A program made the position numbers and the translations under genes. From an uncultured bacterium (GTDB lineage Bacteria > Krumholzibacteriota > Krumholzibacteriia > LZORAL124-64-63), in contig CALEMW010000148.1 in NCBI GenBank assembly GCA_937910695.1, forward strand, positions 237 through 64,236: a DNA stretch of 64,000 bases, in the 5' to 3' direction. The notes under the pieces are model-generated. The model was not told the origin of the DNA and made no database searches. It saw nothing but the letters and a program-made list of their open reading frames with translations. Every line of letters starts with the position of its first letter. Position 1 is the first letter of the stretch. Positions 1-64,000 of the stretch are shown here, in pieces.

Positions 1-2421
1 GGGATGAGGCCCCAGATCCTTCAGCACGGGTTTCTTATTCTTGGTGCGGATGCGTTCGAGAGCTTCCTCGATCGTCACGGTGAACAGAACGTTCACGTCG
101 TCGACGCCGGCGTAGACGCGGTTGCACTCAACGTAGGGACCGAAGCGTCCGAGGCCGGCCCGCACCTTCTTTCCCGATTCGGGATCCACGCCCAGCTCAC
201 GGGGCAGCGAGAGCAGTCGGAGGGCGAACTCCAGGTCCACCGTGGCCGTGTCGGTGCCCTTGCCGATGCTCACGCGCTTGGGCTTGGGACCGTCGTCGGT
301 CACCTCGCCGAGCTGGAGATAAGGGCCGAAAGGCCCGGTCATCACGTAGATGGATTCTCCCGACTCGGGGTCGGCGCCGATGGGTTCACGGGAACGTTCG
401 CGCGTCAGCAGAATCTCCTGGGCCTTCTCGGGAGTCAGCTCGTCGATCAGCAGATCGACAGGCAGGGTCGCGCGGCGGGCGTCGTCGCCGGAGCCGGACT
501 GGATGTAGGCGTTGGTGCGACCGATGCGCACTGTCAGCGGAGCACCCGTCTCAAGATCAGCGCCCACGGGAATGGCGGGGTAGTCGATGTCCGGCAGACG
601 GGTGGCGATTTCCTTCAGCAGACCGATCTGCTCCCCCTCGCCGTGATAGAAGCCGTGGAGGAATTCCTTCCAGTTCACTTCACCCGAAGCGATCAGGTCG
701 AGATCGTCCTCCATGTGGGCGGTGAATGCCACGTCGACGTAATGGGGGAAATGGTCGCGAAGCAGGCGCAGAACAGCCATGCCGACGAAGGTGGGCACGA
801 GGCTGCCCTTCTTCTTCAGAACATACTCGCGGGCGATGATCGTGGAGATGGTCGGCGCATAGGTGGACGGTCTCCCGATGCCGGCCTCTTCGAGCTGTTT
901 GATCAGCGAAGCCTCGCTGAATCGGGACGGCGGCGTCGTTTCGTGACCTTCGGGGGACAACGCCGCAAGGTAGGCAGGAGCCTTCGTCGAGGAACCGGCA
1001 CTCGGCAGCGGATCGCCCTCGCTCATGGCGGGCAGCACCGACTCGTCGCGGTCGCCGCCGGTGACCTTCAGGAAGCCGGCGAAGCGGACGACCGAGCCGT
1101 TGGCGCGGAACAGACAGGGCTCGCCGGTCTCGGGGACGGCCCGCAGATCCACCGCTGTGCGGTCGACCACCGCGTCGGTCATCTGTGAAGCGACGGTCCG
1201 TTCCCAGATCAATTTGTAAAGGGCCGCCTCTTCGCGCTCCAGGAACTTGGCGGCCTGCTCTGGGCGGCGGAAAACATCGGTGGGTCGGATGGCCTCGTGG
1301 GCCTCCTGGGCGGCCTTGGCCTTGGTGCGGTAGAAACGAGGTCCTTTGGAGTATGCGGGGCCCCAGGTATCCCGAATCAGACGTTCGGCGTCGCCGAGGG
1401 CTTCGCCGCTCAGAGTGACCGAGTCGGTCCTCATATACGTGATCAGACCGGTACGTTCTCCCCCGCCCAACTCCACGCCTTCATAGAGCCGTTGAGCGGC
1501 CTGCATGGTGCGGCGCGGCGTCAGGCCGAGGCGGGAGCTGGCGGCCTGCTGCAGCGTGGAGGTGATGAACGGAGGCGAAGGCCGTTTGAGGGTTTCTTTG
1601 CATTCGACGCGCTCGACCGTCCAGGGCGTCGCGGCGCTCAGGCGATCGGCGAGGCCACGGGCCGTAGCGCCGTCGAGGTGCGCCAGCTTCGCTGCGTTCT
1701 TGAGTTCGCCGGTCTCTCCATCGAAGTCCTTACCCTGAGCCACGCGTTTCTCACCGACCTCGTGGAGACGGGCGGTGAATGGATGCTCGTCGGCCTGGAA
1801 CTGCGCTTCGAGATCCCAGTATTCCGCCGTCTTGAAGGCCAGGCGCTCTTCCTCGCGCTCCACCACCAGACGCAGGGCCACGCTCTGCACGCGGCCGGCG
1901 CTGAGCTTGGTGCGCACCTTTTTCCAAAGTACGGGTGAGAGCTGATAGCCGAACAACCTGTCGAGGATCCGACGGCTTTCCTGAGCACGCACCACGTTGT
2001 CGTCCACATCGCGGGGAGCCTCGAGGGCTTTCTGGATGGCTGTCTTGGTGATTTCGTGGAACGTGATCCGCCGTACGGGGATCTTGGGTTCGAGGACTTC
2101 GAGGATGTGCCAACTGATGGCCTCTCCCTCGCGGTCCTCATCCGTGGCGAGCAGCAGCTCGTCGGCGCCCTTCAGGAGCTTCTTCAGATTCGTGACGTGT
2201 TTCTTGCTGTCCGCGGAGATCACGTAGACCGGAGCGAAGTCGTCCTCGGGATTCACGCCGAGACGGGCCCAGGGTTCCTTTTTGTAGGCTGCGGGGACTT
2301 CGGCGGCGGAGCTGGGGAGATCGCGGATGTGTCCGTAACTGGCGGCGACGGTATAGCCCGGTCCGAGGAACTTCTCGATTGTACGAGACTTGGCCGGCGA
2401 CTCGACGATGATCAGCTTCAC
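1..2421 (-). CDS. topA: DNA topoisomerase I (3' end outside window)
   Basis: Not in the ORF track because it runs off the edge. Manual translation gives GTG start after AGGAG, MKLIIVESPAK (Toprim), catalytic LITYMRTDS, and C-terminal repeats GPFGPY and GRFGPY. Confidence 0.97.
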   Translation of the reverse strand, partial: MKLIIVESPAKSRTIEKFLGPGYTVAASYGHIRDLPSSAAEVPAAYKKEPWARLGVNPEDDFAPVYVISADSKKHVTNLKKLLKGADELLLATDEDREGEAISWHILEVLEPKIPVRRITFHEITKTAIQKALEAPRDVDDNVVRAQESRRILDRLFGYQLSPVLWKKVRTKLSAGRVQSVALRLVVEREEERLAFKTAEYWDLEAQFQADEHPFTARLHEVGEKRVAQGKDFDGETGELKNAAKLAHLDGATARGLADRLSAATPWTVERVECKETLKRPSPPFITSTLQQAASSRLGLTPRRTMQAAQRLYEGVELGGGERTGLITYMRTDSVTLSGEALGDAERLIRDTWGPAYSKGPRFYRTKAKAAQEAHEAIRPTDVFRRPEQAAKFLEREEAALYKLIWERTVASQMTDAVVDRTAVDLRAVPETGEPCLFRANGSVVRFAGFLKVTGGDRDESVLPAMSEGDPLPSAGSSTKAPAYLAALSPEGHETTPPSRFSEASLIKQLEEAGIGRPSTYAPTISTIIAREYVLKKKGSLVPTFVGMAVLRLLRDHFPHYVDVAFTAHMEDDLDLIASGEVNWKEFLHGFYHGEGEQIGLLKEIATRLPDIDYPAIPVGADLETGAPLTVRIGRTNAYIQSGSGDDARRATLPVDLLIDELTPEKAQEILLTRERSREPIGADPESGESIYVMTGPFGPYLQLGEVTDDGPKPKRVSIGKGTDTATVDLEFALRLLSLPRELGVDPESGKKVRAGLGRFGPYVECNRVYAGVDDVNVLFTVTIEEALERIRTKNKKPVLKDLGPHP

Positions 2422-2443
2422 GGATCTCCTCGGGGTCGTGCGT

Positions 2444-2803
2444 TCAGTGGAGACTGGGCCCGGACCATGGGTCCGGCTGGTCTGGATCTGCAGGCTCCAT
2501 GCCGAAAACCACCTGGTCGAGCAGATCCTCCAGGTCGTGGAGGCCTACCGGTGCGCTCCAGAAGAACGTCACATAGTTCACGATGAGCTCCATCTGGAGC
2601 CTGCTGAGTTGTTCAGCCGCGACAAGGGACAGCAGGTAGCCGCGGGCGTCCCTGTCGAGCAGCACCACTTCGCCATCCGAGAACAGACGCTCGATGGGGC
2701 GGCGGGCCTGACGGGGTGTTCCCTGTCGCGGACGGACATCGTCAAAGGAGTCCTGGAGCATTTCTGCCAGAGCTTCCCTCAGTTTTTCTCGAGATCGTTC
2801 CAA
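2444..2803 (-). CDS. DUF494/Smg-like protein
   Basis: TTG start after GGAGG. RLFSDGEVVLLDRDARGYL resembles the Smg C-terminal half, and the position directly upstream of topA is typical. Confidence 0.65.
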   Translation of the reverse strand: MERSREKLREALAEMLQDSFDDVRPRQGTPRQARRPIERLFSDGEVVLLDRDARGYLLSLVAAEQLSRLQMELIVNYVTFFWSAPVGLHDLEDLLDQVVFGMEPADPDQPDPWSGPSLH

Positions 2804-2828
2804 GCTTTCCTCCGGTGTCGGGCAGGGC

Positions 2829-2857
2829 ACGTTAGCACAGGGGCGCCCCTGGAGCAA
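2829..2857 (-). promoter_or_regulatory. Putative sigma70 promoter for smg-topA
   Basis: TTGCTC-N17-TAACGT with extended -10 TG. The spacer holds the palindrome CAGGGGCGCCCCTG. Confidence 0.5.
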
Positions 2858-2879
2858 GATAGGGAGGTTCCGGCCCGGG

Positions 2880-5800
2880 TCAACGTCCGCAGCACTTCTT
2901 GTACTTCTGGCCGCTGCCGCACGGACAGGCATCGTTGCGTCCCACCTTGGGTTCTTCGCGTGTCTGAGGTCGGGCGGAGCCTGGATCCGGGACAGCCTGC
3001 TGGGGCGGTCCCACAGCTTCGCCCGCACCGCCGCCGAGGTAATCGACCTCGTCATGGCTGGCCTTCAAGGACTCAGGAGCCGGCGCCTGGGGTTGGAGCG
3101 GCTGCTGGACCATGATCTCGGCCCGGAAGAACAGACGTACGGACTCGCGCTCGATGTTCTCTAGCAGAGACTGGAACATGTTGAAACTCTCGCGCTTGTA
3201 TTCGATCAGCGGGTCGCGCTGCCCGTAGGAACGCAGCCCGATGCCGCTGCGCAGCAGCACGAGTTCGTTGAGATGGTCCTTCCAGAATTCGTCGATCGTC
3301 TGCAGCAGGACATAGCGCTCGAGCTGGCGGCACAGCTCGGCGCCAAGGCGGCTTTCTTTGGCGTCATAGCGATCTAAGGCAGCTTCATGGAGCTGCTGGC
3401 GCACGTATTCGCGCCCCACGGTGAGATATTCTTCTGGCGCCACGGGCAGAGGCGTGAGAATGAGGGTCTGGAAGTCTCGGGCCAGACTCTCGAAATCCCA
3501 GAAATCGTTGGCCTGGTCGTCGCTCGTGAATTCGTCGACCAGGCCGTCCACGAGTCCGATCACGTGATCCTTCATGGTCGCGGATTGGTCCTCTCCCATG
3601 AGGATGTCGCGCCGCTGGGAATAGATCACCTCGCGCTGCTTGTTGACCACATCGTCGTACTCGATCAAATGCTTGCGGGTGCTGAAGTTGTGGCCTTCCA
3701 CGCGCTGGGCGGCCCGCTCGATGGCGTTGGTCACCATGGAGTGTACGATGGGTTCGCCCTCCTCCACGCCGAGCCGGTCCATGATCTTGATGAGTTGCTC
3801 CGAGTTGAACAGCCGCATCAGATCGTCTTCCAGAGAAAGGAAGAACACGGACGCACCAGGGTCGCCCTGACGGCCGGCGCGACCGCGCAGCTGGCGATCG
3901 ATGCGTCTGCTTTCGTGCCGTTCGGTGCCGATGATGTGGAGGCCGGCGGGTTCGCCGTCCACTTCCGCCACAGCCTTGTCGAACGATGCTTCGGCCGGCA
4001 GGCCCAGCAGGGAGCGCATGTCGATTTTGATGTCGGTGCCACGGCCGGCCATGTTGGTGGCGATGGTCACTGCACCTTTGCGTCCCGCCTCCTCGACGAT
4101 TTCCGCCTCGCTTTTGTGGTGTTTGGCGTTCAGCACGTTGTGACTGATGCCGCTGCTCTTGAGCATACGGCTGATCAGTTCGCTGACTTCGACGGTCGTA
4201 GTGCCCACCAGCACGGGCAGCCCCTTCGCGTGCAGGCGCCCCACCTCGGCCACGATGGCCTTGAACTTCTCCTTCTTGCTCTTGTAGACGAGGTCCTCGT
4301 CGTCGTTGCGCCGGATAGGTTCGTTGGTCGGAATCTCCACCACGTCGAGCTTGTAGATCTCGCCGAATTCAGCCTCTTCGGTCACCGCGGTGCCGGTCAT
4401 GCCCGAAAGCTTGTCGTACATGCGGAAAAAGTTCTGCAGGGTGACGGTGGCGAGAGTCTGGGTCTCCTTCTCGACCTTCACCCCTTCCTTCGCCTCGAGG
4501 GCCTGGTGCAGTCCCTCGCTGAAGCGTCGGCCGGGCATGAGGCGTCCGGTGAACTCGTCGACGATCTGGATCTTGCCGTCCATCACGACATACTCATCGT
4601 CCTTGGCGAACAGGGTATAGGCCTTCAGCAATTGGTCGACGTTGCTGATCTGCTCGTTCTTCAAGGCGTAAAGACGCTCCACCTCGGAGATGGCTTCGGC
4701 CTTGGCGTCCGCCTCGAGCGTCTCGTCTTCCTGAATCCTGCCGACTTCCACCGCGAGGTCGGGCAACACGAAGAAGTCCGGCTCGTCCGATGCGAGAAGC
4801 TCGCGCCCTTTTTCCGTGAAATCACAGGAGTTATGCCTCTCTTCGACCACGTAATACAGAGGCTCGTCGGCCTCCCACATGGCTTTGTCGCGCATGAAGG
4901 CTTCCTCGGTCTTCGAGATCTTCTCGAGCACACCGGGAAGCTGGACGAGTTTGCGGAAACGCGTACTCTTGGGCGCGCCATGGGAGATGCGCAGCAGGGC
5001 GACTGCGGTTTCGTCGTCGATGTCCGGGCTGTCACCACTCTCCTCGACGTTGCGTAAAGCGCGTTCCACGTCGGCCAGCCAGTCGTTCACCAGTCGGGTC
5101 TGCTGCCGGACGATGCGCTCGACCCGGGGCTGGAGCTCCTCGAAGCGGTGGGTGGATTTGTCGACGGCACCGGAGATGATCAACGGGGTCCGCGCCTCGT
5201 CGATCAGCACGGAATCGACTTCGTCGACGATGGCGAAATGGAAGTCGCGCTGAACGAGCTGTTCGCGGCGTACAGCCATGTTGTCGCGCAGGTAGTCGAA
5301 GCCGAATTCGTTGTTGGTGCCGTAGGTGATGTCGCAATTGTAGGCGACCCGGCGTTCGTCCGGGGTCATGTTGCCGATGATGAAGCCGACGCTCAGGCCC
5401 AGGAAACGGTACACCCCGCCCATCCACTCGGCATCGCGACGGGCCAGATAATCGTTCACTGTCACCAGATGTGCGCCCCGTCCCGACAAGGCGTTCAGAT
5501 ACAGGGGCAGGACGGCCACAAGGGTTTTGCCCTCGCCAGTGGCCATCTCGGCGATCTTGCCCTGGTGCATCACGATGCCGCCGATGATCTGTACATCGTA
5601 GGGCACCATGTTCCAGACCGTCTCGCGATCCCAGACGGACCATACGGCACCGCGTTCGGCGAGACGACGACAGGCCTCCCAGGCCACCCCGAACGCTTCG
5701 ATCATGATTTCGTCGAGAGTCTCGCCTGCGGTCACGCGAGCGCGGAACTCGTCGGTCTTGGCGCGCAGGGCGTCGTCGTCGAGGGCGGCATAGGCGCCGC

Positions 5801-5894
5801 GGACCTCTTTGACCTTCTCCATGATCGGGTAAAGGTTCTTAAGATCCCGCTGGGATTTCTTGCCGAAAATCTTGCCCAAAATCGAATGGAACAC
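2880..5894 (-). CDS. secA: Preprotein translocase ATPase SecA
   Basis: MATGEGKT, DEVD, ATNMAGRGTDI, RGRAGRQGDPG and C-terminal GRNDACPCGSGQKYKKCC. Confidence 0.99.
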   Translation of the reverse strand: MFHSILGKIFGKKSQRDLKNLYPIMEKVKEVRGAYAALDDDALRAKTDEFRARVTAGETLDEIMIEAFGVAWEACRRLAERGAVWSVWDRETVWNMVPYDVQIIGGIVMHQGKIAEMATGEGKTLVAVLPLYLNALSGRGAHLVTVNDYLARRDAEWMGGVYRFLGLSVGFIIGNMTPDERRVAYNCDITYGTNNEFGFDYLRDNMAVRREQLVQRDFHFAIVDEVDSVLIDEARTPLIISGAVDKSTHRFEELQPRVERIVRQQTRLVNDWLADVERALRNVEESGDSPDIDDETAVALLRISHGAPKSTRFRKLVQLPGVLEKISKTEEAFMRDKAMWEADEPLYYVVEERHNSCDFTEKGRELLASDEPDFFVLPDLAVEVGRIQEDETLEADAKAEAISEVERLYALKNEQISNVDQLLKAYTLFAKDDEYVVMDGKIQIVDEFTGRLMPGRRFSEGLHQALEAKEGVKVEKETQTLATVTLQNFFRMYDKLSGMTGTAVTEEAEFGEIYKLDVVEIPTNEPIRRNDDEDLVYKSKKEKFKAIVAEVGRLHAKGLPVLVGTTTVEVSELISRMLKSSGISHNVLNAKHHKSEAEIVEEAGRKGAVTIATNMAGRGTDIKIDMRSLLGLPAEASFDKAVAEVDGEPAGLHIIGTERHESRRIDRQLRGRAGRQGDPGASVFFLSLEDDLMRLFNSEQLIKIMDRLGVEEGEPIVHSMVTNAIERAAQRVEGHNFSTRKHLIEYDDVVNKQREVIYSQRRDILMGEDQSATMKDHVIGLVDGLVDEFTSDDQANDFWDFESLARDFQTLILTPLPVAPEEYLTVGREYVRQQLHEAALDRYDAKESRLGAELCRQLERYVLLQTIDEFWKDHLNELVLLRSGIGLRSYGQRDPLIEYKRESFNMFQSLLENIERESVRLFFRAEIMVQQPLQPQAPAPESLKASHDEVDYLGGGAGEAVGPPQQAVPDPGSARPQTREEPKVGRNDACPCGSGQKYKKCCGR

Positions 5895-5940
5895 AGCGAA
5901 CCTCTCATCGGGTCTTGGCTAGCGGATTGACCTGGACGGA

Positions 5941-6633
5941 TCAGCCCAGGATCCAGGTCAGGCAGATCTGTACGACGCCCGCAGTGACCAGCGGTATGGA
6001 AAGATTATCCCAGCGGCCGGGCGTCCAGCGCTCCATGGCTGCTGCGGCGACCGCGCCGAGGGCCATCGAAACGGGATTCCAATGCAGGACCAGACCGATC
6101 ATCAACGCCGATGCGACGAAGCAGGCGAAGGTGCCGGTCCATGTCTTCTCGCCCCTCTTGGCCACCACCGGCGCATGGGTGCTGGCGGCGGCCTCCAGGC
6201 CCAGCTTCTGCCGCTGGAACGAAACGGCCTGTCCCACCACTGCCGCAGCCGAGTCGCCCCAGGCCAAGCAGAGAATGCCGGCAGCCGCCGGGCCCGCCGG
6301 AAAGAGATAAGACGTCATCGTCGCTCCCGCCATCATCACCGAGGCGCCGCTGAGGGTCTGGCGCTCGTCACGGCGGAAGATCAACGGGAAGGTGCGGTAC
6401 ATCCACAGAGCCCAGCGCTTGGCGCGGAGCCGGGCCAGATCCACGGCGAGTATGAATACCGTCGCGGCTGCGAGACCGAAGGTCGCGCTGGGTTCGTCCA
6501 TCAGCAGAACCCAGACAGCCAGGACGGTCGAGCAGACATGGATGGCCTTACGACCCCACTCCACACTCTCACGCCAAGTTCGGGCCGGACGCCCTGCTGG
6601 CGATCGCTTCACGTGATCGAGTTCGGCTTTCAT
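5941..6633 (-). CDS. Polyprenol/phytol/dolichol kinase-like membrane protein (cytidylyltransferase superfamily)
   Basis: RKAIH, LAWGDSAAAVVG, KTWTG and DNLSIP motifs; multiple hydrophobic helices. Confidence 0.85.
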   Translation of the reverse strand: MKAELDHVKRSPAGRPARTWRESVEWGRKAIHVCSTVLAVWVLLMDEPSATFGLAAATVFILAVDLARLRAKRWALWMYRTFPLIFRRDERQTLSGASVMMAGATMTSYLFPAGPAAAGILCLAWGDSAAAVVGQAVSFQRQKLGLEAAASTHAPVVAKRGEKTWTGTFACFVASALMIGLVLHWNPVSMALGAVAAAAMERWTPGRWDNLSIPLVTAGVVQICLTWILG

Positions 6634-8723
6634 GGTTCGGTGGTCCCCTCCCCGGCGAACTCTCTAAGTACCTGTGCGTAGATCTGCCGGTCAATTAAAA
6701 CCTGCTCGACGTAGCGGCGAGTTTCAGGATAACCGATCCAGGCGAGAAAGTCGGCACGAGATGGCGAACCGCCCATCTGACGATCCCAACGGGTCACAGC
6801 GCCGGGCCCGGCATTGTAGGCAGCGAGGATTCGGTAGGGGTCGCCGTTGTAGCGCCGGCGGTTTTCCTCGAGCAGATTCAGTCCCTTTCGGACCGAATTG
6901 GCAGGAATCCGCCATGTGGCGACACCGGCCTCCACACCGTTGCCGACGAAATGGAAGGGCATGACCTGCATCCAGCCCAGGGCCCCGGCCCGAGACCGTA
7001 CACCGGGATCGAAGAGGGATTCGTTGCGCGCTACAGCGAGGACCAGGGCGGGATCGGGTGAGGCCTGGATTGCCTCGACAATGGAAGAGCGCGCAGGCAG
7101 GGGATAGAGGATCAGCAAGTTCTCCGCAGCCGAAAGTCCCGGCCGCGGCAGGGACACGGCACATGCCAAACGTCCACGCGTATCGCCGGTCAGCATGCAC
7201 ACGCCGAACAGAGCGTGGCGAACCAGCTGCTCCCCCGGCCCAGCACCGAGTCGGGACGACCAGGCCGGAACGGGGCTTTCATCCACGGGGGCGTTTTCGC
7301 CCTGGGACTGCTCGCGATCGAGGCGATACGCCCAGCCGAGCACGTCGTCACGGAGATCATGAGTTCCCAAGATCACCGCCACGGCGTGAGCAGGATCGTC
7401 CTGTGCCAGCGCCGCAGCATAGACGCTCCCGATCTCACCTGCACCCGGCTGGCTGGCTAGGCGCAAGCCCAAGCCGCGCCAGAGTTCCCAGACCCGCATC
7501 TGCGCATTCGCGACGATGGTCTCGAAGTCGATGCCATGGGACTCCAGTGCAGCGGGGGCCTCTCCTGCTCTGACGGTCGAGATGATGTCCACAACCGTTG
7601 CATCGGGTTGCCTCACCGGGTCGAGCTCCAGGGCCCAGGCAGAGAAGACCGTCGCGAGAGAGTTGCGGCCTTGATGCCGGGCCAGAGCCGCGGCCCGACC
7701 GCACTCCTCCCCGACTCGGCGCAGAGTGCTTCGCTGGCCGGAGCGGCGCGCCAACGTCACGGCCTCGGCAAGGGCCGCTTCCCCCTCAACCCAGCGCCCG
7801 GACGACACGTGCTTGTCGCCTGCACGCCGCCAGAAATCGGCCCGCACGGTCCAGGGCAACGCCCCGAGAGAACCCAGGTGTTCCGCTGCGGTGACAGTAT
7901 GGGAAGACCGGCGCCAGGCCCCGCGCGCCCAGGCCGCCGCCAGCGAAGCATCGCCAGGAGGTTCAGGATACAGGCCGAAGTGACGGACGAGGGATGGGGT
8001 GTCCAGACAGGCGGCACCGAGGGCGGCGCGCTGCGGCGAGGTGATCCGCGCGCGATCGATGTCGCGTGCCGACAGATAGCTCTTCCGCAGACGCATCAAC
8101 CAGCCGACTTCATCGTCGGAGAGAAAGGTGTCAGGCAGAATCGGGAGCCCGAGGATCCGTCGCTGAGCCGTCCAGAGATCCCATCCCGTCTGGAGATCAA
8201 ACGAATCCAGTTCCAGCAGCTCGGGCCAGAGACCCGACAGCGTGGTCACGGCGTGTCCGTCGGGATCCTCTGCGGCTCGCAGACGCAGGGACCAGACGAA
8301 GGTCGATTCGGGATCGAGGTCGGGCTCGGCCAGAACGGCTCGGCAATCCTCGGCGCAATCGGCAAAACGTCCCTCGCGCCAGGCTGTCCCTGAACCGATG
8401 CGGCGCCTCATACGGGTGTCGTTTTCGCTCCTGAAGCGCTGAACCCAGGCTTCCCTCGCCTGGCCGCTGCTCAAGATCTGATCGGCCAGGGTGACGAAAA
8501 TGCCGGCTGCGGCCGGTTCCGCCGTGTCGGATCGAGCGTCTGTTACCGCCGTCAAGGAGGTAAAGAGATCGCGTGGCCAGGGGCCTTCCATGGCGATGGT
8601 GTCGGGATCGCGGATCAAGCCGACACGCAGCTCCTCCAAAAAAGCATCCAACGTTCCGGCCTCTACGGCAGGAACGGCGAGCAGCGCGATCAGCAGAGTC
8701 GTGAGGATCCGTCCTCGAGTCAT
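6630..8723 (-). CDS. Exported lytic transglycosylase (C-terminal SLT domain)
   Basis: Signal peptide MTRGRILTTLLIALLAVPAVEA; motifs ARNES, GALGWMQVMP, AYNAG and ETRRYV. ATGA overlaps at both ends. Confidence 0.88.
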   Translation of the reverse strand: MTRGRILTTLLIALLAVPAVEAGTLDAFLEELRVGLIRDPDTIAMEGPWPRDLFTSLTAVTDARSDTAEPAAAGIFVTLADQILSSGQAREAWVQRFRSENDTRMRRRIGSGTAWREGRFADCAEDCRAVLAEPDLDPESTFVWSLRLRAAEDPDGHAVTTLSGLWPELLELDSFDLQTGWDLWTAQRRILGLPILPDTFLSDDEVGWLMRLRKSYLSARDIDRARITSPQRAALGAACLDTPSLVRHFGLYPEPPGDASLAAAWARGAWRRSSHTVTAAEHLGSLGALPWTVRADFWRRAGDKHVSSGRWVEGEAALAEAVTLARRSGQRSTLRRVGEECGRAAALARHQGRNSLATVFSAWALELDPVRQPDATVVDIISTVRAGEAPAALESHGIDFETIVANAQMRVWELWRGLGLRLASQPGAGEIGSVYAAALAQDDPAHAVAVILGTHDLRDDVLGWAYRLDREQSQGENAPVDESPVPAWSSRLGAGPGEQLVRHALFGVCMLTGDTRGRLACAVSLPRPGLSAAENLLILYPLPARSSIVEAIQASPDPALVLAVARNESLFDPGVRSRAGALGWMQVMPFHFVGNGVEAGVATWRIPANSVRKGLNLLEENRRRYNGDPYRILAAYNAGPGAVTRWDRQMGGSPSRADFLAWIGYPETRRYVEQVLIDRQIYAQVLREFAGEGTTEP

Positions 8724-11521
8724 GGTATGAGGGTCAAGCTCCTGGTGAAGGTCATGCCGTTCGCGGCGAGTCTGACAATGTAACGGCCGGCGGACAACCG
8801 GCGGCCCTGTTCGTCGCTGCCGTCCCAATGGATGATGCGCAGGCCCGGCCCCAGCTTCCAGCTGCGAAGACGCCGGCCGCGGAGATCGAAAAGGGCCAAG
8901 GCGCCTTCCCCGACGTCCGTCTGAAGTCGGAGTTGCACCGAAGCGCCGGAGCGGATTGGATTGGGCCAGATGGTGACGACGGGGTCGGCTGTCGCCACAG
9001 CTCCTCGTGCGGCGATACCGGCGCTGCGCGACCGCAGGATCAACCCAGGAGAATCATGGACCAGGCGCACATCCCAGAAGTCAACTCCGTCGGTGTCCAA
9101 CACGGCTATCAGGTCATCATGTGCGATGGCCGTTGCCAGCGGGTTCAGATTCACTGTGGTCCAGGTGGAGCCGCCTCCGGCACGGACCTCGAAGCGACGG
9201 TACGCCATGGCGGAGCCCGGCCAATGAGGTTGCCACACACCGTCTGGGCCGTCGATCTGTTCCAGGCGGAACGCGTCCGGATCAGCGACCGGCGTGATCG
9301 AACGCAGAAACCAGCCGCGTCCCCGCCACAAGGAGTCGCTCGCGAAGCGGAATCGGAGACGCACGTCGCCGGGCGGCAGATCCGAAGTCTCGAAGGTGGC
9401 GACATCCCAGTAGGGCCGGTTGTCCGGGTCGAGTTCGCCCTCACCGACGAAGGCCTCGCGAGTACGGAGAGCCCCCGAGCTCCAACCGGCGATGCGGTCC
9501 GGATAGCCGAGCACCGGCACGAGGGGAATGGCGCTGCCGTCGGCGAGAATCGCTTCGACGACGGCGCCGTCGGGATCGGCGCCCCCCGTCGTCTCGGCCG
9601 TGTCGAGGTGATGGACCAGAACAAAGCCCGCGCCGGGTTGGAAGGGCGGGCTGAGCAGCGAGGCGTCGGCACCGTTGTCGTAGCCGACGTCGGGCCAGTC
9701 GGCCGGTACGACGGTTGTTGATGTCAGAGCTAAGACGTGGACGTCTTGCGGAGCGATTCCGCCTTCGCAGAGCCACCGCTTCCAGGCCGTAGTGGCCGTG
9801 CCTTGGGTATCCGAGGACCAGAGACGCCAGATCTCATCATTCTGAAAGTTCAGAAGCGAAACGGCGCCGGGGAGGGTCTGGGACCAGCGTGCATCGTAGA
9901 TGACATCGCCGTCGGCGGTCATGCACACATCCGCCGCCCAGGTGGTACCGGGCTCCGTGCTTTCGGGGATCCAGGCAATGGGTGACGGCGGCGACCAGAG
10001 ATGCACCGCCGCCGTCAGTTCGGTTTCGTAGACCTCACCGCCGATGAAAGAACCCCCTTCGGGATTGTCCAACCGAAGCATCAGTACAGCGGGGGGCGTT
10101 CCTTGAAGTTCTGCCTGAACTCGCATCTGGAACTGATCCGGAAGATCGGTGGCCGTAACAATTTCGGCACTCAGACTCGCAAGCAGACCGGGTGCTTGCC
10201 ACGTGCAGGCGATACCGTCGTTGATCGACGTGATCTCGGCAACGGTCGCTCCGGTGTCGGCCGCGTAGCCATCGGAGGAAGGCGTCGTGATCGGTGACCA
10301 GAGTCCCGTACTGCCGTCCGAGGGAAACATGTCCTCGGCGACGCCCAGATCGAGCGCTTGCGCCACGCTCTGGTTCCCGTCGGCTTCGACCAGTCGCACT
10401 CGCAGATGCCGAGCAGAGGGATTCGAAGAGGACTGGCCGTCTTCGGGTACATCCTCGTCGACATGGTAGATCAGCAGGCGGTTCGCTGGTACGGCGGCAT
10501 CGAAAGGTGCAGCGCCGCCCCGCGACTCGAGCAGGAAGTACTCCCGTCCCTCGCTGCCGGTGATGTCGATACGCCAGGCTGTCGCTGCATCGGGGTTGGC
10601 ACCCAGATGAGCCGTTCCGTTGGCGGCGCCGTGGAGCGTCTGGGTGTCGACCCAGCCAAGCTGTACAGAGCTGTAGGCGTCAAGCAGCGCCGCGCCGGAG
10701 CCGTCGCCGATCCCCCGGTGTCCCGCCGCCATCAGGCTGAACACGCCGAGACCGCCCCAGCCGACTTCTGCCAACGCCTCGTCGGGAGCGCTGAGGTAGA
10801 GATCGTATCGGTCCTCGAGGCCGAGCAGATGCGCCGTCTCGTGGAGCCAGATTCCGAGTCCGCTGCGCAGGCTCGCCACCGCATAGCTTCGGGCCACGAT
10901 GCCGCGATGAACAACCGGCTCGGCAAGCCAATACTGAAGGGGAATGATGAGCCCGTTCAACACGTCGTTCTCCAGGCCCGGCGCGGCATGGAGGATCAGC
11001 ACGCCGTCCACCTCGCCGTCGTCGTCGCCCGAGTTGGCGAGGCCGTCGGGGCCGTCGCCGTCGACACGGGTGAAGGGCACCCAGGAACGGGTCACTGACA
11101 GTGCTTCGGTGGCCATGGCGCGAGATCGTACCGCATCGCCGCCGAGGTCGCGGTCGGAATAATCAAGTCGGCGGCCATTGAGATGCACCGGCGGTGCAAG
11201 CAGCGTCGTCAGGTGAAGACGGCCTGCCGATGCAGAGGAGAAGAAGGTTTCCAAGGATTCGCCGTCACCGGACAGCCGACGGCTGACACCAGTCCAGTCC
11301 GTCGTCGTGTCGAAGCGTTGGTCAGCGAAGTCAACGGGGATGACAAGCAAACGGAACTGCTGCACGACACCGGCGTCGGCCGCGGACCTGAGCGCCAAGC
11401 GCTTGGCTTCGCGCAGACCACCGAGGTCAGAGGCGGCAATCCCCGAAGCCCACAGCAAGACGGCCGTCCCCAGAAGGACGGCCGCGCTGAGTCGGTGAGG
11501 GATTCCGCATAAGCGGTTCAT
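8720..11521 (-). CDS. Secreted M6 (immune inhibitor A-like) metalloprotease with C-terminal FlgD-Ig/T9SS-like sorting domain
   Basis: HETAHLLGLEDRYD (HExxH), SLMAAG, EYFLLE, LIYHVDE; tail WPNP...FDLRGRR...WDGSDEQGRRLSAGRYIVRL. Confidence 0.85.
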   Translation of the reverse strand: MNRLCGIPHRLSAAVLLGTAVLLWASGIAASDLGGLREAKRLALRSAADAGVVQQFRLLVIPVDFADQRFDTTTDWTGVSRRLSGDGESLETFFSSASAGRLHLTTLLAPPVHLNGRRLDYSDRDLGGDAVRSRAMATEALSVTRSWVPFTRVDGDGPDGLANSGDDDGEVDGVLILHAAPGLENDVLNGLIIPLQYWLAEPVVHRGIVARSYAVASLRSGLGIWLHETAHLLGLEDRYDLYLSAPDEALAEVGWGGLGVFSLMAAGHRGIGDGSGAALLDAYSSVQLGWVDTQTLHGAANGTAHLGANPDAATAWRIDITGSEGREYFLLESRGGAAPFDAAVPANRLLIYHVDEDVPEDGQSSSNPSARHLRVRLVEADGNQSVAQALDLGVAEDMFPSDGSTGLWSPITTPSSDGYAADTGATVAEITSINDGIACTWQAPGLLASLSAEIVTATDLPDQFQMRVQAELQGTPPAVLMLRLDNPEGGSFIGGEVYETELTAAVHLWSPPSPIAWIPESTEPGTTWAADVCMTADGDVIYDARWSQTLPGAVSLLNFQNDEIWRLWSSDTQGTATTAWKRWLCEGGIAPQDVHVLALTSTTVVPADWPDVGYDNGADASLLSPPFQPGAGFVLVHHLDTAETTGGADPDGAVVEAILADGSAIPLVPVLGYPDRIAGWSSGALRTREAFVGEGELDPDNRPYWDVATFETSDLPPGDVRLRFRFASDSLWRGRGWFLRSITPVADPDAFRLEQIDGPDGVWQPHWPGSAMAYRRFEVRAGGGSTWTTVNLNPLATAIAHDDLIAVLDTDGVDFWDVRLVHDSPGLILRSRSAGIAARGAVATADPVVTIWPNPIRSGASVQLRLQTDVGEGALALFDLRGRRLRSWKLGPGLRIIHWDGSDEQGRRLSAGRYIVRLAANGMTFTRSLTLIP

Positions 11522-11529
11522 CTTTTTGA

Positions 11530-13089
11530 TCACTCCCACTCGATGGTGCTCGGCGGCTTGCTGCTGATGTCGTACACCACGCGGTTGATGCCCGGGACCT
11601 CGTTAATGATACGGTTGCTGATCCGCGCGAGCACGTCGTTGGGGATGCGGGCCCAATCCGCGGTCATGCCGTCCATACTCGTGACCGCCCGCAGGGCGAC
11701 GGCGTATTCGTAGGTGCGCTGGTCGCCCATCACGCCGACGGTCTGGACCGGCAGCAGAACTGCGCCAGCCTGCCAGATCTTTGTGTACTGGCCGCTGGCG
11801 TGCAACTCCTCGATGTAGATGTGATCGGCCTCCTGGAGCAGCCGCACCTTGTCGCGGTCCACGGCGCCGAGGATCCGTACGCCGAGGCCGGGGCCCGGGA
11901 ACGGGTGGCGCATGAGCAGCGCGTCGGGAATGTCGAGGCTGCGCCCCACGCGGCGGACTTCGTCTTTGAAGAGATCCTTCAGCGGCTCGATGAGCTCGAA
12001 GCCCAACTCCGCCGGCAATCCGCCCACGTTGTGATGGGTCTTGATGACGTGGCTCGGACCGTTCACCGACACCGATTCGATGCGGTCGGGGTACAGGGTC
12101 CCCTGGGCCAGGAAATCGAAGTCGCCGAGGTCGCGGGTTGCCGACTTGAAGACCTCGATGAAGGTGTTGCCGATGATCTTGCGCTTGCGCTCGGGCTCGG
12201 CCACGCCCTCGAGACGGTTGAGGAACTGGTTGCGGGCGTCGACGCGCAGGATGGGACGGTGCAGGAAGCCGTTGAGCGAATGCTCTACCTGGCTGGCCTC
12301 GCCCAGACGCAGCAGGCCGTTGTCGACGAACACCGTATGGAGCTGCTCGCCGATGGCCTTGTCCAGGATGGCGGCCACGACGGTGGAGTCTACTCCCCCC
12401 GAAACGCCGCACAGCACCTTGCGGTCGCCGACCTGCTCGCGGATCTCGGAAATAGCTTCGTCCACGAACATGCTGGCCGACCATTCCTCGGACACTCCGC
12501 ACAAGTCGCGGACGAAGTTCTTCAAGAGTGTCATACCGTGCTGGGTGTGGACGACCTCGGGATGGAACTGCACACACCAGAATTTCCGATCGGGATCGGC
12601 GGCGGCGGCGTAGGGTATCGACTCGCTGCTGGCGATCACCCGGAAGCCCGTCGGCAGAGCGCCGACGCGGTCGCCGTGACTCATCCACACGCCTTGACTC
12701 GCCGGGGTGCCGTGAAAGAATCCCGCTTCGTCCTCTACGTGGATGGTGGCCGGGCCATACTCGCGTTTGTCGGAGGCCTCGATGCGTCCGCCGAGTTTCT
12801 TGGCCAACAGCTGCATCCCGTAGCAGATGCCCAGGATCGGCACGCCCGCGGTGAGCACGTCGTCGCCCACGTCCGGCGCACCAGCATCGGAGACCGAAGA
12901 CGGCCCGCCCGACAACACGATGCCCTTCACTTCCGGCCGACCCAGCACGTCCTGATAACGATGGTACGGATAGATCTGGCTGAACACGCCGACTTCGCGC
13001 AGACGGCGCGCGATGAGCTGGGTGTACTGCGAGCCGAAGTCCAGCACGGCGATCTCATCGTGGACGTGATGGGCGGCGTTGGCGTTCAT
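11530..13089 (-). CDS. guaA: GMP synthase (glutamine-hydrolysing)
   Basis: LDFGSQYTQLI, GICYGMQ, SGGVDS, IKTHHNVGG and SKPPSTIEWE. Confidence 0.99.
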   Translation of the reverse strand: MNANAAHHVHDEIAVLDFGSQYTQLIARRLREVGVFSQIYPYHRYQDVLGRPEVKGIVLSGGPSSVSDAGAPDVGDDVLTAGVPILGICYGMQLLAKKLGGRIEASDKREYGPATIHVEDEAGFFHGTPASQGVWMSHGDRVGALPTGFRVIASSESIPYAAAADPDRKFWCVQFHPEVVHTQHGMTLLKNFVRDLCGVSEEWSASMFVDEAISEIREQVGDRKVLCGVSGGVDSTVVAAILDKAIGEQLHTVFVDNGLLRLGEASQVEHSLNGFLHRPILRVDARNQFLNRLEGVAEPERKRKIIGNTFIEVFKSATRDLGDFDFLAQGTLYPDRIESVSVNGPSHVIKTHHNVGGLPAELGFELIEPLKDLFKDEVRRVGRSLDIPDALLMRHPFPGPGLGVRILGAVDRDKVRLLQEADHIYIEELHASGQYTKIWQAGAVLLPVQTVGVMGDQRTYEYAVALRAVTSMDGMTADWARIPNDVLARISNRIINEVPGINRVVYDISSKPPSTIEWE

Positions 13090-13101
13090 CGAGCCTCCGG
13101 A

Positions 13102-14646
13102 TCAGTGGCGGAAATGCCGCCGGCTTGTGTGGATCAGGGTCATGCCCAGTTCTTCGGCCTTGGCGACAACCTCGTCGTCGCGGATCGATCCCGAAGGAGC
13201 GATGGCCGCCCGGATCCCCGCGGCATGGAGCTGCTCGAGGCTGTCGGGGAAAGGGAAGAATGCATCGGAGGCACACACGGCGCCGCCGAGAGCCAGTCCC
13301 TGCTCCCCCGCCTTGCGCACGGCGATCTTCGTGGAGTCGACCCGGCTCATCTGCCCGGCGCCGATGCCCAGCGTACCGGTCGCATCGCCCAGGACGATGG
13401 CGTTGCTCTTGACGTGCTTGCAGACCTTCCAGTTCAACACGAGGGCGTCGTGCACATCCGGCGTCGGCGCGGGGCCCGCGGCGAGGGTCCAGTCGTCCAG
13501 TTCGGGGAAATCGAGGTCCTCGTCCTGAAACAAGGCCACTTCGCCGAAGGAGACGCTGCGGCCTGCGGTCGTTGCGCCGAAGACGTCGAGGTCGACGCTC
13601 AGGACCCGCAGGTTCTTCTTCTTGCACAGAACAGCCATGGCCTCGTCGCTGTACGAAGGCGCGACGATCACCTCGCAGAACCTCTTGCTCAGCACTTCGA
13701 CAACGGCGGCGTCCACCTCGGTTGTGAAGGCGAAGATGCCGCCGAAGGCCGATTCCGGATCGCAGAGCAGGGCCCGTTCGAGGGCTGCGGCCGCCGTCGC
13801 GCCGACGCCGACGCCGCAGGGATTGGTGTGCTTGATCGCAGCGCAAGCAATGCCGCCGAAATCGTCCACCATCTTCACCGCGGCGATCAGATCGATCAGG
13901 TTGTTGTAGGACAGCTCTTTGCCGTTCCACTGCTTCAGACCGATGCCGCTGAGCGGCCCGTCGTCGCCGATCGGTACGATGGCTTCGGCCTTCTGGTGGG
14001 GGTTCTCGCCGTAGCGCAATTCGAGCAGGTTCTGCTCGGCGGCGGCGTCCTCACCCATGAACCAGTCCGAGATGGCGGCGTCGTAGTCGAGGACCATCTC
14101 GAAAGTCTGCACAGCCATGCGCCGACGGAAAGAGAGGTCGGGCAGACCGCCTCCGTCACGACACTCGTCCGCGAAGTCCTCGTAGTAGTCGGGGCTCGGC
14201 AGAACGCACACGCGCTGGTAGTTCTTGGCCGCCGCCCGCAGCAGCGAGGGGCCGCCGATGTCGATCTTCTCGATCACGCCGGCTTCATCGTCGCCGGATT
14301 CGACCGCCGCCTGGAACTGGTACAAGTTCACCACCACCACGTCGACCGGAGTGAGTCCGTGCTCCGCGACAGCCGGGAACTCAGTTACGCTCTTGCCGAG
14401 GATGCCGCCGAAGATCAGTGGGTGAAGCGTTTTGACGCGTCCGCCGAAGACTTCCGGGAAGCCCGTTACTTCGCTGACGTCGATCACATCGTAACCGTGT
14501 TCGCGCAACCAGGTCGCGGTGCCGCCGCTGGCGACCATTTCGTAATCGTACTCGCGCAGGGCGTCGGCCACGATATCGAGATCCGTCTTGTCGGTGACGC
14601 TCAACACGGCGCGGCGCCGACGGTTCAACTCAGGACCGACTGCCAT
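13102..14646 (-). CDS. purH: Bifunctional AICAR transformylase/IMP cyclohydrolase
   Basis: GGRVKTLHP, IDIGGP, LRYGENPHQ, SDAFFPF and terminal RHFRH. Start reset to MAVGPEL after a GGAGG RBS. Confidence 0.98.
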   Translation of the reverse strand: MAVGPELNRRRRAVLSVTDKTDLDIVADALREYDYEMVASGGTATWLREHGYDVIDVSEVTGFPEVFGGRVKTLHPLIFGGILGKSVTEFPAVAEHGLTPVDVVVVNLYQFQAAVESGDDEAGVIEKIDIGGPSLLRAAAKNYQRVCVLPSPDYYEDFADECRDGGGLPDLSFRRRMAVQTFEMVLDYDAAISDWFMGEDAAAEQNLLELRYGENPHQKAEAIVPIGDDGPLSGIGLKQWNGKELSYNNLIDLIAAVKMVDDFGGIACAAIKHTNPCGVGVGATAAAALERALLCDPESAFGGIFAFTTEVDAAVVEVLSKRFCEVIVAPSYSDEAMAVLCKKKNLRVLSVDLDVFGATTAGRSVSFGEVALFQDEDLDFPELDDWTLAAGPAPTPDVHDALVLNWKVCKHVKSNAIVLGDATGTLGIGAGQMSRVDSTKIAVRKAGEQGLALGGAVCASDAFFPFPDSLEQLHAAGIRAAIAPSGSIRDDEVVAKAEELGMTLIHTSRRHFRH

Positions 14647-15530
14647 CGGGCTACCTCCTCGGGAAACAGGATGTCGAGGACCTCGCGATAACGGCGGGCC
14701 GTGTGCTCGAGCACCTCGTCCGGCAAGTGCGGGGGTGGATAGGTCTTGTCCCAATCCAGGGTGTCGAGATGATTGCGGAGAATCTGTTTGTCCCAGCTCG
14801 GCGGCTCTTCTCCGGGGACATGATCGGCAGCCGGCCAGAAACGGCTCGAGTCCGGCGTGAGGACTTCGTCGATCAACACGATGCGTCCGTCGATTTTGCC
14901 GAACTCGAACTTCGTGTCGGCGATGAGCACACCACGGTCGGCGGCGTAGTCGGCGCCGGTGCCGTAGATCTTCAGGGTGAGGTCGCGGAGTGTCGAGGCG
15001 TCGGCTTCGCCGATCGTCACACAGGCTTCCTCGAAGGAGATGTTCTCGTCGTGGCCCTGCTCCGCCTTCGTCGAAGGCGTGAAGAGGATTTCGGGAAGCA
15101 GCTGGCTCTTGAGCAGCCCCTGGGGCAGAACGTGATCGCAGATGTGACCCTCGGCCTGGTAAGAGCGCCAGCCCGACCCGGTGATGTAACCGCGTGCGAT
15201 GCACTCCACTGGGAAGGCTGCGGCCTTGCGGACCAGCATGCTGCGGCCGGCCAGGGCGTCGCGATGATCCGCAAACGGTGCTGGGAATTGCTCAGGATCA
15301 GCCGTGACGAGATGATTGGGTACGTCCGGAAACAGCTTGAGCCAGGCCAAGGTCATGATCGTCAGCATGCAGCCGCGGCCGGGCACGAGCTGGTCCATGA
15401 CGACGTCGTAAGCGGAAATCCGGTCGGTGGCGACGATGAAGAGCTGGTCGCCGAGATCGAAGATCTCGCGTACCTTGCCGGTCCGGTCCGGCGAAAGGCC
15501 GAGATCGACCGTGCTGCGCAGCGCGTTCAT
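14625..15530 (-). CDS. purC: SAICAR synthase
   Basis: GKVRE, TDRISAYD, ADTKFEFG and DEVLTPDSSRFW. Confidence 0.98.
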   Translation of the reverse strand: MNALRSTVDLGLSPDRTGKVREIFDLGDQLFIVATDRISAYDVVMDQLVPGRGCMLTIMTLAWLKLFPDVPNHLVTADPEQFPAPFADHRDALAGRSMLVRKAAAFPVECIARGYITGSGWRSYQAEGHICDHVLPQGLLKSQLLPEILFTPSTKAEQGHDENISFEEACVTIGEADASTLRDLTLKIYGTGADYAADRGVLIADTKFEFGKIDGRIVLIDEVLTPDSSRFWPAADHVPGEEPPSWDKQILRNHLDTLDWDKTYPPPHLPDEVLEHTARRYREVLDILFPEEVARWQSVLS

Positions 15531-15577
15531 GGGGCTCCCGTTTCGCTGGAAGGTCGTGGAGGTCCGTCGGAGCGGGC

Positions 15578-15606
15578 ATGGTACGAACCGTGTCCGTAGG
15601 TGTCAA
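15578..15606 (-). promoter_or_regulatory. Sigma70 promoter for purC-purH-guaA
   Basis: TTGACA-N17-TACCAT, about 50 nt upstream of purC. Confidence 0.75.
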
Positions 15607-18059
15607 GGCGGGGCTGCTGCAGTGTCGCTGTTGCGAGCCGCCCGCACCACAGGCGGGCCTGATTCCGGCCATAGAACCATGAGGCTGCCGAGCAGATCCG
15701 TACGCAGCGACGGGATGGGCTCTCCCCCGGCCAGGAATGGGCCGTGGCTGGGGTGTCCATGCCGACTGGCGAGTCCGCAGCTGATGAGAATCAGTCGTGG
15801 ACGCACGCGATCGAGGAGTTCCTGTCCACTCGACGTCCGGCTCCCATGGTGGCCTGCCTTGAAGATCGCACCGGGCTCCGGAAACCCTTCCGGCAGGGCT
15901 GCCAGCAGTCTCTGTTCACCTTCATGCTCCAGATCTCCAGTCCAGAGACCGGCCAAGCGGCCGTTTCTGAACAAGCCGAGGGCCAGAGAACGGTCGTTCT
16001 CATGTTCTGCGACCTCAGAATCGCCGTTGTCGAGACAGACCAGGGCCCAAGTTCCCACGGCGTGAAGAGTGTCCCCAGTACTCGGCCGTGCGATGAAGGT
16101 GTCCGGCGTGCCCGCAGGAGCACGGCAACTCCCTCCCAGCCACCAGCGGGCGACTGGAATCGCGGCGGCGATGCGTGAGGCCGCCCCGTCGTGATCGGAG
16201 TGAGCATGGGTCAGGACGATACCGGCCAAGCCGCGTACTCCGCGGCGCCGCAGCCACGGCAGCAGATCGCGAACGGCGGGCGCACCACCACCTTCCCAGC
16301 ACTCGCCCGTGTCTACCAACAGGGCCGAACCGTCGGGAAAGAGGAACGCCGCCGCGTCTCCCTGCCCGACGTCGGCCTGCAGCACCATCATGGACCCGTC
16401 GCCGGAATTGGGCAGGAAGGGCCAGAGGGTCAAGAGGACGGCCAGCCCGATTCGACGGGGCCCGCGGTTCAGACACCAGCCCGAAAGCACCACGAGCCAA
16501 CCGAGCCAACGCAGAGCACCCCAGGGCATCAATCCCGGTGGGGCGGCGAGAGTATGGGCCAACGCCGAGGCTGCTGCTTCCATACTGCGCAGCAGTAGCC
16601 AAGACCATGAACACAGCCCGTCCCCGACCCATGGGACCCAAGACAAGGCTACACCCCCGACGGCGCACCACACACCCAGCCCGAACAGTGGTACCGCCAC
16701 CAGATTGACCAGCGGGGCCCATGGCGAGAGCCAGCCGAACGAGCGGGCGACTTCGGGCGCCGTCAGGCACTGGGCACCCAGACTGACAGAAAGACCGGCC
16801 ACGAGCCAGCGTGCCCAGGCCCGAGGAGGTTTCCACGGCCGGATTCCCGCGAGCATGATGCCGGCCACAGCCAGGAACGAGAGACGCAACCCCGTATCAG
16901 ACACCGAGGCCGGCGACCATACCTGGGTGCCCCAGAATATCAGCGCCAGCAGGCGCGGCAATGCATGACGACGTCCCCACACCGGCGCCGCCAACGCCCC
17001 CGATGCCATACAGGCTGCACGAACCGTAGAAGCGGCGGCACCGGTCAGCAGCACGTACACTCCGAGTCCGAGCGAGACCAAGACCCAACGACCCACAGGT
17101 CCGAGGCCGACGGGTTTGAGGGCGAGCAGGAAGATCCCCGCCACGATCCCTACATGGAGCCCGGACACAGCAAAGAGATGCGAGAGCCCCAACGCCCCGA
17201 ACTCCGCCCGCGGTACGCCGTCGTCACGCAAGCGGCTACCCAGCAAGACGCTCTCGAACAGCGACGCCTCACGCGCCGGGAATCCTGCCTGCAGGCGCCC
17301 TGAACAGACCCGCCGCAAGGGAGAGAGGAACTTCGATCCGCAGGAGGAGATCGGATCGTCCGCGGCAACCACGACGAGCGTGTCTGTAGCCACGGCCCGC
17401 CAGCGGATGCCGCGGCCAGCGAGGAAGGCGGCTTGATCGAACCCGTCCTCGTAACCGGCGCGGGGCACCGCCGAAATACGCAAGGGACCGGCGAGGAGAT
17501 CTCCCAAACCGGGAGCGAGTCCCTCGCCAGAGAGGATCACGCCGTCGCCAGACCTGGGATCCGGCAACACATTCTGCTGGCCTGGGCTTCGCCAGTTAGC
17601 GACGACTGCAGGCACGCGCCATCTCTGCCCCGCCTGTCTGGGCCAGCCCGTCACTCTCACGACGGCGACGCCGTTGATTTCGACGCGCTCGCTCGGGGAG
17701 TGGGGATCTTGAGCCCGAACTGCGGGACAACGCTCCAGATCAGCCTCGATCAGCGCGCCCTGGAGGGAACCTCCGGCCCAACCCAACCCTGCCGCCAGGA
17801 CCATTCCACCCCAGCCCGGCACGAGAACACCAGCCACCGGCCCCAGCTGTGAGAATCGTACGGCGCCGACCCCTGTCGACGACAACGGCCAAGACACGCC
17901 GCCGGCCACGTTGCCCAAAAACCACGCGGCGCACCATGCAATCAGAACCGCCGTGCCGTGGCGGGCGGGCGACTGGGGAGCATGGCGGAGGAACGTCAGG
18001 AGGATTCGTAATGGGGCAGGGTCAGCAGAGGATCGCCGTCGGCGCGCCAGAAGTGGCAA
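15603..18059 (-). CDS. comEC: ComEC/Rec2 DNA uptake channel
   Basis: GLSHLFAVSGLHVG competence motif; MBL domain with DVGQGDA, THAHSDH, TGD and GHHGSRTSS. Confidence 0.93.
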   Translation of the reverse strand: MPLLARRRRSSADPAPLRILLTFLRHAPQSPARHGTAVLIAWCAAWFLGNVAGGVSWPLSSTGVGAVRFSQLGPVAGVLVPGWGGMVLAAGLGWAGGSLQGALIEADLERCPAVRAQDPHSPSERVEINGVAVVRVTGWPRQAGQRWRVPAVVANWRSPGQQNVLPDPRSGDGVILSGEGLAPGLGDLLAGPLRISAVPRAGYEDGFDQAAFLAGRGIRWRAVATDTLVVVAADDPISSCGSKFLSPLRRVCSGRLQAGFPAREASLFESVLLGSRLRDDGVPRAEFGALGLSHLFAVSGLHVGIVAGIFLLALKPVGLGPVGRWVLVSLGLGVYVLLTGAAASTVRAACMASGALAAPVWGRRHALPRLLALIFWGTQVWSPASVSDTGLRLSFLAVAGIMLAGIRPWKPPRAWARWLVAGLSVSLGAQCLTAPEVARSFGWLSPWAPLVNLVAVPLFGLGVWCAVGGVALSWVPWVGDGLCSWSWLLLRSMEAAASALAHTLAAPPGLMPWGALRWLGWLVVLSGWCLNRGPRRIGLAVLLTLWPFLPNSGDGSMMVLQADVGQGDAAAFLFPDGSALLVDTGECWEGGGAPAVRDLLPWLRRRGVRGLAGIVLTHAHSDHDGAASRIAAAIPVARWWLGGSCRAPAGTPDTFIARPSTGDTLHAVGTWALVCLDNGDSEVAEHENDRSLALGLFRNGRLAGLWTGDLEHEGEQRLLAALPEGFPEPGAIFKAGHHGSRTSSGQELLDRVRPRLILISCGLASRHGHPSHGPFLAGGEPIPSLRTDLLGSLMVLWPESGPPVVRAARNSDTAAAPP

Positions 18060-19423
18060 CGGTTCCTCCCCCGCTGTTTCGAGAGGTAGAGCATTTGGTC
18101 GGCGACGCGGTACAGGGTCTGATGATCTTCACCGCCCTCGGGGAAGGAGACGCCGCCGAAGGAAATCGTCGTGCGGATCGGCTCGGGATGGTTCGGGTCG
18201 GTGAGCCTGAGGTTGGCGATCCGAACCTGGATTCGGGTCACGACGTCGCGGGCCGCTTCCATGGTCGTGTCGGGCAGCACAAGGGCGAACTCTTCGCCGC
18301 CGACCCGGCAGACGATGTCGATGCGTCGCAGCCCCTGCAGCAACTCGCGAGCCACGGTCTTGAGGACCCGGTCCCCCATCTGATGACCGTAGGAATCGTT
18401 GACGTGCTTGAAGTGATCAATGTCCCCGAGCAGCAGCACCAAACTCGAATCCTGCCGCTTGCAGCGCTCCAGCTCCAGGGAGAACTGGGTGTCGAAGTAA
18501 CCTCGGTTGCGCACTCCGGTGAGCTGGTCCGTGTGAACGAGACGGTTCATCAGCAGTCGCTGATGCCAGCTGTGGGTGACGAACCGCGAAAGCCTGAGAC
18601 CCAGGGTTCTGAGTTGGTCGCCCGGCATGGCATGCCGGCTCAGGATGTAGAGCAGCCCGATTTCTTCCTGTTCCGATCCTGCAATGTGCTGCTCGTCGCT
18701 CGTGGGCGGGAAGACGGGCACCGCCACGGCGGCGGTGAACTTCGCCTCCGCATCTTCGGTGGTCAGAGCGGCGAGTTCCTGCAGGGGAGCCGGCAGCTCG
18801 GACATCTCCGTGATGGTCACGATCTCGCCGCGGACTCGTGTCGCGGCCCAGAATGGCCGGGCCATATCGCTGACCGAAAACAATCTGTCAGCCCGTTCCG
18901 GGGGTAGGTTTGGGTGATGGAGCTCGACGAAGATCTCGAGATCGCTCAGATAGCCGGCGAGCATGTCGAGAACGGGCCCGAGCCATGCTCCGGCGCCGGA
19001 TCCGCCGCCGGGAGATACCTGCAGGGCCTGAGCGGTCTCCATGGCATGCAGAAGGCGTTCCTGAGCCTCGAAATCCATATCGGACATCGGGAGGGGGATC
19101 TCACCGCGGACCCCGGCAGGAGCTTCCCGAGATTTGGACTCGGCAGGTGACGTCTCTGCAGTCATCGTTCCGGGATCGAACAGCGGCGTGAGATCGAGCA
19201 GCCCTGTATGACCGCGCAGGGCATGGTATGCCTTATCGGATCCATTGCCGCTCTTGGTCGTCACCTTCACGAGATCCCCGCGCCGCATCAACGCCTGCAC
19301 GGTGCTGCGTCCGCTGCGGAGCATCGTGCCCCTGTCACGCGAAGCCAGCGCGCGTTGGATCGATGCTCGTTGCATCGGTCCGAGGCGGGCGTGAGCGAGG
19401 AACTGCTTGAGCAGAGATTCCAA
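17996..19423 (-). CDS. Diguanylate cyclase (GGEEF) with N-terminal GAF-like region
   Basis: TDQLTG, DIDHFKHVNDSYGH and RRID-x5-GGEEF (active site plus I-site). TTG start after AGGGAG. Confidence 0.92.
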   Translation of the reverse strand: MESLLKQFLAHARLGPMQRASIQRALASRDRGTMLRSGRSTVQALMRRGDLVKVTTKSGNGSDKAYHALRGHTGLLDLTPLFDPGTMTAETSPAESKSREAPAGVRGEIPLPMSDMDFEAQERLLHAMETAQALQVSPGGGSGAGAWLGPVLDMLAGYLSDLEIFVELHHPNLPPERADRLFSVSDMARPFWAATRVRGEIVTITEMSELPAPLQELAALTTEDAEAKFTAAVAVPVFPPTSDEQHIAGSEQEEIGLLYILSRHAMPGDQLRTLGLRLSRFVTHSWHQRLLMNRLVHTDQLTGVRNRGYFDTQFSLELERCKRQDSSLVLLLGDIDHFKHVNDSYGHQMGDRVLKTVARELLQGLRRIDIVCRVGGEEFALVLPDTTMEAARDVVTRIQVRIANLRLTDPNHPEPIRTTISFGGVSFPEGGEDHQTLYRVADQMLYLSKQRGRNRCHFWRADGDPLLTLPHYESS

Positions 19424-19503
19424 AACGGGCTCCCTAAAGGTACGGAGGTTCCCAAGACCGTGCTGATCGCCTATATTATGGATCGCCGACCCGGACCATC
19501 CTA

Positions 19504-19536
19504 GCAACAATTATGACATATTGTTATTATTGTTGC
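19504..19536. repeat. AT-rich imperfect palindrome in divergent promoter region
   Basis: GCAACAATTATGACA-TAT-TGTTATTATTGTTGC; 13 of 15 positions complementary. Confidence 0.7.
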
Positions 19537-19596
19537 AAACAGAACAGTCCTGTACGCGTCCGGGTTCCCGCCTTTCTGGCAAGGAGGCCAGTGTCG

Positions 19597-21318
19597 ATGC
19601 ATTCCGCTTCGTCTCGCACATCAATGCTTATCGTCATGCTGCTCATCATGATGGGTTGCTCCAGAATCCATCGTACAGAGTCTCCAGACGGGGCGATGCT
19701 GCCCGTAGCGACCCTTCCGACGGCGGTGGTCGCTGCGGACACCGTGGTCGCCGACATCGAACCTCTACCGCTGGTGTCGATACCCCCGGAGAGCGTAGAA
19801 AGCACCTTGGCCTCCGTCCTTCACGACCGTCCGGACCTCGAAGAACTCGATCATCTCTATCGCCAGGCCCTCGAACTCCTCGCCCGGCGCCAGTTCGAGC
19901 CGGCGGAAGACGTGCTCTATCTGCTCCGCGATGAAGCAGTGGCCACCGTCCCCGCCGATCACGACAGCATCGCCGCCGCCTACCTCTCCAGCCTGGAGCG
20001 TCGCGTGTCGCTGTTGGCCGGAGTCGTTGCCGAAGAGCGCGTGCTGGACATGGCAGTCGTCGCTGACGACTCCCTGCTCGGGGCCGCCTATGCCGGTGTC
20101 CGCGGTCTGGCCTTTCCCGACTCCCTGATCCCCGTATCGGGAGCCGCCCGACGGGCCATCGAAACGGATCTTCTCGCGGTGGACAACGAAGCGGTCCAGC
20201 GGTGGATCGACTACTTCAGCGGCGACGGCAAGCGTCACTTCGAAATCTGGCTCTCCCGCAAGAGCGAAGTCGATTCCCTGGTCTACGCCGAACTCGATGC
20301 CGCGGGACTCCCCCGTGAACTCATCTACCTCGCCGCCATCGAGAGCGGGTTCAATCCCCGAGCTCGTTCCGGCGCCAACGCCGTCGGGCCCTGGCAGTTC
20401 ATGGCCGGTACGGCCCGTCACTTCAAGCTGCGGTGCGACTGGTGGGTGGATGAACGCCAAGACATGCTGCTGGCGACGCAGGCCGCCGCCAAGTACCTCA
20501 GCCAGCTCTACAATCACTTCGGAGATTGGGCCCTCGTGCTGGCCGCCTACAATGCCGGCGAAGGACGCGTCGATCGGGCGATGACACGCAGCGCACACGA
20601 CAATTTCTGGGAGCTGCACCTGCCGCCGCAGACTCGCAACCACATCCCGAAATTCATCGCCGTGGCCCGTTTGGGTGAGAACCCCGATGCCTATGGGCTC
20701 ACAGTGGAGTCGCGTCCCGACATGGGCTTCGACATCGTGGACGTGACCGACGCCACCGACCTCGACCTCATCGCCCGCTGCGCCGGCGTTCCCGCCGAGG
20801 AAGTGCATGCCTTGAACACCGGGCTCATCCGCGGGGCCACTCCCCCCGGCAAGACGGACTATCCGGTCAAAGTCCCGCGCGGCACCGGTCAGATATGCCT
20901 GCAGAAGTTGCTCAGAATCCCCCTGGAGGAGCGCCTGACCTGGCGGCGTCACACCGTTCAGAATGGCGAAACTCTCGGCGCCATCGCGGGGCACTACGGC
21001 ACCTCGGTGCAGGACGTGGCCCGGCTCAACAAGATCATCGACGTGAAGCTCATCCACCCCGGCGACAAACTGCTCATCCCCATGCCCGGCTCGCTGGCCG
21101 AACGTGTGGCGGGCAGGGCCAAGGAAGCCGGTTACTACGTTCCGCCCACGGGACACGAACGCGTTGCCTACAACGTGAAAACGGGCGACACCCTCAGCGG
21201 TATCGCCCGAAAACTCGGTGTGACTTTGGCCCATCTGCGCCGGGTCAACAACATGCACGGATCGAGCTTCATCAAGCCCGGTCAGCGGCTCTTCGCCTAC
21301 CGACCCCCGCGCTCCTAG
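19597..21318 (+). CDS. mltD: MltD-like lytic transglycosylase lipoprotein with LysM domains
   Basis: Lipobox-like MMGC; IESGFNP, GPWQFM, VDER and AYNAGEG; two clear C-terminal LysM repeats; AAGGAGG RBS. Confidence 0.9.
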   Translation: MHSASSRTSMLIVMLLIMMGCSRIHRTESPDGAMLPVATLPTAVVAADTVVADIEPLPLVSIPPESVESTLASVLHDRPDLEELDHLYRQALELLARRQFEPAEDVLYLLRDEAVATVPADHDSIAAAYLSSLERRVSLLAGVVAEERVLDMAVVADDSLLGAAYAGVRGLAFPDSLIPVSGAARRAIETDLLAVDNEAVQRWIDYFSGDGKRHFEIWLSRKSEVDSLVYAELDAAGLPRELIYLAAIESGFNPRARSGANAVGPWQFMAGTARHFKLRCDWWVDERQDMLLATQAAAKYLSQLYNHFGDWALVLAAYNAGEGRVDRAMTRSAHDNFWELHLPPQTRNHIPKFIAVARLGENPDAYGLTVESRPDMGFDIVDVTDATDLDLIARCAGVPAEEVHALNTGLIRGATPPGKTDYPVKVPRGTGQICLQKLLRIPLEERLTWRRHTVQNGETLGAIAGHYGTSVQDVARLNKIIDVKLIHPGDKLLIPMPGSLAERVAGRAKEAGYYVPPTGHERVAYNVKTGDTLSGIARKLGVTLAHLRRVNNMHGSSFIKPGQRLFAYRPPRS

Positions 21319-22382
21319 AAGCCGACGGTCAGGCTGACGCGGTGCGTGGATTCCTGGATCCCCAGGGTGTCCCCCGCGTAGGCGTAGTCCACCACCAGCC
21401 GCGACAGCATGAAGCCGGCGCCGGCCGTGACATCTTCCGATCCCCAGCCGCTGTCGAAGCCACCGCGGACAAAGACCTTGCCGCCGACTCCCACTTCCAT
21501 GCCCGAGTGCATGTTCGTGCTCATCGAACCGCTCGCGTACTGGTCGGCAAGGTTGCCGCGGTTCTCGAACCGTGTCTCGAAGCTGGTGGCGATCAGGACC
21601 GTAGCGTCCCACTGAGGCAGGTCGACACGGTAGGCCAGGCCTGGGATGACGGCCGGTGCGATGATCTCATGTTTGCCTGTGTCCCAGGACAGATATGTGG
21701 TGGTGATGTCCTGGAGCTTCAACCCCACGTCAAGATTGCGCCAGATGCCCTGCCGCAACAGACCGATGTCCATGCCGATGCCGAAGCTCGAATAGATGCC
21801 CACGTTCTGCGAGATCAGCTTCAAGGATCCGCCCAGCCGCCATGAACCCATCAGTTCAGCATAGGACACGAACAATCCGTACTCGGAATCACTGACCCAT
21901 TCGATGTCATCACGGTACTCGAAGAGTCCGAGCAGTTCGTCATCGTCGACCTCGCCGTCACCGTTGACGTCGAGGGCGTCCTCGAGGTGGCTCGTCAACG
22001 GGATATCGTCCACGCCGAGACGGATCAGAGAAATGCCGAATCCCGACTCCTCGCCGCCGAAAAGGGACCAGCCCACAGGCTGTACATACGAAACATAATC
22101 GCGGTCGACCAATCCGCCGAAGCGCTCTGCGTGCATCAACAGCAACGAGCGCTCGGTCGTCAGACTCAGACCGGCAGGGTTCCAGTACGCGGCGGAAGGG
22201 TCGTCGGACACCGCCGTAAAGGCGCCGCCCAGAGCGAGGGCACGAGCGCCGCCGCCGTCATCCATGAAGGCGCCCGCATACTTGTCGGCGGCCGCGGTCC
22301 CGCATAAGGCGATGATCAGCAGCAAGGCCGCCATCGCCTTCGTCATGTACCTACCAGGATGATCCGTCCGGAATCTCCGCAT
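21315..22382 (-). CDS. PorV/PorQ-family outer-membrane beta-barrel
   Basis: GARALALGGAFTAVSDDPSAAYWNPAGL; C-terminal VDYAY...THRVSLTVGF; signal peptide. Confidence 0.8.
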   Translation of the reverse strand: MRRFRTDHPGRYMTKAMAALLLIIALCGTAAADKYAGAFMDDGGGARALALGGAFTAVSDDPSAAYWNPAGLSLTTERSLLLMHAERFGGLVDRDYVSYVQPVGWSLFGGEESGFGISLIRLGVDDIPLTSHLEDALDVNGDGEVDDDELLGLFEYRDDIEWVSDSEYGLFVSYAELMGSWRLGGSLKLISQNVGIYSSFGIGMDIGLLRQGIWRNLDVGLKLQDITTTYLSWDTGKHEIIAPAVIPGLAYRVDLPQWDATVLIATSFETRFENRGNLADQYASGSMSTNMHSGMEVGVGGKVFVRGGFDSGWGSEDVTAGAGFMLSRLVVDYAYAGDTLGIQESTHRVSLTVGF

Positions 22383-22480
22383 ATCGTCCTCTCATTCCCA
22401 GGGGAGGGAAGAATGGGGGTGGCGGCACAGGCCGCTTGATCCTCCATCATGATAGACCGTTCCGGGACCGGAAGCCAGCC

Positions 22481-23989
22481 TCAGACCAGTCCATACCTGC
22501 GAATCTTACGGTACAGGGTCCGTTCCGAAATGCCCAGACGTTCCGCAGCTTGACGCCTGCGGCCACCGGTCGCCCTCAAGGCAGCCTCGATCAGGGCCCG
22601 TTCAGCGCTTTGAAGGTCCCCGCCCTCGTGGATGGGTTCGGTGGAATAGCCGCTATCGCCTGCATAGGTATCAACGACCGAGCCGGACAACGTATCGCGC
22701 CAACCCTCGGCCCGCGGTTCTCCCAGAAGACGAGCCTTGATCTCTTTAACATCGTTGCGGAGCTCCCACAATGTCCTGGTGAGGATCTCCATGTCGAGAC
22801 CGTCGCGCAGCACCGTCCCCATCGGAACCGGAACATTGGGAGAGCTGCCCGTGTGGGCGACCGCTTCAATGATGTCGAGAGGCAGGTCGTCCACTTCGAT
22901 CATACCGCTCTGCTTCAAGACAACCAGCGAACTGATAACGTTGCGGAGTTCTCGAATGTTCCCCGGCCAGCGGTACTGTTCGAGCACACGGAGCGCCGGT
23001 TTGGAAAGTCCCCGTAGTTTCAGGCCGTGCCGTTTGTTCTCCTGGTCGAGGAACGTCTGGGACAGAACCAGCACATCCTCGATGCGGTCCCGCAGCGGCG
23101 GTGTGGGGATCACGACCACGCGCAGGCGGTAGTAGAGATCCTGGCGGAAGCGTCCGGAGTCAACGTCGGCGGCCAGATCGCGATGCGTGGCGGCCACGAG
23201 TCTGATATCGCTGTGCAGAGTCTCGGAGCCCCCGACGGGTGTGAACTCGCCCGTTTCCAGCGCCCTGAGAAAGCGGGTCTGCATGCCGAGGGGCATTTCG
23301 GCGACCTCATCGAGAAAAAGGGTGCCGCCGTCCGCACGCTGGAACACGCCTTCATGGCGTTGCACCGCCCCGGTGAATGCGCCCTTGGCATGGCCGAACA
23401 GTTCACTCTCGAGCACCCCCTCGCTCAGGGCGCCGCAGTTCACGCTGAGGAACGGACGGTCAGCACGAGAGGAGTGCTCATGGATCGCCTGGGCGACGAG
23501 CTCCTTCCCCGTGCCGCTTTCACCCAGGATCAAGACGTTGACGTCGAGAGGGGCCGCCTGGGCGATCAGGGCGATCATCTGCTGCACGGCCGACGAGCGG
23601 CCGGCGATGCCGCTGCGGGTGCGCACGCTGCGCAGACGAAGGAGGCGTTCCATGACGTTGCGCAGCTCTTCAGGGGACGCCGTCAGGTCCAGGCGGCGGA
23701 TGCGCCCGCGCCGCGGAATCTCGTTGCGGTCCGAAAGCACAGCCGGATCGCCGAGAACGATGAGGTCGGCGTCGCCCTTCATGGCTTGGAACGTGTCGAT
23801 GATATGACCGGTGTTCTGATAGCCGCTGGTATCGAACAGGAACAAAGCCCCGAGGCCGTCGGCAAATGCGGCCAGAGCTTCCGATGGCGACTCGTGGATA
23901 TAGAGATCCACGGCTGGCAGCTGCCAGTCGGCGAGAATTTTGTAGAGAGCGGGGTTACGGCCCAGAAGTACAACGAGATTCGAGTCCAC
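22481..23989 (-). CDS. Sigma54-dependent enhancer-binding protein with degenerate receiver-like N-terminus
   Basis: GESGTGKE, GAFTGA, LFLDE, FRQDLYYRL, WPGNIREL and a Fis-type HTH. Confidence 0.95.
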   Translation of the reverse strand: MDSNLVVLLGRNPALYKILADWQLPAVDLYIHESPSEALAAFADGLGALFLFDTSGYQNTGHIIDTFQAMKGDADLIVLGDPAVLSDRNEIPRRGRIRRLDLTASPEELRNVMERLLRLRSVRTRSGIAGRSSAVQQMIALIAQAAPLDVNVLILGESGTGKELVAQAIHEHSSRADRPFLSVNCGALSEGVLESELFGHAKGAFTGAVQRHEGVFQRADGGTLFLDEVAEMPLGMQTRFLRALETGEFTPVGGSETLHSDIRLVAATHRDLAADVDSGRFRQDLYYRLRVVVIPTPPLRDRIEDVLVLSQTFLDQENKRHGLKLRGLSKPALRVLEQYRWPGNIRELRNVISSLVVLKQSGMIEVDDLPLDIIEAVAHTGSSPNVPVPMGTVLRDGLDMEILTRTLWELRNDVKEIKARLLGEPRAEGWRDTLSGSVVDTYAGDSGYSTEPIHEGGDLQSAERALIEAALRATGGRRRQAAERLGISERTLYRKIRRYGLV

Positions 23990-24026
23990 GGCCCCTCCTG
24001 CACATTTGTCATGTCAACTCGTCCCC

Positions 24027-24054
24027 ATCATAACAAAGAGGCCCGGGTTTTCAA
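24027..24054 (-). promoter_or_regulatory. Putative sigma70 promoter for the EBP gene
   Basis: TTGAAA-N16-TATGAT with extended -10 TG; overlaps the terminator hairpin. Confidence 0.5.
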
Positions 24055-24065
24055 GCCCGGGCCTC
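24032..24065 (-). terminator. Intrinsic terminator ending the flagellar export operon
   Basis: GAGGCCCGGG-8nt-CCCGGGCCTC followed by TTTGTT, just after the stop at 24076. Confidence 0.8.
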
Positions 24066-24075
24066 CAAATGGATG

Positions 24076-24549
24076 TCAGTGGGTTGCGAGCAGGGAGTCT
24101 TCGGCGTGGGATTCGGACATGGGCGCTTCCTGACGAGCGACCTCTTCGAGTGTATCGGCGGCCCGCCGCAGACGAGTGAGGTAGACTGTCAGCTGGCGTT
24201 CGCTCAATACGGTACGGTTCCCGGCGCTGGGCGAGATGTTCGTCACGTCGGTCTGGCTCGATTCCGGCTCCGTAGGCCTCCGCGCCGCTTCCGCTTTGTA
24301 GGCATCGATGCCCTGGGGAACAGGTTTCGACTTTTGGGGCGATTCGGAAACCGGAGAGATCGTCGGCGCGGGGCCGCGGGCTTTACGCCGAAACCCGAGG
24401 GCAACCTTCAGCACGGTGATCGCCGGAATGCCTCGCCGCATCTGGGCCCAGAACGCCACCACCACGGCGGTCCCTCCCAGTGCCAGCAATACGGCCGTCA
24501 GCCAGGCCAAAGCTCCGTTTCCGTCCTGCAACATGCCGATGATATCCAT
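24076..24549 (-). CDS. Hypothetical single-pass membrane protein
   Basis: GGAGGA RBS; N-terminal TM segment, Pro/Ser-rich linker, and C-terminal helix YLTRLRRAADTLEEVA. Confidence 0.7.
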   Translation of the reverse strand: MDIIGMLQDGNGALAWLTAVLLALGGTAVVVAFWAQMRRGIPAITVLKVALGFRRKARGPAPTISPVSESPQKSKPVPQGIDAYKAEAARRPTEPESSQTDVTNISPSAGNRTVLSERQLTVYLTRLRRAADTLEEVARQEAPMSESHAEDSLLATH

Positions 24550-24569
24550 GATTCCTCCAGCCGCTTCGT

Positions 24570-24893
24570 TCACGCCTTGATGTCGAGCCGCAGTCCGATT
24601 TCTTCGCCGGATTCACTGCGTTGGTCCAGGTCGTTCCTCAACGCGGATTCGGCGTCCTCCGCTTCATGATGACTTGGGTGCCGTCGTCCGTCGTCCTTGT
24701 TCTTCTCCGGATCCACCTTGCTCTTCTGCGCTTCCTCGGTCTCGCGCACCTTCTCGACGCGGCTCTCCTTCTCCCCGGGCTTCTTGGCGTGCTCGGGGCC
24801 GGTGTTGTGCACCTGCTGGGCTTTGAGCTGCGTCCTGGCCACGCTTCCCATCTGCGCGATGGTCGTCTTGACCGCGAATCCGTCGCCGTTCAT
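24570..24893 (-). CDS. Hypothetical charged protein downstream of fliA
   Basis: RBS overlaps the fliA stop; highly charged; ends GLRLDIKA. Confidence 0.75.
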   Translation of the reverse strand: MNGDGFAVKTTIAQMGSVARTQLKAQQVHNTGPEHAKKPGEKESRVEKVRETEEAQKSKVDPEKNKDDGRRHPSHHEAEDAESALRNDLDQRSESGEEIGLRLDIKA

Positions 24894-24903
24894 GCCTCGC
24901 CTC

Positions 24904-25863
24904 CTATCCCAACCAGCGGACCGCCTCGAGCCAGGGTACCCTGAGATCGACGAGCACCTCGGCCAGAGGGATCAGCGACACGACGGCGAAACCCGCCATG
25001 AGATTGAGAGACTTGATGTCCAGTTCGTCCCGATTCGAAGCCTGCTTCTTGCGGGAGTCGCTCAGATCCTTCGAGAGGCGGCCGATGGTCTTCTTGCCGG
25101 CCGGCTGAAGCAATTTGCTCTTGAGCCGCATGACAGCCTTGGTGTGGATCTGGCAGACGCGGGATTCGGTCACGTCGAGGATGGCGCCGATCTCCTTGAG
25201 GGTCAGATCCTCATAGTAATAAAGGATCAGCACCAACTGCTCCTTCTCAGGCAGTTCCTCGAGTCCGCTCGCGATCAGCTGGATCATCTCCTGTGAGGAG
25301 ACCTTTTCCTCGATGTCTTCGGCTTTCGGATCAGGCAGGTAATCGCCGAGGGACGAGGAGTCGTCACCGTCTCCGGAGCTGTCCGCGTCGAGGGAGATGA
25401 TCGTGGCCACGGACACCTCATCGATCATCGTGCTGAGCTCGTTGCGGCTCAGTCCGAGCTCGGCGGCGAGTTCCTCGTCGGTGGCCGGACGACCGAAGCG
25501 GGCCTCGAGGTTCGTGTACGCCTCTTCGAGCTGGCGCGCCTTGCGGCGCAAAGAACGCGGGAACCAATCCTGCGATCGCAGCTCGTCGAGAATCGCACCC
25601 CTGATGCGCGGGATGGCGTAGGTTTCGAACTTGATGCCGCGGTCGGCGTCGAAGTTGTCGATGGCCTGGATCAACCCCAACAGACCGGCCGACACCAGGT
25701 CGCTTTGGTCCACGTAATGCGGAAGCCCGATGGCCATGCGGCCAGCCACGTATTTGACCACGCGCGCATAGATCTCCACCAGCTTCTGGCGGGCGTCCCA
25801 ATCGGCGTCGGCAGCGACGCGATCCCATAGTTCTCGGTGTGCGAGTGTATCCGTCTTCAGCAT
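24904..25863 (-). CDS. fliA: Flagellar sigma factor sigma28 (FliA/WhiG) with C-terminal extension
   Basis: FETYAIPRIRGAILDELR, DWFPRS and TESRVCQIH. Start set at MLKTD, downstream of a sigma54 motif. Confidence 0.96.
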   Translation of the reverse strand: MLKTDTLAHRELWDRVAADADWDARQKLVEIYARVVKYVAGRMAIGLPHYVDQSDLVSAGLLGLIQAIDNFDADRGIKFETYAIPRIRGAILDELRSQDWFPRSLRRKARQLEEAYTNLEARFGRPATDEELAAELGLSRNELSTMIDEVSVATIISLDADSSGDGDDSSSLGDYLPDPKAEDIEEKVSSQEMIQLIASGLEELPEKEQLVLILYYYEDLTLKEIGAILDVTESRVCQIHTKAVMRLKSKLLQPAGKKTIGRLSKDLSDSRKKQASNRDELDIKSLNLMAGFAVVSLIPLAEVLVDLRVPWLEAVRWLG

Positions 25864-25897
25864 TGGTCGCCTTTCCTGTTGGATGTTCGTCTGGTTC

Positions 25898-25913
25898 TGC
25901 ATGTTTCGTGCCA
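25898..25913 (-). promoter_or_regulatory. Sigma54 promoter upstream of fliA
   Basis: TGGCACGAAACATGCA (GG-N10-GC). Confidence 0.7.
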
Positions 25914-25928
25914 TGGTCGGCTGCTGAA

Positions 25929-26234
25929 TCAGACGGACGACTCCGCTTCTTCATCTTCCTTGTGCATCTTTGCGTACTGCAGCTCGTCAGCGGCTTTCTG
26001 TTGGGCTTTCTTCAAAGCCAGATCACGGCTCCTTTTCAGGCTCGCCTCGCGGATCCATTCCTCTTCGATGCCAGCCTTGAACACGAACGCCAGCAGGGAA
26101 CCCACGATGAAGAAGGCGAAATAGGCGATCGCCGCCCGCTTGAAAGTCACGAGCACACCGTAATCCCGCCACAGAGCCATGCCGGCCGCCACAAGGGCTG
26201 CGGTCATGGCGATTGTATTGACGAGACGTTGCAT
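25929..26234 (-). CDS. Small two-TM membrane protein, positional FlgV-like candidate
   Basis: Two hydrophobic helices and a charged tail; lies between flhF and fliA, where flgV is found in Campylobacterota. Confidence 0.65.
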   Translation of the reverse strand: MQRLVNTIAMTAALVAAGMALWRDYGVLVTFKRAAIAYFAFFIVGSLLAFVFKAGIEEEWIREASLKRSRDLALKKAQQKAADELQYAKMHKEDEEAESSV

Positions 26235-26237
26235 GGA

Positions 26238-27353
26238 TCAGACCTCCCTGGCCTTGGCCGACAGGCCCAGATGCCGTTCGGTCGTCTTCGCTTGACGCAC
26301 CAGAACCGATTCGACCAGCTGCGCCGATGAAGGGACGACGGGGCTCGGTCCCGGCCAGGGGCCGCGTCCAAGCAGAGAGACGGGGCACGGTGCGGCCATC
26401 AGCACATCGATGAGCTTGCCTTTGTGAGCAATCAGATCGAGACGTGTCGGGGCGATCCAGTCGCAGTTCCACTCCTTTGCCTGGAGCCAGCCCTGCCCGA
26501 TGACGCTCTGATCCGAGTCCAGGGGGACCGCGAGATGCCTGTGCATGTTTTCGTCCCCGGCGAGAATGACCTGTACGGCCGGGTCGGACATGAACGCCGT
26601 GCCGAGGGCGGGCGTGTCGATGATCACGGCGTCGTAGGATTTGAAGTGTTCGGCGGCGCGTACGATCTGATCGCCGCGGCGCAAAATCGCCGCATCGTAG
26701 CCATGCAGCCGCGACTCTTCCTGGAGCTGACGGACGTCTCCCTTGTGCCGTGGTCCAAGGGCCAGGATCAACACCCGTTGCCCGCGGGACCGCAGGGTCG
26801 CGGCTGTGCCCAAGACGAGGGTGGTCTTGCCTGATCCCGGACGTCCTAGCACGAGGTGGCGGCCCCCGATGGTTTCCCATGTGCCCCCGCTGGTGGGAAG
26901 AAGGCTCGCCAGATGCTGACGGGGCTCGGCCGCTCCGCCTTCGGCCCGCCATGTTCTGGCGATCTGTCGGACAGCGGGTCGAGAGACACCGGACAGCAGG
27001 AGTTCCCTGGTCAAGGGAAACGAATCCAGCAGCTCCGCGTCGGCGTCGACGTCGCGTCGGCGCCCACGGGTGATATCCTGGACGAGGGACTCGATGCGCG
27101 CGACCTCGACGGCGAGAGCCTCGGGCATGCCGGCCGGGCCGGAGTCATCAGCGGCGAAGCCGCTGTTCAGAGCGACCACGATTTCCACCAACCGCGTTTC
27201 GCCCAACCCTTCGATACTGCGCTCCTTCACCTCGCGGCTCTCGACGATCTGGGCGTTCGGTCCGTAACGCTTCTTCACGTTGGCCAAAGCCTCGTTGAGA
27301 GTGCGGCCGCGGATCGTCACGGTAGGCAGATCAACCGGTTGCTTGCTGAGCAT
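26238..27353 (-). CDS. flhF: FlhF-like SRP-family GTPase (degenerate motifs)
   Basis: N-terminal EALANVKKRYGPNAQIV, P-loop GRPGSGKTT, DTPA and TRLD; follows flhA. Confidence 0.85.
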   Translation of the reverse strand: MLSKQPVDLPTVTIRGRTLNEALANVKKRYGPNAQIVESREVKERSIEGLGETRLVEIVVALNSGFAADDSGPAGMPEALAVEVARIESLVQDITRGRRRDVDADAELLDSFPLTRELLLSGVSRPAVRQIARTWRAEGGAAEPRQHLASLLPTSGGTWETIGGRHLVLGRPGSGKTTLVLGTAATLRSRGQRVLILALGPRHKGDVRQLQEESRLHGYDAAILRRGDQIVRAAEHFKSYDAVIIDTPALGTAFMSDPAVQVILAGDENMHRHLAVPLDSDQSVIGQGWLQAKEWNCDWIAPTRLDLIAHKGKLIDVLMAAPCPVSLLGRGPWPGPSPVVPSSAQLVESVLVRQAKTTERHLGLSAKAREV

Positions 27354-29436
27354 GGCTCACGTCCTTCGTCGAGACCGTGCCGGCGGACTTGATCTGCGTC
27401 TGGGACGTGATCTCCGTGTAACCGACGACGGCCAGGCTGGAGAAGCTGGGCTCGACGAGCCGCTTCATGAACATCCTGATGGGTGTGGGAACGAGCAGCA
27501 CCGGCGGGGTGCCGCGGCGATAGGCGGCCTGAAGAGAGCGCTCAAGACGCTCGAGGAACGACTGGGCGAAGGCCGGATCCAGAACAACAGAACCGATATT
27601 TTCGGAGTCGTGGGCCGCGCGGGCGATCACACGCTCCGTATCTGGGTGAATTGATACGACGTGCATGAAACCGTCGGGCTCGGTGTACAGAGAACTGATG
27701 ATCCGACGCAGGCTTTCGCGCACCTTTTCCACGAGGGAGTCGACGGGCGCCGACGCTGCATTGTGATTGGCCAGGGTCTCGAGGATCGTGACGATGTCCT
27801 TGACCGGCACGCGCTCGTGCAGCAGGGAGCGCAGGACGTTGTGCAGGGTGTTGATCGGCACCCGATCCGGAATGAGGTCTTCGATGAGCGAAGGGGCGAA
27901 GTCACGCACCGTCTCGCACAGGTCCTTCACATCCTGCCGCGATAGCAGTTCATCGGCGTGAGCACGTACGATTTCAGAGAGATGCGTCGTCAGCACTGCC
28001 GAGGGCTCTACAACGGTGAACCCCTCCATCTCCGCAGCGGTCTTCATCCCGGGTTCGATCCACACGGCGGGCAGTCGGAACGCAGGTTCGACCGTGGGCA
28101 TGCCGCCGAATTCAGCATCCGAGCCCAGGGCGTTCATGGCCAGCAGCCGTTCGGGCAGCAGTGTCGAACGCGCGATCTCTACGCCCTTGAGCTTCAGCAC
28201 GTACTGATTGGGCTCGAGCTGGAGATTGTCGCGGACCCGCACCGGATGCACCACGATGCCGAGTTCGAGACCGATCTGATTGCGGACCTTGCTGATGCGC
28301 TGGAGCAGGTCTCCGCCGCGGCGCTCGTCCACCAGGGGCAGCAGGCCGTACCCCAGTTCCAGCTCCAGGGTATCTGTGATGAAGCGGCCGTCCTTCTCGT
28401 GGACTTCTGGGGCCGACTCGGCGTCGATGGCGTCCTGCTCTTCCTTTTCTTCCGCGTCGGTGGCCGCCTGCACCTTCTTGTTCAGGATGCGTCCCACCAC
28501 GGCGAAGGTGGAGCCGAGCAGTACGAAGGGAAGTGTCGGCAGTCCGGGAATCAAGCCGAAGACGATGAGGGCACCGCTGGCCAGATCCACGGCTTTGGAC
28601 TGACGGAAGATCTGCATCGTCAGGGCCTGCCCCAGGTTCAGGGAGCTGCTCTGGCGTGTGACGACCATGCCCGCGGCGGTGGAGATCAACAAGGCGGGGA
28701 GCTGGCTGACGAGGCCGTCGCCCACCGTCAGAGTGGTGAACCGACGCATGGAATCGCCGGCCGAGAGATCCAGCTGCGTCATTCCGATCACGAAACCTGC
28801 CAGGATATTGATCAGGGTGATCACGATTCCGGCAATGGCGTCGCCCCGCACGAACTTGCTGGCGCCGTCCATGGCGCCGAAGAACTCGGCCTCGCTGGCG
28901 ATGTCCTGGCGGCGCTTGCGGGCCTGTTTCTCGGTGATCATGCCGGCGCCCAGATCGGCATCGATGGCCATCTGCTTGCCCGGCATGGCGTCCAGGGTGA
29001 AGCGGGCCGCCACCTCGGCGATCCGGCCGGATCCCTTGGTAATGACCACGAATTGGACGATCATCAAGATGGCAAAGACGATCACGCCGATGACGTAGTT
29101 GCCGCCCACGACGAAGTCGCCGAAGCTCTGGATCACCTTACCGGCTTCGGCCTCCCCCAAAATCAAGCGCGTCGAGGCCACGTTCAGGCTGAGTCGGAAC
29201 AGGGTCACCATCAGCAGAAGTGACGGGAAACTGGAGAATTGCAGGGGTTCCTTCAGGTAGAGCGCGACCAGCAGGATGACCACCGCGAAGGCGATGTTGA
29301 AGGTGATCAGCAGGTCGAGGGCCAACGGGGCCACCGGCATGATCATCAGACCGATCACGGCCACGACAGCCAACGCGCTCAGCACGTTGCTGTTGGCCAG
29401 GATCATGTCCCTGTCGATGCTCGACTGGTGCTCCAA
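27331..29436 (-). CDS. flhA: Flagellar export protein FlhA
   Basis: RIAEVAARFTLDAMPGKQMAIDADL and GAMDGASKFVRGDA. Confidence 0.99.
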   Translation of the reverse strand: MEHQSSIDRDMILANSNVLSALAVVAVIGLMIMPVAPLALDLLITFNIAFAVVILLVALYLKEPLQFSSFPSLLLMVTLFRLSLNVASTRLILGEAEAGKVIQSFGDFVVGGNYVIGVIVFAILMIVQFVVITKGSGRIAEVAARFTLDAMPGKQMAIDADLGAGMITEKQARKRRQDIASEAEFFGAMDGASKFVRGDAIAGIVITLINILAGFVIGMTQLDLSAGDSMRRFTTLTVGDGLVSQLPALLISTAAGMVVTRQSSSLNLGQALTMQIFRQSKAVDLASGALIVFGLIPGLPTLPFVLLGSTFAVVGRILNKKVQAATDAEEKEEQDAIDAESAPEVHEKDGRFITDTLELELGYGLLPLVDERRGGDLLQRISKVRNQIGLELGIVVHPVRVRDNLQLEPNQYVLKLKGVEIARSTLLPERLLAMNALGSDAEFGGMPTVEPAFRLPAVWIEPGMKTAAEMEGFTVVEPSAVLTTHLSEIVRAHADELLSRQDVKDLCETVRDFAPSLIEDLIPDRVPINTLHNVLRSLLHERVPVKDIVTILETLANHNAASAPVDSLVEKVRESLRRIISSLYTEPDGFMHVVSIHPDTERVIARAAHDSENIGSVVLDPAFAQSFLERLERSLQAAYRRGTPPVLLVPTPIRMFMKRLVEPSFSSLAVVGYTEITSQTQIKSAGTVSTKDVSHAQQATG

Positions 29437-29445
29437 ATGGCTCTC

Positions 29446-30507
29446 CTAGGACTTCTTCAAGCGGTAGACGTAGGCCAGGATCTCCGCCACGGCCTTGTAG
29501 AGTTCGTCCGGGATGTAATGCCCGATCTCGACGACCTTATGCAGGGCACGTGCCAGCGGTTTGTTCTCGATGACGGGAACCCGGTTTTCCCGGGCGATTT
29601 CCTTGATCCGACGCGCGACATGATCGGCGCCCTTGGCCACGACCTTCGGCGCCGGCTCACCCGGCACATACTTCAAAGCCACCGCGAAGTGGGTCGGGTT
29701 GGTGATCACGACATCGGCCGTGGGTACGTCGGCCATCATGCGACGACGCAGGTTCTCGAGCTGCATCGAGCGGATACGGGCCTTGATCTGGGGATCACCG
29801 TCGAGATCCTTGGCCTCCTCCTTGACCTCCTGCTTGGTCATCTTGAGGTCTTCCTCGTGCTGCCATTTCTGGAACGTCCAGTCCGCCACGGCCAGCAGGG
29901 CGAGCAAAGCCAGCATGCGGTAAACGAGCTTCATCATCATTGTCTTGCCGACAGCCGCTGCACCGTCGAGGGTCAGCAGCGACGTGCCGACGACTTCACC
30001 GATCACGCCGTTGATGGTCAGCCAGCCCATGGTTGAAATGATGGTGATTTTCAGCACGTTCTTGAACAGCTCGAAGGCGGACTTCTTCGAGACGATTTGC
30101 TTGAGCCCCGAAACGGGATTGAGCTTGCTCCAACGGAACGCCATCGCCGAGATGTTCACGTGCCAGCCCACCTGCAACACGTTGGCTGCGACACCGGCGA
30201 CCATCACCGTGAGCATGATCGGAGCGAGGGTCTTGAGGATCAGGGCGAAGTTGGCCGACGCGATCTCCACCAGGGCGTAGGGATTGTCCAGAAGGAAGAT
30301 GTGCGCCTGGCCGAAGAGGTAGCGGGAGTTCTCCCCCAGGAGTCGCGACATGAACCCGCCCACGACGAACAGCAGCGAAAAGGCGAGCAGCAGCACGATG
30401 AGGCTGTTGACCTCCTGACTGACGGCCACCTGTCCTTCTTCGAGGGCCTTCTCGCGACGTTTACCTGTCGCCGCTTCAGTCTTCTCTCCGCTCGATCCTT
30501 CCGCCAT
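29446..30507 (-). CDS. flhB: Flagellar export switch protein FlhB
   Basis: EKTE N-terminus, NPTH autocleavage site and PKVVAKG. Confidence 0.98.
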   Translation of the reverse strand: MAEGSSGEKTEAATGKRREKALEEGQVAVSQEVNSLIVLLLAFSLLFVVGGFMSRLLGENSRYLFGQAHIFLLDNPYALVEIASANFALILKTLAPIMLTVMVAGVAANVLQVGWHVNISAMAFRWSKLNPVSGLKQIVSKKSAFELFKNVLKITIISTMGWLTINGVIGEVVGTSLLTLDGAAAVGKTMMMKLVYRMLALLALLAVADWTFQKWQHEEDLKMTKQEVKEEAKDLDGDPQIKARIRSMQLENLRRRMMADVPTADVVITNPTHFAVALKYVPGEPAPKVVAKGADHVARRIKEIARENRVPVIENKPLARALHKVVEIGHYIPDELYKAVAEILAYVYRLKKS

Positions 30508-30554
30508 GTCCACTCACCTCCTCGGTGGGAAAAGGGCCTCCTCGGCCCCGTCGT

Positions 30555-31340
30555 TCAGGCGCGCAGCGCCGAAAGCAGCTCGTAGAGCTGCGTTTCCATA
30601 CCGGTCATCAGATCCGTGACGATGCGGCCGAAGAACACGAGCGATGCGCCCATAACGGCCAAGCCCACGGCGATCTTGATGGGGAAGCCCACCACCAGGA
30701 TGTTGATCTGGGGCACGGTCTTGACGACGAACCCCATGGCCGCACTGATCAGCAGCAGCACGATCACCACCGGCGTCGCGATCACAAATCCGATCTTGAA
30801 GAATTCCCCAAAACCGCCGACGAGATACCAGGCGCCGGACCGCACGGCCACATCGCCGAACAGGGGCGCCACATAGCAGGTCTCGACGAGCACCCGGATC
30901 AGCATGTGGTGGAGGTCCAGAGCGAAGAAGATCATCACCGCGAGCAGGTAGTAGAACTGGGCCAGCACCGACGCCTGCATGTTGCTCTGGGGATCGATGG
31001 TGTTGACCATGGAGAAACCGATCTGCACGCCGATGATCTGGCCGGCGAAGCGGACGGCTGCAAACGGGATGCCCACCACGAAGGCGACCATCATGCCCAC
31101 CAGGGTGCTGTTGCCGGCTTCGGCCAGCAGCGTCTCCCAGGTCAGGATCAGGGTTCCTGGTGGCAGGGTCGCAACGATCACGGGCGCTGCTGCCGCGGCC
31201 ACGACGCCGGCCAGGGTCAAGCGCCAGGCGACCGGAACTGTCCGTCCGGAGATCAACGGCAGCAACGCTGCGACGATGGACAGACGCAGCGTCAGCAGCA
31301 CCGTCACTACCAGGAAGGTCGCGTCGAAGGTGACGGGCAC
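30555..31340 (-). CDS. fliR: FliR
   Basis: AGQIIGVQIGFS and PQINILVVGFP; gene order. Confidence 0.96.
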   Translation of the reverse strand: MPVTFDATFLVVTVLLTLRLSIVAALLPLISGRTVPVAWRLTLAGVVAAAAAPVIVATLPPGTLILTWETLLAEAGNSTLVGMMVAFVVGIPFAAVRFAGQIIGVQIGFSMVNTIDPQSNMQASVLAQFYYLLAVMIFFALDLHHMLIRVLVETCYVAPLFGDVAVRSGAWYLVGGFGEFFKIGFVIATPVVIVLLLISAAMGFVVKTVPQINILVVGFPIKIAVGLAVMGASLVFFGRIVTDLMTGMETQLYELLSALRA

Positions 31341-31348
31341 GGACCCTC

Positions 31349-31612
31349 CTACATGGCGCCGATGCGCTCGAAGATGCCTTCGGTATAGCGCGTCAGCTGG
31401 GAGATGGCCCAGGGCAGCGAAAGGACCAGGGTGACGAAGACGGCGACGATCTTCGGTACGAAGGTCATGGTCATCTCGTTGATGTGGGTGGCGGCCTGGA
31501 AGATGGAGATCACCAGACCCACGAGCATGCCTGCGGCGAGCATCGGGCCGGCCACCAGCAGGGTCGTCTTCATGGCCGTCTGGCCCAGTTCGATCACGGT
31601 TTCAGGCGTCAT
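31349..31612 (-). CDS. fliQ: FliQ
   Basis: FQAATHINEMTMTFVPK. Confidence 0.97.
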   Translation of the reverse strand: MTPETVIELGQTAMKTTLLVAGPMLAAGMLVGLVISIFQAATHINEMTMTFVPKIVAVFVTLVLSLPWAISQLTRYTEGIFERIGAM

Positions 31613-31627
31613 GGGACCCTCCCGGGG

Positions 31628-32395
31628 TCATTCGAAGGCGCTCACCAATGAGCGCACGACCAGGTACCAGCCGTCGACGAGGACGAAGAGCAAAATCTTG
31701 AACGGAAGACTGATCAACACGGGCGGGAGCATCATCATACCCATGGACATCAGCACCGAGGCGACGACCATGTCGATGATCAAAAACGGCAAAAACAGCA
31801 CGAAGCCGATCTGGAAGGCCATCTTCAGCTCGCCGAGCACGAAGCTCGGCACGACCACCAGCATGGGCAGTTCCTGAGGTGTTTCGGGAGCCTCCCGATC
31901 GGTCAGTTCCAAAAACAGAGCCACGTCCTTTTCCCGCACCTGGCCCAGCATGAATTCCTTGAGCGGAGCCTGGGCCAGGGAGAAGGCCTCCTGCTGAGTG
32001 ATCTGCTCGGCCAGGTAAGGCTGCACCGCATCGGTGTTGATCTGCTGGATCACCGGGCCCATGACCACGAAGGTCAAGAAGAGCGCCAGGCCGATGACGA
32101 TCTGGTTCGAAGGCATCTGGTTGGTGCCCATGGCCTGACGCAGGAAGCCCAGCACGATGACGATGCGCGTAAAACTGGTGAGCATGACCAGCAAGGCTGG
32201 CGCGAGGGTCAACAGGGTCATCAGCAGAACGATTTCCACCGCTACGTCCATCCGGGCGGCACCGTCGGCATCGCCCAGAGACAAGCTGATGGAAGTGGGA
32301 ACCTGCCCCGCAGGCGCTGTGATTTGGGCCGATGCAGACGCTGCAACAACGCCGATCAACAGCACGGCCAACATGATGATTCGAAAAGCGCGCAA
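31628..32395 (-). CDS. fliP: FliP
   Basis: TSFTRIVIVL and GMMMLPP...LPFKILLFVLVDGW. A TTG start after GGAGG gives a signal peptide. Confidence 0.97.
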   Translation of the reverse strand: MRAFRIIMLAVLLIGVVAASASAQITAPAGQVPTSISLSLGDADGAARMDVAVEIVLLMTLLTLAPALLVMLTSFTRIVIVLGFLRQAMGTNQMPSNQIVIGLALFLTFVVMGPVIQQINTDAVQPYLAEQITQQEAFSLAQAPLKEFMLGQVREKDVALFLELTDREAPETPQELPMLVVVPSFVLGELKMAFQIGFVLFLPFLIIDMVVASVLMSMGMMMLPPVLISLPFKILLFVLVDGWYLVVRSLVSAFE

Positions 32396-32435
32396 GGAGG
32401 GCCTCCGGTTCGGGTCGGTCATCACGTCGTGCTCT

Positions 32436-32451
32436 CGCAACACGCGTGCCA
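32436..32451 (-). promoter_or_regulatory. Sigma54 promoter for the fliPQR-flhBAF operon
   Basis: TGGCACGCGTGTTGCG, a near-perfect -24/-12 consensus. Confidence 0.85.
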
Positions 32452-32521
32452 TCCTCACCTTCAGGGGCGCCGTCTTCTCCCAGGCATCTTGTGATGCGGC
32501 TTCAGCTTGGCTTGGGGTTTG

Positions 32522-32555
32522 AAAAAGGACCGTCCGGTAGGGATCCGGGCCGGTC
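32522..32555 (-). terminator. Probable intrinsic terminator after fliO
   Basis: GACCG-gc-CCGG/CCGG-a-CGGTC stem followed by CTTTTT. Confidence 0.6.
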
Positions 32556-32589
32556 GAGGGATGTCCAGGAGCGGTCGGTTTCAGATCGG

Positions 32590-32913
32590 TCAGCGGCGGC
32601 CGAGCACCCGTTTCAGGCTGCGGGCCAGGGTGGCGGGGCCCTCGTCGGAGGGAGCGGATCCAGCGGGTTTCGCCGGCTGTCTGTCGACCAGCAACATGGC
32701 GCCTTCGCTGCGGTAGATGATCAGTTCTTCGTCACGGTACTGCAAACGCTCCACGGAGCGTCGGGGTCCGAGGGGCGAGACGTCAAGCAGACGGAACTCG
32801 CCGGGCAGGCGCCGCCCTTGCCACTGGCCGAGCAACTTGAGGGTCAGTACGAGGACGCCGGCCACCAGCAGGAACGAGCCGATCAACCGCCACCACGGAG
32901 CGCCGAATTCCAT
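32590..32913 (-). CDS. fliO: FliO
   Basis: N-terminal TM segment and LGPRRSV motif; between fliN and fliP. Confidence 0.8.
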   Translation of the reverse strand: MEFGAPWWRLIGSFLLVAGVLVLTLKLLGQWQGRRLPGEFRLLDVSPLGPRRSVERLQYRDEELIIYRSEGAMLLVDRQPAKPAGSAPSDEGPATLARSLKRVLGRR

Positions 32914-32914
32914 C

Positions 32915-33307
32915 TCAGACCAGCTTCTGGATGTGCTCGCCGCGTCGCAGCAGCTTGGTGATGCGGATCGCGAAGTGATCGTCCACGACCACTACTTCAC
33001 CGCGGGCGGTCAACACGCCGTTGACCATCAGGTCCACCGGCTCGCTGGGCGATTTGCCGAGCTCCACGACCGTCCCGGGAGCCAGGTCCAGGATCTCGCG
33101 CACCTTCATGCGTGTCCGTCCCAGTTCCACGTTCACCTTCATGTCGATGTCGAGCAGAACACCCAGGTTTTCGGCGCCGGAACCGATGTTCTCCAGATCT
33201 TCGTGCAACGGAGTCTCCATGGGATTGGGCGTGGTGTTCTTCTGGACCGCCTCATCCTTGACGAGTTCCTGGTTGGCGATTTCGGGGCTCATGGTGTCGT
33301 TGGTCAT
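32915..33307 (-). CDS. fliN: Motor switch protein FliN
   Basis: LLDI..VELGRT and ARGEVVVVDDHFAIRIT. Confidence 0.97.
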   Translation of the reverse strand: MTNDTMSPEIANQELVKDEAVQKNTTPNPMETPLHEDLENIGSGAENLGVLLDIDMKVNVELGRTRMKVREILDLAPGTVVELGKSPSEPVDLMVNGVLTARGEVVVVDDHFAIRITKLLRRGEHIQKLV

Positions 33308-33308
33308 C

Positions 33309-34370
33309 TCAGTCCTCCGGGTCGAGGCGCTCGGTGATCCGCAGCGCACGACTGTTGTGGAGCTTGCCAGGCGTTCCCTTGAACAGGGGCTTGCCCTGAA
33401 CCTCGACGGTCAGGGGGGAATTCACGGACTTGTGGAGAGGAATCACGTCCCCTTCCTTAATCTGCAGAACCTTGCTCAGAGGCATCTGGATTTCACCCAG
33501 ATTTACAATCACATCCGATGACGTGATCTGAAGCATGTCGAACACCAGGGTGCGGTCACGGCGTACTTCATCAAGGGTCCGGTACTCGGCGCTCTCATCC
33601 GGTGAGAACTGTTCCCATACGGGCTCGAAGGCCGTCAGCGGAATGCAGAGCACGATCTCGCCGGTGACTCCGTCCAGGTCGAGCTGGAACTCCAGCAGGA
33701 TCACCGTCTCGCCGTTGCTCATGGTACCGAGGTAGGCGGGACTGTTCTCCATGCCGTTGAGTTCGGGCTGAATAGGTACGGTTCGCTCCGTAGCTGCGCT
33801 GAAAGCGTCGAGGATCTTGGTGACGATGATCCGCGCCACGCCGAATTCGATGTCCGTGAACTTGCGGGGGTTCGTTTCCTCTTCGATCAGACCGCCGAGC
33901 AGACGCTTCATGATGATGAAGCTCATGCCGATGTCCATCAGCAGCAGGGAGGGGCCGGCCAGGGGCGGCAGCGAGAGGGTCGCAACGCTCGACAGGGCGG
34001 GCAGGGTACGCACGTAGTCGCCGAAGGTGGAGAGCTTGAGACTCTTGTGCTCCATGCTGACATTCGCCCGCAGCATGCTGGTAAACGAGAGGGAGACTGT
34101 TTTGGCGAACGATTCGCAGATCGTCAGCATGTTCTTCTCGAAAGACTTCGAGATGTTGTACGGACGCCGAAAATCGAAGGGCAGGATCGGGTGGCCCCGG
34201 TGACGCCCCAAGGTGTGCTCGATACTCTGACCCGCCAGGCCGTCGCGAACAGGCGCCGCGTTCTCCTCTTCAGGCTCGCGGGAGGGCGCCGGATCGCCGG
34301 CGAATCCCTCGGGCTCCTGATCGAGCAGATCGTCGATATCGACGTTGGTGTTCGTAGTCTCGGTGCTCAT
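33309..34370 (-). CDS. fliM: Motor switch protein FliM
   Basis: FDFRRP, RLLGG, RKFTDIE and a C-terminal SpoA domain. Confidence 0.93.
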   Translation of the reverse strand: MSTETTNTNVDIDDLLDQEPEGFAGDPAPSREPEEENAAPVRDGLAGQSIEHTLGRHRGHPILPFDFRRPYNISKSFEKNMLTICESFAKTVSLSFTSMLRANVSMEHKSLKLSTFGDYVRTLPALSSVATLSLPPLAGPSLLLMDIGMSFIIMKRLLGGLIEEETNPRKFTDIEFGVARIIVTKILDAFSAATERTVPIQPELNGMENSPAYLGTMSNGETVILLEFQLDLDGVTGEIVLCIPLTAFEPVWEQFSPDESAEYRTLDEVRRDRTLVFDMLQITSSDVIVNLGEIQMPLSKVLQIKEGDVIPLHKSVNSPLTVEVQGKPLFKGTPGKLHNSRALRITERLDPED

Positions 34371-34392
34371 CGTTTCCGTCCCGCGGCGGTCC

Positions 34393-34899
34393 CTACTGGA
34401 CAACCATGTCGGAGAAATAGACGCTCGTGAGCTTGCCCTCGGGCAGCACATCACCGAGCTTGCGGTGCAGTTCGGCCTTGAGGGCCGCTTTGCCGTCGCC
34501 GGTGCCGAGATCGTCGGAGGACTTGTTGGACAGGGCCAGGATTGCGATGTCACGCAGCTGGGGCATCCGCGCCGTAACGAGATCGGCTGTGACCTGGTCG
34601 CTGACCTCGAGATCGATGGTGATCTTCAGATAGTTCTGACGGCGACTGCCGTCATTGAGGGTCACGACCATCTCGTTCAGTCCCACGATGACGCCTTCAC
34701 CTTCAACGGCCGCAACCACGACCGTATCGGTCGTCGACTCCCCCAAGGCCGTCAGCTTCGGAGCGATCACGAACTGGACGATCCCGACAGCCATCACGGC
34801 CTGCAGGACCACGATGATGCCCAAAAGGACGATCTTGTTGTCCAGGAATCCCGCTTTGGGTTCCGGAGGCGTCTCGGTCTTCGTCTTTTCTTCGGCCAT
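34393..34899 (-). CDS. fliL: FliL
   Basis: Single TM segment, PQLRD, and terminal VYFSDMVVQ. Confidence 0.93.
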   Translation of the reverse strand: MAEEKTKTETPPEPKAGFLDNKIVLLGIIVVLQAVMAVGIVQFVIAPKLTALGESTTDTVVVAAVEGEGVIVGLNEMVVTLNDGSRRQNYLKITIDLEVSDQVTADLVTARMPQLRDIAILALSNKSSDDLGTGDGKAALKAELHRKLGDVLPEGKLTSVYFSDMVVQ

Positions 34900-34902
34900 T
34901 GC

Positions 34903-35646
34903 TTAGCCCTCGCTTTCCTGAGTCGTTGTCGCGGCGTTTTCCGCGGCGGTTTTCTCTTCGTACTTCATGAAGATCTCGACGCGTCGATTCTTCGATCGCC
35001 CATCCGGCGTGCCGTTGTCGGCGATGGGCCTAAACTCTCCGTATCCCGTGGCCCGCAGCCGCGCGGGCTGGATTCCCGTTCCTTGGAGGCTCCTGGCCAC
35101 GGCGATGGCCCTGGCCGCCGAGAGCTCCCAGTTCGACGGGAACTGAGGCGTGTTGATCGGCAGCGAATCCGTGTGCCCGCTGACTTCGATCGTGGTGGCC
35201 TTGCCGTCCAGGAAGTCCGAGATCTTGGCGAGGACCGCTCCCGCCGTGCCTTGCAGCACGGCCTTGCCGGAGGAGAAAAGGAACTCGTCTTCGATCTTGA
35301 TCTGGATCCCCTGATCGGTCATGGACACTTCGACCTGATCGTCGAGTCCCTCATCGAGCAAGTACTGTTCCAATTGCCGGAACTCGTAGAGCATCTCCTC
35401 GTCGGCCGCTCCTTCGTCCTTAGGAACGACGACATTTTCGAATTCGATGATGGTGTCGGAATTGTGGAATACGCCCAGGGCCGTCTGCAGAGACTCCATG
35501 GCCTGCTTGAATTTCGTCTCCTGGATCGACGAGAAACTGAGCAGCAGGATGAAGAACGTCAGCAACAGGGACATCATGTCCCCATAGGTCACCACCCACC
35601 CCGGGATTCCGGGCTCTTCGGGGGGGCATTTACACTTCTTCGCCAT
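34903..35646 (-). CDS. motB: Stator B subunit (PomB/MotS-like)
   Basis: WVVTYGDMMSLLLTFFILL; OmpA-like GHTD, SNWELSAARA and NRRVEI. Confidence 0.96.
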   Translation of the reverse strand: MAKKCKCPPEEPGIPGWVVTYGDMMSLLLTFFILLLSFSSIQETKFKQAMESLQTALGVFHNSDTIIEFENVVVPKDEGAADEEMLYEFRQLEQYLLDEGLDDQVEVSMTDQGIQIKIEDEFLFSSGKAVLQGTAGAVLAKISDFLDGKATTIEVSGHTDSLPINTPQFPSNWELSAARAIAVARSLQGTGIQPARLRATGYGEFRPIADNGTPDGRSKNRRVEIFMKYEEKTAAENAATTTQESEG

Positions 35647-35664
35647 CGTGGCCCTCCGCGGGGA

Positions 35665-36438
35665 TCAGTCGATGTCCTTTTCCATGGCCCGCTGGGCGCT
35701 GGGAGTCAGGAAGGACTTGAGCTTCTCTTCGACGATGCGCGGGGAGTCGCCGCCCTGGATCCCCATGACGCCTTCGATGATCATTTCACGGACGAGGATT
35801 TCTTCTCCCGACCTCGTCTGGAGCTTGCCGGCCATGGGAATGAAGAAGGCGTTGGCCATCACGGCGCCGTAGAAGGTCGTGAGCAGAGCCACCGCCATGC
35901 CTGTGCCGATGGAGCTGGGGTCTTCCATGTTCGCCAGCATGTTCACCAGTCCCACCAGGGTTCCGATCATGCCGAAAGCCGGAGCGTAGACGCCGCCGGC
36001 GTCGAGGATCTTCTTACCCTCGAGATGACGCTTCTGCTGCTGCTCGATGTCCGTTTCCAGAATGCGCTGCAGGAGCGAGGGATCGGTGCCGTCTACGGCC
36101 AGGCGGAGACCCTTACGGAGGAAGTCGTTCTCCTCATTTTCGGAATGCTCTTCGAGGGCCAGCATGCCCTCCTTGCGCGCCTGTTCGGCATACTTGACGA
36201 TGCGCTGGATGACCTCTTCCGGTGCATTGGCTTCGGTCAGGACCGTCTTTTTGATGATGCCGATCATGCCGATAACCCGCGTCAGCGGGTAGTTCGTCAA
36301 AATCGCCATCACCGTGCCGCCGAAGACCATGATCATGGACGGAACGTTGACGAACAGGATCAGGGATCCCCCCATCAGGATCGCCCATACGATCAGACCC
36401 AGGGCGCCGAAGATTCCGATGATCGTCGCGATATCCAC
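35665..36438 (-). CDS. motA: Stator A subunit (PomA/MotP-like)
   Basis: ARKEGMLALE, PAFGMIGTLVGL and ALLTTFYG. Confidence 0.97.
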   Translation of the reverse strand: MDIATIIGIFGALGLIVWAILMGGSLILFVNVPSMIMVFGGTVMAILTNYPLTRVIGMIGIIKKTVLTEANAPEEVIQRIVKYAEQARKEGMLALEEHSENEENDFLRKGLRLAVDGTDPSLLQRILETDIEQQQKRHLEGKKILDAGGVYAPAFGMIGTLVGLVNMLANMEDPSSIGTGMAVALLTTFYGAVMANAFFIPMAGKLQTRSGEEILVREMIIEGVMGIQGGDSPRIVEEKLKSFLTPSAQRAMEKDID

Positions 36439-36462
36439 AGTTCGACCTCGCTGCAGTGAGTC

Positions 36463-36699
36463 CTAGTGCTGATCAATGCCTTCGTACACAGAGCCCGTGC
36501 CACCGGTGGGCACGGGGTGGCTGCGCGATTTCTGACGAAACTCGATGGACAGACGGATCACGTCGTCCAACGTCTCCTTGACCATGATCTTGCGCCCCGT
36601 CGTGAGGCTGATCAGGGTATCGGGAGTGATCTCAACCGTTTCGATGAGATCGGTGTTGAGCACCATCTGGCTCCCGTTCAATTTCGTGACGTTGATCAT
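36463..36699 (-). CDS. flbD: FlbD/SwrD family protein
   Basis: MINVTKLNG..LNTDLIETVE.TPDT; between flgE and motA. Confidence 0.93.
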   Translation of the reverse strand: MINVTKLNGSQMVLNTDLIETVEITPDTLISLTTGRKIMVKETLDDVIRLSIEFRQKSRSHPVPTGGTGSVYEGIDQH

Positions 36700-36723
36700 G
36701 GTCCTTTAGCTCCTTTAGGCGCG

Positions 36724-38838
36724 TTAACGCAGCATCGAGACGATCTCTTGCAAGATCTGGTCCCCCGTCGTCACAACGCGTGCATTGGCCTGGAAGGCGC
36801 GTTGGGCTACCACCAGATTCGTCAGTTCCGCCGTGATATCCACGTTGGATCCTTCAAGAGCCCCGGAAACCACCAGGGTCCCCTCGCCGTCGCCGGCGAA
36901 CATGGTCATCGCCGCTCCGGAGTTGCTGCTGACCTTGTAGCTGTTCCCGTCGGCCTGCAGCAGTCCTTCGTTGTTGGCGAAACGCGCGATGCCGACGCGG
37001 GCCAGGGTCTGCATGGTGTCGTTGGAGAAACGGCCGATGACGGTGCCGCTGGTATCGATTTCGAAATCGAGCAGCTCGCCCGCCGCATAGCCGTCGGACA
37101 TGCCCTGCAGGGTGTCGGTGCCGGCATGCTGGGTCATGCCGTCGAGGGTGCCGAGCTGACCGGCGTCGATCTCGATGATCACGATATCCGCGCCCTGGTC
37201 GTCGGCACTCTGGGGACGGAACGACAGATGGCCGGAATCGTCTGCGTAGCGGAAGGCGACGATGTCACCATTGCTGTCGAAGGTGACCGTGCCGGATCCG
37301 CCTTCGATGAGCTCTTCGGTCCCCTCCATCTCGGCGGTCCACGTCCATTCGTTCAAGCCGACCCGCTTGGTGAAGGTCAGCTGTACGTTGTGGGTATTCC
37401 CGAGGGAGTCGTAGACCATCGACGACATGGTGAAGGTGTCGGAATCGGCGGCCTCCTGGACTTCGGTGAAGGAGAACGAGGTTTCGAGGGTCGGGTTCAC
37501 TTCGCCGACTTCACGGATCTCGACCTGGCCCAGGGCGTTCTCCGTGCCCAGTTCGCCGAGCAGGAGCACCTCGCCCTGTTCGTTGATGGTGACCGGATCG
37601 GTGCTGATGCCGAAGGCGATCTGCAGACCCGTGAGCAGGTCCTGGACCGTCGAGGCGGCGTCGGCCACCAGGTTGTAGCCGGGAGCTTCGCTCGTGCCGA
37701 TGGAACCGCTCAACGAAAGGGTCGTCTGGGGGTTGAGCGCATCGATGTTCAAGCCCAGGCTTTCACCGCGGCTGTTGAACACGTCGGTCAAGAGATCGTC
37801 GGAAGTCGCTGCGGCCCGCAACCGCCCTTGACTCGCGGCCGGATCGTCCGTCGTACCGGTGCCGCCTGGGGCCACGGCATTCGTGAAGCGGAAACTGCTG
37901 TTGAAGTCGGAGTTGCCGGCCACAGAAAGCTGCAGGTTCAGCAGAGTCGCAGCTCCGCTGCCGTTGTCGATGGACACCGAGCCGTCGGCTCCGAGTGTAA
38001 GCGTGACTTCACCAGGGTTGAACTCGGGGAGCGCTTCTAGCTGAGCCGTGACCCAGCCCAGGAGCTCGATCAGGGTGTCGCCACCCTCCCCGACCACGTC
38101 GCTGCCGACAAGGAACGGCGAGGCGTCGATGGTCGCGGCCGTACCGCCTGTTTCCACCATGCCGGTCAAGGCGATGCGGTCGCCGTCCTGCAGGCCCATG
38201 AGATCGCCGTTCTGGGCATAAAGGCCGGTCAGGGCGTCGGAACCGGCGGCGGCTGCCATCAGATGCTGTGACTCGAGGATGCTGTTCTGGGCGTCGGAAT
38301 CGGCATCGAGGTTGCCGAAGATCTGCAGACTGGTCGAAGCCGCAGCGGGAACGCTCATGCTAGGATCGATGATGATGTCGCTCCAGGCACCGGCGGTGAT
38401 CGTCCCGTCGGGACCGGCCATGACTCCCTGCAGGCGCAGACCGCTGCCGGGATCCACCAGGTGGTGATCTGCGTCGAGACCGAAGGCCCCGGCGCGCGTG
38501 TAGACCGAATCGCGGCCGTCGCTGAGCATGAAGAAGCCGTCGCCCTGCAGGGCGAGGTCGGTGATCATGCCTGTCGACTGCAGCGACCCCTGCTGGAAGC
38601 GCGTGTCGATGGTCGAGACCGCGGTTCCCAGACCGATCTGCATGGCATTGATACCGCCGCGCTGACCCGAGACGGGACGGCTTGCCCCGTGGAGCGTCTG
38701 GGAGAACATTTCCCTGAACGTGACCCGCGATCCCTTGTAACCCACCGTGTTGGCGTTGGCGATGTTGTTGCCGATGACGTCCATCTCGATGGAGTTGGCG
38801 CCAAGACCGGAAATTCCTGCGTAAAGTGAACGAAGCAT
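36724..38838 (-). CDS. flgE: Hook protein FlgE (704 aa, large central insertion)
   Basis: GNNIANANTVGYK, YTRAGAF, VYDSLG and LEGSNVD..AQRAFQANAR. Confidence 0.96.
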   Translation of the reverse strand: MLRSLYAGISGLGANSIEMDVIGNNIANANTVGYKGSRVTFREMFSQTLHGASRPVSGQRGGINAMQIGLGTAVSTIDTRFQQGSLQSTGMITDLALQGDGFFMLSDGRDSVYTRAGAFGLDADHHLVDPGSGLRLQGVMAGPDGTITAGAWSDIIIDPSMSVPAAASTSLQIFGNLDADSDAQNSILESQHLMAAAAGSDALTGLYAQNGDLMGLQDGDRIALTGMVETGGTAATIDASPFLVGSDVVGEGGDTLIELLGWVTAQLEALPEFNPGEVTLTLGADGSVSIDNGSGAATLLNLQLSVAGNSDFNSSFRFTNAVAPGGTGTTDDPAASQGRLRAAATSDDLLTDVFNSRGESLGLNIDALNPQTTLSLSGSIGTSEAPGYNLVADAASTVQDLLTGLQIAFGISTDPVTINEQGEVLLLGELGTENALGQVEIREVGEVNPTLETSFSFTEVQEAADSDTFTMSSMVYDSLGNTHNVQLTFTKRVGLNEWTWTAEMEGTEELIEGGSGTVTFDSNGDIVAFRYADDSGHLSFRPQSADDQGADIVIIEIDAGQLGTLDGMTQHAGTDTLQGMSDGYAAGELLDFEIDTSGTVIGRFSNDTMQTLARVGIARFANNEGLLQADGNSYKVSSNSGAAMTMFAGDGEGTLVVSGALEGSNVDITAELTNLVVAQRAFQANARVVTTGDQILQEIVSMLR

Positions 38839-38857
38839 GGTTCCTCCTTGGAACGGT

Positions 38858-39505
38858 CTACAGACCGACTTCCGCGATCTCGGACGCGAAGTATTCGTCG
38901 CCGGCCACCGAGAGGATGGCCAGGTTGTTCTCGAAACGGATGCTGTCGACATGACCCTGGCGGTAGACTTCGTGGCCGATGTCGTTGCCGGCCCGGTCGA
39001 CGACCGTGACGCTCAGGGTGTACGTACCATCGGGAGCCGCCTCACCATTGTCGGTCAGACCGTTCCAATCGATGTCGTTCCAACCCAACTCCACATCGGC
39101 CAGATATGTGGCGACAACTTCGCCGGCGCTGTTGTGTACCTCGACAGTGGCAGTTCCGTCGCCGGACGACTGCAACCGGCTGCCGGTCGCCGTCTCGTCG
39201 GCCACATCCACGCCGTCGCCAAGAACCGTGGCCGTGCGGCCGACGATGTCGAGCATCATGGTATTGTTCAGAGACTGGGAAATGCCCATGTCGGCCGCGA
39301 AGTTGCTGTTCATCTGCTCGAGCTGCTCCAGCATGGAGAACTGGGTCAGCTGAGACGTGAACTCCTCGTTGGACATGGGGTCGAGGGGATTCTGGTTCTG
39401 GATCTGGGTCACCAGGAGCTGCAGGAACTGGTCCTGGCTCTCCTGAGTGCTGGACGTCGTATAGGACGACGTCGCGGTCGTCGAGTTTACGCCGCTGACG
39501 TTCAT
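38858..39505 (-). CDS. flgD: Hook capping protein FlgD
   Basis: FLQLLVTQIQNQNPLDPM and a FlgD-Ig domain. Confidence 0.96.
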   Translation of the reverse strand: MNVSGVNSTTATSSYTTSSTQESQDQFLQLLVTQIQNQNPLDPMSNEEFTSQLTQFSMLEQLEQMNSNFAADMGISQSLNNTMMLDIVGRTATVLGDGVDVADETATGSRLQSSGDGTATVEVHNSAGEVVATYLADVELGWNDIDWNGLTDNGEAAPDGTYTLSVTVVDRAGNDIGHEVYRQGHVDSIRFENNLAILSVAGDEYFASEIAEVGL

Positions 39506-40518
39506 CGTTCACCCTCCTGGTCGTCGCCGTGGTCGGCCCGCTGATCGCCGTCGTCAGGCGTGCCGTGTTCGGGTCGGTCCTGCGGTTCGCCGGCTCCCTC
39601 GTCGTCTTCCTTCTCGGTCGCTAGGATGTGGATTTTGACCTCGTTCCACGAGGTGCTGCGTCCCAGCAGCAGTTGGCCCAACTCATCTGCGCCCTCGCGC
39701 AATGCGGACTCGGCCATGGCGGACTCGACACGGATGTGGATCTCGAGACGTTCCCCGACCCGCGTGAGCTGGATGTCCAACTTACCCAGATGGGCCGGCT
39801 CCAGATGAAGTCGGATGTCTCCTTTGCCATTGTTCAAACCCATGTGCTTCAACAGGGAATTGATCACCTGCTGCTTGACTTGTCCCGGATCGGGAGCGGG
39901 TGCTGCTTCCGGGGCCTGTTGCCCTTGCACACCGACGGCGCGCCAGATGCCGTCCAACTTGACGACGCCGACTCCGGGCGTCAGAGCTGCTGCGGCCGGA
40001 GTCGCCACGTTCTGGACCGTTGCGACTGGGCGTGAATCGACCGGGGCGGAACTCTCGCTGCTGAGCGTCGGCTTCATGTCCTGGGGAAGCCCATCGGGTT
40101 CCGACGCCGCTGCATCATCGCCCGGGGTTTGACGGAGCTCCTTCTCGGTTCCGTGCGCCTTATCTGCGGGCAGTTCCTTTGCCGCATGGTCGGACCGATC
40201 ATTGCGCCGTTCGACGGACGCGGTATCACGGTTTCCGGAGGCACGGTCGGAGCGGAAACGCGGTTCCCGCCGTTCGTCTGCACCTGAGCGGGACGAACGT
40301 TTGCTGGGGTCGTTATCATCACTGCGTGTCGAAGTCGTCTCGTCCATGTGCGACCGCTTCTGGGCGGGCGGCATGGTTTCCTGCAGCAAACGTGAGAAAT
40401 CGGGTGCCGCGACACCTGCGAAACCGACCAGCAGCTCGTTGCTGCGTCGATCTTGCTGCTGTGTGGTGCGCTCGACGGCGGTACGACTGCTTCCGGTCGT
40501 GGTCTGGACGCTGTTCAA
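39502..40518 (-). CDS. fliK: Hook-length control protein FliK
   Basis: Low-complexity N-terminus and LHLEPAHLGKL; directly upstream of flgD. Confidence 0.88.
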   Translation of the reverse strand: MNSVQTTTGSSRTAVERTTQQQDRRSNELLVGFAGVAAPDFSRLLQETMPPAQKRSHMDETTSTRSDDNDPSKRSSRSGADERREPRFRSDRASGNRDTASVERRNDRSDHAAKELPADKAHGTEKELRQTPGDDAAASEPDGLPQDMKPTLSSESSAPVDSRPVATVQNVATPAAAALTPGVGVVKLDGIWRAVGVQGQQAPEAAPAPDPGQVKQQVINSLLKHMGLNNGKGDIRLHLEPAHLGKLDIQLTRVGERLEIHIRVESAMAESALREGADELGQLLLGRSTSWNEVKIHILATEKEDDEGAGEPQDRPEHGTPDDGDQRADHGDDQEGER

Positions 40519-41048
40519 ATGTCCTCCCCCTTCCGGCTCATCCGGCTGCTGATTTCCGAAGCCAAAGCACGGTCCATGAACGAAAGTACCTTGGCGGCCT
40601 GTCGGTCCTTCATGCGCGAAACGATTTCGAGCACGATGTCGGGATGGAGGGTTTCGAGAATGGGCGCGGCCTTGTCGGGCTTCATGGCCCCGTAGACCTT
40701 AGCCAGGCGGGCCACGGAAACTTCCCGCTCCTCGGTGAAGTCTGCCTGGACGGTCCGCAGCTCCGTGATCATCTGCTGGATCTTCTGCTGCTGGATGAGC
40801 AGGACGGCTTCCTCCACATCGAATGTCGTCTTGAGCGTCAGCAGGCGTTCCGAAGAGATCTGGATATGGTCGCGCTCGGAGTCGAGAGTCGCCTTGATGC
40901 GTTCGGCCGCGAGCTGCTCGTCGGATTTCACACCGGGAGTCCTCGGCATGGCGAGGTGAACGGCGCTCTCAAGCAGTCCGGTTGTCACCAGGATGATCCC
41001 GAAGATCAGGGTGAAGGTGATGGCAGAGACGACGATCAACGATTTCAT
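40515..41048 (-). CDS. MotE/FlbB/YlxF-like protein (MgtE N-domain)
   Basis: N-terminal TM segment, coiled coil and LAKVYGAMKPDKAAPIL; between fliJ and fliK. Confidence 0.85.
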   Translation of the reverse strand: MKSLIVVSAITFTLIFGIILVTTGLLESAVHLAMPRTPGVKSDEQLAAERIKATLDSERDHIQISSERLLTLKTTFDVEEAVLLIQQQKIQQMITELRTVQADFTEEREVSVARLAKVYGAMKPDKAAPILETLHPDIVLEIVSRMKDRQAAKVLSFMDRALASEISSRMSRKGEDI

Positions 41049-41067
41049 GCAATTCCTCCGGGACGGC

Positions 41068-41511
41068 TCATGCCGACCATCGAGTGTCGTGGCGGCGGGC
41101 GGCGACTTCGTCGAGTTGTTTCTGTTCCCGTCGTCTCATAGTCTGCTCCCAATCGGCGCGCTGCCTCTCTTCCAGACGTTCGAGCACCGAAACTTCATGC
41201 TGTGCCGTCACAAGGACTCGGCGCTGTCGCTCCACGACGATCCGCTGTTCGCCGGCCTGGACATCAAGCAATTCGATCTGCTTGCGCCGGCCCTCGACGA
41301 AGGCCGCAGCGGCCCTCTCGAAACCGAGATCGACGGTGTCGCGGCGAGAACGATGGGCCGCAAGTGCCGCTTCCTCGACATCCGCCGCAAAGGCGTGGCG
41401 GCTGGCCAGTAGCTGATTCAGAGCCAGCGCCAGTTCCTGTAGTCGCCGGGCTTCGTTCTCGACGATGCGGCGCCGATGCTTCATCACCTTCGCAAGTCGG
41501 AAATGAAACAC
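41068..41511 (-). CDS. fliJ: FliJ
   Basis: FHFRLAKV N-terminus and EQKQLDE; follows fliI. Confidence 0.88.
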   Translation of the reverse strand: MFHFRLAKVMKHRRRIVENEARRLQELALALNQLLASRHAFAADVEEAALAAHRSRRDTVDLGFERAAAAFVEGRRKQIELLDVQAGEQRIVVERQRRVLVTAQHEVSVLERLEERQRADWEQTMRRREQKQLDEVAARRHDTRWSA

Positions 41512-41512
41512 G

Positions 41513-42829
41513 TCAGACCTCCGCGGTGAGCTTTAGCAAGCCGCGGGCCGTATCTGAGAAGGGAGCGGGTTCGTCGATCTCCTGGCAGAGGAAGCCGCGG
41601 ATGGCTTCGCGTCGAGAGAGGGCGGCGTCGACGAGCGGATCGGATCCAGCCACGTATGCACCGATATTGATCAGATCTCGATTCTCCTCCACCGCCTTGA
41701 GCCAGCGGGCGAGACGCACGCCGGCGGCGAGCACCTCTGGCTCGGCGACGTCCTGGCGAAGGCGGCTGATGCTGCCCAGGACATCGACGGCAGGGTAATG
41801 GCCCTCGCGAGCCAGATCCCTGCTGAGCATGATGTGTCCGTCGAGGATGGACCGGACGGCATCGCCGATGGGGTCGTGGATGTCGTCGCCTTCGATCAGG
41901 ACGGTGAAGAAAGCAGTAATGGAGCTGCCTGTAGAACAGCCGGCACGCTCGCACAGTCGAGGCAGAGCGGCGAAGACAGAAGGCGTGTAACCCTTCGTGG
42001 TGGGGGGCTCCCCCGCAGCCAGACCGATCTCTCGCAGAGCCATGGCGTAGCGTGTCAGCGAATCCATCATGAGCATGACGTTGCGCCCGGCGTCGCGGAA
42101 GCTTTCGGCGATGGCCATGGCGGTTTCGGCGCCTTTGGCCCGCATGACGGCGCTCTCGTCCGAGGTGACGACCACCACGACGGTGCGGGCCATGCCCTCG
42201 ACCCCCAGATCGCGCTCCAGGAATTCCCGTACCTCGCGGCCCCGTTCACCGATCAGCGCTACGACGTTCACATCGACTTCGGCGTTGCGGGCGAGCATGC
42301 CCAGCAAAACGCTTTTGCCCACACCACTCCCGGCGAAGATGCCCATACGCTGACCCTGGGCCACCGTGATCATCGAATCGATGGACCGCACGCCTGTGGC
42401 CAGGTGCTGGGTGATCCGACGCCGCGTCATGGCCGAGGGCGGCGGGCCGGCGACACGTTGTTCGTGCATGCCTCGGAAATCGGCGCCGCCGTCAACAGGC
42501 CGGCCGAGACCATCCACGACACGGCCGAGGAGTTCGGGGCCTACCGGTACGCTCAAAGAGTCTCCTACCAGAGCCACCCGCTGACCCCTCGCGACGCCAT
42601 CGAGGTTGCCGTAGGGCATGAGCAAAGCAGTGCTCCCACGGAAGCCTACGACCTCGCAGTCGATGGACTGGCGACCGCCCCCCAGGTCGATGCTGCACTG
42701 GGAACCAACAGAGACGGTCAGGCCCACGACTTCGATGACGAGGCCCACGAGTTTTTCCACGCGGCCGGTCACGCGGATCGGATCCCCAGCGGTCACCTGG
42801 GCTGCGCAGTGGCTCCAGGGCAGAGTCAT
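41513..42829 (-). CDS. fliI: Flagellar export ATPase FliI
   Basis: AGSGVGKS, GERGREV, MDSLTR and GEPPTTKGY. Confidence 0.98.
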   Translation of the reverse strand: MTLPWSHCAAQVTAGDPIRVTGRVEKLVGLVIEVVGLTVSVGSQCSIDLGGGRQSIDCEVVGFRGSTALLMPYGNLDGVARGQRVALVGDSLSVPVGPELLGRVVDGLGRPVDGGADFRGMHEQRVAGPPPSAMTRRRITQHLATGVRSIDSMITVAQGQRMGIFAGSGVGKSVLLGMLARNAEVDVNVVALIGERGREVREFLERDLGVEGMARTVVVVVTSDESAVMRAKGAETAMAIAESFRDAGRNVMLMMDSLTRYAMALREIGLAAGEPPTTKGYTPSVFAALPRLCERAGCSTGSSITAFFTVLIEGDDIHDPIGDAVRSILDGHIMLSRDLAREGHYPAVDVLGSISRLRQDVAEPEVLAAGVRLARWLKAVEENRDLINIGAYVAGSDPLVDAALSRREAIRGFLCQEIDEPAPFSDTARGLLKLTAEV

Positions 42830-43545
42830 GTGCCGACCTCGCAGGGCTCCACTATGTCGAGTTCCTGGTTTCTCGGCGATCTCACAGCATCCTTGCCGTA
42901 GATCATCGCATCGCGGGCGATTGTGGCGAGCGCCTCGCTCTGGCCGCGAAACGTGAGGTCCCATTCCTGGCCACCCGATTTGACGATGCAGCCGCCCGGA
43001 GGCAACGCAAGCTCGGGAGTCATGGCAACGACGTTCAGATCTCGCAGTTGGTCGGCGTATTGTTCCAGCTTGGCGACTTCAGACGGATGGGCAATGACGG
43101 TCAGTTCGGCGCCGATCTGCTTGCGGTCGATGAGGTCCTCGAGGCAGCGCACCAGATAAGTGTCGTCCACGGCAATCGCACTGCGGGCCAGGCGCTCACC
43201 GATGGCCACCGCCAGTTCAACTGCGCCCAGGGCCATGGAATGCAGGTCGTCATCGATGGCCTTGTTGATCTGATCCTTCAGGGGGATCAGCATGCCGCGA
43301 ATGAGTTCCATCTCGCTGCCGATGTTCCCATGAAGCTCCTGCCGGATCTCCTCGCTCACTTCCTCACGGACCATGGCGTAGAGAGCTTCGCGCTCTTCCT
43401 GTTCGAGCCGCTTCATAAATGCGCCGGCCCTGTCGGCAGGCCGATCCTCGACGAAGTCCGGATTCTCGCACCATGAATTACTAACAGCGTCGGAGTTTCC
43501 GTCCTGATCGGACAAGAGGATTTCATCAGGTGACCATCTGTGCAC
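42826..43545 (-). CDS. fliH: FliH
   Basis: Between fliG and fliI; C-terminal HP...GGCIV pattern. Confidence 0.85.
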   Translation of the reverse strand: MHRWSPDEILLSDQDGNSDAVSNSWCENPDFVEDRPADRAGAFMKRLEQEEREALYAMVREEVSEEIRQELHGNIGSEMELIRGMLIPLKDQINKAIDDDLHSMALGAVELAVAIGERLARSAIAVDDTYLVRCLEDLIDRKQIGAELTVIAHPSEVAKLEQYADQLRDLNVVAMTPELALPPGGCIVKSGGQEWDLTFRGQSEALATIARDAMIYGKDAVRSPRNQELDIVEPCEVGT

Positions 43546-44536
43546 CGCCGCCTCCCTTCCCGATCACGATCACGCCGGTGTCCATGAGCTTCCGCACGAC
43601 CGAAACGACCTTGGACTGGGCGTCCTCCACCTCGCTCAACGGCAGCGGGCCCATGTACTCCATGTCCTCCTTGATGCCCGCCGCGGCGCGCTTCGAGAGG
43701 TTGTTGAAGATTTTTTCCTGAATCGTACCCGGCGTCCCCTTGAGTGCAGTCGCCAGATCCTTGCCCTTGATCTCCTTGAGGATCTCCTGGATGTAGAGAT
43801 CGTCCAGGTTGGTCAGATCCTCGAAGACGAACATGAGGTTCTTGACCTCGGAAGCGCATTCGTCGTCGATGTCGCGCATGTCGTCGATGATCTCGAGCCA
43901 GGCTTCCTGCTCGATCTCGTTGAGGATGTCGGCGACCTGCTTCTTGCCGCCGTACTTGCGGCGCTCTTCCTGGAATTCGCCCTGGACCATGGAACTCACC
44001 ACGTTCTCAACGACTTGCAGCGCATCCTTGTTGGGCTTGTCGAGGGTCGCGATCTTGTGGGCCACGTCGCCCTGGATCGAGGGGGGCAGCAGGGCCATGA
44101 TCGGACCGCTGAAGCGCGGATCGACGTGCGCCAGCACCAGGGCAATGGTCTGGGGATGTTCGTTCTTCAGGTAGTTGACCACGGTGAGGTGGTCGACCTT
44201 CTTGAGGTTCTCGAACCCGCTCATGCTGCTGAAGCCGGTGGCCCGGTTGATGATCGAGTTCGCCTGGCGGCGGCCGAGAGCCTCTTCGAGGATCTCCTTG
44301 GCCGAATCCTCGCCGCCGAATTCGAAACCGGTGGCGCTCTTGCGCATCTGGACGAAGTCCATCAGCGCGCGGCGCTTCTCTTCCGCGGTGACCAGCTTGA
44401 GCTTGCTGATCTCGCCGGTGATCGCCTCGATGAGCTTCTCCGGCAGCGTCTTCATGATCTTGCCCGACACCTTGGGGCCGAGGGCGATCATCAACACGGC
44501 GATCTTGCGCAGCTTGATCCTGTTGATCTCTTCCAT
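43526..44536 (-). CDS. fliG: Motor switch protein FliG
   Basis: EHPQTIALVL, MFVFEDL and NLSKRAA. Confidence 0.97.
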   Translation of the reverse strand: MEEINRIKLRKIAVLMIALGPKVSGKIMKTLPEKLIEAITGEISKLKLVTAEEKRRALMDFVQMRKSATGFEFGGEDSAKEILEEALGRRQANSIINRATGFSSMSGFENLKKVDHLTVVNYLKNEHPQTIALVLAHVDPRFSGPIMALLPPSIQGDVAHKIATLDKPNKDALQVVENVVSSMVQGEFQEERRKYGGKKQVADILNEIEQEAWLEIIDDMRDIDDECASEVKNLMFVFEDLTNLDDLYIQEILKEIKGKDLATALKGTPGTIQEKIFNNLSKRAAAGIKEDMEYMGPLPLSEVEDAQSKVVSVVRKLMDTGVIVIGKGGGGAQMVT

Positions 44537-44548
44537 GGTGCTTCCCGT

Positions 44549-46096
44549 CTAGCTCGCGGCCACTTCGGAGTCGCTGATCCAGGCCTGGACCAGGTCGGAC
44601 ATGTCGTCGGTGTTTTCGTCGGCGAAGCCCTTGATCTCCTCGAGGATCTTCTCGGTCGTCGCCGCCGATTCGTCCAGGTCAAGCAGGCCCGAAGGACCCG
44701 TGTTCATGCTGCCTGTGACCGACCGTACGTCTCCGGCGACGATGCCGGCCGGCACGTAAGGAGATTCCATCATCTCGCCGAGATTCTTGCGCATCCGCAT
44801 CAGGATCAGACCGGCGACGACGAACAGGATGATGCGGCCGACGATCTGCATGATGGTGTCGGTGGATTGATTGCCCAGCTTGCCGACGACGCCGCCGCCG
44901 CCGGATCCGCCGACGCCATCGGTCGCGGTCATTCCGCCCAAATCCTGGAACTGCATGTTGGATACCTCGACCCGATCACCGCGCTGGGCGTCGAAGCCCA
45001 CGGCGGTCTGGACGATGCGCTGGATCTGATCGAGGTCTTCGGTCGTCAGGGGTGAGTAGGCGGGCTCGCCACCGTCGACGGGCTGATAACGGCCATCGAC
45101 GAAGACGGCGACCGAAAGGCTCTTCACGCCGCCGACCTCGCCGACAACGGTTTCGATGGTCTTGTTCAGTTCGTAGTTGGAAACCGAGGTCTCCTCCCCG
45201 CCCTCGCCTTCGGCGCCGGTCACCTCGGTGCGTTCCTCGCTCAACAGGGTGCCGTCGGGGTCGTAGTGTTCGCGCTGCTGTTCGATACGGTCGAAGTTCA
45301 GGGTCGCGTCGACGCGTACGATGGAGCGTCCCATGCCCAGCACCGTGTTGAGCATGCTCTCGGCCTTTTCGGACAGGTAGCCGTCGACTTCCTTCTTCAT
45401 GGCCAACTGGCTTTCGCTGCCGCCGAGCATGTCGTTGTCGTAACTCCGCGAGAGGACCACGCCGAACTGGTCGATGACGGATACGTTGGGCAGTTCCAGG
45501 CCTTCGACGCTGTTGGCGACCATGGACTGGATGCCGTTGATCTGATGATCGCTGAGCACCGAACTGCGGTTGAGGTTCAGCACGACCGAGGCGGTGGCCG
45601 ATTCCTGCATCGATTTGAAGATCGAAGGCTTGGGCAGCACCAGGTGGATCCTCGCGCTCTGAATGCCCTGCAGACCTTCGATGGTTCGGGTCAGCTCACC
45701 TTCGAGGGCGCGCTTGAAGTTGACGTTCTGCACGAATTCGGTCATGCCGTACTGCTTGCCGTCGAAAATGCCCCAGCCCACGATCCCCTGGGACGGAATG
45801 CCCCGCGCCGACAGCTCCACGCGCATGCGGGAGACCGAGTCCTCGGAAACGAGGATGGTCGTGCCGCCGTTGCTGAGCTCGGCTTCGATGTCGAGCTTGG
45901 CCAGCTCGCTGAGGGCCGCCGATGCGTCTTCAGGGCTCAGATTGGTGAACAGGACCGCCATCTCCTCGCTTTGCAGCCAGAAGCTGAAGATCACGACGCT
46001 CAGGATCATGGTGACCCCGATGGCGCCCATCAGCACCTTCTGGTTGAAGGTGAAGCGGCGAGTCATTTCGTTCATCTGCTGTAGCAAGTTCGTCAT
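44549..46096 (-). CDS. fliF: MS-ring protein FliF
   Basis: RALEGELTRTI, ASVVL and RGDRVEV; two TM helices. Confidence 0.97.
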   Translation of the reverse strand: MTNLLQQMNEMTRRFTFNQKVLMGAIGVTMILSVVIFSFWLQSEEMAVLFTNLSPEDASAALSELAKLDIEAELSNGGTTILVSEDSVSRMRVELSARGIPSQGIVGWGIFDGKQYGMTEFVQNVNFKRALEGELTRTIEGLQGIQSARIHLVLPKPSIFKSMQESATASVVLNLNRSSVLSDHQINGIQSMVANSVEGLELPNVSVIDQFGVVLSRSYDNDMLGGSESQLAMKKEVDGYLSEKAESMLNTVLGMGRSIVRVDATLNFDRIEQQREHYDPDGTLLSEERTEVTGAEGEGGEETSVSNYELNKTIETVVGEVGGVKSLSVAVFVDGRYQPVDGGEPAYSPLTTEDLDQIQRIVQTAVGFDAQRGDRVEVSNMQFQDLGGMTATDGVGGSGGGGVVGKLGNQSTDTIMQIVGRIILFVVAGLILMRMRKNLGEMMESPYVPAGIVAGDVRSVTGSMNTGPSGLLDLDESAATTEKILEEIKGFADENTDDMSDLVQAWISDSEVAAS

Positions 46097-46115
46097 GGTG
46101 CTCCGTCAGCTTGTT

Positions 46116-46418
46116 CTAGACCTGCATCTGCATGATTTGCTGGTAGCTCTCCAGCAGCTTGTTTCTCACTTCAAGCATCAACTCGAACGACAGTTGGGCC
46201 TCTTCGGCCGCGATCATCACGTCGTGGACTTCGCCGATTTCACCGGTGACCATGGACTGCACCGCATCGTCGCGTCGCAGCTGCGACTGGTCCACATTCT
46301 CGACTGCATCCTTCAGGTGGTTCAAGAACGACGTGGCGCCGCCTTGGTCGGCTTTCTGCAAGCCGTAGGCCTGACGCGGGTCGGTGATCCCACCGAGTTT
46401 GATTTGTCCGATCGACAT
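46116..46418 (-). CDS. fliE: FliE
   Basis: HDVMIA...VRNKLLESYQQIMQMQV. Confidence 0.97.
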   Translation of the reverse strand: MSIGQIKLGGITDPRQAYGLQKADQGGATSFLNHLKDAVENVDQSQLRRDDAVQSMVTGEIGEVHDVMIAAEEAQLSFELMLEVRNKLLESYQQIMQMQV

Positions 46419-46433
46419 CCTTCATCCCCCCGC

Positions 46434-46943
46434 TTAGATGTCCAACGCCTTGGCGAACATCTGCTTGGCGCTCTGCACCGCGGCGATGTTGGCCTCGTAG
46501 GCGCGGCTGGCCGTGATCATGTCCACCATCTCGGTGATCACGTTCACGTTCGGCATCAGCACGTATCCCTCTTCGTCGGCGTCCGGATGGCCCGGATCGT
46601 AGACGACCTTGAATTCCGAAGCGTCCTCGGCGATGTCCACTTCCGAATCCACACCGGTCGGAGTGGCGTAACGGCCGCTGGCCGGCCCGCCGGCGATATG
46701 GCGCGAACGACTCGTCAGCAGACCGTCGCGAGGCTGGGACTGCACCTTGGACAGCGCGGTGCTTTTCATTTTTTCGGCCAGTGACTGGGAAAACACCACA
46801 CGTTCGCGGCGGTAGGGCGTGCCGTCGGCCGTGCGCGTGGTCTCGGCATTGGCTAGATTCTTGGCGATGGTGTCCATTTTCGTGCGCTGGCCCGAGAGGC
46901 CGCTGGCACTGAGTCGAATGGAACTGAAGAGGCCTTGGCTCAT
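46434..46943 (-). CDS. flgC: Rod protein FlgC
   Basis: NLANAETT, PYRR, YDPGHPDAD and SRAYEAN. Confidence 0.98.
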   Translation of the reverse strand: MSQGLFSSIRLSASGLSGQRTKMDTIAKNLANAETTRTADGTPYRRERVVFSQSLAEKMKSTALSKVQSQPRDGLLTSRSRHIAGGPASGRYATPTGVDSEVDIAEDASEFKVVYDPGHPDADEEGYVLMPNVNVITEMVDMITASRAYEANIAAVQSAKQMFAKALDI

Positions 46944-46957
46944 CGTTCACTCCCCTG

Positions 46958-47368
46958 CTAGCGGACCCGGCCGCTGATCGCCTCGCGCATGACGTTGTAC
47001 TTCATGCTCAAGACGCGTGTGGCAAGCCGGTAGGACAGCTCGGTGGTGGCGATTTCTGTCATTTCCTGGTCCACGTTCACGTCGTTCACGCCGTTGTCGA
47101 AGCCGGTGTCCTGGGCTGAAATCTTGCCGTTGGTGTTCAGGATGTCGTTGCGGCCCACGGGCATGTGGCCTTCCCGCGTCGTCTTGCCCTGCAGCGTGTT
47201 GCCGCGGGCCTTCTGGAGCATTTCCTCGAACTTGTACTCCTGAGCCTTATAGCCCCCGGTCTCGACGTTGGCGATATTCTCGGCCGTCACGCGCTGGCGA
47301 CGTGCATAGACCGTCAACGCCTTCTTCAGGTGGTCTAGATGGGCTCGATCAAAGATCGTGCTTTCCAC
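46958..47368 (-). CDS. flgB: Rod protein FlgB
   Basis: ENIANVETGGYKA and NDVNVDQEM. Confidence 0.95.
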   Translation of the reverse strand: MESTIFDRAHLDHLKKALTVYARRQRVTAENIANVETGGYKAQEYKFEEMLQKARGNTLQGKTTREGHMPVGRNDILNTNGKISAQDTGFDNGVNDVNVDQEMTEIATTELSYRLATRVLSMKYNVMREAISGRVR

Positions 47369-47418
47369 GTCGCTCCTTTCCGTTTCGGTTCGCGGGCTAC
47401 TCGAATCCGGTCTTCTCT

Positions 47419-47434
47419 ATCAAGGACCGTGCCT
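47419..47434 (-). promoter_or_regulatory. Putative sigma54 promoter for the flgB operon
   Basis: AGGCACGGTCCTTGAT (GG-N10-GA variant), about 50 nt upstream of flgB. Confidence 0.55.
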
Positions 47435-47441
47435 GCCGGGG

Positions 47442-47822
47442 TCAAACACCCGCAGCAGCGGCCAGGAAGAGACGGTCCGTTTCCGCCTCAAGGTTCAAGA
47501 CGTCCTCGATCAGTTCCCCGAGCTGAGACAGGCATTCCTTGATCCGGACGCACAGCACATCGTCGGTGGCATAACGGAGGCGCTCCCAGACGGCCTTGGC
47601 GCCGTCGAAGCCCGATTCCATGTTGGCGATCATGTCCAGCATCGTACGCTTGCGCTCGAAGATCCCGCGGATGTCCTCGAGATCACCGCCGGTGCGTACT
47701 GCGGCGACCTGTCGCTTCGTCAGCGTGAGGATCTCGGCGTACATGCAGCGTTCGCGCTCGTAGAGCCCCAAGAGCCCGTTCAGAGCATCGCGCTCAGCGA
47801 CTGTGAACGACATCGGTGCCAT
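47442..47822 (-). CDS. Hypothetical helical protein, FlgN/FliT-like
   Basis: About 126 aa, all-helical pattern (YAEILTLTKRQ...IFERKRTMLDMI) resembling flagellar chaperones. Confidence 0.6.
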   Translation of the reverse strand: MAPMSFTVAERDALNGLLGLYERERCMYAEILTLTKRQVAAVRTGGDLEDIRGIFERKRTMLDMIANMESGFDGAKAVWERLRYATDDVLCVRIKECLSQLGELIEDVLNLEAETDRLFLAAAAGV

Positions 47823-48873
47823 AGGGCTCACCTTCCTTCCTGATCTCGTCGAGCTGGCTGACGAGCGTTGCCATCTCGCAGGCCCTGCCGGCCCATGATG
47901 TGTGTTCCGAATCGGTGCAGAAGCTTGAGTAGATCGCCCCGGCCTGGGCGTATTCGCCCGCCAGCAGGTGTTGATTGGCCACCTGGTAGCGTCCCCAGTC
48001 GCCGTCCACGCCGTCCAGTTCGGCCAGCAGGATGTAGAGGCGCAGAGCATCGTCTTGAAATCCGGCGAGATAATGCAGATCTGCATACGTTCGCATCACC
48101 CATCCGCGCTGCTCACCGCTGAGTTGTTCGGGAGCCCCGGTGCGGGCCATCAGCCGTCTCAGGCTCGCCAGACAGCCGTCACGGTCGTCTCGAACTGCTT
48201 GAACGTAGGCGTACCAGAACCAGAGACGTGGACCGAGTCCTGACATCTGAACCTCGATCTTACGCATGAGATGATCCAGGTTCTGCTCGTCGCCGCTGAC
48301 CACAAGCCAGCGGACAGCGGTTTCGACGGTGCTTTCGTAGCGGGCGAGGTCTTTGCGACCGACCAGGTTCAACAGTTCCCGCGTCACCTGAAGCGAATCT
48401 CCTGTCATCACCGCCACGGCGAAGATCTCCTGCCGCAGATCGGCGTCGTCTGCCGTCGCCCCGGGATTCGCTTCGGCGCGTCGATACCAGCGCAGCGCTT
48501 CGGCATATTCACCGACTTCGCGATAGCTACGGGCCGTCGTGATGTTCTGTTCAGGTGAGAAGGCTTCGGCGCGCTTCCATTCACGGACCAGAAAGTCTTC
48601 GAGAACCAGAAGAGAGCGCGTTGCGGTCAGCAGACGATCACTGGACATGGCCATGGTGTCACGTTGAACAGCCATCGACAGTCCGGGAAAGGACAGGACG
48701 GCTTCGACGTCGCCGGCGTGGTCTTGGTGAATCTTGACCCAGGTATGGTAGCGGTAGAAATCCGACCGACTCAGCCGTGGGGCCGCCTGAAGATCACCCA
48801 CGGCAATGAGTGACAGCAGGGCGATCGCCAGCCAAGCGGATGGGATGTTCGAGCACAAAAGGCGCAAAGACAT
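47794..48873 (-). CDS. Exported TPR-like protein
   Basis: Signal peptide and TPR-like helices (ARSYREVGEYAEALRWY; YLAGFQDDALRLY); GGAG RBS. Confidence 0.75.
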   Translation of the reverse strand: MSLRLLCSNIPSAWLAIALLSLIAVGDLQAAPRLSRSDFYRYHTWVKIHQDHAGDVEAVLSFPGLSMAVQRDTMAMSSDRLLTATRSLLVLEDFLVREWKRAEAFSPEQNITTARSYREVGEYAEALRWYRRAEANPGATADDADLRQEIFAVAVMTGDSLQVTRELLNLVGRKDLARYESTVETAVRWLVVSGDEQNLDHLMRKIEVQMSGLGPRLWFWYAYVQAVRDDRDGCLASLRRLMARTGAPEQLSGEQRGWVMRTYADLHYLAGFQDDALRLYILLAELDGVDGDWGRYQVANQHLLAGEYAQAGAIYSSFCTDSEHTSWAGRACEMATLVSQLDEIRKEGEPYGTDVVHSR

Positions 48874-48916
48874 GGTGTTCCACTCCTGGATACGTGGTCG
48901 CAACTAGGAGTGGAAA

Positions 48917-48932
48917 CGCAAACCCCGTGCCT
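48917..48932 (-). promoter_or_regulatory. Sigma54 promoter for the TPR gene
   Basis: AGGCACGGGGTTTGCG (GG-N10-GC). Confidence 0.75.
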
Positions 48933-48948
48933 GCGGGCACGGGGTTGC
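48918..48948 (-). terminator. Hairpin after the response regulator (possible terminator)
   Basis: 11-bp stem AACCCCGTGCC/GGCACGGGGTT with a 4-nt loop, followed by TGCGTTT. Confidence 0.55.
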
Positions 48949-48980
48949 TGAGGTGGGAATGTCGGTCTCTCGAGTCGGAG

Positions 48981-50426
48981 TCAGCAACCGGCCTGTTCTT
49001 CGTCCGCCTGTTCGTACTGGCGCAATTTCTCCCGGAGCGTCTGACGGGAGATCCCCAGGATCCGGGCCGCCTTCGACTTGTTGTTCTCCGTCTTCTCCAG
49101 AGTGTAGAGAATCTGATGCCTCTCCACGTCGGCCAGCGACACGAGACCCGCTCCGGGGCCCGTCGGTGCATCGGAGCCCAGACGCGGATCCCGGCCTTCG
49201 GCGATGTGACGTGGGAAGAGGGAACTCGAGAGTTCCGACGGCTCCTCGAGAATCATGATGCGCTTGAGCACATTGCGCATTTCACGGACGTTCCCCGGCC
49301 AGGGGTAGCGCTGAAGAGTCTCGATCAGCGCTTGATCCGGAGCAGCGCACTCCAGGCCCAGTTTCTGGTTGAACTCCTGGACGAAGGCTGTGAGCAGCAC
49401 GCCGACGTCTTCGGGGCGCTCCCGAAGCGGCGGAATATTCACCTCGACCACCTGCAGTCGGTAATAGAGATCGTTGCGGAACAACCCCTCGCTGATGGCC
49501 TCCTCCAGCTCGCGGTTCGTGGCCGCGACGATACGGGCGTCGACACTCAGCTCATCCTTGCCCCCCACGCGACGGAAGCGGCGGTTCTCGATGACCCGCA
49601 GCAGTCGACTCTGGAGCAGAATGCCCATTTCGCCGATCTCATCAAGGAAGATGGTGCCGGTCCCGGCGACTTCGAACAGGCCCTCCTTGCGGGACTTGGC
49701 GTCGGTGAAGGCGCCTTTCTCGTGTCCCATGAGTTCGCTTTCCAGCAGCGTTTCCGGTACGGCAGCGCAGTTGATCTCCATGAACGGAGCGTTGGGCACG
49801 CCGCTCACTTCGTGGATGGCTCGGGCCACGATCTCCTTGCCGCTGCCGCTTTCACCACGGATCAGCACGGAGGTGTCGTTGCCGGCCCGGCTGGCGCCGA
49901 CCTTTTCCAGGAGATTGCGGATGGGCGTCAGGCCGGGGCAGGCGCGGATCATCTCCATGTAAGGCGTTGCGCTCGCGACGGCCGAGCGAACCGCACTGCG
50001 CTGTCGGGTGCGGGGACGTTCCGCCGGAGCTTCCTGTGCTGGCATGTCGATGTCGCCGGGACGCGTCGCCCGCAGCGCCGCACGGACCTGGCTGCGCATG
50101 GTGCCGAGCTTGAAGGGCTTTTGGATGAAGTCGTAGGCCCCGAGGCGCATGCTCTCCACGGCGGTGTCCACGTCACCGTAAGCCGTCATCATGATGATGG
50201 GAGTCTCCCTGCCCTGATTGCGCAGGGCCTGGAGGAGTTCGAGTCCTGAAACGCCTGGCATCTTCAGGTCGGTCACCACGAGATCGAAAGACTCGTTGTG
50301 GAGCATGGCGAGGGCGGCCTCCCCTGTCTCCGCCCCGGAGACTTCGTAGCCGTCTGTGCGCAGGGCTTCCTCCAGGGACTCCCTGATGGCAGCCTCGTCG
50401 TCGACGATCAGGATGCGTTCGCTCAT
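48981..50426 (-). CDS. Sigma54-dependent response regulator (FleR/FlgR/FlrC-like)
   Basis: Receiver with IVDDE, TDLKMP and KP; GESGSGKE, GAFTDA, WPGNVRE and an HTH. Confidence 0.95.
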   Translation of the reverse strand: MSERILIVDDEAAIRESLEEALRTDGYEVSGAETGEAALAMLHNESFDLVVTDLKMPGVSGLELLQALRNQGRETPIIMMTAYGDVDTAVESMRLGAYDFIQKPFKLGTMRSQVRAALRATRPGDIDMPAQEAPAERPRTRQRSAVRSAVASATPYMEMIRACPGLTPIRNLLEKVGASRAGNDTSVLIRGESGSGKEIVARAIHEVSGVPNAPFMEINCAAVPETLLESELMGHEKGAFTDAKSRKEGLFEVAGTGTIFLDEIGEMGILLQSRLLRVIENRRFRRVGGKDELSVDARIVAATNRELEEAISEGLFRNDLYYRLQVVEVNIPPLRERPEDVGVLLTAFVQEFNQKLGLECAAPDQALIETLQRYPWPGNVREMRNVLKRIMILEEPSELSSSLFPRHIAEGRDPRLGSDAPTGPGAGLVSLADVERHQILYTLEKTENNKSKAARILGISRQTLREKLRQYEQADEEQAGC

Positions 50427-52579
50427 GCTCTTTCCTCTTTCTCTCGATGGGTCCGGTCGCACGTTTCGGGCAGCAGGACGGAGAACACCGTCTCGGCTCC
50501 CTGACGTTCAGCCCGCAGATTCCCCCCGTGGGCCTCGACGATTTTCAAACAGATGGGCAGTCCGAGCCCGGTACCGGCGCTCTTGGTGGTGAAGAAGGGA
50601 CGGAAGAGGGACTCCGGTGGCGTGGCGCCGAAACCGGCTCCCCGATCCGCCACGCGCAGATGAAGGCCCGGGCGGCGCTGACGCAGTCCGGTGGCGTCGT
50701 CCTCGAATTCCAGGGTCCGCTGACGTCGCACCGTGATCGCCACGGTGCCGCCGCTGGGCGACGCGTCGACGGCGTTGAACAGGAGGTTCAGGGCCACCTG
50801 CTTGAGCAGGGCCCCATCGCACTCCCACGATCGGGCGTCGGGATCCAGGTCGAGAGCGAACGACAGACCTTTCTCCTGCGCCCGCGGCCGGGTCAGCTCC
50901 ACGGAATCGCGCAGGAGTCGGTCCAGATCGCAATCGGACCGACGCGGTTCACAGGGCCTCACGAACTGGAGCATGCGGGTGATCGTCTCGTTGATCCGAT
51001 CCACTTCGCTGGTGATCACATCGATATAGCGACGTCGAGGGTCCTGCTGGTCGAGATGGTCGGCCAGGAGCTCGGCTTGGGCGCTCAGCCCCATCAGGGG
51101 ATTGCGGATCTCGTGGGCCAGCGTGGCGGACATCTCCACCATGCTCTGCAGGCTGTCCGCCCGCAGGCGTTCGGCCGCCAGCTTCTTGGTTTCGCGCAGA
51201 TCCTCGAGCACGACCACGAGCCAGCGTTCGTCCTGGCCGCGGCCCTGCATCTGCGACGACGTCACCAGCACGGGTATCGCGATATCGCCCCGGTGGACCA
51301 TCCCCTCCCCCTGAAAATGCCCTGCAGGTGCCGAGCCGAGGGTGACGAAGGGCAGAGCCTCGCCGTCGCCCAGCTTCAACAACCCGTCGAGAAAGAGTTC
51401 GGAGAGGTCTTCGGGAGCAAAGGACTCGCGTCGAAAGAATTCGGCGCCGGCACGGCTTTGGGCGGCGCTGCGACCGCGTCCCACACCGAGCCGCGGTTCG
51501 GTTTGGAGCGCCGGTTCATGGGCCCGGCCGGACAGCATCTCCCGCGCGATCCTGTTGCAGTAGATGGTGCGCGCCTGCTCGTCCACGACCCAGATGCCGC
51601 TCTGAACGGTCTCGAGAACCCGGGCGTTGAAGATGCTCAGTTCGCGCATGCGATCGAGCATCTGGGCCGCAGCCACCTCTTCGGAGAGGATGACCTGAAC
51701 GGCACGCAGGAATGCCTGGAGATCACCGGATGTCTCATCATCGTCGAGACCCAGCAACAGCAGATACCCGAAACCGATGCCCATGTGTTCCAGGGGCATG
51801 GCCGTCACCCTGCGTGAGGCGTCGGACGAAAGCTGGAAGACTTCGGCGTCCTGGTCGCGACGACGGGCGGCGTGCGCTTCCTCGAGATGGAGCAGAACTC
51901 GGTCCCAGGGCGAATCGTCCCACTGCCAGGTCTGCCGCGGCGCGAACGGGGCGTCCGGGGCTGGACGCAGCACGAGGGCGGCACCGTCGGCGCCCACGAA
52001 TCCCGAGAGGTTTTCGAGCAGTCGGGCCAGGGTGTCGTCCCAGTTGCGGGCCGTGCTCAGTTCTCGGCCGAACTGGTAGAGCAACGACAACTGCTGCGTG
52101 TGGCGCGTGAGTTCGCTGTGAGCGCGGGCGAGATCCTCGCCGGTGGCGTCCAGCTGCCTCTGAAGATCGAGGCGGTGACGGCGAAGCCGATCGGTGTTTG
52201 TCGCATGTTCACGGGCGAGGTCCTGCCTGGCGCGCAAGGCCTCGAAGCGTTCGGCCAACCGATCCCTCAGAGCGAGCCAGGCGGCATGGCTGGCGTCCAT
52301 GGCGAGCAGGTCGGAGGCTCCAGCACGAACGGCGGCCACGAGCAGGTCCTCCGAAGTGCCGTCATGGAGCAACACGACAATCTCGCCGCTGCGGCGAGCG
52401 TCGCGCATGACCATCAACGCCTCATCAGGATCGCCATCCACGATCACCAGCATGGCGCCGATCTCGACAGGCAGCGCAGCCTCGACGATCCCGGACATCG
52501 TTTGCAAACGTCCAGAACGCCAAAGCCGTGTCGGATGCGGCCATTCGAGATCATTGGGAAGAGAATCACGGGTGGACAT
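50423..52579 (-). CDS. Cytoplasmic sensor histidine kinase (pseudo-receiver/GAF/PAS-like, HisKA, HATPase)
   Basis: LAHEIRNPL, NLLFNA, DRGAG and PFFTTK..GTGLGL; no TM helix; ATGA-coupled to the regulator. Confidence 0.93.
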   Translation of the reverse strand: MSTRDSLPNDLEWPHPTRLWRSGRLQTMSGIVEAALPVEIGAMLVIVDGDPDEALMVMRDARRSGEIVVLLHDGTSEDLLVAAVRAGASDLLAMDASHAAWLALRDRLAERFEALRARQDLAREHATNTDRLRRHRLDLQRQLDATGEDLARAHSELTRHTQQLSLLYQFGRELSTARNWDDTLARLLENLSGFVGADGAALVLRPAPDAPFAPRQTWQWDDSPWDRVLLHLEEAHAARRRDQDAEVFQLSSDASRRVTAMPLEHMGIGFGYLLLLGLDDDETSGDLQAFLRAVQVILSEEVAAAQMLDRMRELSIFNARVLETVQSGIWVVDEQARTIYCNRIAREMLSGRAHEPALQTEPRLGVGRGRSAAQSRAGAEFFRRESFAPEDLSELFLDGLLKLGDGEALPFVTLGSAPAGHFQGEGMVHRGDIAIPVLVTSSQMQGRGQDERWLVVVLEDLRETKKLAAERLRADSLQSMVEMSATLAHEIRNPLMGLSAQAELLADHLDQQDPRRRYIDVITSEVDRINETITRMLQFVRPCEPRRSDCDLDRLLRDSVELTRPRAQEKGLSFALDLDPDARSWECDGALLKQVALNLLFNAVDASPSGGTVAITVRRQRTLEFEDDATGLRQRRPGLHLRVADRGAGFGATPPESLFRPFFTTKSAGTGLGLPICLKIVEAHGGNLRAERQGAETVFSVLLPETCDRTHREKEERA

Positions 52580-52628
52580 GAGAGTCCAACCCCCGAATGT
52601 TCAAGGAGTTGTGTTGATTCTTGGCCGG

Positions 52629-52657
52629 AGTGTAAAAATATTGGCCAGTAGAGGCAA
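52629..52657 (-). promoter_or_regulatory. Sigma70 promoter for the kinase/regulator pair
   Basis: TTGCCT-N17-TACACT. Confidence 0.65.
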
Positions 52658-52671
52658 GCAAAATATCGCCG

Positions 52672-52693
52672 GACGACGCCGAACGGCGCCGTC
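52672..52693 (-). terminator. Hairpin downstream of flgM
   Basis: GACGGCGCC-GTTC-GGCGTCGTC; the U-tract is displaced by about 8 nt. Confidence 0.45.
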
Positions 52694-52720
52694 GCAGCTG
52701 AATGTCGTGCCGGCTCGGAG

Positions 52721-53095
52721 CTAGCTGACGAAGAGGTCGAGGATCTTCATCACCCGAGCGAGGCTCTCGGCAACCTGTTCGCGAACCATTGCTGTATCGT
52801 AATCCCCGTTCAACAGGCGTTCGCGGACTTCGTCAATGCGCTGTTGCCTCAGATCGGGTTCCTTGGCCACCGCGGCCTCTCCGGCCTTGAGCGTCTCGTT
52901 CAGGCGCTCATACCGCTCTGCGAGGTCGGAACGCTCGAAGCGTTCGCCCTGAACCTCGAGGTTCTGGGTCACGGTCTCCTGAGTGGGCGTCGTCCCGCTA
53001 TCCTTGACCTGGCCTTTATCCTGGGACTGCTGAGTCCGCTGGAACTGAGCCAAGGCCTGCTGGCGTAACGAGAGATCGATTTTGTTGGTCGCCAT
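52721..53095 (-). CDS. flgM: Anti-sigma28 factor FlgM
   Basis: PDLRQQRIDEVRERLLNGDY motif; sigma28 promoter upstream. Confidence 0.82.
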   Translation of the reverse strand: MATNKIDLSLRQQALAQFQRTQQSQDKGQVKDSGTTPTQETVTQNLEVQGERFERSDLAERYERLNETLKAGEAAVAKEPDLRQQRIDEVRERLLNGDYDTAMVREQVAESLARVMKILDLFVS

Positions 53096-53211
53096 CCCTG
53101 TGTCTCCTTGCTGTCAGGCGATCGTGTCATCCTGGACGGTCTGACGGAGCGTGTGAAGCAATGTTGAGGCCAGATCCTCCGTCAGGATCACCTGAGCGTT
53201 CTTGAGTCATA

Positions 53212-53238
53212 TCATCGACCCATTCATCAATAACTTTA
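53212..53238 (-). promoter_or_regulatory. Sigma28 promoter for flgM
   Basis: TAAA-N15-GTCGATGA. Confidence 0.75.
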
Positions 53239-53499
53239 GCATTATTTACGCTATGGTGCTGTGATTGTCTTATTGTCCGCTTCGTATGCCGGAAGCATAT
53301 CTGAGGACTGACTATATATACAGTCACAATCATCAAAGACGAATGGAACGGGTCTCATTCTGAACATGCAGGACAAGCAGCATTCGGCAGCCTGGGTCAA
53401 CGGTATCATGCCGACCGTGCTCGACTCCTTGGATGGAGCACGAGACGACTCTCCCAAGCCAAGCATGAAACAGACTTCAAAATAAAAGGAATTAAAAGC

Positions 53500-53527
53500 T
53501 CAAGTTCGCGGCGCTGCAGTCCGATAA
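53500..53527 (+). promoter_or_regulatory. Sigma28 promoter for flagellin
   Basis: TCAAG-N15-TCCGATAA, preceded by an A-rich UP-element-like tract. Confidence 0.8.
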
Positions 53528-53540
53528 CAAATCCAGTTGC

Positions 53541-53630
53541 GGATGGACCCAGGTTCAGCGGCGCTCTACGGACGGATCCAAGGACGCCACCTGGACATCA
53601 CACATGACCCGTTCGTTCTTTCAAGGAGGA
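53541..53630 (+). promoter_or_regulatory. Putative CsrA-binding flagellin leader
   Basis: Eight GGA motifs (five ANGGA) in 90 nt, the last two in the RBS; csrA and fliW are nearby. Confidence 0.65.
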
Positions 53631-53637
53631 ACACGAA

Positions 53638-54459
53638 ATGGCCCTGAGGATCAACACCAACGTCGCGTCCCTGAACGCGCAGCGCAACCTGAACAAGAGC
53701 ACGAGCATGCTGAACAAGTCGCTCGAACGCTTGAGTTCCGGTCTGCGCATCAACCGCGCCGCCGACGACGCCGCCGGTCTGGCAATCTCCGAGTCCATGA
53801 AGGCCGACATCCGGGCTCTCGAGCAGTCCGGCCGGAACGCTGCCGACGGCGTATCCATGGTGCAGCTGGCGGAAGGCGCCCTCGATGAAGTGTCGGGGAT
53901 CCTGATCCGCATGCGTGAACTGGCCCAACAGGCTGGTAACGGAACCATGGGTGCCACCGAGCGTGGATACATCGATGACGAGTTCGATGCTCTGTCTCTG
54001 GAGATCAACCGGATCAGCGACGCTGCCGAGTTCAACGGCATCAAGCTGCTCAATGGCGTTGGCGCTACCAGCGATATTCTCGTCGGTACCAGTGCCACCG
54101 ACACGATCACGGTCAATCTCGCAAACGATGCTGATACGACCGGTCTCGGCATCAATGCGGTCGATCTGACGACGGCTGCGACTGCACAGGCCGCCATGGC
54201 TACCATCGATACTGCGATCGGTACCCTCAGTGGCTGGCGCGCCGATTTCGGTGTGACCCAGAACCGGCTCGAGTCGGCCATGCGCTCGATCGACAACTCG
54301 ATCGAGAACATCTCGGCCGCGAACAGCCGTATCCGCGATGTGGACATCGCCGCCGAAACGAGCCGTATGACCAGCAGCCAGATCCTGCAGCAGGCTGGCG
54401 TGTCGGTGCTCGCACAGGCGAACATGTCGCCGCAGATGGCGTTGAACCTGCTCCAGTAG
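53638..54459 (+). CDS. fliC: Flagellin (273 aa, minimal)
   Basis: LRINTNVASLNAQR, RLSSGLRINRAADDAAG and SRIRDVD...ILQQAG. Confidence 0.99.
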   Translation: MALRINTNVASLNAQRNLNKSTSMLNKSLERLSSGLRINRAADDAAGLAISESMKADIRALEQSGRNAADGVSMVQLAEGALDEVSGILIRMRELAQQAGNGTMGATERGYIDDEFDALSLEINRISDAAEFNGIKLLNGVGATSDILVGTSATDTITVNLANDADTTGLGINAVDLTTAATAQAAMATIDTAIGTLSGWRADFGVTQNRLESAMRSIDNSIENISAANSRIRDVDIAAETSRMTSSQILQQAGVSVLAQANMSPQMALNLLQ

Positions 54460-54471
54460 CCGCAACTCCGA

Positions 54472-54502
54472 GGCCGGGAGCCCGCGTCGCGGGCTCCCAG
54501 CC
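54472..54502 (+). other. Strong stem-loop between fliC and fliD
   Basis: GGGAGCCCGC-GTC-GCGGGCTCCC with no U-tract; possible mRNA stabiliser or partial terminator. Confidence 0.6.
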
Positions 54503-54533
54503 GAGGTCGTCATGACACGTTCGGGAGGACGTC

Positions 54534-55853
54534 ATGGGATCGATCACTTTCGGAGGACTCGCATCGGGACTGGACACGAAGTACATCATCCAGTCGTTGG
54601 TGGCCCTGAGGCGCCGACCGATCGACAAGCTCGAAGCCAGGATTGACGATTACAACAAGACCAAGGGTGCCTACTCTGATCTTGAAGCGACGCTGAAGGG
54701 GCTGCTCACCGCTGTCCAGAATCTGGACACACCGAGCGAATTCGCCTCGTTGAGCGCAATCTCCGGCAACGAGGATCTGCTCACTGCCACGGCAGGAGCA
54801 TTGGCTCAGCCCGGTTCCTACTCGGTTTCGGTCGAACAATTGGCTGCAGCCCAGAAGGACCGGTCACAAGGCTACGACGAAGCGAACTCGAGCGTGGGTA
54901 CCGGAACCTTCTCCATCACGGTTGATGGAGTGACCACCGATATCGTGCTGGCTCCAGGTAGCGATGGATTGGCGGATCTGAAGACCGCCATCAACGAATC
55001 GAACGTGGGTGTGACAGCCACGATCATCTACGACGGTTCTGAGACCGGTGGCTACCACCTGGTCATGACAGCCGAAGAGACCGGCACCGACGCCGCGTTC
55101 TCCGTAGACGCCAGCGGCCTGAGCGGCGGTACGTCTCCGGTGTTCGTGAATGTGGATGCGGCCCTCAACGCCTCGTTGACCATCGACGGCCTGAACGTCA
55201 CAAGCCAGAGCAACAGCATCGCCAACGCCATCGAAGGCGTGACCCTGGAACTCGAAGGTGAGGACGCCCTGTCCACGTTCACTCTCGATGTTTCGGTGGA
55301 TGCAACCGCATTGAAGGACAAGGTCCAGACATTTGTGGACGCCTACAATGAGGTGTTTACATACGTCAACGCTCAGAAGTCTGAAGAAGCTTCTCTGCAG
55401 GGCGACCGTACTGTTCGCTCGGTGGTCAGCCGTATTCAGCGCATCATGACCACGGCCCTCGGCTCCGGCGACATCACCATGCTCTATCAGGCGGGTGTGA
55501 AGCAGGCTGAAGACGGGTTCTTGACCTTCGAGGAAGACACGTTTAACGAAGAAGTCGCCGCCGACTACCAGGGCGTGCGCAATCTCTTCGTGAGCGACGG
55601 CAGCCATCAGGGTACAGTCTACCTGCTGGGCATCGCACTCGATGAGATGACAGACTCCGTCGACGGTATGTTGCAAGTCAGCCGCGAAGCTATGGACTCG
55701 CGCATTGAGACTGCTGAAGATCGTATCGTTCGCATGGAACTCCTAGTGGACAGCTACGAAGCACGGATCAGCGCTCAATTCACAGCCATGGAAAACATGA
55801 TCTCCATGCTCCAGTCTCAGGGCAACGCCTTGGCCGGCATGTCCGTCTTCTAG
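54534..55853 (+). CDS. fliD: Filament cap FliD
   Basis: GLASGLDT, VEQLAAAQ, FVDAYN and QFTAME. Confidence 0.96.
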   Translation: MGSITFGGLASGLDTKYIIQSLVALRRRPIDKLEARIDDYNKTKGAYSDLEATLKGLLTAVQNLDTPSEFASLSAISGNEDLLTATAGALAQPGSYSVSVEQLAAAQKDRSQGYDEANSSVGTGTFSITVDGVTTDIVLAPGSDGLADLKTAINESNVGVTATIIYDGSETGGYHLVMTAEETGTDAAFSVDASGLSGGTSPVFVNVDAALNASLTIDGLNVTSQSNSIANAIEGVTLELEGEDALSTFTLDVSVDATALKDKVQTFVDAYNEVFTYVNAQKSEEASLQGDRTVRSVVSRIQRIMTTALGSGDITMLYQAGVKQAEDGFLTFEEDTFNEEVAADYQGVRNLFVSDGSHQGTVYLLGIALDEMTDSVDGMLQVSREAMDSRIETAEDRIVRMELLVDSYEARISAQFTAMENMISMLQSQGNALAGMSVF

Positions 55854-55877
55854 AAAGCGCGAAAGGTTTCCACGACC

Positions 55878-56393
55878 ATGCAGCAGATACGGGGAATCAA
55901 CCAATACCAGCAGGTGACGATGCAGACCGTCTCCCCCGGTCGCATGATCGTGATGCTCTACGAAGGTGCTCTGCGGTTTCTCGAACGCGGCCGCGTGGCC
56001 CTGCAGGACAGGAACATCGAAACGCGGGCGATCAATCTGAACAAGGCGCAAGCCATCGTCTCGGAATTGAGGTTCGCCCTGGATCACGGCGCCGGCGCCA
56101 CCTTCACCAGGGACCTGGAATCCCTCTACGATTTTGTAATCAGCGAGATCAACCAGGCGGTGCTCACCCAGGACGCCGTCCATGTGACCAACGCCATGGA
56201 AACCCTCGTTCCCCTGCTCGAAGCCTGGCGACAGATCCCCATGAACGGCACCAGCGGACCCACCGGAAACGGCACCGAGGTCGTGAATCTCTCCAACGGC
56301 GGAACGAAACCTGCTACGGAAGCATCGTCCGCTCCGGATTCCGCATCCAAGCAGGATTCCGGCATGAAGAGCCACCTCTGCGTCGCGGTCTGA
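55878..56393 (+). CDS. fliS: Flagellin chaperone FliS
   Basis: SPGRMIVMLYEGA, LESLYDF and LEAW. Confidence 0.95.
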   Translation: MQQIRGINQYQQVTMQTVSPGRMIVMLYEGALRFLERGRVALQDRNIETRAINLNKAQAIVSELRFALDHGAGATFTRDLESLYDFVISEINQAVLTQDAVHVTNAMETLVPLLEAWRQIPMNGTSGPTGNGTEVVNLSNGGTKPATEASSAPDSASKQDSGMKSHLCVAV

Positions 56394-56395
56394 TC

Positions 56396-56725
56396 ATGAT
56401 CCCTACGTCCCAACGCATTCTGGAACTGACTCTGGCCGTGGCTGAAGCCGCCGTAGCCGGAGATATCCCGCGTTGTGACGCCCTGCTGACCGAACGCGGC
56501 GAAGCCGTCCGTCGACTGGGCGAACTTCATGCAGAATCCGGCTGTAGCCAGCCCTCGAACGAAGTCAGGGATAATCTGCGACACGTCCAGGAACTGGATA
56601 GGGAGCTCGAGCGGAGCTGGACTCAAGAGCGGGACCTGGCCGGTCGTGAACTGGACCGCATCGCAAGCCGCCCCAAACAAAAACACGGTACCGAAGCACC
56701 GTGTATTATCGACCGTCAAGCCTGA
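56396..56725 (+). CDS. FliT-like protein
   Basis: 109-aa helical protein after fliS; LLTERGE pattern. Confidence 0.6.
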   Translation: MIPTSQRILELTLAVAEAAVAGDIPRCDALLTERGEAVRRLGELHAESGCSQPSNEVRDNLRHVQELDRELERSWTQERDLAGRELDRIASRPKQKHGTEAPCIIDRQA

Positions 56726-56734
56726 TCCTCACCC

Positions 56735-56989
56735 CTAATCCCCGTCCTTCTCCTCGGGATCCTTCTTCTTAAGATTCTCCCGAACCTTCTGTACGTCCTC
56801 TGGAGCCGAATCTGCGGCGCTCATCGTAACACTGCGGATCTCTTCATAGATCTCGTGCCGATGGACGGGTATGGAACGTGGGGCATCGATCCCGACCTGG
56901 ACCTGATCGCCGCGAATATCGACGATCATGATCGAGATGTTGTCTCCGATCATGATCTTCTCGTTGCGTTTGCGGCTGAGGATGAGCAC
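56735..56989 (-). CDS. csrA: Carbon storage regulator CsrA
   Basis: GTG start after GGAGG; [15 protein letters not shown] and [16 protein letters not shown]. Confidence 0.96.
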
Positions 56990-57059
56990 GTGACCTCCAT
57001 GTCCCGCTTGGCCCCCGTAGGGTCCGCCAACCCGACGCTGTTGCGCTGATGCGAACCGG

Positions 57060-57590
57060 TCAGGTCCTGACCAGGAACTGCTCCTTGTTCTCGACGCAGC
57101 AATCCTCCTGCGACGATGCATTCGGGGTCTCGGAATCGTCGTTAAGCTCCTCGAGGGCAACGACGTCGGCCCCGAACCTGACATAATCGATCTCTTGGTG
57201 CAAGCAATAGTTTTGTTCGGTCAGGATGCACTGTAACCCACTGTGGTTTTTCACGTTGACCACGACTGGCGCCGTCAGGTTACCTGTGATTCGCTCACCT
57301 CCCTGGTGGATCGTCGTGACGATCATCACCACCAGGTCTTCGGCCTTGGGACTGTCCAACAAACGTTCCGCGCGGTCGTCCAGCTCGAAGGCGTAGTCCT
57401 GGTCGAAGTATCCTGGATCCGTCATCGGTACGCGAAAGCCCGGTCGATCGAGGGATTGGAGCCACTTCAACGGCAGCGGCGGATCCATTTCCGTCAATAC
57501 CCAGCGGCGCAGGGTGGGAAGTCCGACAAGACCCTCCGGCAGGCTGATCACGTCCTCCTCACAGTGTGTCGTTGCTGGCTTGCTGTTCAT
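57060..57590 (-). CDS. fliW: Flagellar assembly factor FliW
   Basis: PEGLVGL, WLQSL and [11 protein letters not shown]; adjacent to csrA. Confidence 0.93.
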
Positions 57591-57623
57591 CGTATCTCCT
57601 CAGTTCAGGACACTGTCAAATGG

Positions 57624-59180
57624 TTACAGGAAATCGAACAGGTTCATCGACATGATCCTGCTCGAAACCAGAAGGCTGGCCTGATAGGCCGTCTCCGCAT
57701 GGGTCAATTCCGAGGCCACCTCGATGATGTCCGCATCGCGGACGTTGCTCAAATTGGCGTTGAGGCGAGTGTCGCGATCGATGAGCAGGCCCTCGGTCCA
57801 CTCCAGCATCGACTCCCGACCGCCGACTTCGATCTCCAGCTCCAGGACATGTTGCTGGATGGCATCGAGCTCGCCGATGGCGGCCCGCATACCTTCGATG
57901 TCGTTGGCGCGCATCGCGTCGGCCAGGGCTTCGAGAGTTCCGAACAGTCGCGCTGGTTGGCCCGAACCGACAATGCCCAAAGCGTCTGCGGTGCTGTCTC
58001 CGGCCACCGAGGTGATCTGGAAGGTCTCCCCCGTCGTGCTCACGATATCCAGGGCAGCACCATCAAGGTCCATGGTCAGACCAGGCAGACCGGCGCCGAT
58101 CACGGCGGTTTCGAACGCCGTACGGACATCGTCCAGACTGGCGGATCCGGACAGATCGATGATCACGTCGGTACCGTTCATCGTGAGCTGGATCTGTCCG
58201 AGAGGCAGCGCTGTCGCCAGGGATTCCACAGCTGCGAGGTTCGTACTCCATTGCGGCGCGGTGCGGATGTCGGTGCCGGCGATCGTGCCGTCTTCGCTGC
58301 TGCCGACAATACCCAGGCTTGAGGCCGTTCCGGACTCATCGGCGTTGCGGATCGTCAAAGGACCACCTGCGGGATCTGTGATCTCGAGGTTTCGTCCATC
58401 GCTCGAGATCACGGCGGTCAGCCCGGCATCGCCAAGCAGGGAGATCACATCGCCGATGGTCCCTGCCCCCGAGAGATCCACCGTCATGTCCACACCGGCA
58501 TTTCCGGAATACACGATGCTTCCCATGCTCCAACCGTCGCCGCGCGCGATTTCGGAAAGGGCCGTGTTCACTCCGAGACGTGGTCCGAGATCGCCGAAGC
58601 CGCCGAGAATCGACGTGTCCGACCCTAGAAGTTCGCTACCGGGAACGTTGACCTGCATTTCCGTATTCGGAGAAATCGCCACCATCATCCTGTTGACATC
58701 GCCCTGGTACTGGACTTCGCCGGTGGACGAACGGACGAAAGGCTGCAGATCGGTGCGGAAGCCGCCGAACAGGGAACTGCCCTCGACCGACTGGTTCAAC
58801 AGGGTCATGGCTGCGCCGATCAGCCCCTCGACCTCTGCGGCGGCGACGGATCTGGTCTGCCAGCTTGAACTGGCGCCGGATACTTCCCGTCTCGCCACCT
58901 GCGAGGCGTCGCGGATGAGTTCCAGCAGGTCCTGCAGGGCCATATCCGTACTGTCGACCATCGTCCGGGAGCGGTTGATATTGCGGAGGTACTGGTCGTT
59001 CTGGGTCAGGAGCGATTCGTAGTGACGCACGAGCCCAACGCCCCTTGGGTCGTCGGCGTAGGCGTTGATGCGCAGTCCCGTGGAGGTCATCTCCTGCAGG
59101 CGCGCCATGTTGCCGAGGTTGTTCTGGGTGCCGTAATACACCATCCGCGAAATCTGTCCCTCTGTCACTCGCATGACCAT
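57624..59180 (-). CDS. flgL: Hook-associated protein FlgL (518 aa)
   Basis: STGLRINAYADDP, YQGD and AYQASL...MNLFDFL. Confidence 0.94.
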   Translation of the reverse strand: MVMRVTEGQISRMVYYGTQNNLGNMARLQEMTSTGLRINAYADDPRGVGLVRHYESLLTQNDQYLRNINRSRTMVDSTDMALQDLLELIRDASQVARREVSGASSSWQTRSVAAAEVEGLIGAAMTLLNQSVEGSSLFGGFRTDLQPFVRSSTGEVQYQGDVNRMMVAISPNTEMQVNVPGSELLGSDTSILGGFGDLGPRLGVNTALSEIARGDGWSMGSIVYSGNAGVDMTVDLSGAGTIGDVISLLGDAGLTAVISSDGRNLEITDPAGGPLTIRNADESGTASSLGIVGSSEDGTIAGTDIRTAPQWSTNLAAVESLATALPLGQIQLTMNGTDVIIDLSGSASLDDVRTAFETAVIGAGLPGLTMDLDGAALDIVSTTGETFQITSVAGDSTADALGIVGSGQPARLFGTLEALADAMRANDIEGMRAAIGELDAIQQHVLELEIEVGGRESMLEWTEGLLIDRDTRLNANLSNVRDADIIEVASELTHAETAYQASLLVSSRIMSMNLFDFL

Positions 59181-59190
59181 CGGATTCCTC

Positions 59191-60552
59191 CTAGAAGATG
59201 CTCAGGATCGTGTCGAACATGTCCTGAGCCGTCGCGATCACTTTGGCCGATGCGGCGTAGGCATTCTGGTAACGGGCCATGTTGGCCGCTTCCTCATCCA
59301 GACTCACTCCCCGCACGCTTTCTAGGCGCACGGTCAGGGCATCCAAGGTTTGTTGCTGACTCTCGAGCTTGAGCCGAGACGATGCGCCCGCCGCAGCCAC
59401 GTCGGTGATCAAGGTTCCGAACAGCTCCGACAGGTTGTTCTGAATGGAGCTGTTGGCGGTTTCCGTGCCTAGGGCGGCGATCTCCCGGGCGATGTCGTTG
59501 TCACCGGAAAGACCGGTCCGCGAGGTTGCCAGCATATCGGGACGCGATTCGAGTTGCGGGTTCACGCCGATGCTTGCCGCATCTGTGCCTGTGAAGAACA
59601 TCAAGCCGCTGCCGCCCGCGGTACGACCCTGGACATGGACCTGGTTCACGCGATCGATGAGCTCCGCCGCGAAATCGTCGAGCATGGCCTGGGTGTTCAC
59701 GACTTCTGCATGCAGCGAGCTGATCAGACCACCGATCTCGCCGCCTTGAATCCCGAGGGGATAATTGCGGTTGCCCGCGGTGATCTGAACGACGCCGGTT
59801 TCGGCATCGTGGCTCACGTCGAGTTCGTCCACCTGGTCGCGCACCACCACAGTGCGGCCGGCGATGATCACATCGACTGTCCCGTCGCCTCGCCCTACCG
59901 CTTCGACTTCGGTAAGTTGTGCGATCTCCTGCAGGAGGTAGTCTCGCCGATCACGCAGATCGTTGGCGAATTCCCCGGGGCCTTCGGCCAACTGGATCTG
60001 ACCGTTGAGATCGGCAACGCCCCTGAGCAGATCGTTCAGGATCCCGACGCTGTCATTGACCCTCCGTTCCATCTGCACCGCGAGGTCCTGGAAGCCGGCG
60101 GCTGCACCTGAAATCTGACCGGCCAGCAGGGCTGCCTTGTCCAGAACGTCGCGCCGCAGCTCGTCGGTGATCGGAGGCGACGAGAGTTCGCTCCAGCTCG
60201 CGAAGAACGTATCGAGAGCCGTGCCGATGGGGTTGTCGCCGGCCGGCCCCAGCACGAGTTCGATCTCCTGCAGGGTCAGATCGGTTTGCTGTTGGGCCTG
60301 CATGTGCGCTGTTTGTCCGCGCAGACGACCGATGAGGAATTCGTCGGTCAGACGACGGATCCCCGTGATGTCGGCACCGCCGCCCAGCAAGCCGTAGGAA
60401 TTGCCCAACGGCATACGCGTGCCCGTTGTCACGGACTGGCGTGAAAACCCGCTGGTTCCCACGTTGGCCACGTTGTGGCTCGCGGTCTGCAGAGCCGCAC
60501 TGGCCGCGTACAGGCCAGACATACCGATGTCGAGAATACGGTTCAGTCCCAT
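59191..60552 (-). CDS. flgK: Hook-associated protein FlgK
   Basis: HNVANVGTSGFSRQ, NDLRDRRD and GVSLDEE...YQNAYAASAK. Confidence 0.96.
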   Translation of the reverse strand: MGLNRILDIGMSGLYAASAALQTASHNVANVGTSGFSRQSVTTGTRMPLGNSYGLLGGGADITGIRRLTDEFLIGRLRGQTAHMQAQQQTDLTLQEIELVLGPAGDNPIGTALDTFFASWSELSSPPITDELRRDVLDKAALLAGQISGAAAGFQDLAVQMERRVNDSVGILNDLLRGVADLNGQIQLAEGPGEFANDLRDRRDYLLQEIAQLTEVEAVGRGDGTVDVIIAGRTVVVRDQVDELDVSHDAETGVVQITAGNRNYPLGIQGGEIGGLISSLHAEVVNTQAMLDDFAAELIDRVNQVHVQGRTAGGSGLMFFTGTDAASIGVNPQLESRPDMLATSRTGLSGDNDIAREIAALGTETANSSIQNNLSELFGTLITDVAAAGASSRLKLESQQQTLDALTVRLESVRGVSLDEEAANMARYQNAYAASAKVIATAQDMFDTILSIF

Positions 60553-60560
60553 GATTCCTC

Positions 60561-61088
60561 CTAGGCCCTGTGCGTCACGACACCGCCGGTGCCCGCGTCC
60601 GCGCGTTTACCGTTCTCGTCGTAGGATCCTCCGTCGCCTTCCTGGATTCCCCGGCGGAAGACTTCGGCCTCGTCCATCACCAGGTCGAGACAGAAACGGG
60701 CCAGGTTGCCGTTCAAAGCGTTCTGCCTGGCCAATTCTTCGGCGGCCGTCTTCCATTCGTCCCGGAGCAGCAACAACCGCTCGGCTTCAGGATGGCCGTT
60801 CCTTTGGGCCCAATCCTCGAGGGTCTCCACATCACGGGGCCAGCCCCGTCGCTCGGCAAGAGAACGCTGGAGCTGCTCACGGTTGTGTCGAATGCTCTGG
60901 ACTTCAGGCAAAGCACGCTCCCAATCCTTGGTGTTGGACGCAAGACGAGCGGTGTCCTGGTTGCGCATGTAGTGATTCTGGCGGACGGCGAGGCGCCACA
61001 GTCGGCGGTAGGCCTGGGTTTCATCCTCAAGCAGCCCGCACAGTGTGGTCAGATCGTCGGCGATCGTTTTGGTCTCCATCCCGGTCAT
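60561..61088 (-). CDS. flgN: FlgN family chaperone
   Basis: Directly upstream of flgK; ELARQNALNGNL and SYDENG motifs. Confidence 0.8.
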   Translation of the reverse strand: MTGMETKTIADDLTTLCGLLEDETQAYRRLWRLAVRQNHYMRNQDTARLASNTKDWERALPEVQSIRHNREQLQRSLAERRGWPRDVETLEDWAQRNGHPEAERLLLLRDEWKTAAEELARQNALNGNLARFCLDLVMDEAEVFRRGIQEGDGGSYDENGKRADAGTGGVVTHRA

Positions 61089-61987
61089 GGTGTCTCCTCC
61101 GACAAGGTCCCGAAGGGACCATTCTTAAGGGCGTCGTACATGCCGCCCACGTTCATGACGTAATGTTGCGTTTCAGCGATCTCGGGCACCCGGTGCCCGG
61201 CTCTCTCCACACGCCCCGGCCCGGCGTTGTATCCGGCCAGCACTAGCTCCAGATCATCTCCGAACCGTTCTTTGAGTCGAGCAAGGTACCGTGCGCCGCC
61301 GCGGATGTTTTCGACAGGATCGAAAGGATCCTCTACGCCCAGCTCAGCGGCCGTTCCCGGCATCAACTGCATCAAACCCCTGGCGCCTGTTCGAGATTCG
61401 GCATCCGGGCGCCCTGACGACTCCTGCAAGATGACGGCCAATATCAGTTCCCGATCCAGTCCGGTCTCAGCAGCGGCCGCGGAGATCGTGTCGCCGTAGC
61501 GTTCCAACGTGTCCGCCGCCGCTACACCTAGATTGCGGGCTTTTTCGGTCAATCCCGAGTCGTTCCGCGGGACGACCCGACCTTCCGCACCGGCTCCGTA
61601 CGCTGCGAGCGCCCTGCGCACCGACGGCCTGGGCACCGGCTGAAATTCAGGCGCCCGGTCCGCGGCCGGTCGCTCTGGGCGGTTGCCGTGGATGTCCGGC
61701 AGGAAGCGCTGGATGATCATGTCCGCGATCCCCATGCCGTTGGGGCCCGCCGCCACCGTCTTGCTCATCTCTTCGTCCAGCAGGGACCGGTAGGTCTCGA
61801 TACCGCCGCCGTCGTCGATCAGATCCGATTTCATGACCGTGCTGCGCATGTTCTTCATGAGCATGTTGACGAACAGCGACTCGAACTGCTCGGCGGCCTT
61901 GCGCAGTTGAGCCTCCTGCTTCGCCGCGCTGACCTTGGACGGGTCCGCTGCGGCGACGGGCGGGTTCTTAACTGTCGTCGTTTGCAA
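61085..61987 (-). CDS. flgJ: FlgJ: rod-binding domain fused to SLT transglycosylase
   Basis: AAEQFESLFVNMLMKNMR (rod-binding); QESSG, GARGLMQLMPGTA, GYNAG and ETQHYV (SLT). Confidence 0.9.
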   Translation of the reverse strand: MQTTTVKNPPVAAADPSKVSAAKQEAQLRKAAEQFESLFVNMLMKNMRSTVMKSDLIDDGGGIETYRSLLDEEMSKTVAAGPNGMGIADMIIQRFLPDIHGNRPERPAADRAPEFQPVPRPSVRRALAAYGAGAEGRVVPRNDSGLTEKARNLGVAAADTLERYGDTISAAAAETGLDRELILAVILQESSGRPDAESRTGARGLMQLMPGTAAELGVEDPFDPVENIRGGARYLARLKERFGDDLELVLAGYNAGPGRVERAGHRVPEIAETQHYVMNVGGMYDALKNGPFGTLSEETP

Positions 61988-61997
61988 TTCCGGTCTC

Positions 61998-63111
61998 CTA
62001 CATGATCACGAGTTCAGCCTGCAGGGCCCCGGCCACCTTGAGGGCCTGGAGAATCGCCACGATGTCACGGGGACTCGCACCCACTTCGTTCAGCACGGCC
62101 ACGACGTCGGAAACGGTGCCGGAGTCGGGTACATGAATGACCGAAGCTTCCTTCTCCTCCACGTCGGTGATCACCGAAGGCGTGACGATTGTGCGGCCGC
62201 TCTCGTTGAACGAATTCGGCTGCGATACGTCATAGCTGGTCTTGATGATGACTTTGAGATTGCCGTGAGCGACCGCGGCCTCATGCAGCCTGACCCCGGC
62301 ACCCGCAATGATGGTGCCCGTGCGCTCGTTGATGATCACCTTGGCCGTCTGGTCCGCCTCAGCTGACAACTCGCCCATACGCGCGATGAAGTCGACGGGC
62401 TGGGAGAAGAACGCTTCCGGTACGTTCACTTCGATGCGTTGGGCGTCCATTGCCCGGGCTGTGCCGCCGCCGAAGACCATGTTGATGGCGTTGGTGACCC
62501 GCTGAGCGGTCGTAAAATCAGGGTTGTGCAGCAGCCAGGCCATGGTGCCGTCGCGGACCATGCTGCCCGGTCCACGGGTGGTCACCTTGCCGCCGTTGGG
62601 AATGCGGCCGACCGTTGAATGGTTCTTGCGGATCGAGTTGTTGGCCCCGCCGCTGATGTTGAAGCCCCCGATGGACACGGCCCCCTGAGCAACCACGTAG
62701 ACGTTGCCGTCGGTGCCTTTCATGGGCGCCATGATCAGTTCGCCGCCCTCGAGACTCGAAGCGTCACCCAAGGACGACACCTTCACGTCCAGGCGGCTGC
62801 CTGGCGCCGAATGGGGACAGTTCCGAGGTGATCAGCACCGCGGCGACGTTCTTCAACTTGATCTGGGTCTGATCCACCGTCACACCGAGCCGCTCCAACA
62901 TGGAGGTGAGCGAGGCCACGGTATAGGCGGAGCTCTGTCCGTCGCCGGTTCCGTTCAATCCCACGACCAGGCCGTAGCCCAGCAGCGGTTCGGTGGACTG
63001 TCCGTCGAGCATGGCCAGGTCCTTGATGCGCGAGAACGATGCGTCGACACCCGACGCAGTCACGACCACGAACATCAATCCGAGCAGCAGAATGCGTTTC
63101 CACATGGTCAT
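61998..63111 (-). pseudogene. flgI: P-ring protein FlgI, split by a frameshift near 62802-62808
   Basis: The N-part (RIKDL, GYGLVVGLNGTGD, KNVAAV) and the C-part (GSRLDVKVSSLGDASSLEGG...AGALQAEL) lie in different frames. Confidence 0.88.
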
Positions 63112-63117
63112 GTCCCC

Positions 63118-63711
63118 CTAGAACAGCCAGTTGATGAGTTTGGTCACGACGCCTGGTTCGCTCGCCGCATTCACTGGGCCGGTGCCGTTGTAGGCGATGC
63201 GGGCGTCGGCGATGTGGGTCGAGAGGATCGTATTGTCGGAGCCGATGTCCCGTCCCCGGCACAGTCCGGTGATCTCGATGAGTTGCCGCTCGCCGTTGAT
63301 GTCGACCATGCGGGTTCCCGACAACCGGAAGTCGCCGTTGTGCATGACTTCGACGATGCGGGCAGTGATCTGGGCCTCCAACGAGCCCGAACGCTGGGTC
63401 CGACCGTCGCCGGTGTACTTGTTTTCGGTCTCGATGCCCCAGTTGGTCAGCACATCGAGAAACCCGAGGCCGGGTCCGCCCGAAACCTCTGATTTGTTGT
63501 TCGCGTCGGTCTTGGCCGAGGCGTTGGCCGTGGATTGTTCGACGATCAGGATGGTGACGATGTCTCCCACCACGTGCGCTTTGTAATTGCTGACCAAAGA
63601 GCGCCCGCTTTCGAGATCCACCAGCGGTTCGTTGGCCCGAGCCGCCGTTGTTGCGAGCACCAGCACCGCCATGCCCAGAAAGCCGAGGCCCCGTTTCGCG
63701 TCGTTCATCAT
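63118..63711 (-). CDS. flgH: L-ring protein FlgH
   Basis: KAHVVGDIVTI, ITARIVEV..NG and DI..NTILSTHIADARI. Confidence 0.93.
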   Translation of the reverse strand: MMNDAKRGLGFLGMAVLVLATTAARANEPLVDLESGRSLVSNYKAHVVGDIVTILIVEQSTANASAKTDANNKSEVSGGPGLGFLDVLTNWGIETENKYTGDGRTQRSGSLEAQITARIVEVMHNGDFRLSGTRMVDINGERQLIEITGLCRGRDIGSDNTILSTHIADARIAYNGTGPVNAASEPGVVTKLINWLF

Positions 63712-63712
63712 G

Positions 63713-64000
63713 TCATTTCCTCCAGGAGACCCGTCCGGGTCCTGTCACGCGGCCGGTGATCAGCCGTCCGTCGATTTCATTGCGCACCGTGACGACCTGT
63801 CCTTCAGCGCCGTCTTGTCGGGCTGTCGCCCGCAGGGTGACTTCCACACCGCCACGGCCGAAGACGAGCTCGACCGGTTCGCCCTGACGGACCAGAGGCG
63901 TCCGCTTCATATCCGCATCCCTCAATTCATCGCCGAGGCTGAGAGTCCGCACGGCGGTCATGCCGCTCAATACATGACGCCCGACAGCAACACCTGCATC
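63713..64000 (-). CDS. flgA: P-ring chaperone FlgA (5' end outside window)
   Basis: PLVRQGEPV...ARQDGAEGQVVTVRN...GRVTGPG; upstream of flgH. Confidence 0.88.
   Translation of the reverse strand, partial: DAGVAVGRHVLSGMTAVRTLSLGDELRDADMKRTPLVRQGEPVELVFGRGGVEVTLRATARQDGAEGQVVTVRNEIDGRLITGRVTGPGRVSWRK

Follow-up and report, generated by a model that had tools for sequence, protein, structure and literature searches.

A family-wide C-terminal tail with a hydrophobic helix on the flagellar sigma factor FliA in a bacterial family of the Krumholzibacteriota

The late stages of flagellar assembly depend on a sigma factor, sigma-28 (FliA/SigD/WhiG), and to our knowledge all sigma-28 proteins studied are soluble and are controlled by secretion of the anti-sigma factor FlgM. 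In the stretch of 64,000 nucleotides that was analyzed here (the window), which comes from an uncultured bacterium of the Krumholzibacteriota, the gene for such a factor runs on in frame well beyond the last sigma region and ends in a hydrophobic run. The original prediction, made from the letters of this DNA, had proposed a sigma factor tethered to the membrane by that run. This raises the question of whether the added part is real, how widely it is shared, and whether it would hold the protein at a membrane or on a partner.

The open reading frame at 24904-25914 encodes a complete sigma-28 of the FliA/WhiG type, a full member of that family (Table 1). The NCBIfam model TIGR02479 (FliA_WhiG) scores 269.7 bits over residues 45-268, against a cut-off of 189.6, and Pfam places sigma-70 regions 2, 3 and 4 at residues 45-117, 125-202 and 218-265 (PF04542, E-value 3.5e-18; PF04539, 1e-09; PF04545, 8.2e-23). 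Residues are numbered from the first ATG throughout; the gene callers used for public collections place the start at M18 (position 25863), which gives a protein of 319 residues (P0001, identical protein), and this is likely the start actually used. The gene is the last of a long minus-strand flagellar operon, with the order flgB, flgC, fliE, fliF, fliG, fliH, fliI, fliK, flgD, flgE, motA, motB, fliL, fliM, fliN, fliP, fliQ, fliR, flhB, flhA, flhF, u101 and fliA, and is followed by two small genes (d107 and d165), past which lies a gene for a sigma-54 activator. The flagellin gene has a candidate promoter of the sigma-28 type, TCAAGTTC-N12-TCCGATAA, some 110 bases ahead of its start, at 53500-53527. 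A strict sigma-28 promoter pattern had no match in the window, and a relaxed pattern matched twice in the genome versus four times in the control, with no genome-wide enrichment. For two runs labelled as RNA, the shares of the stretch were 0.24 and 0.07.

Table 1. Coordinates of fliA, the parts of its product, and the genes discussed in the text (positions in the window).
Feature	Position	Strand	Basis or remark
fliA (sigma-28, FliA/WhiG)	24904-25914	minus	336 aa from first ATG; stop TAG at 24904-24906
Canonical sigma-28 core, residues 45-268 (regions 2, 3, 4)	25111-25782	minus	TIGR02479, Pfam, alignment to solved chains
Basic segment, residues 269-291	25042-25110	minus	Family consensus IxRHEGKxSIGRLTxEIRxR
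Variable charged linker, residues 292-302	25009-25041	minus	Rich in E, A, P, K, R
Hydrophobic helix LNLMAGFAVVSLIPLAEVLV, residues 303-322	24949-25008	minus	Hydropathy, family conservation
Short C-terminal end, residues 323-336	24907-24948	minus	VPWLEAVRWLG, genus-specific
fliA stop codon / Shine-Dalgarno overlap TAGGAGGCGAGGC of d107	24894-24906	minus	Sequence
d107, conserved highly charged small protein	24570-24893	minus	Directly after fliA
d165, N-terminal membrane helix and conserved C-terminal helix	24076-24573	minus	Family conservation
u101, small two-helix membrane protein with polar tail	25929-26234	minus	Between flhF and fliA
flgM (anti-sigma-28)	52721-53095	minus	PF04316, borderline score

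Region 4 ends in ...ESRVCQIHTKAVMRLKSKL, a charged stretch comes next, and from there the frame stays open for the predicted 68 residues (269-336; 24907-25110). These lie past the end of all sigma models, and a Pfam search with a limit as loose as E<=5 gave no match for them. The tail has three parts: it begins with a basic segment, continues with a charged linker whose length varies, and closes with a hydrophobic helix of 20 residues and a short end rich in Gly and Pro, so that both the charged linker and the hydrophobic run of about 20 residues in the original prediction are found. In the homologue set used to describe it (the best 120 homologues listed, 57-100% identical), the first 20 residues of the basic segment carry a mean net charge of +2.3, the helix starts 24-49 residues (median 38) past region 4, and 0-13 residues (median 9), rich in Gly and Pro, follow it. 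The helix conforms to the family pattern V-N/D-V-M-A-G/C-L-A-L-(P/C)-(P/Q)-L-x-x-L-L/A-x-x-L-x and small residues (A, G, C, S) are frequent in it; the Asn or Asp at its position 2 and the Ala at position 5 are nearly invariant (116 and 114 of 118 sequences, respectively), and one subclade has Pro-Pro at positions 10-11 together with Lys at position 14 (23 of 117). The helix start, V-N-V-M-A, is conserved and the extreme C-terminus is not: the amphipathic end PWLEAVRWLG, which had also been pointed out, is present in the FliA of the window but is confined to its own genus (L001, L002).

Several observations bear on whether this extension is a genuine part of the protein. The frequency of G and C at codon positions 1, 2 and 3 is 0.65, 0.40 and 0.82 in the tail and 0.64, 0.38 and 0.80 in the core, in line with the GC-rich third positions noted earlier. 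The stop codon TAG overlaps the AGGAGG that stands ten bases ahead of the d107 ATG at 24893, an arrangement which suggests that translation of d107 may be coupled to that of fliA. Contigs from three other studies (X5, X6, X7) span 24904-25110 with zero letter changes and zero indels, and a contig from a fourth study (X12), spanning part of the same interval, is likewise unchanged. Over six pairs of sequences, dN/dS was 0.30-1.15 for the tail and 0.12-0.39 for the core, and came near 1 for the tail in two of the six; since synonymous sites are close to saturation, these values can be given limited weight.

The distribution of the tail was examined with a profile built from 24 sequences and searched over 208 genomes of the phylum. 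It matches 88 of them, namely the own genome and, of the 90 others in its family, 87, in 28 genera; the three family genomes that gave no match are 75-85% complete, and none of the 117 genomes in the eight other families of the phylum was matched. The tail marks the family as a whole (88 of its 91 genomes searched), and this breadth makes it a product of evolution rather than a peculiarity of a single genome. The three-part layout is common to 24 FliA proteins in 25 family genomes, with one (G008) ending where the helix begins. In sister families (f2, f4, f5, f6), the seven FliA proteins compared have at most a short basic extension, a weaker form of the basic segment, and no hydrophobic run. 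The helix itself is intact in 83 of the 88 matching genomes and lost in five, by truncation (G008, G136) or frameshift (G170, G116, G135); seven of the 88 matches end before profile position 58, among them two with a divergent helix (G017, G160).

When the same profile was run against 1.84 billion representative proteins, only 17 matches were returned, of which 15 are fragments or chimeras of C-termini from the own FliA family; the remaining two (P0131, P0134) are artefacts of repeats. Since nothing beyond the family's own C-termini and artefacts was matched, the tail has not been acquired as a domain from elsewhere, and a look-up in the ESM Atlas gave no lead (best score 0.76). There was no sign of an origin by fusion or duplication of a neighboring gene, or of a FlgM-like anti-sigma domain fused in cis, with hhalign probabilities of 0.08% for FlgM, 1.8% for u101 and 0.09% for d165. 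The tail is one innovation of the whole family and not a domain shared with others.

An accidental origin, be it read-through, an assembly error or a neutral appendage devoid of function, is very improbable and close to refuted. The broken helix in five of the 88 genomes and the dN/dS near 1 in two of the six pairs are what could be said for it; they stand against a frame that stays open in 83 of the 88 genomes and throughout 28 genera, identical DNA in contigs from three other studies, equal codon-position GC in tail and core, and a conservation that is specific to position and follows a helical period. On the sequences compared, the tail is demonstrably real, in frame, under selection, conserved and specific to the family, and the earlier argument against accidental read-through holds.

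What the helix does is a more delicate question, the answer to which depends in part on how hydrophobic it is. On the Kyte-Doolittle scale (19 residues) it reaches 1.94, beside 1.98 for MotB, 1.96 for MotA and 1.91 for FlhB; the real membrane helices of the window range from 1.9 to 3.0, and the maximum for the soluble proteins tested is 1.77. On the Wimley-White octanol scale it scores +3.4, compared with 7.6-13.4 for the real membrane helices of the window and 4.55 for the highest soluble protein. Among the best 120 homologues listed, a hydrophobic 19-residue segment has a Kyte-Doolittle value of at least 1.24 in 119 and at least 1.6 in 74, and is uncharged in 66; the Wimley-White value of the tail is above 0 in 118. 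In 18 of 19 genomes, the u101 helix exceeds that of the tail in hydrophobicity; the d165 helix does so in 9 of 10 on the Kyte-Doolittle scale and in 6 of 10 on that of Wimley-White. Proteins with DUF883 (ElaB-type tail-anchored proteins), sought in the own genome for calibration, were not found there.

In its position, the helix resembles the anchor of C-tail-anchored proteins. Such proteins lack an N-terminal signal, lie for the most part in the cytoplasm and have their one hydrophobic segment no more than about 35 residues from the C-terminus, as is also predicted for FliA. The peak at residue 304 is the sole hydrophobic one of the protein, no N-terminal signal is present, and the helix sits alone past a disordered-looking charged linker, outside any globular domain; this C-terminal position behind a long charged linker would fit a tail anchor. 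The likeness to such proteins is limited by hydrophobicity, which lies at or below the lower edge of that of membrane helices in the same genome, and the 15 residues preceding the helix have a mean charge of -0.47 among the best 120 homologues listed, and are not net positive.

The distribution of residues around the helix adds a further constraint. Column profiles of both hydropathy and conservation peak at 100-110 degrees, with a conserved hydrophobic face (positions 5, 9, 12, 16, 19) and a variable face (positions 11, 14, 17, 18, 21) of semi-polar, not lipid-like, character (P, Q, S, T, K). The small residues, together with the conserved Asn/Asp and Ala, would fit helix-helix packing in a membrane, and the two faces would fit docking on a partner at least as well as they would a lipid-exposed anchor. 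The pattern of faces indicates a specific partner on one face, which may be a membrane helix or a protein groove. Together with the tally over the phylum and the independent contigs, it moves the weight somewhat away from a plain anchor and towards a helix that has a partner. An amphipathic targeting helix of the MinD/FlhG/FtsA type, which is short (about 8-15 residues) and has a basic face, was rejected as a match, given that the tail helix has 20 residues, is uncharged in 66 of the 120 and has a variable face that is not basic. Of the membrane-tethered sigma factor originally proposed, the anchor-like position of the helix thus stands, and its marginal hydrophobicity and semi-polar variable face count against it. 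The further ideas of that proposal, a release by proteolysis and a flagellin transcription localized near the basal body, are speculative.

Any role of the tail has to be seen beside FlgM, whose gene remains in the window. The FlgM product is close to the PF04316 cut-off of 25 bits (25.9 bits in the genome scan, 24.0 bits for the open reading frame), and homologues are found in 23 of 24 other family genomes, as well as in sister families with short FliA. As flgM is retained in the family, the tail is not a replacement for it, and control by the tail, if any, would come on top of FlgM, as had been foreseen. A gene for a site-2 protease is present in the own genome and in 14 of 14 control genomes; being universal, its presence is uninformative on cleavage of the tail.

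The three small genes around fliA (u101, d107 and d165) are conserved there within the family. For u101 no Pfam family was matched; the profile of d107 had no match in the PDB and none that was consistent in Pfam; and an ESM Atlas look-up of d165 gave no lead (best score 0.76, TM-scores <=0.37). Single-protein searches had first pointed to all three as family-specific. Co-variation of the tail with these neighbors was considered and rejected, as genes like u101, d107 and d165 flank the short fliA of two sister families (f5, f6) too. In architecture and position, u101 resembles FlgV: it has two membrane helices, the second of which carries a basic residue at its start (19 of 19 family loci), and a polar tail, and its gene stands between flhF and fliA. 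FlgV itself is described (PMC11607428) as a two-helix protein of the basal body with a conserved basic residue in its second helix and a polar tail, encoded between the flhF/flhG and sigma-28 sub-modules, and its authors propose there that FlgV may tether factors to the flagellar apparatus. A contact between u101 and the FliA tail is a proposal, and u101-like genes precede short fliA as well.

Taking these observations together, the reading that we favor, to which we give somewhat less than an even chance, is that the tail works as a leash by which sigma-28 is kept at the membrane, either by the helix alone or by the helix packed on a membrane partner. The basic segment and the flexible charged linker (24-49 residues) would tether the 20-residue helix to the sigma core, and the helix would lie in the cytoplasmic membrane, as a weak C-terminal tail anchor or packed on a flagellar membrane protein, for which the FlgV-like two-helix protein u101, encoded just upstream, would be the obvious candidate. 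Sigma-28 and its bound FlgM would by this means be kept beside the export gate that secretes FlgM, which would add control in space to the usual checkpoint by FlgM. The membrane location, the partner and the regulatory consequence of the tail are what we infer here. Counted against such a leash are the marginal hydrophobicity, the subclade with Pro-Pro and Lys, the semi-polar variable face, the lack of a positive flank before the helix, the absence of a neighbor gene that co-varies with the tail, and the broken helix in five of 88 genomes. A more specific version, in which sigma-28 is truly tail-anchored, packs on a FlgV-like protein of the basal body and is freed after assembly by loss of that contact or by intramembrane cleavage, appears quite unlikely; the helix would there have its conserved Asn/Asp at the start and a helix-breaking Pro-Pro or Cys-Gln in the middle.

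The main rival places the same helix on a protein surface instead. If it docked in trans on a cytoplasmic protein, for instance the ring of the export gate FlhA, FlgM or a chaperone, it might aid the delivery of FlgM to the gate, and the single conserved hydrophobic stripe with one semi-polar face, seen in both the hydropathy and conservation peaks at 100-110 degrees, together with a hydrophobicity that is merely marginal for a membrane segment, would agree with this. So would the background: according to PMC8527033, FliA is the export chaperone of FlgM, and other export chaperones (FlgN, FliS, FliT) dock on FlhA. We nevertheless regard docking in trans as unlikely, even if it is the strongest of the alternatives, since the helix is greasier than most docking peptides, being uncharged in 66 of the best 120 homologues listed, and since the profile of the tail is unlike that of FlgM. 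The helix could also act in cis, as an autoinhibitor that folds back over the surfaces with which sigma regions 2 or 4 bind the core enzyme, until a signal displaces it; anti-sigma factors and certain C-terminal extensions of ECF sigma factors act in this manner. A conserved hydrophobic face at the end of a long flexible leash would suit this role, and C-terminal extensions are recognized regulators of ECF sigma factors (PMC7826278); with an inhibitor already in place in the form of the retained FlgM, to which the tail has no likeness in sequence, autoinhibition of this kind is rather unlikely.

Exposed non-polar C-termini are known degradation signals, and a hydrophobic C-terminus that sends sigma-28 to a protease (FtsH or Lon) and thereby keeps its level low would be in keeping with the more relaxed selection on the tail than on the core in the six pairs. 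It is improbable as the function of this tail, however, as it is the start of the helix and not the extreme C-terminus that is conserved, and as a 20-residue helix behind a linker of 24-49 residues far exceeds what a degradation signal needs.

Compared with known systems, the FliA of the window shares with canonical sigma-28 factors the regions 2, 3 and 4, the flagellar operon context and the presence of flgM. The canonical examples with solved chains are WhiG (6pfv/6pfj), FliA in the E. coli holoenzyme (6pmi) and FliA bound to FlgM (1rp3). The solved chains 6pfv, 6pmi, 9wsf and 1rp3 align up to residues 268-271 and end 1-11 residues later, where the FliA of the window continues for its 68 further residues of leash and hydrophobic helix; the absence of such a tail from known FliA, as originally stated, is borne out by these chains. 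Titles and opening lines of abstracts on C-terminal extensions of FliA, on flagella of Krumholzibacteria and on membrane-bound or tail-anchored sigma factors contained no mention of such a tail. An added, conserved tail of this kind is thus absent from the sigma-28 factors that are solved or were found described.

We know of no tail-anchored sigma factor that has been described. ToxR and CadC are membrane-anchored transcription regulators, and other membrane-tethered factors are released by intramembrane proteolysis; what the proposed leash has in common with them is the idea of a DNA-directed regulator that works or is stored at the membrane, the differences being that these are not sigma factors and that there is no sign of cleavage for FliA. 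The closest comparison among sigma factors is with the ECF group, whose C-terminal extensions are thought to be regulatory and in which ECF263 has five or seven predicted membrane helices (PMC7826278). There it is the sigma factor itself that is predicted to be integral to the membrane, the likeness to FliA consisting in an extra C-terminal part. ECF factors belong to group 4 and are without region 3, whereas the FliA of the window is of group 3 and has one marginal helix, its anti-sigma factor being a separate protein; an assignment to the ECF factors with C-terminal extensions was rejected, given its region 3, its match to the FliA model and a tail that matches no Pfam family.

Should sigma-28 indeed be held at the membrane or at the export apparatus, this would represent a new coupling of gene expression to the assembly of a machine, and a membrane-held sigma-28 would be the first such sigma factor outside the ECF group. 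If the tail-anchored reading were true, a second checkpoint, at the membrane, would control late flagellar transcription in addition to the secretion of FlgM. The tail of FliA may also point to a function for the FlgV-type proteins, which are widespread and encoded beside fliA.

The slot between flhF and the sigma-28 gene fliA, which in many bacteria is occupied by flhG, holds here u101, a small open reading frame that is kept across the window's own family (in the window's own genome and in 23 of 24 others), and look-alikes of it also precede the short fliA genes of the sister families f5 and f6. In architecture and in gene position u101 agrees with the description of FlgV in PMC11607428, and it is a candidate FlgV-like protein. 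The neighboring FlhF gives just a weak match to the SRP54 GTPase model, with a score of 26.4 bits (cut-off 22.7) and an E-value of 6.4e-06.

Two further small genes, d107 and d165, follow fliA, and the stop of the former is overlapped by the start of the latter. Found in families f1, f5 and f6, d107 is conserved both at its N-terminus (GDG-V/F-S...AQ-M/L-G-x-VA-K/R-TQ) and in a C-terminal motif (...D-L/T-K/R-A), and it had no match in Pfam or PDB. In Bacillus subtilis, swrB comes after sigD, and d165 is similarly placed after a sigma-28 gene. PMC4526659 describes SwrB as monotopic.

Features of the flagellar region, in window positions
Feature	Position	Strand	Description or basis
Sigma-54 activator	22481-23989	-	flanks flagellar cluster
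d165	24076-24573	-	N-terminal membrane helix, Pro/Ala-rich linker, conserved helix LxxLLxRLRRAxDxLE
d107	24570-24893	-	small, highly charged; apparently translationally coupled to fliA
u101	25929-26234	-	101 aa; two membrane helices, then Lys/Glu-rich tail; between flhF and fliA
FlhF	26238-27353	-	SRP54 GTPase model
Sigma-54 activator	48981-52579	-	flanks flagellar cluster
Putative sigma-28 promoter, TCAAGTTC-N12-TCCGATAA	53500-53527	+	about 110 bases upstream of flagellin gene 53638-54459
flgI, apparently split in two overlapping ORFs	61998-63111	-	FlgI profile matches

Among the 88 genomes of the family in which the FliA tail was matched, five had its hydrophobic helix truncated or frameshifted (loci L019/L044 in G008, L045 in G136, L046 in G170, L047 in G116 and L049 in G135), and in G116 a frameshift fuses fliA to d107. 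These five cases could represent either genuine losses or mistakes in assembly. The two parts of flgI, of which ORF 62764-63111 covers FlgI profile positions 1-76 and ORF 61998-62786 covers positions 85-343, may reflect a frameshift or an assembly error.

With regard to transcriptional control, the candidate promoter looks like a sigma-28 site when its sequence is set against the consensus, and a relaxed form of the pattern was not enriched genome-wide (2 matches, versus 4 for the control). One of the two sigma-54 activators carries a receiver domain and is adjoined by a histidine kinase. These activators flank the flagellar cluster, and their presence suggests that a sigma-54 tier stands above sigma-28 in this bacterium.
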